From: an uncultured virus (IMG/VR IMGVR_UViG_3300027917_000045) | Taxonomy: Duplodnaviria > Heunggongvirae > Uroviricota > Caudoviricetes | Direction: 5' to 3' (one strand) | IMG/VR virus record: IMGVR_UViG_3300027917_000045 | Length of the DNA: 20,000 nt | Shown: in pieces, positions 1 through 20,000 of the stretch | How positions within the stretch are numbered: position 1 is the first letter of the stretch | Layout: each line of letters begins with the position of its first letter | Notes under the pieces: generated by a model | The model's database searches: none | The model's input: the letters and a program-made list of their open reading frames with translations, nothing else | Told to the model about the DNA's origin: nothing | Translations under genes and position numbers: made by a program

Positions 1-1347
1 AACCTTGTTGTGACAGCAGCTTCAGCAACGGAAGGTAGTTTGTCTGATGCTACTGGTACTGAGTCCTTCACGGTCTATACACCTTGGGTGCGTGTGACTG
101 CTGGTACAGGTGCTATCGCTGACGTTGACGGCGCGACTGGTACGTTGATTGACTCTACAGTGGCTAACTTCAACACTACGGACTCCCGAGGGGCTAGGGC
201 TGTTGCTGCTAACGACATTGTGGTGATCACGGAGGCTGCTTCTAACCATCGTGGAGCTTACAAGGTTGTGAGTCAAGACTCAGCTACACAGCTAACTTTG
301 AACACTAGTGACCGTATCTTTACGTCTCAGAGTGCCTACGATTACGAGATCTTCGTTCCTTCGATGCACATTGAGTACAAGAGCGAGACTCGCAGCACAG
401 TGACTCACAGTACCGACAATATGACATTCAACGATGATGGTGGCTCTGGTTACAGCACCATGACTCGTAGCTCTGGTTCGTGGATCACGGATGGTTACGA
501 AGATGGAGACCTGATCGTAGTCGCTGGTACTTCTAGCAACAACGGTACCTTCTCTATCCAAAGCGTGGATAACGCGACTGTAATCACACTGAACAGCATC
601 CATACACTGACCGATGAAGGGCCTACTTCTAGTGGTACAACGAACGGCACAGGACACTTCGCTAGGTCTGGTTTCGCGCCTGATACTGCTGATGTGTTCC
701 CGTTCGAGTGGCGTATGTTCGGCAACGATCAGTCTCTTGCAGAATGCTTCCAGTTTATTCAGAGGCAGCTGCGAATCGACGCTGATATTGACCGAGGCCC
801 GGGCACCAGTAACGGCAAGGTTACTGACCCGTTGATGTCATTCGTTGATCCTAACGGTGTAGGTCTGAATATGTTCATTGATGACCTACTCTCGACAGAC
901 ATCAATAACAGTGCCTTTTTAACGGCGTGGCACTCTGCAACTGGTGGTTCTAACATTACGTTGCCGTTTACTTCTGGTGTCACGATTACTGTATCACAGA
1001 CTCTTATCGACGCTGCACCCAACAACAGGGTGACTGCATACTTTGACGATCCAGATGGTACTCCGTCTTCGGGCGATGAATACGGTACGGCTGGTGCAAT
1101 CGTTGTGGACGATAAGGACGGTGTGGACATTGACTATACCAACGTCACCACGGACATCAGTACTACGTTCGCGTATGACACTAACGCACAGGGGGGCAGA
1201 ACACCCGGGACCAATGCTGATGTAACGGTGGTTGGTATAGGTACAACAGATGCTCAGTTCGCTCTCTCTACTCGAACGATTACGAGGACGAACGAAAACC
1301 CGGTTACCCTGACGGCTGCTCTTGAACGTAACTACAGTAACCCGTAA
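1..1347 (+). CDS. Probable virion structural protein (fibre/appendage-like), 5' truncated
   Basis: Frame is open from base 1 (AAC CTT GTT GTG...), so the GTG at 10 is probably not the true start. Thr/Ser/Asp/Gly-rich, beta-strand-like composition. Two internal repeats (NDIVVITEAASNHRGAYKVVSQDSATQLTL / GDLIVVAGTSSNNGTFSIQSVDNATVITL). Ends ...ALERNYSNP-TAA. Confidence 0.6.
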   Translation, partial: NLVVTAASATEGSLSDATGTESFTVYTPWVRVTAGTGAIADVDGATGTLIDSTVANFNTTDSRGARAVAANDIVVITEAASNHRGAYKVVSQDSATQLTLNTSDRIFTSQSAYDYEIFVPSMHIEYKSETRSTVTHSTDNMTFNDDGGSGYSTMTRSSGSWITDGYEDGDLIVVAGTSSNNGTFSIQSVDNATVITLNSIHTLTDEGPTSSGTTNGTGHFARSGFAPDTADVFPFEWRMFGNDQSLAECFQFIQRQLRIDADIDRGPGTSNGKVTDPLMSFVDPNGVGLNMFIDDLLSTDINNSAFLTAWHSATGGSNITLPFTSGVTITVSQTLIDAAPNNRVTAYFDDPDGTPSSGDEYGTAGAIVVDDKDGVDIDYTNVTTDISTTFAYDTNAQGGRTPGTNADVTVVGIGTTDAQFALSTRTITRTNENPVTLTAALERNYSNP

Positions 1348-1367
1348 GCCGATTAGGGGTTACGCTC

Positions 1368-2033
1368 ATGGCGGTCAAAGTGACCTACGACTACACGAAC
1401 AAGCTCTTCATAGCTAAGGCTGGCGTGACAGAGATTGATGTTCAGGTAGATCTATATTCAGACTGGAAAGAAGACTGTCTTGATGACACGTTCTTCTTCG
1501 GTATGGTACAACCTTTGAGAACTACGGGGGGCGATGACCTCGGTGGTGGCAAGATCATCGCTCCCTATTTCTTCTTTCTCAACGGTTGGAAGTTGAGACC
1601 AGACGAAGCTAATCATACACTCACGATTAGTGGTAACTGGTATGATGACCCAGCCGGGGCTGGACTAATTGTGCCTACGGTTGGTGCGTATACAGTAAAT
1701 GTTATTCTAGAGAGAGGTGTTGACGTGCTTGGTGTAGACTCGGCCAACGTCACTTCAATTTGGGGTAGCACTGAAGCTGCTGAGAAGTTGTCTATCTCAG
1801 CTACGGGGATAGTGAAAGGTACTGTGGTAGGAGCAGGTACAGTCGTTAGTTGTGTAACTGACCTGACAGAGGCCACGAATGACCACTACAATAACCGTGT
1901 CATTCTTTGGACAACAGGTAACCTGACGGACCAAATAGCCAAGGTCACTGACTACATTGGTGGTTCCAAGACTCTAGTATACAGTCAGGTGACTGAAGGT
2001 CCTGCCGATGGTGACGAGTTCATTCTGATCTAA
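1368..2033 (+). CDS. Hypothetical phage protein, probably structural (two-domain)
   Basis: 221-aa ORF with AGGGG RBS. The C-terminal segment (DHYNNRVILWTTGNLTDQIAKVTDYIGGSKTL...PADGDEFILI) resembles small beta domains of phage virion proteins. Coupled to the next gene by TAATG. Confidence 0.55.
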   Translation: MAVKVTYDYTNKLFIAKAGVTEIDVQVDLYSDWKEDCLDDTFFFGMVQPLRTTGGDDLGGGKIIAPYFFFLNGWKLRPDEANHTLTISGNWYDDPAGAGLIVPTVGAYTVNVILERGVDVLGVDSANVTSIWGSTEAAEKLSISATGIVKGTVVGAGTVVSCVTDLTEATNDHYNNRVILWTTGNLTDQIAKVTDYIGGSKTLVYSQVTEGPADGDEFILI

Positions 2034-2185
2034 TGGCTAAGGAAGACTTCTTCACGTTCGTAAGGCTGGGGCTCTCTGGGGTGCCGAGGGCCAACCTTGC
2101 TTTTGAGATAGAAGAGGAAGAGCCTGAAGAGAAGAGATGGTGGAAGAGAGTGCCTGAGATATGGAGAACGAAGACGGATGACTAG
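2033..2185 (+). CDS. Small hypothetical protein (50 aa; not in supplied track)
   Basis: ATG overlaps the upstream stop (TAATG). Translates MAKEDFFTFVRLGLSGVPRANLAFEIEEEEPEEKRWWKRVPEIWRTKTDD*. It fills the gap exactly and overlaps the terminase start by 8 nt. Confidence 0.65.
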   Translation: MAKEDFFTFVRLGLSGVPRANLAFEIEEEEPEEKRWWKRVPEIWRTKTDD

Positions 2186-3689
2186 GATAGTATCCCTTGA
2201 GGACATCGAACAAGAGATTAAGAGGCGACAATACGAGGACCCACTTAAGACGGTCTATACACCACATGCGATTCAATTATTGATACACGCTTCTCGTGCG
2301 GTATTGACTCTTGTGATTGGTGGTAACCGCAGTGGTAAGACTTTTTCTGCTGTGGCTGAAGCGTTGTACTACTGTTTAGGGCGCTCTGTGTACGCCGAGG
2401 TACCTGATCCACCCGTTACGGTTTGGTACGTCATGCCCTCGTTTGGTATGTTCGAGAAGACTATCTATCCGATCTTCAAGCAACTCGTGCCGTGGAAAGA
2501 AGTGAAGAGCTTTTCTGAGCGTGATCACTACGTCAAGTTCAATAATGGCTCTATGCTGTACTTCATCTCTGCTGACCAGAGACAGATGCGTATTCAGGGC
2601 GCTTCTGTTGACTTCATTGTGATGGACGAGTCTCCCAACGAGAGTATCTATGGAGAGCTGATCGCTCGTCTAATCGACCGTGGGGGCCGGATGTTGATGG
2701 TCCTCGCCCCGGTGGATGCGAAGTCGTTCTGGATTCGTGACAAGATCTATGTTCCTCACCTTGCAGATGAGAGTGAGGGCACAGAGGTCATCAACATGCC
2801 TACGATTGATGATGAAGGTAACCCTCTCGTGCCCACGTATACGCGAGAGGAGATTGAACGTATGGCTAGCAAGTGGACTGACCCTGCTGAGCGTAGTGCT
2901 CGGTTGTATGGTGAGTTCATTGTTCGCTCTGGTCTCGTGTTCAAGTCATTCGACAGAGACGTTCACTTCATCAAACCTTTCAAGATACCTGACAATTACG
3001 TTCGGTGGGCGTGTGTAGATCCGCAGTATCACAGGTTTGCGTGTTTGTTCTTTACAGCTGATGAGCACGGGAACTATTATATCACCGACGAGTATTTCTC
3101 TCAGGATGAAACACTCGCCGCTCGCGCAGAGCGGATGGCAGTGATTGCAGGTGAAGTAGAACAATCAATACCAGTTTATGTGGATTCTGCGAACCCACAA
3201 GACATAGCAGAGCTTAACTATCACTTCGACCGGATTGCTGCCCCGTTAGGCGCGATTAGCCTGCCCATGAAGAAGGAGATCCACAAGATGGTTCTCCGAG
3301 TTCATTCGTACTTAGAGCCAGACATCGAAAGGAAGTTTCCTAAGATCACTAATATGGGAGACATGTTAGGAGCTCCTCGCCTCTTTGTGTTCGACTCTAT
3401 AATCTCTACGTGGAGATGGAACGAGCAGAAGATGACTGTCTCTCGCTTGATTTGGGAACTGGAACGGTTATCGTGGGGGCAGAACGGTAAACCAGATAAG
3501 CAGTCTGCTGATGGCGCTGATGCTTGTGACTGTTTGATCTACGGTACCGCTATCCAAGCTTCTGGTGTTAGGCAACCGGAGAGAGAGAAGTGGAAAGATG
3601 GATTATCCTCTGGTGACATCGCTATTTGGAAGGCGATTGAGAGGCAAGATAAGAGGGGTATAGACTACTTGGATTACTTGGATTACTAG
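2178..3689 (+). CDS. terL: Terminase large subunit
   Basis: Walker A GGNRSGKT, Walker B FIVMDE preceded by RIQGASVD, 'ARLYGEF' linker, RNase H-like nuclease motifs (ACVDP; VYVDSANP; terminal DACDCLIY). Lies just upstream of the portal. Confidence 0.95.
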   Translation: MTRIVSLEDIEQEIKRRQYEDPLKTVYTPHAIQLLIHASRAVLTLVIGGNRSGKTFSAVAEALYYCLGRSVYAEVPDPPVTVWYVMPSFGMFEKTIYPIFKQLVPWKEVKSFSERDHYVKFNNGSMLYFISADQRQMRIQGASVDFIVMDESPNESIYGELIARLIDRGGRMLMVLAPVDAKSFWIRDKIYVPHLADESEGTEVINMPTIDDEGNPLVPTYTREEIERMASKWTDPAERSARLYGEFIVRSGLVFKSFDRDVHFIKPFKIPDNYVRWACVDPQYHRFACLFFTADEHGNYYITDEYFSQDETLAARAERMAVIAGEVEQSIPVYVDSANPQDIAELNYHFDRIAAPLGAISLPMKKEIHKMVLRVHSYLEPDIERKFPKITNMGDMLGAPRLFVFDSIISTWRWNEQKMTVSRLIWELERLSWGQNGKPDKQSADGADACDCLIYGTAIQASGVRQPEREKWKDGLSSGDIAIWKAIERQDKRGIDYLDYLDY

Positions 3690-3699
3690 GAGAAGAGAC

Positions 3700-3897
3700 A
3701 TGGATGTGCTACTATTGGTGTTAGCTGGAGGTACCGGAGTCGGTATAGGGATGCTAGTTCTCTATTTGACTGCTGTACTTCCATTAGTTAAAACTCTGGA
3801 GGCTATGCGATACAGAGGCTTCGAGCCTGAACGTGAACTACCGGCTGAACCAGACGTGCCGAAGGTATCGCCACTTTGGGAAACCATACGAGAGTAA
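3700..3897 (+). CDS. Small single-pass membrane protein
   Basis: 65 aa with an N-terminal hydrophobic run (VLLLVLAGGTGVGIGMLVLYLTAVLPLV). AGGAG RBS upstream. Confidence 0.7.
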   Translation: MDVLLLVLAGGTGVGIGMLVLYLTAVLPLVKTLEAMRYRGFEPERELPAEPDVPKVSPLWETIRE

Positions 3898-3900
3898 AGA

Positions 3901-5961
3901 ATGCCTAGACACACAACAAACACGATTCCCGATCTGGGTAACCCTGACGATTTCGCTCGTTACTCTAAGCGACAGTGGGAGAGGTTGGACGGCTTCTACG
4001 GCTTTTGGGTAGAGCGTTGGCGCAGGGTTATAGACTTCATCAGATCCCAACATTGGCGTACCCTTCAAGAGATAGACGAGAAGAATATCCCCAAATGGAA
4101 GCAGTACCCAATTATCGACATGGTACTGGCCTCCTATATTGACTATATGACGCAGTGGTTGCAGTCAGACGTTCGTTTCTCTGCTATGCCTGCGTCTCCT
4201 TCCCATGACGATATTGTGGCCTCTAATCTAGCTGAAGGTGTACTGTCGTATCTCTGGGACAGTCTCGAAATGGACATTAACCGCATCGAACTGGGGGCAT
4301 GGTTACTCGCCACCGGTAACGGTGCGTTAAGAGTGTACTGGGACACTAATACAGGGAACCTCTTACCACTAGCTAAGGAAGAGAATGGGGAGCTTATCCC
4401 AGTCTATCCAGATGGCTCCCCACTACCCCCCGGCATTGACCCGATCATGCTCGACGCTGGAGAGATCAACGTCGAACCTGTCTCTCCTCAGATGGTCCGT
4501 TGGATCACTGGTGGCCGCAAGGTCAAGGGAGTCATGGTTGGCTTCCTTCTAGATTACGATGAGGTGACTGAGAGATACGGCAGAGACAAGGCCGATACGT
4601 TGGGTTACAGTACGGACTGGGTTGGTGTCTCGTTAGATCTTATGGACATCCACGCTCCCTCTCTTGACCTAATGAAGACCGACAGAGCGTTGGTGATAGA
4701 GCACTACCTGCCAGCGTCTTATCGTCATCCAGAGGGGCTATGGTGGACGACTAGTGATACGAACGTCATTGTTCCTCCCTACCCGCTACCGGCTGGTAAG
4801 GTACCCATAGTCCCGTTCCGTTGGGCTCCACTCCCGGGCCACCCCACGATGGGTATGACCCCGCTGTACAGCATGAGTCACACTAACAAGCTGTATGATC
4901 GCGTGCTCGCTAAACAGCTAGAGTGGATGGAGAAGATCGTGCCTAAGACCCTACTAAAGTCAGGCGGTGGTGTGAAACCGGGAGACTTTAACAAGGAACC
5001 CGGGCAGGAGATTCCTGTTCACTCTGGAGCTGAGCCAGACTTTCTCTCGCCACCTGAGATGCCAGCTACCTACCGTGAGACTCGTGAAGAGATTAAGGAC
5101 GCTCACTCTTATGTCGGACTCTACCAGTTCAATAACGAGAAAGAGCCTCTGCCGGGACAAGTAGAGAAGCGTCTCAGGCTTCCTTCTCGTGTCGGTAGAC
5201 AGGGAGAGCAGACCCAACTCGCTGTAATCAATTCTCGTGCCTCATGGAAACAGATGGGTGAGGTACTGTTAGCCTACGTGGGTAGATTCTATACAGAACC
5301 TAGGGCTATTCAGATCATAGGACCTGATCGTGCATACCAGTGGAAGGAGTTCACCGGAACCGATTTGCGTAATCTTGAAGCAACGATTAAAGTTGACGAG
5401 ATTTCGCTGTACCCGTGGGCGAAGCAGGAAATCCGTGATGCTGTGATTGCTGTACTGAGTACAGATGCGGGACAGATCCTCTTCGCTGACAAGACTGGTC
5501 AGTTGGATATGGGGAAGGTATCTAAAGCTATGCAGGCCACAGGGTTAGAGGCTGCCTTTGATACTCTGGATGAGGATATTCTAGAGGCTAGGAACGAGCA
5601 TTCCCTGTTTGAGAACCTGCCGGAAGAGACAGAGACTCCCCCGATTCAGCCGTGGAACGATCACTCTACTCATGTATCTGAGCATACTAGCTTAGCGAAG
5701 AGTAGGATCTTTAAGGCGTGGCCTCAGCACGCACAGAAGGCGTTGCTTGACCACATGGGTCAGCACGAGGAACAGTTGAACAAGGCGCAAGAAGCGCAAC
5801 AGCAGGCTCAGTTGGAGATGGAACAGTCACTTAGGAGTATCAGAGCCGACACTGAGACACAGGCAGCTATCAAGGAGAAACTCGGTGAAGAGACCATTGA
5901 GATGATCATGGGTCTCATGCGTAACGCGCTTGGCTCTATTGGAGAAGAACCTAAAGACTAG
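3901..5961 (+). CDS. Portal protein (P22-like, long C-terminal helix)
   Basis: 686 aa, directly after terL. Has LATGNGALRVYWD and PIVPFRW...GMTPL...YDRVL segments typical of P22-type portals, and a Gln/Glu-rich coiled-coil C terminus (EEQLNKAQEAQQQAQLEMEQ). Confidence 0.88.
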   Translation: MPRHTTNTIPDLGNPDDFARYSKRQWERLDGFYGFWVERWRRVIDFIRSQHWRTLQEIDEKNIPKWKQYPIIDMVLASYIDYMTQWLQSDVRFSAMPASPSHDDIVASNLAEGVLSYLWDSLEMDINRIELGAWLLATGNGALRVYWDTNTGNLLPLAKEENGELIPVYPDGSPLPPGIDPIMLDAGEINVEPVSPQMVRWITGGRKVKGVMVGFLLDYDEVTERYGRDKADTLGYSTDWVGVSLDLMDIHAPSLDLMKTDRALVIEHYLPASYRHPEGLWWTTSDTNVIVPPYPLPAGKVPIVPFRWAPLPGHPTMGMTPLYSMSHTNKLYDRVLAKQLEWMEKIVPKTLLKSGGGVKPGDFNKEPGQEIPVHSGAEPDFLSPPEMPATYRETREEIKDAHSYVGLYQFNNEKEPLPGQVEKRLRLPSRVGRQGEQTQLAVINSRASWKQMGEVLLAYVGRFYTEPRAIQIIGPDRAYQWKEFTGTDLRNLEATIKVDEISLYPWAKQEIRDAVIAVLSTDAGQILFADKTGQLDMGKVSKAMQATGLEAAFDTLDEDILEARNEHSLFENLPEETETPPIQPWNDHSTHVSEHTSLAKSRIFKAWPQHAQKALLDHMGQHEEQLNKAQEAQQQAQLEMEQSLRSIRADTETQAAIKEKLGEETIEMIMGLMRNALGSIGEEPKD

Positions 5962-5973
5962 GAGTCCTAGGAG

Positions 5974-7008
5974 ATGGGAAGAAAGCCTTGGTCTGATGAA
6001 GACAAAGAGCTAGTGAAAGAGGTCTACCCTGAGTTAGGGGACATCGCACTAGCTAAAATACTAAACAGGACGCAGGGATCTATACGTGATATGGCTCGGC
6101 GTCTTGGAGTGAAAAGGAAAGGGGGCAGCGGTACTATAGGGGGAGTTACCCCAAACGTCATAGACGATATTCCCGTGGTTAGTCCCCTTTCTATTCACAT
6201 ACCAGATACGTTAGTGAAACCAATACTAGACGATATGCCTATATGCTCACTCGTCTATGGAGACGTTCACATTCCGTTTCAAGATGATGCTGCTTTGAGT
6301 ATCATGTATCAGGTGTGTGAGATTGTGGACTTTACAGAGGTAATGAACATAGGAGATCTGACCGACAACTGGCAGATCTCTTCTTACATCCCTCCCGACG
6401 AACGACAGTTAGACCGTACACAACAAAGCTTGCAAGAGCAATTTACAATGGCTGCTCAACACGTCGGGAAGATGGAATACTTGAACCCTAACGCTGACCT
6501 GTATTTCCTTGAGGGTAACCACGAGGAGAGGTGGTCACGTATGTTTCGCAAGGCGCAAGAGGATTACAAGTGGCGTCACATACTCTCTCTACCTCATGTA
6601 CAAGAAGCTCTCTCTGTCCGTTACATGATAGGGTTCAGTGAGCGTTGGAAGTACCGTGAGTACAACGATGAGTTGGTTCACCATGACAGGATAGTGTTCA
6701 CCCACGGTGACCGTACAACTATCTGGGTGACTCGTGGTATGTTGGAGAGGTACGGTAAGAGTTCTATGTTTGGACACACTCACCGTATCCAGAACTTTAC
6801 TAAGACTGATTTAGTAGGCACCATAGCAGCGTGGAATATTGGCTGTATGTGTGACCTGCATCCCCACTACAAGTACTCTAACGCCACGAACTGGGCTCAG
6901 GGTTTCGCAGTGGTCTATTGGTCTGACGATAGGAAATGGTTCCATGTTGAGCAGATCAGGATACATGACGGTAAGGCTATGACTCCGTGGGGGTTGTTGA
7001 CAGCTTAG
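5974..7008 (+). CDS. Calcineurin-like metallophosphoesterase with N-terminal HTH/Myb-like domain
   Basis: All five metal-binding motifs are present in order: GDVH, GDLTD, GNHE, THGD, GHTH. The N terminus KPWSDEDKELVKEVYPELGDIALAKILNRTQGSIRDMARRLGV fits a helix-turn-helix. AGGAG RBS. Confidence 0.9.
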   Translation: MGRKPWSDEDKELVKEVYPELGDIALAKILNRTQGSIRDMARRLGVKRKGGSGTIGGVTPNVIDDIPVVSPLSIHIPDTLVKPILDDMPICSLVYGDVHIPFQDDAALSIMYQVCEIVDFTEVMNIGDLTDNWQISSYIPPDERQLDRTQQSLQEQFTMAAQHVGKMEYLNPNADLYFLEGNHEERWSRMFRKAQEDYKWRHILSLPHVQEALSVRYMIGFSERWKYREYNDELVHHDRIVFTHGDRTTIWVTRGMLERYGKSSMFGHTHRIQNFTKTDLVGTIAAWNIGCMCDLHPHYKYSNATNWAQGFAVVYWSDDRKWFHVEQIRIHDGKAMTPWGLLTA

Positions 7009-7011
7009 CGG

Positions 7012-7041
7012 TTGGTAGGAAGATTACAAGGACACTAGTGT
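7012..7041 (+). promoter_or_regulatory. Possible sigma70-like promoter/operator in 65-nt spacer
   Basis: TTGGTA (7012-7017), 18-nt spacer, TAGTGT (7036-7041). The -10 candidate lies within the perfect 10-bp palindrome ACACTAGTGT (7032-7041). Weak consensus match. Confidence 0.25.
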
Positions 7042-7073
7042 AGTAATACTTAAACAGAACAAGGAGCATACGT

Positions 7074-7295
7074 ATGCCAAAAGGTTTCAGAAGCCCTAGC
7101 CCCAACACTGGCGGGATGAGAGTCCCCAGCAAGAATGCTGGTGCTAAGCCCAAGGCCAAAGGTTCGGCCTCTGCTGGTGACAAGGACCGTATGGGCAAAT
7201 CTCAGGCTATTCCTACAGGTCAGACGCAGGTAAATAAGTTCCCGCCTAGCACCGGGAAGCACTCAAGGGCTGGCGAGAAGACTGGTAAGCCGTAA
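7074..7295 (+). CDS. Small basic low-complexity protein (73 aa)
   Basis: AAGGAG RBS. Lys/Gly/Pro/Ser-rich, likely disordered. TAATG-coupled to the next ORF. Confidence 0.7.
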   Translation: MPKGFRSPSPNTGGMRVPSKNAGAKPKAKGSASAGDKDRMGKSQAIPTGQTQVNKFPPSTGKHSRAGEKTGKP

Positions 7296-7438
7296 TGCCC
7301 GTCCAGAAGTCCGGTAGTGGTTATCGTTACGGCACCAAGGGTAAGACCTACCGTGGCAAAGGAGCAAAGGCGAAAGCGAAGAGGCAGGGCAGGGCTATCA
7401 AAGCCAGTCAGGCCAGACAAGGTAAATCTAAGAAATAA
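7295..7438 (+). CDS. Very small highly basic protein (47 aa; not in supplied track)
   Basis: TAATG overlap. MPVQKSGSGYRYGTKGKTYRGKGAKAKAKRQGRAIKASQARQGKSKK*, with no acidic residues. Stop falls just before the scaffold RBS. Confidence 0.75.
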   Translation: MPVQKSGSGYRYGTKGKTYRGKGAKAKAKRQGRAIKASQARQGKSKK

Positions 7439-7450
7439 CAGGAGATAGAG

Positions 7451-8560
7451 ATGGCTGGAGAGGATCTTACCCCTGATATTGGGGTATCGGCAACAGAAAT
7501 GGATTCGGCTACTCGTGCTGGCGAGCGGCGACACACCAAAGCCACGGCCCGTAGCCTAGCTGGTATCGTAGCCACAAAGATGGAAGAGGCGGCAGCTGCG
7601 GAGGCTGAAGAGGCCCCTGCTGTAGAAGATGTAAGCCAAGTTACACCAAAGGGTACTAAAGAGGGTGTCGAGTACGTCACCGTCGAGGTTGACCCTGAAA
7701 CTGGTGAGGAAACTGTAGTTAAGGCTACAGAAGCCCCCGCTGAGGAGGAGGGAGTACAGTATATTGAGGAGGAAGTGCCTCTAGCGGAGATCTCCCAAGC
7801 TCTCAGTGATGCAGGAATCGTTCTTGATATTGACCCTAATGAGCTGCCTGATGAGGCTCTGGGTGTCTATGAGAGCCTTACCTCTGCTATTCTACAAGCC
7901 GCTGGCAAGTCTCTTGAACGTGAGAGGGAAGCCAATGACCGGATGTTGGAGCTGAATGACTTCTCTGAGAGGCTACAGAACTCACCTGATAAGATCATGT
8001 TGGCTCTAGCTATGGAGAAGCCAGAGGTCTTTGCTAAAGTGGCTGGTGTGGTTGAGAGAATGGCTGATGACCCTGCTCTCAAAGAGAGTGTGATTAGAGA
8101 GCTAGAGAGTGAAGTCAGGCTTCAAGAAGCGAACCGTATCAAGAGAGTAGCGGACGTTGAGACACGTACACTTCAGGGCCGCAGAGTCGCTCAGGAGACT
8201 CTTAGACAGGCCAAGAGGTACGGTGTCAGTCCAGAGGTAGCTAATGAGTACATCTCCTCACAAGTACGCGCTAACAGCAACTGGCTAGAGGTCAACCAAG
8301 TTGAGCCTCTGATCCAGAAGCTTTCTGGTGGCCAGAAGAAGAAGATCGTTATTCGTAAGGTACGTCCCAAGAAAGTTACCCCAGAGCAGGCAAAGGCTGT
8401 AGCTGAAGCCAATACTGCCCCTGTGGGTGGAGCGCCTGCCCCGGGCGCTACTAGAGAAGCCTCACCGGGACTGCACCAAGACAATGTCCCGAAGAACCGT
8501 GGTGGTATCTTCAGGGGTCTAGTCAAGCAGGCCGCTCGGAGAACTAGGACCACCGAGTAG
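7451..8560 (+). CDS. Capsid scaffolding protein (putative)
   Basis: Lies between portal and capsid genes. Very acidic, disordered N-terminal third, helical/coiled-coil middle, Pro/Ala linker and basic C terminus. No protease motif seen. AGGAG RBS. Confidence 0.75.
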   Translation: MAGEDLTPDIGVSATEMDSATRAGERRHTKATARSLAGIVATKMEEAAAAEAEEAPAVEDVSQVTPKGTKEGVEYVTVEVDPETGEETVVKATEAPAEEEGVQYIEEEVPLAEISQALSDAGIVLDIDPNELPDEALGVYESLTSAILQAAGKSLEREREANDRMLELNDFSERLQNSPDKIMLALAMEKPEVFAKVAGVVERMADDPALKESVIRELESEVRLQEANRIKRVADVETRTLQGRRVAQETLRQAKRYGVSPEVANEYISSQVRANSNWLEVNQVEPLIQKLSGGQKKKIVIRKVRPKKVTPEQAKAVAEANTAPVGGAPAPGATREASPGLHQDNVPKNRGGIFRGLVKQAARRTRTTE

Positions 8561-8578
8561 CCTCCTTCGTAGTACCCC

Positions 8579-8614
8579 GGCCCCTTGACTTGTAAGTTGA
8601 GGGGCCTTCTCTTT
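8579..8614 (+). terminator. Terminator-like hairpin after scaffold gene
   Basis: GGCCCCTTGACT-TGTA-AGTTGAGGGGCC (12-bp stem with 2 G-U pairs) followed by TTCTCTTT. It could instead be one helix of a larger leader RNA. Confidence 0.5.
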
Positions 8615-8715
8615 AGCCTAGATCTATCTTAGAGTAGGTCTTGGAGAGTTCTTGAGGAAAGCATTTCGTTCGTAGCAGTTTGTTACTAAAACAAGCAATA
8701 CAGGAGTTTATCTAA

Positions 8716-9984
8716 ATGGCAGCCACACAGGCTGATCTGTCTCGTCTAGACGCGATCTTGAAAGACCGTGATCTGATTGACGGTGTACAGGAAGCTATTA
8801 ACAAGGCGACTCCCTTTGCCGAGAGCATCACTCAAGAACTAACGATGTCTGGGCGTAAGGGAATCTTCCCCGTTTCCTTCGGGGTAAACGAGGGTATCTT
8901 TGCCCGTGCGGACAAGGGTTCCTTCGGTGATTCACAGGTTGACCAGCCCGATCTGGCAGAGGTCTACACGAAGTTTGTGTATGCCCTGTTTGAGATCTCT
9001 GGCCCGACCATGAGCGCGACTAGGGATTCTGAGGGTGCGTTCGAGGACGCGCTGGCTCTCCAGCTAGAGCAGACCATTGACGGCGTGAAGCTGGATATGG
9101 CTCGGATGATCCTGAATGCGAACCACACCGCAGCTGGTGATGGTGTCATCGCGCTGGTGCAGTCCAAGACTGACACCGATACCATCATAATCGACAGTCC
9201 GTTTGGGCTGACGACTTATATGGGCAACGTCGATGTTAAGAACGTGATTCGTAAGACTCAGGCTCTTGACGTTATCGACACGACTTCCCCTCCGACTACT
9301 AAGCACCACAATAATAACACTGTTGCTGGTGTTTCCCATTCTGGTACAGGTACCACGATTGATTTTGATGCTGTTGAGGCTACGGCCCCGGCTGATGGCG
9401 ACTACGTGACCCGTGCTGGTAACTGGGGTAATGAGCCTGATGGGTTCTTCTCTGCTGTAGCCACAGCGGCTCAGTCTGCAAACTACCTGAACATCCCGCG
9501 TGCTGGTAACGATGGGTGGGAAGGCCAGCTTGTTGACGCCACCGATGGTGGGAGCACTGCTGTTCCTCTTGATCCTGATATGCTTCGGGATTCGGTTGAC
9601 CAGATCATGGAAATCTCTGGCCACGCGCCTGAGTTTATCGTGTGTAACTACAAGCAGCGTCGAAATATCTACAATCTGTATGCACCTCAGATTCGATATG
9701 CCCCGATGGTTCTGCCCAGTGGTCTTCGTGAAGATACACTGAGGTTTGACGACATGCCCGTGATGGTTGAGCGGTTCTTCCCGCCTCAGCATATCGGCTT
9801 CGTCAATACGGCTTACTGGTACCACGCCATCGACAAGGATGTTGAATGGATTCAGGGCCTCAACGGCACTGTCCTTCACTTCGATGGTGATGCGGACCTG
9901 TTTAAGGCCGTTCTTCGCACGTACCGGAACCTCGTGTGCTTCTATCCGGCTACGCAGGGTTATCTGTACGGCGTCGAAGAGTAG
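8716..9984 (+). CDS. Major capsid protein (HK97 fold inferred)
   Basis: 422 aa, after the scaffold, with AGGAG RBS. Segments typical of HK97-fold capsid proteins (N-terminal LDAILKD, YALFEISGPTMSAT...GAFEDAL, C-terminal PVMVERFFP...YRNLVCFYPATQGYL). Central Thr-rich insertion. Confidence 0.9.
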   Translation: MAATQADLSRLDAILKDRDLIDGVQEAINKATPFAESITQELTMSGRKGIFPVSFGVNEGIFARADKGSFGDSQVDQPDLAEVYTKFVYALFEISGPTMSATRDSEGAFEDALALQLEQTIDGVKLDMARMILNANHTAAGDGVIALVQSKTDTDTIIIDSPFGLTTYMGNVDVKNVIRKTQALDVIDTTSPPTTKHHNNNTVAGVSHSGTGTTIDFDAVEATAPADGDYVTRAGNWGNEPDGFFSAVATAAQSANYLNIPRAGNDGWEGQLVDATDGGSTAVPLDPDMLRDSVDQIMEISGHAPEFIVCNYKQRRNIYNLYAPQIRYAPMVLPSGLREDTLRFDDMPVMVERFFPPQHIGFVNTAYWYHAIDKDVEWIQGLNGTVLHFDGDADLFKAVLRTYRNLVCFYPATQGYLYGVEE

Positions 9985-9996
9985 GAGGAGTAGATC

Positions 9997-10413
9997 ATGC
10001 CTAGTCCTAAGAGAAAGGCACATGCTGTTCTATTGAACCCGAACGTGGGTTCGTGGAGGCAGTTGCTCGGCTTCAGTTGTGAGCTGTTGACTACAACCAC
10101 CACGTTTCCTCTGCTCGTGTGTCCGTTCCGGCTTCGAGTCAAAGCGGCTAGCTACGGTCAGACGGCTGACGCAGCGGCTACTGCTATGGATCTGAAGTTG
10201 AGGAACGAAACGCAGTCCCAAGATCTTACAGCTGCACTGGATATTGCTGCGCTGGGTGCCCTCGCAGGCGCACAGTTCGTGATGGACAGTACAGGTGAGG
10301 ATCTAATCTGTGAGGCCGGTGATGTGATCAACTTGGTCAATACAGTGGACACAGGTACCACCGCTCCCGGCGAAGTCCAAGTAGTTATGGACATTGAACG
10401 CTTAGATACATAG
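9997..10413 (+). CDS. Probable capsid decoration/cement protein
   Basis: 138 aa immediately after the MCP with GGAGGAG RBS. Beta-sandwich-like pattern (LLVCPFRLRVKAASY...EAGDVINLVNT...VQVVMDIE). Confidence 0.55.
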   Translation: MPSPKRKAHAVLLNPNVGSWRQLLGFSCELLTTTTTFPLLVCPFRLRVKAASYGQTADAAATAMDLKLRNETQSQDLTAALDIAALGALAGAQFVMDSTGEDLICEAGDVINLVNTVDTGTTAPGEVQVVMDIERLDT

Positions 10414-10423
10414 GAGTAAGATA

Positions 10424-10693
10424 ATGCCTGCTGGAGTTCTCGGACCCCAAAGCCCTATGGCACAAAACGCAAAGGCAGAGCAGGCTATCCCCGGCCCAGC
10501 GGCATCTATCGGTAACCCGATGGGTGCCGCCCCTGCGGGGGTAGAAGAGCTGTTACTAGCTCTGCGGTCTGGTAATATCAGTGCCGAAATGCTCCTACAG
10601 TTCATCGCCCAACTTACAGGTGGTGGACCACAGATGCCCCCCGGTGGGGCGGGACAGGCCGGAGCCCCTGTAGAGTCTGCCTTTTTCGGGTAG
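10424..10693 (+). CDS. Pro/Gly/Ala-rich hypothetical protein
   Basis: 89 aa with AGGAG RBS. Disordered ends around a short helical core (VEELLLALRSGNISAEMLLQFIAQL). Confidence 0.65.
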   Translation: MPAGVLGPQSPMAQNAKAEQAIPGPAASIGNPMGAAPAGVEELLLALRSGNISAEMLLQFIAQLTGGGPQMPPGGAGQAGAPVESAFFG

Positions 10694-10699
10694 ACTACG

Positions 10700-10987
10700 A
10701 TGAGTACACTAGAGGTAGTCGGTGTAATCACACTGGCCTTGCTGTTCACAACAGTATTAGGTCGGTTTGTATGGGTAGTCTGGCGAGCTGCGACTGTGAC
10801 TCAAGAGATGAAGAGCAAGATAGCTGAGCTTACTCTGCATGTAACCAACCATATCCCTCACCGACTTGATGGATTAAGGAACGAGTTGCACGCTGTTGCG
10901 GAGCGGCTATCTTTGCATGAAGAACGAGAAGAAAAGCACTGGGAGTTACTAACTAAGGTGCTTACAACCAAAAACGACAAGAGGTAA
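10700..10987 (+). CDS. Single-TM plus coiled-coil protein (holin/lysis-accessory-like)
   Basis: N-terminal TM (VVGVITLALLFTTVLGRFVWVVW) followed by a heptad-like helix (NHIPHRLDGLRNELHAVAERL). Confidence 0.55.
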   Translation: MSTLEVVGVITLALLFTTVLGRFVWVVWRAATVTQEMKSKIAELTLHVTNHIPHRLDGLRNELHAVAERLSLHEEREEKHWELLTKVLTTKNDKR

Positions 10988-10991
10988 GAAT

Positions 10992-11198
10992 ATGATGAAG
11001 GCACTTGCAAGGTTGGGTATCGCATTGGGTACTGGTCTTGCTACATGGGTACTGGCGTTTTTCAGTGGTGGAGATGCTATTCCGTTTCTGACTGACGCTT
11101 TTGGTGATCCCGCGATTGCTGGGATCGTGGCTGGTGGCGTGTCTTGGGTGGTTGGCTATCTAGTCAAACTCATCCCTAAAGAAGATGCGACTTCGTAA
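10992..11198 (+). CDS. Two-TM small membrane protein (holin-like)
   Basis: 68 aa with two hydrophobic helices and a charged C terminus. GAGGT RBS. Tandem ATG ATG start. Confidence 0.6.
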   Translation: MMKALARLGIALGTGLATWVLAFFSGGDAIPFLTDAFGDPAIAGIVAGGVSWVVGYLVKLIPKEDATS

Positions 11199-11299
11199 TG
11201 AAGCCTTGGATAGCGTACTGTCTCGGTGTACTGACAGGTATAATCATTGTCTGTATAGTACTGTTCATTGAGTTTCTCAACGCAAGATGGCCGAGCTAA
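11198..11299 (+). CDS. 33-aa single-TM peptide (not in supplied track)
   Basis: TAATG overlaps at both ends (11198 and 11299). MKPWIAYCLGVLTGIIIVCIVLFIEFLNARWPS*. Confidence 0.7.
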   Translation: MKPWIAYCLGVLTGIIIVCIVLFIEFLNARWPS

Positions 11300-11580
11300 T
11301 GTTATCCAGATTCAATAAATGGTTAGCTGACCTACCAACGACCAATTGGATTCGCTTGGTAGGCAGCTTTCTCATTGTCGGTACTGGTATCGTGGTCTGG
11401 GTTCTTGCTTTGCGTGGTAACGAGTGGGACCACTTCGCGTTTGGGGAGTGGCTGATCTTTCTAGCAGCACTGGAAGGTATCAATTACCGCCAGTTCAAAG
11501 CTAAGCGTGAGTCTGACTACGGATACCTAGAACGTAAGAACGGTAACGGAGCAGAACATGCCGGACCCAAACCCGAATGA
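11299..11580 (+). CDS. Two-TM membrane protein (holin-like)
   Basis: Start moved from 11287 to the TAATG-coupled ATG at 11299. TM1 LVGSFLIVGTGIVVWVLAL, second hydrophobic segment FAFGEWLIFLAAL, basic/polar tail. Confidence 0.6.
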   Translation: MLSRFNKWLADLPTTNWIRLVGSFLIVGTGIVVWVLALRGNEWDHFAFGEWLIFLAALEGINYRQFKAKRESDYGYLERKNGNGAEHAGPKPE

Positions 11581-11911
11581 AGTAGACAATAGAACTCCAC
11601 AGTTCGTTCAGGATGCTATTGGTCAGGGTGCATTCAATGCTATAGGTGATGATGTTACTAACATGGCCTTCCTTGGTGGGCTCCTAACCAATGCTCCTCT
11701 CATGCTGGGGCTGCTTGGTGGTACTTATGGCCTTAGAAAGCTGTTTGGGCTACTTGGTGGCCAGAGTAAAGAGGACAAGATAGAGTCGGCTTTTGAGGGT
11801 GTGACCGTCAGTCCTAAAGTAGAGGAACCTACACTAAGCACGGAACGTGAGGGTTTCATTCGTGTAAAGCCTGAGTTAGTAGAGACTTCTTTCATCAAGG
11901 GTGTACGCTAG
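11558..11911 (+). CDS. Hypothetical protein with Gly/Leu-rich hydrophobic segment
   Basis: 117 aa with GGAG RBS. Central MAFLGGLLTNAPLMLGLLGGTYGL could be a TM or membrane-active segment. Confidence 0.6.
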   Translation: MPDPNPNEVDNRTPQFVQDAIGQGAFNAIGDDVTNMAFLGGLLTNAPLMLGLLGGTYGLRKLFGLLGGQSKEDKIESAFEGVTVSPKVEEPTLSTEREGFIRVKPELVETSFIKGVR

Positions 11912-12579
11912 TGGCTAACGGACAAGACCCCCAAGACCCGGGTAAGCTCCATGATCGTCTAATCAAGAAGCTAACTGAAGGTGCCTTCGCTGATACAGTT
12001 GAGTCTGTAACGGAAGGTCCGTTTCGTAAGGTAGAGTTCTTGGCAGAGAGTGATTACTACGCTGGTCGCTATGTCTCTCCATACGAAACGGAAGAGAGTC
12101 GCGGTGGCCGTACTGGTATGATCTCGTTGCATCCAGATCTAGCAGACACTAGTTTCTACAAAAGCATACCAGAGAGTGAGAGAAAAGAGTTTTCAGAAGA
12201 TTTGATACGGGATATTTATTTGCATGAGGCAGGGCATGGTGCGTTTGTGCGTGGATTAGTACCTGAACCTGTTTTCACTTCCGCTTACAAGAAGTGGAAT
12301 GAGGCTGACAGGCCGACACAAGGTTATATGTCTGCTCGTACATCGCATGAGTTTGCTGCTCAGCGGGTAGCTGACTCTATGACCTTTCTCTCTGCTACAG
12401 CGGGACTACCAACTGAAGAAGCACGTAAGCGTTTGGATGTGTTAGAGGAAGGTTCTCCCGGCCTCACTGATTTTGTTGATCATTTTGTTAATGCAGCCGA
12501 GATCTACTCAGAACACCCATTGAGGGAGAACAAGCCTAGCGTGTTCAGTAGAATACTCGGCGTAATCAAGGGGAAGTAA
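11911..12579 (+). CDS. Putative zincin-like metallopeptidase
   Basis: GTG start overlaps the upstream TAG (TAGTG). IYLHEAGH (HExxH, 12223-12237) follows GMISLHP, with downstream GYMSARTSHEFAAQ supplying a candidate third ligand Glu. Confidence 0.65.
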   Translation: MANGQDPQDPGKLHDRLIKKLTEGAFADTVESVTEGPFRKVEFLAESDYYAGRYVSPYETEESRGGRTGMISLHPDLADTSFYKSIPESERKEFSEDLIRDIYLHEAGHGAFVRGLVPEPVFTSAYKKWNEADRPTQGYMSARTSHEFAAQRVADSMTFLSATAGLPTEEARKRLDVLEEGSPGLTDFVDHFVNAAEIYSEHPLRENKPSVFSRILGVIKGK

Positions 12580-13121
12580 TGGAGACTGTGTGGGTAGGCT
12601 TTGATGGCTGTGGCAGGGACCCTAGCTGGGACTTTGATTTGAAGCTAAAGGACTTCAACCATAGCCAAGGTACACCCCACGTTGCTTGTATATGGAATCC
12701 TACATGTAGACTAGTTTCTATAGTACGAACGTCACGGGATGGTCTGGGCCGTAAAGGTCTAGTCGTGGATGGTATATACATGCCGGGGTGGGATGTAGGA
12801 GTGGTACTGGACGGGTTACCTCCGAGTTACTACTCTGAGGGAAAGTATCTGTCTAATGGGTTCTTTTTCTTTCGAGTGTTCGACTGGCTAGAACCTTTGG
12901 ATGACAGAGTATTTGAGTTCCTACACCTAGCTGATACTGCTAACGGTAGGGGGATAGCTACTCCTATAGAGCGTATCGAAGCGAGGGAGAGACTCAAAGA
13001 ACAGGAGCAGAAGAAGGACAATTTGATGCGTGCCTATGCTGTTACAGAGCATTTTGCAGGCTACGACAACCTGACAGTTGGACCGGGAACTCGTGGTAAC
13101 TGGCGGCACAGGATACGCTAA
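12579..13121 (+). CDS. Hypothetical protein
   Basis: 180 aa, TAATG-coupled, with a short C-terminal coiled coil (IERIEARERLKEQEQKK). No motif recognised. Confidence 0.7.
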   Translation: METVWVGFDGCGRDPSWDFDLKLKDFNHSQGTPHVACIWNPTCRLVSIVRTSRDGLGRKGLVVDGIYMPGWDVGVVLDGLPPSYYSEGKYLSNGFFFFRVFDWLEPLDDRVFEFLHLADTANGRGIATPIERIEARERLKEQEQKKDNLMRAYAVTEHFAGYDNLTVGPGTRGNWRHRIR

Positions 13122-13147
13122 CTCTAACGGAGATAAGGAGATACAAG

Positions 13148-13435
13148 ATGGGCCATTATGGGTTTCGGAAGAAAGGTGAGAACTCGCGGTTGGTAGTTAG
13201 GCCGATGAAGTCGAAGCCAGCCGCAGTCGTCGCACCTCTGGAGGGTCAGACTGTGAGCCTAGAGGGTAACACAAAGAAGGTTCATGCCTGCACTCTTTGC
13301 GAGGCTAAGATATTCCCCAAGCCGGGGCTTGTTGCTGCACATTTCGCTCGTATGCACAACGATCTGGTGGAGGACAAGAACACTTGGCGCAGATACCACG
13401 AAGTCAGGGAGGTACAGATTGACGCTAACAGTTAG
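13148..13435 (+). CDS. Small protein with C2H2-type zinc finger
   Basis: AAGGAG RBS. CTLC-x13-H-x4-H (CTLCEAKIFPKPGLVAAHFARMH). Basic N terminus. Confidence 0.7.
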   Translation: MGHYGFRKKGENSRLVVRPMKSKPAAVVAPLEGQTVSLEGNTKKVHACTLCEAKIFPKPGLVAAHFARMHNDLVEDKNTWRRYHEVREVQIDANS

Positions 13436-14090
13436 CGATCTAATTCAGGATGCTGAAACACTAGCATATCCACACGTTGGACCGCAGAAGCCTGCTCGGG
13501 GGCCGTTACTGCGTGCTTTGTCTGCTCTTGACGCGAGCTTCGCCCGAGAGATTGCCAACGCTCGTCCAGAACTACTCTCAACCCAAGCATCAGAGATCAC
13601 TGTAGGTGATAATGCTGCTAACCTAGCTGGGTACGCCCTTACATCTGCACTCAGCTGGACGGACTTCAAGTACGTAGACAAAGATGCTGCTGTGTATGAC
13701 CTGTATATCGTACCTGAGAGGTTCTACGATGAACCGCAACAGAATCCTAGCTGCATCATTCAGGGTACTACACTGTTGCCGTGTGATCCCAACGAGAAAA
13801 GGTGGGATGGTACGACTCAGCGTATATTCTTCATAGGGGATGGAGATAAGATTATGTACAACTATATTCCGTTCCCTGCTACATTGGATGGACTAACCTC
13901 TACACTGGTGAGTCCTGATTTTGCTAGAGATTGGTTCGTTTGGTCGCTGGTTCTACAGATCGCTCTGGCAAACGGAGCAGATGAGATGAGCATTGGCAAG
14001 ATCAAGGAAGAAGCAGATTTGATGGGGGCCAAGACTCAGTACCAGATCTACAAACAGGTGCCTATGAACTCTAGATTTGGAGAGAAGTAA
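13419..14090 (+). CDS. Head-tail adaptor/ring protein 1 (putative)
   Basis: Start moved from 13284 to the in-frame TTG at 13419, which follows a GGAGGT RBS. N-terminal helix TVSDLIQDAETL and C-terminal YIPFPATL...PDFARDWFVWSL pattern are typical of podovirus-type adaptors. Confidence 0.6.
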   Translation: MTLTVSDLIQDAETLAYPHVGPQKPARGPLLRALSALDASFAREIANARPELLSTQASEITVGDNAANLAGYALTSALSWTDFKYVDKDAAVYDLYIVPERFYDEPQQNPSCIIQGTTLLPCDPNEKRWDGTTQRIFFIGDGDKIMYNYIPFPATLDGLTSTLVSPDFARDWFVWSLVLQIALANGADEMSIGKIKEEADLMGAKTQYQIYKQVPMNSRFGEK

Positions 14091-14794
14091 TGGCTTACAC
14101 TGCTCAGGACGTGGTTGATTTGGCTGTACAGCGTTCGGCTTTGAACGATGCTGACTTAGTGCCAGACGCCCAGCTACTTGGCTACATAACCAACAGCGAA
14201 CGCCGGATCTATCTATTAGGAGCAAGGTTGAATCCCAACTTCTTTGGCGCTGAAGGTAACACTGCTGTCCGTGCTGATGAGACAGAGCATTGGAACCTAG
14301 CTGCGACTCCCGGCAACATAGCTGCTATCGCAAAGCTAGAAGCTGCTGCTCTTGTGGGAACACCTACTAACCCTACAGTTTCGGTTGGTGACGAGATCAA
14401 CTTGGTTGATTTCAGGTACCCTAACCTGCAAATATCCCCCCGCGCTTATGTGCGCGGTAGAAGGTTGTACGACTGGAACAATGAGCTAAGTACTAATGGT
14501 TCTAACTACGTTAGTCAGGTTAAGGTTTATTACAGCCAGCTACCAGCAGCCATCACGACTATGACTCAGAGCATAAATCTACCAGATGAGTGGATTGACC
14601 TCTTAATTGTGCCGCTAGCTCGTATTCTCTCTCTACGCGATAAGCGAGAGGAAGAAGCTCAGTTCTTCGACCAAGAGTACCAGCTCTTGATAGGTCAGTT
14701 CCAAGAAGAGATGCTGGTCTACGAGTACGGTGCTACTAGAGCTTTAGGTGCCGTACCAGCTATTCCTTTCGCTCCACCGTCTGCAAGGGAGTAA
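14090..14794 (+). CDS. Head-tail adaptor/ring protein 2 (tail tubular protein A-like, putative)
   Basis: TAATG-coupled. TAQDVVDLAVQRS...QLLGYITNSERRIY at the N terminus and YYSQLPAAI...LPDEWIDLLIVPLA...AQFFDQEY at the C terminus. Precedes the nozzle gene. Confidence 0.7.
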   Translation: MAYTAQDVVDLAVQRSALNDADLVPDAQLLGYITNSERRIYLLGARLNPNFFGAEGNTAVRADETEHWNLAATPGNIAAIAKLEAAALVGTPTNPTVSVGDEINLVDFRYPNLQISPRAYVRGRRLYDWNNELSTNGSNYVSQVKVYYSQLPAAITTMTQSINLPDEWIDLLIVPLARILSLRDKREEEAQFFDQEYQLLIGQFQEEMLVYEYGATRALGAVPAIPFAPPSARE

Positions 14795-14797
14795 CCC

Positions 14798-16972
14798 ATG
14801 CCTCGTTTACGAGCTTATCCTATTGCGATGGAAGGAGGGCTTCAGGATTCTAAGCCTATTCCAGAAGTCGGTGACCTCTCTAAACTAGAGAACTTCGCTC
14901 TGTTCAGGGGTAGGTTTGCCTTGAGGGCTCCGTTTGTGGAGACCTGTCAGTTGGTGGATGAGGTAGGTACTCCTGTAGATCAGGTTATGACTGCCACGTT
15001 CTTTCAAGGGAAAATGTACGTGGTTGCGTACTCTGATGGGCAGAATGATGTATACATATACAGACTGGAGCCTGATGGCACGGCTGAGACTGGTGATTCT
15101 GAATACCCCAACGCTAGCCCTATCGGTACTGCTGTTTGGACTAGTGTCACCACCAATGTACCTATCCCTATCGTAACTGGGTTTCAGGGTGGCGCTCTTG
15201 GGGCTCAGGTTAACAGACTCTACATCGCAGATTACGACCAGAACTATGTGACCAGAATTGTTACTGACCCTGCTGGTACTCCAGCCCTTACTGACCTGAC
15301 TGCCGATCTCAATGCTGATGGTGGTAGCACAGACAAAGTGTTCTTCCATTATGTCATACCTTACCAGTTTCATTTATGGGGAGCAGGGATATACACGAAC
15401 TCTGCGAATGATTTCCCCACAACTGATAAGCCAAGACCTGAATTGTTACGATTCTCTCAGCCGGGGATGGTAGCAAAGACTGATCCTGATTATGGCAGTG
15501 GTACTTCAGAGTGGTGGAAGAATGACTGGCGTGGTATAGGCTCACGAGGAGACAAGATCACCTGTATGGCTGTAGCTGGTCCCTCCCTTATCGTGTTCAA
15601 GCGTAGAGAGACATACCAGATTCAAGGCTATGACGCTGCTTCGTGGGGTCTACATGTGCTCTCAGTGAGGGTGGGAGCTGTAGGTCCTTACGCAGCCTGT
15701 TCTACAGACGATGGGTTCTGTTACTTCTGGTCAGAGAAGGGACCTCATGTCATCACATCTGAAGGTCAGGTGATAGACATCGGTGAGGATATTAGAAAGA
15801 GAGTAGCAGAGGCCGGGATAGACGAGTTCACTGCTGCTGAGTACTCCGCAGATGACGGTATAGTGTACTTCTCCCGCAACGTGGACGCTGCTGCCGCTCC
15901 TAACTGGTACTTAGCGTTTGACCACCGTAGGCAGAAATGGACTGAAGGTCAGTGGTTGGGTAACTCTGGCTCTGCGGTATTGATAAACAACCTTGTTGCT
16001 ATACCTAGTGAGGCTCTAGCTGGTCCTGCTGGTCCTCCGTCTGCTTTCAGTGTAACCAGAGTCAGCGACGACGAGATGGATCTGGCGTGGACCAATGGAG
16101 ACACTTCCCTTGGTGCAGTGACCGAGATCTATCGTAACACGTCTGACATGGCTGATCCTCCTCCTGCTGGTAATATACACGCTACAGTAGGGGCAGGTGT
16201 AGATAGCTACACTGACGATGGTACTGGTGACGAAGGTGTACTATCAGAGAACACTAGGTACTATTACGCTATTCGTCATGTCAAGAACGGGACAGCCTCA
16301 GCTACGGTTGAAGACGACGACTACACTAAGCTGACCGCTCCAAACTCAGTGGTGGCTCAGAACTACGCTACTGGTATTACAGTGGCAGGTAACCGTGGGT
16401 CCTCTGTGACTAATGTTGATGTCACGATCCAACGTAGGTTGCTGCCTAGTGGACTATTTGCTGATGTACACACTATCACCTCTGCCACTGCTACTTGGCA
16501 GTGGAATGACACTACCGTTTCCTGCGGTAGCGAGTATGAGTATCAGGCTAGATGTGAGGAGTCCAGTGGTGGTGACCCGCCATACGATTCTGACTACTCC
16601 AATACAGCCGACAATGAGGCTTGTAAGAGTCCTCCTGTTCTTGGTAAGGTGACTGTTTCTGATCCTACATTGACTGGTAGTTGTCCTATGTCAGAGAACG
16701 CCAGTGTTTCGTATACAGCTTCCAACATAGATCCCGGTGACAAGGTTGTGATCTACAGGAAGCTCAACAGAGACACTTGGGATTATGTTGGAGAGTTCGC
16801 TGCTCAGACTAACGACACTATCAATGTGTATTATCCCTACATTACTGGTGGGGACACTGGCTACTTCCAAGGCCGTGTTGAGCTGTGGGAGGATGGTGTT
16901 ACGTTGGTAGAGACTAAGGATAGTGCTGAGAAAGTTACCTCATACGACAGTGGAGGCCCATGTCCGGAGTAA
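14798..16972 (+). CDS. Tail nozzle/stabilisation protein (P22 gp10/T7 gp12-like) N-terminal part with C-terminal FN3-like domains
   Basis: Begins GGLQD...LENF...LR, then propeller-like blades (LLRFSQPG, GDKITCMAVAGPSLIVFKRRETYQIQG, VGAVGPYA, CYFWSEKG, LAFDHRRQKW). From about 16022 it has FN3-like motifs (PPSAFSVT...DLAWTN...YTD...TRYYYAIR; LTAPNSV...WNDTTV...EYEYQAR). Confidence 0.75.
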   Translation: MPRLRAYPIAMEGGLQDSKPIPEVGDLSKLENFALFRGRFALRAPFVETCQLVDEVGTPVDQVMTATFFQGKMYVVAYSDGQNDVYIYRLEPDGTAETGDSEYPNASPIGTAVWTSVTTNVPIPIVTGFQGGALGAQVNRLYIADYDQNYVTRIVTDPAGTPALTDLTADLNADGGSTDKVFFHYVIPYQFHLWGAGIYTNSANDFPTTDKPRPELLRFSQPGMVAKTDPDYGSGTSEWWKNDWRGIGSRGDKITCMAVAGPSLIVFKRRETYQIQGYDAASWGLHVLSVRVGAVGPYAACSTDDGFCYFWSEKGPHVITSEGQVIDIGEDIRKRVAEAGIDEFTAAEYSADDGIVYFSRNVDAAAAPNWYLAFDHRRQKWTEGQWLGNSGSAVLINNLVAIPSEALAGPAGPPSAFSVTRVSDDEMDLAWTNGDTSLGAVTEIYRNTSDMADPPPAGNIHATVGAGVDSYTDDGTGDEGVLSENTRYYYAIRHVKNGTASATVEDDDYTKLTAPNSVVAQNYATGITVAGNRGSSVTNVDVTIQRRLLPSGLFADVHTITSATATWQWNDTTVSCGSEYEYQARCEESSGGDPPYDSDYSNTADNEACKSPPVLGKVTVSDPTLTGSCPMSENASVSYTASNIDPGDKVVIYRKLNRDTWDYVGEFAAQTNDTINVYYPYITGGDTGYFQGRVELWEDGVTLVETKDSAEKVTSYDSGGPCPE

Positions 16973-16975
16973 ACG

Positions 16976-17545
16976 ATGCCTAATCCAGTCTTTTGTTTAG
17001 AGAACGATGGTAGTAGAGTTTATAGAGTAGGTAGGATAGGTCTAGACTCTAGTGGTGACGACGATGGTGGAGTCTACACTGGCCTCCTACGCACAGAAAA
17101 GTGGGCACCTCTTGGTGAAGGTGAAGATGTATTCTTCCGTAGTATCTCGGTCAAGGTGAGACACACTGGAGCATTTACTTCTAGACTCAGAGCGTATGTG
17201 GATGGTAGCCAGACACAATACTACGATGGCGACACCCCTACAGATCAGGAGATAACGTATGCTGTAGCCGCTCCTCTCGCTTCTGTGCCGGGGGGCGTCA
17301 AAGAGACACTCCTTGAGATGGGCTTGCAGGGTAGAGGTAACCATATCGAAGTGGAGTTGGAGGTAGACTCTGACGAGATTACTGGCGTGTTCCTGCCTGA
17401 GTATATTGAGGTAAAAGCTGTTGAGACCAGACTGCAACGTGAGGGTGGAGTTGTCTCTGGAGGTGGTGTGGGTGCGCCACCGCCGTCTGCTCCGTCACCG
17501 CCCTCTCTGCCTGTTAGTGGTGTGGTTATCGTAGGTAATCCGTAA
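16976..17545 (+). CDS. Probable C-terminal module of tail nozzle encoded separately
   Basis: GGAG RBS. GLLRTEKWAPLGEGEDVFFRSISV...GRGNHIEVELEV resembles the C-terminal beta-sandwich of gp10-like nozzles. Pro/Gly-rich tail. Confidence 0.55.
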   Translation: MPNPVFCLENDGSRVYRVGRIGLDSSGDDDGGVYTGLLRTEKWAPLGEGEDVFFRSISVKVRHTGAFTSRLRAYVDGSQTQYYDGDTPTDQEITYAVAAPLASVPGGVKETLLEMGLQGRGNHIEVELEVDSDEITGVFLPEYIEVKAVETRLQREGGVVSGGGVGAPPPSAPSPPSLPVSGVVIVGNP

Positions 17546-18237
17546 TGAATGTCTGGAAGGGCCTGCCCCATTACCCTCCCGAGGTAACTCCTAGACTCAA
17601 GCAGTTCCTTGAGATGATGAGGCAGAGCTTCAATCTGACCAGCCTATTGGATGTTGACGGAGACGACACTCCAGCCGCCAATGATGTTGTGACATGGAAT
17701 GCGACCAAAGGCAAGTTCGACTTCCAGCCCGGGGGTGGATCTGCCGGTACTGTCACACTCTTGAGTGCAGGTGATGGTCTTGTATTCAATACCAGTGGGA
17801 TCACTAACCAAGCCCAGCTAGAGGTAGTTAATGGTCGCTGGGTAGCAGGGTTCAGAGGCGCTACAGCCAACGATCAAGGCCATATCGAAGGTATGATGCC
17901 AGCGGAGTATGATGGCGGCACCCTAACGATGAAGTTCTTCTGTTTTATGGAGTCTGCCACCACTGGTGACGTGGATCTGGATGTTGAAGTCGAGGCTATA
18001 TCTAGTGGTGACTTTCTGGATCTAGATGCTAGCTCTTCATTTGACACAGCTAACTCATCCGACAACAACTCTGTCCCCGCTACAGCAGGGTATCCGTTTG
18101 TTATTAGTGTGACGTTGACTAACAAAGACAGTGTGGCTGCGGGTGACCATGTACGCTTCCGTGTCACCAGAGATCAGGCCAGCGATACAGCCAGCGGTAA
18201 GCTGTATATCTATGGTGTAGCCTTGGAGGAGTCCTAA
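17545..18237 (+). CDS. Tail fibre/appendage protein (putative)
   Basis: TAATG-coupled. Short N-terminal helix, fibre-type motif LLDVDGDDTPAANDVVTWNATKGKF, Gly linker, then a jelly-roll-like C domain (...AAGDHVRFRVTRD...). Confidence 0.55.
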   Translation: MNVWKGLPHYPPEVTPRLKQFLEMMRQSFNLTSLLDVDGDDTPAANDVVTWNATKGKFDFQPGGGSAGTVTLLSAGDGLVFNTSGITNQAQLEVVNGRWVAGFRGATANDQGHIEGMMPAEYDGGTLTMKFFCFMESATTGDVDLDVEVEAISSGDFLDLDASSSFDTANSSDNNSVPATAGYPFVISVTLTNKDSVAAGDHVRFRVTRDQASDTASGKLYIYGVALEES

Positions 18238-18911
18238 TGGCTCGTGACTTCGACGGCTCTGGTGACTACCTGACCCAAGCCTCAGAGGTGGTCAACGAGG
18301 ATGGTCCGTTCACTGTTTCTATCTGGGCATACCCAGAAGGCTCTGACCTTGATGTAGTTTGGTGGCAAGGTGAAGACGGTACGTTTAGTGATGGACATGA
18401 TATAGCTACACGAGGAGACCTACCTTCCTCGGAAGTAGGTCTTACCACCTACGTCTCTGGCTCTGAGTCATACGCAGCTACTAGCAACGCCTTTAACAGC
18501 AGCGCGTGGAATCATATCTGTGGTATAGTGACAAGTACAACTAGCAGGAGAATCATTCTCAACGGAGACTGGAGTAACAGCGGAACCAGCACAACCTCTA
18601 GAAACCTGTCCACTTCTGATACTATGCGGGTGGCTAGACCGGGGCACACCAGTAGTGTAGACTTCGATGGTAGGCTGGCTCAGCTAGCTCTGTGGACAGC
18701 TGCTCTAGTACAGTGGGAAGTGGAGGCTCTAGCTGACGGTGCACACCCGCTGTTGATACGTCCCGCTAGCTTGAAAGAGATCTGGATGATCGCAGGGGAT
18801 TCTCCAGAGAAAGGCTTGCTAGATAGTGGGTTGACTCTTACTGTATCCGGTACCCCTGATGCGATTGCAGACCCCAAGGGGATAGTATTCCCCAAGCAAT
18901 TCGCAGCATAA
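18237..18911 (+). CDS. LamG/concanavalin A-like lectin domain protein
   Basis: DFDGSGDYL, FTVSIWAY, WNHICG, IILNG and FDGRLAQLALWTAAL..EV match the Laminin_G_3 pattern. Confidence 0.85.
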   Translation: MARDFDGSGDYLTQASEVVNEDGPFTVSIWAYPEGSDLDVVWWQGEDGTFSDGHDIATRGDLPSSEVGLTTYVSGSESYAATSNAFNSSAWNHICGIVTSTTSRRIILNGDWSNSGTSTTSRNLSTSDTMRVARPGHTSSVDFDGRLAQLALWTAALVQWEVEALADGAHPLLIRPASLKEIWMIAGDSPEKGLLDSGLTLTVSGTPDAIADPKGIVFPKQFAA

Positions 18912-18932
18912 CTTCAAACGAGGAATATGTAG

Positions 18933-20000
18933 ATGCCTAAAGTAGTGAAAAGAAACCTAGCCCCAGCGTTGTTCTCGTTTTTCTTCATCCTACCCTTTAT
19001 CTGGGCGATGCCGCATTACGAGATAGACTGGGATATTTTCTATCCTATGGGGAGAGAGTTGAACTTGGAGGTTCCAACCATTTCGTATGGTCCTCCCGTT
19101 TCCCCGGTAGTATCTATGGCTCCAGTTGCAGCTGGAGACTCTTCGTTGATGGACTCTCTTTGGATAGGTAGAGACACAACCAACCCAACAGTTTATGGTA
19201 CATGCCCTCCGACACAGCTCGGCAAGTTCCAGTCTGTCGGATGGAGTAAGCGTGCGATGTGTCGGACAAGGAACGAGGTTCACGCAGAAACACGTAGCTA
19301 CAATCTCTGCAACGTCACGAGCTTGGACACGCTGCCGGGGACGAGTGGGAGCCTGCTGTGGTGTTTGGACGAAGCTGCGGATTCAGAGGATGTTGCATGG
19401 ACCCGAGTCGCCTTCGATACGGGCGGCATCATAGGCGAGAGCTTCAACGACAACGCGGGGAGCTATAGCTACGGATATGATGACTATCCAATCTCCTCGA
19501 ATCTCTCAATCGTGGGCCAGACTGCTCGCGGGCCGGGGATCGCGCTGTATCACGGCGACCTGTTGAACGACATCGACGACTCACCCGAATCGAACGTGAT
19601 CATCATGGGGCTGCGGTCACATGGTCGGCAAAGCGGCCTCCACGCCTATGCTGTCGATTCTGCGCTGTTCGCTTTCAACAGCTTCTCTCATGCGCTCGGG
19701 ACTAACGAGATGATTAGCGTGGGCACAAGCCGCTATAACAACGTGGATCACGTTGTCGATATGGGGATGCTCTGGACGCTGTATGGCTGGCCGGACACCA
19801 GCGACAGCGGTTGGAACGGACGACTAACGCAATTGGGCGGCGTCGAGGTCGCCGGACGTTTCGTGGGCCAGGCCAATGTACAGGTGACTCCAGCCGGTGA
19901 TCTCGCGACGCTCGTCAGCCAGCAGCACCGCAGCATTCAGGCAGGCGATGGCTTCGGGCAGCACGCCGAGATCGTCGTGGTCGACCAGGGCCCGTCCCAG
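18933..20000 (+). CDS. Pectate-lyase (PL1)-like parallel beta-helix protein with N-terminal signal/anchor, 3' incomplete (not in supplied track)
   Basis: GAGGA RBS, ATG at 18933, no stop to the window end. N terminus MPKVVKRNLAPALFSFFFILPFIWA. VTSLDTLPGTSGSLLWCL..RVAFDTGGII..ISSNLSIVGQTARGPGIAL..SNVIIMGLR matches the PL1 N-terminal pattern (VTNLND.G.GSLR..IVF..G.I..SN.TIAGQTAPG.GI..NVIIR.LR). The genuine part may end near 19835. Confidence 0.75.
   Translation, partial: MPKVVKRNLAPALFSFFFILPFIWAMPHYEIDWDIFYPMGRELNLEVPTISYGPPVSPVVSMAPVAAGDSSLMDSLWIGRDTTNPTVYGTCPPTQLGKFQSVGWSKRAMCRTRNEVHAETRSYNLCNVTSLDTLPGTSGSLLWCLDEAADSEDVAWTRVAFDTGGIIGESFNDNAGSYSYGYDDYPISSNLSIVGQTARGPGIALYHGDLLNDIDDSPESNVIIMGLRSHGRQSGLHAYAVDSALFAFNSFSHALGTNEMISVGTSRYNNVDHVVDMGMLWTLYGWPDTSDSGWNGRLTQLGGVEVAGRFVGQANVQVTPAGDLATLVSQQHRSIQAGDGFGQHAEIVVVDQGPSQ
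19824..20000 (-). CDS. Fragment of a TPR-repeat protein gene (GC-rich, probably non-phage), 5' incomplete
   Basis: The minus frame reads LGRALVDHDDLGVLPEAIACLNAAVLLADERREITGWSHLYIGLAHETSGDLDAAQLR*, which fits the TPR consensus. By hand count, 45 of the first 55 codons end in G/C. Confidence 0.55.
   Translation of the reverse strand: MGRALVDHDDLGVLPEAIACLNAAVLLADERREITGWSHLYIGLAHETSGDLDAAQLR

Follow-up and report, generated by a model that had tools for sequence, protein, structure and literature searches.

The Spacer in Front of the Capsid Gene

The question raised by this locus was what function is served by a 155-nt spacer (8561..8715) lying between a scaffold-like gene and the major capsid protein gene of an uncultured tailed phage. 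The analysis was performed on a 20,000-nt stretch of the IMG/VR record IMGVR_UViG_3300027917_000045, here called the window, which was recognized by ORF analysis and family searches as the structural module of the phage. A sequence-only reading of this DNA had proposed that an anti-Shine-Dalgarno (anti-SD) segment directly after the scaffold stop codon pairs with the capsid Shine-Dalgarno (SD) sequence, and that the capsid start region is freed by a ribosome ending translation at the scaffold stop. The autoregulation of scaffold synthesis in P22 formed the background of that proposal. Based on the results given below, it was considered fairly probable that the spacer consists of ordinary parts instead, namely a terminator-promoter junction followed by a capsid leader.

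The plus-strand ORFs of the module included the large terminase (2178-3689), the portal (3901-5961), a metallophosphoesterase-like gene (5974-7008), two small basic ORFs (7074-7295 and 7296-7436), the upstream gene, scaffold-like by position (7451..8560, 369 aa, TAG stop at 8558-8560), and the capsid gene (8716..9984). The 422-aa capsid protein matched PHROG 14242, a major head protein family, with an E-value of 2.4e-21, and PF17236 was listed for the database cluster of this protein. The 369-aa product of the upstream gene was acidic and coiled-coil-like, and no match to it was found in the PHROG and Pfam searches. Homologues of the gene were detected by tblastn directly 5' of the capsid gene in relatives, and its position suggests that it is the scaffold gene. 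That translation might continue past the scaffold TAG into the capsid frame was considered as well and rejected: a second in-frame TAG follows three codons on, and the two frames differ.

The description of the spacer as the longest gap of the module was confirmed by the ORF reading, since the other plus-strand gaps of the structural module measured 65 nt (7009-7073) and 88 nt (11199-11286). Gaps longer than the spacer were listed by a crude greedy ORF pick, and plus-strand ORFs fill those gaps.

A near-identical 60-kb virus record (G001) contained a spacer 100% identical to that of the window. The window joined with this record gave a sequence of 62.5 kb with 50.5% G+C, referred to below as the genome. 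The window DNA was present in seven sequencing runs, all of them marine-sediment metagenomes and none recorded as RNA. The contigs of four runs, compared with positions 8100-9200, yielded identical fragments only and no variants. Searches against cultured phages gave no match by blastn and a single 20% hit by tblastn, so no cultured relative was found, and a scan of genome contigs revealed no relative. No tRNA or tmRNA was found in the window. The sequence-only reading had not recognized the spacer as a described RNA family, and the Rfam searches agreed with it: cmscan returned 0 matches for 8300-9000 at E <= 10, one tRNA located elsewhere for the rest of the genome at the gathering score, and one irrelevant sub-threshold match for the loci of 13 relatives at E <= 1.

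The Relatives Used for Comparison

A protein search returned 120 capsid relatives, of which P0002-P0008 stood nearest to the capsid protein of the window with 69-77% identity. The DNA comparison was made with loci from viral and metagenome contigs that encoded capsid proteins 56-67% identical to that of the window. A second viral scan, run with an alignment of close relatives, added only duplicates (L075 and L076). After removal of duplicates, 23 unique scaffold-to-capsid spacers with a recognizable scaffold homologue and 31 unique capsid upstream regions, the window included, were obtained. All 23 unique spacers were at least 144 nt long. By eye, spacers longer than 300 nt held an extra small ORF, and short spacers were seen in a distant capsid group of about 25% identity.

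The Hairpin and the Putative Promoter Elements

The first half of the spacer is dominated by a GC-rich hairpin (8579..8606, plus strand) with a 12-bp stem, 7 pairs of which are G-C, and a 4-nt loop. It is shaped like an intrinsic terminator, a class defined by a GC-rich stem of at least 5 pairs and a loop of 3-8 nt, and it was the best among the 13 terminator-like sites of the window. The predicted stability of -21.3 kcal/mol corresponded to a z-score of -4.31, and none of 200 shuffled sequences was equally stable. Three hairpins had been described in the spacer by the sequence-only reading; this one exceeded chance, while the other two and the helix closing the fold remained within the range of shuffled sequences. 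The hairpin is followed by the T-rich tail TTCTCTTT (8607..8614, plus strand) with 6 T in 8 positions. The scan rule of at least 5 T was satisfied, yet two C residues break the T-tract of TTCTCTTT, which counts against a terminator. We propose that the hairpin and its tail (8579-8614) would act as a Rho-independent terminator, or as a 3'-end stabiliser, of the portal-to-scaffold transcript.

Two overlapping -35-like hexamers, TTGACT (8585-8590) and TTGTAA (8590-8595), were located on the plus strand within the hairpin by motif search and alignment. TTGACT agrees with TTGACA at 5/6 positions. A strict promoter was defined by at least 5/6 matches in the -35 box, a spacer of 16-19 nt and TAnnnT as the -10 box; the strict scan of the window found no TAnnnT 16-19 nt 3' of TTGACT. 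A relaxed scan returned only TTGTAA-N18-TAGCCT, with 4/6 and 3/6 matches, respectively. TAGCCT (8614..8619, plus strand) is the sole, and weak, TAnnnT candidate for a -10 box; it is separated from TTGTAA by 18 nt and from TTGACT by 23 nt. The sigma-70-type -35 box within the hairpin (TTGACT/TTGTAA) may be the remnant of a promoter for the host RNA polymerase. Since the -10 box is poor, either the promoter of the window would be weak or read-through would contribute to capsid transcription; the use of this promoter and the 5' end of the capsid transcript in the window are presumptive.

In the relatives, the same arrangement was considerably clearer. TTGACA was the most enriched hexamer in the 200 nt 5' of the capsid gene (19/31 upstream regions, 1.1 expected). 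Strict sigma-70-type promoters were recorded in 17/31 unique capsid upstream regions, the window not being one of them, when about 1.2 were expected; the remaining sequence of these loci, 136,982 nt in all, contained 24 matches, which sets the background at 0.04 per 230 nt. A hairpin beside or around the -35-like box was observed in 26/29 relatives, counted when its energy was -9 kcal/mol or better and it overlapped the box or ended no more than 15 nt 5' of it. Two loci (L060 and L016) showed a textbook GC stem and TTTT followed immediately by TTGACA, and L050 possessed almost the same hairpin as the window together with TTGACT-N18-TAGCTT. The relatives thus appear to keep a near-consensus form of the host-RNA-polymerase promoter, and with a promoter at the position of the hairpin most of their capsid mRNAs would start 3' of it.

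From a MAFFT alignment of 8 hairpin sequences anchored on the box, no pairs were predicted by RNAalifold. CTTGAC was invariant in this alignment, and the stems, by our own reading, differed in both sequence and register. An invariant CTTGAC with shifting stems would be expected where a -35 box constrained in its sequence overlaps a terminator constrained in its structure. The missing strict promoter of the window counts against the terminator-promoter reading: if termination at the hairpin were efficient, the capsid gene would be left with no evident source of transcription.

The Leader of the Relatives

In the 200-nt stretch preceding the capsid gene, CCGGAA ranked second among the enriched hexamers (19/31 upstream regions, 1.7 expected). 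The shorter word YGGAA was found 45-100 nt before the ATG in 29/31 upstream regions, the exceptions being the window and a locus whose upstream sequence was only 51 nt long. The region of this box was predicted to pair with the SD and start region of its own locus at -12.6 kcal/mol, compared with -9.65 kcal/mol for swapped partners, and none of 20,000 permutations was as low. The permutation test is conservative, since the swaps were made within clades. Individually, duplexes covering at least 3 SD bases reached p <= 0.05 against shuffled sequences in 9/30 loci, the window included, and three more were recorded at 0.06-0.105.

The geometry of the pairing varied among the clades. In one clade, the anti-SD lies between two GGAA words and, by eye, tracks the SD, as in the sets ACTCCTTG with CAAGGAGT, ATCCTTGG with CCAAGGAT, and ACCTCGG with CCGAGGT. 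In a second clade, the anti-SD is located 5' of the box, and in a third one the SD is held by a local hairpin. For the clade-A helix, 95% of the cells were paired in 3 sequences and 2/7 pairs were compensatory, when controls with slid positions reached at most 62%. A covariance model (R1) built from these 3 clade-A sequences recovered L043 with an E-value of 5.8e-6, matched L036, L047, L050 and L069 weakly, and gave one match in a complete genome of 67,410 nt with terminal repeats. A nine-row alignment obtained by fitting to the model, in which one row (L073) is probably spurious, was 90% paired with 3/7 compensatory pairs and a covariation score of 0.21 against 0.10, and none of 500 shuffles scored as high.

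RNAalifold predicted no pairs from a MAFFT alignment of the leaders, in which the SD segments did not fall in the same columns. A whole-leader alignment of 15 sequences was of too poor quality and was set aside. The capsid start was more occluded than that of the neighbouring genes in the relatives, with medians of 10.1 and 7.6 kcal/mol, respectively (one-sided Mann-Whitney p 0.009). A co-varying helix appears to mask the RBS from within the leader in about a third of the relatives, with strong helices, for example, in the leaders of L044, L045 and L048.

The Leader of the Window

According to the terminator-promoter reading, a 5' leader of about 90 nt would follow the junction in the window and would carry a diverged form of the box, which in the phage group is found only before the capsid gene. 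This leader ends in a strong AGGAG (8702..8706, plus strand), found where the sequence-only reading had placed it and located 9 nt 5' of the ATG at 8716. AGGAG occurs 147 times on the plus strand and 54 times on the minus strand of the genome. Openness was measured as the predicted opening energy of positions -16..+3, and by this measure the capsid start region was the most open of the 19 window genes, with a value of 3.1 kcal/mol; the median of the 18 others was 6.8 kcal/mol, and none of them fell below the capsid gene. The exposure of AGGAG would suit the gene that needs the most translation of all.

The local structures of the leader were not exceptional. The hairpin region 8606-8650 had a z-score of -1.05, and 22/200 shuffled sequences were equally stable. 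A perfect 8-bp palindrome, TAGATCTA (8619..8626), is present in two copies in 62.5 kb. The small hairpin GTTTGTT/AACAAGC (8678..8696, plus strand; -5.5 kcal/mol, z -1.40, 18/200 shuffles equally stable) lies upstream of the SD and leaves it uncovered.

The positional counterpart of the CCGGAA-N-GGAA box of the relatives is the segment TCTTGGAGAGTTCTTGAGGAAAG (8639..8661, plus strand). In the place of the box itself, the window has CTTGGAGAGTTCTTGAGGAAAG (8640-8661), with GGAG and AGGAA at the matching distance. This segment holds two weak, G-U-rich candidates for a proximal anti-SD, 8639-8643 and 8647-8654, which could pair with 8701-8708; in leader-only RNAs, SD partners at 8639-8642 and 8650-8653 were predicted with a probability of 0.3-0.4.

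It was considered whether the window, too, holds a working, though diverged, leader RNA, in which the proximal anti-SD (8639-8654) masks the SD and a factor of the phage or the host binding the GGAA box times translation. The box-SD co-variation and the compensatory clade-A pairs of the relatives speak for such an RNA, as do the occluded starts of the relatives and the single match of model R1 in the 67,410-nt genome. In the window, the duplex of the box with the SD reached -14.2 kcal/mol, and 0/200 shuffles were as good. Against it, the clade-A model gave no match to the window at E <= 10, and with the filters off it returned only 5-bit fragments from 8400-8900. Homology of the leader box is accordingly suggested by its position and by a short similarity noted on visual inspection. 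The whole leader of the window was not unusually stable compared with shuffled sequences (z +0.43), the frequency of its MFE structure was 0.01, and the start region, as noted, is the most open one. The fitted nature of the nine-row alignment and its doubtful row weigh on the same side. Further, a Pfam search of 51 genome ORFs, a part of all ORFs, revealed no CsrA-like, Com-like, sigma or RNA polymerase gene. A working leader RNA in the window was consequently judged unlikely.

A broader proposal, that phages of a group with genomes of about 60-70 kb share an undescribed single-copy capsid leader RNA whose proximal helix decayed in the window and was replaced in function by the anti-SD at the stop codon, appeared quite unlikely. 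In this RNA, a CCGGAA-N-GGAA box would be joined to a co-varying anti-SD:SD helix, and an RNA-binding factor on the box would time capsid translation after constitutive transcription by the host polymerase. On read-through mRNA, the capsid translation of the window would additionally be tied to scaffold translation.

We read the leader of the window, on the strength of these predictions, as a diverged and open version of the capsid cassette of the group, since the hairpin and the -35-like box are kept, the -10 candidate is weak, the model gives no match and the leader is not unusually stable.

The Anti-SD Segment at the Scaffold Stop Codon

The segment CCTCCTT (8561..8567, plus strand; AAGGAGG on the minus strand) does follow directly after the TAG at 8558-8560, and GTA at 8569-8571 can pair with TAC at 8699-8701, as had been described. 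When 8561-8730 was folded alone, the multibranch fold of the sequence-only reading was reproduced, and the helix CUCCU:AGGAG was part of the MFE structure as well as of the centroid. In the longer fold of 8530-8740, the helix was retained in the MFE structure and was mostly gone from the centroid. The structural description of the spacer was partly confirmed.

One way in which this segment could act is known from T4 genes e and soc: transcripts reading through from upstream would have a masked SD, and those started at the internal promoter would lack the 5' arm and be freely translated. The geometry agrees, with the anti-SD at 8561-8567, the -35-like box at 8585-8595 and the SD at 8702-8706, and leader-only RNAs were predicted to be open (3.0-3.9 kcal/mol). 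PMC3014915 documents this mechanism for the T4 genes e, soc, 49 and I-TevI. The distal anti-SD is, nevertheless, unconserved in the relatives, and in relatives bearing clear promoters the co-varying anti-SD lies 3' of the predicted start, within the leader. The masking in the window is also weak (5.4 kcal/mol) and dependent on the context, and the promoter of the window is putative, with a weak candidate -10. The T4 arrangement was accordingly held to be rather improbable for this locus.

The coupling mechanism proposed by the sequence-only reading requires that CCUCCU (8561-8566) pairs with the capsid SD on read-through mRNA and that a ribosome at the scaffold stop frees the SD. When the 5' end of the RNA was placed at 8545 or 8561, the SD was indeed predicted to pair with 8561-8572 with a probability of 0.89-0.95. 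With the coding region held unfolded, as a model of translation, the opening energy was 5.38 kcal/mol, and it decreased to 3.47 kcal/mol when a ribosome footprint at 8546-8572 was added. The masking of the SD also recurs among the relatives. These results were outweighed by others. The pairing of the SD with 8562-8566 dropped to 0.00 when the 5' end of the RNA was set at 8400 or 8500, so that 60-160 nt of upstream coding RNA were folded along, and the opening energy was about 3 kcal/mol in nearly all other contexts. The predicted effect of the ribosome amounts to about 1.9 kcal/mol, and the closed state of 5.4 kcal/mol is below the gene median of 6.8 kcal/mol; hence the "off" state would still be among the most open start regions of the window. 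The claim that the capsid RBS is closed unless uncovered was not supported, as the RBS was predicted to be accessible either way (3-5.4 kcal/mol). Moreover, a hairpin of terminator form lies between the two arms.

The complementarity itself was within the range of chance. Of the duplexes that the last 22 nt ahead of the ATG could form with the upstream spacer, the best had a p of 0.43 (300 shuffles). CTCCT occurs 54 times on the plus strand of the 62.5-kb genome, from which a copy, that is, a perfect 5-mer complement, is expected somewhere in 135 nt of spacer with a probability of 0.11. Among the 23 unique spacers, no co-variation between the post-stop segment and the SD was found: the first 20 nt after the stop reached a mean of -7.96 kcal/mol with the SD region of the same locus and -7.74 kcal/mol with swapped ones (p 0.35), and the first 30 nt gave p 0.30 in the same swap test. 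L050, the relative with the most similar hairpin, shows no CTCCT in the 78 nt available upstream of the hairpin. The ribosome-coupled switch, kept in no relative, was therefore not supported, and as an explanation of the spacer it was regarded as very unlikely; CCTCCTT after the scaffold stop is probably, judging from sequence comparison, a lineage-specific feature with no conserved role. The general idea of a cis-regulatory capsid leader with SD masking agreed with what was observed in many relatives, when the terminating-ribosome mechanism did not, and the earlier interpretation as a whole was partly supported.

Least of all could CCTCCTT be credited as the SD (AAGGAGG) of a minus-strand gene, an idea close to dismissal: the SD is perfect, 7 nt before a GTG at 8553 that opens a 120-aa frame (8553 to 8191) on the strand opposite the scaffold gene, yet the product has no PHROG or Pfam match and resembles an antisense read in composition, conservation is seen in the sense frame, and antisense frames of varying frame and length, with no conserved SD, are present in 23/23 unique relatives, which indicates a compositional by-product.

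Meaning of the Findings

For the window, little is changed by these results, as a terminator-promoter junction and an open leader are expected before the most highly expressed structural gene. The capsid leader of the relatives appears as a conserved, capsid-specific element that combines the CCGGAA/GGAA box with a co-varying helix hiding the RBS, and it is absent from Rfam. If this helix is regulatory, capsid synthesis from host-polymerase transcripts would be timed at the level of translation, in a phage group that lacks cultured members. The masked-SD leader of the relatives is a reasonable candidate for follow-up and may be more useful than the result obtained for the window.

Comparison with Known Systems

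Translational coupling through long-range mRNA pairing is known from the coat and replicase genes of MS2 and from rpmI-rplT of E. coli, where an elongating ribosome melts a helix formed with the upstream coding sequence. The proposed switch resembles these systems in that translation of the upstream cistron was suggested to alter the accessibility of the downstream RBS through a long-range helix. It differs from them in that a terminating ribosome would cover a non-coding anti-SD, the pairing would reach across a terminator hairpin, and conservation is lacking.

CsrA/RsmA proteins bind leaders with GGA motifs, and the Com protein of Mu activates the translation of mom. The leaders considered here likewise contain two or three GGA(A) motifs beside a segment pairing with the SD. 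Unlike in those systems, the conserved word CCGGAA/YGGAA is not the CsrA consensus, and the window has GGAG and AGGAA. By analogy, a protein closing or opening the start region may be taken as a lead.

The T4 genes e, soc, 49 and I-TevI resemble the window in that a segment 5' of an internal promoter-like element is able to pair with the SD, so that only the long transcripts would be masked. For gene e, the inhibitory structure of the start region has an effect of about 100-fold according to PMC3014915. The T4 helices described there are local and strong, whereas the helix of the window closes a multiloop of 130 nt and adds about 2 kcal/mol. In addition, T4 uses phage late promoters, and the arrangement of the window is unconserved.

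An IMG/VR screen (PMC10690425) reports 10,006 candidate structured RNAs, reports many terminators as well, and places cis-regulatory candidates consistently 5' of structural genes, five of them before one major capsid family. That family, PHA00201, is not shown there to be the capsid family of the window. A description of a capsid leader with a CCGGAA box was not found in the literature searched, and the leader of the relatives may or may not be among the candidates of the screen.

The system that we consider relevant to the preferred reading is an operon junction in which a Rho-independent terminator lies directly next to a sigma-70 promoter. Like such junctions, the spacer has a 12-bp GC stem with a 4-nt loop and a T-rich tail after a stop codon. 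The junction in the window is unlike them in that the -35 box lies inside the 5' arm of the hairpin and the -10 box is degenerate, and it is known here from sequence. A TTGAC -35 box is likewise in place, and the relatives show the full terminator together with TTGACA-N16-19-TAnnnT.

The 155-nt spacer separating the scaffold-like gene from the capsid gene contained a perfect 8-bp palindrome, TAGATCTA (window 8619-8626), at the position that a -10 element or transcription start would occupy. Just two copies of this sequence were present in the 62.5 kb obtained by joining the window with G001, a near-identical 60-kb virus record, and the second copy was located at window 1447.

Variants of the spacer and the capsid leader were also observed among the relatives. 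In one clade (loci L007, L013 and L045), an additional small ORF starting with MGNW was found between the scaffold and capsid genes, and a conserved word, CTGGTAGC...CCCCGCG, lay immediately 5' of the terminator-promoter hairpin. A third type of capsid leader was recognized by eye at loci L003, L037, L038 and L041. By the same inspection, the CCGGAA box was followed on its 3' side by a hairpin whose stems co-varied (TGAGG/CCTCA, AGAGG/CCTCT and CGAGG/CCTCG), a conserved word AAAAACTGGCC was present, and the Shine-Dalgarno (SD) sequence was placed in a short local hairpin 3' of both.

A 120-aa ORF with a GTG start was detected on the minus strand, antisense to the scaffold-like gene (window 8191-8567, including an AAGGAGG motif). 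This motif was located 7 nt upstream of the GTG, and no family matches were found for the ORF. Comparable antisense open frames, varying in frame, occurred in all 23 unique relatives, hence this ORF is probably a by-product of sequence composition.

The interval between the phosphoesterase-like and scaffold-like genes was occupied by two short, highly basic ORFs of 73 aa (window 7074-7295, preceded by a good SD) and 47 aa (7296-7436); neither had a PHROG match. A second promoter-like site of the structural module, CTGACA-N17-TATAGT (window 11231-11259), was found in the 88-nt gap 11199-11286, upstream of the ORF starting at 11287.

Outside the window, G001 carried a 2572-aa ORF without any Pfam match (locus L072:35-7750). 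The Rfam scan of the genome revealed one tRNA (locus L073:12176-12248) and, at the gathering score, no Y-RNA family in the whole phage genome. The phage also encoded a Ro60-type protein (L073:1995-3650), in which Pfam identified a TROVE domain (E 8.8e-49) and a Ro60 vWA domain (E 4.2e-37).
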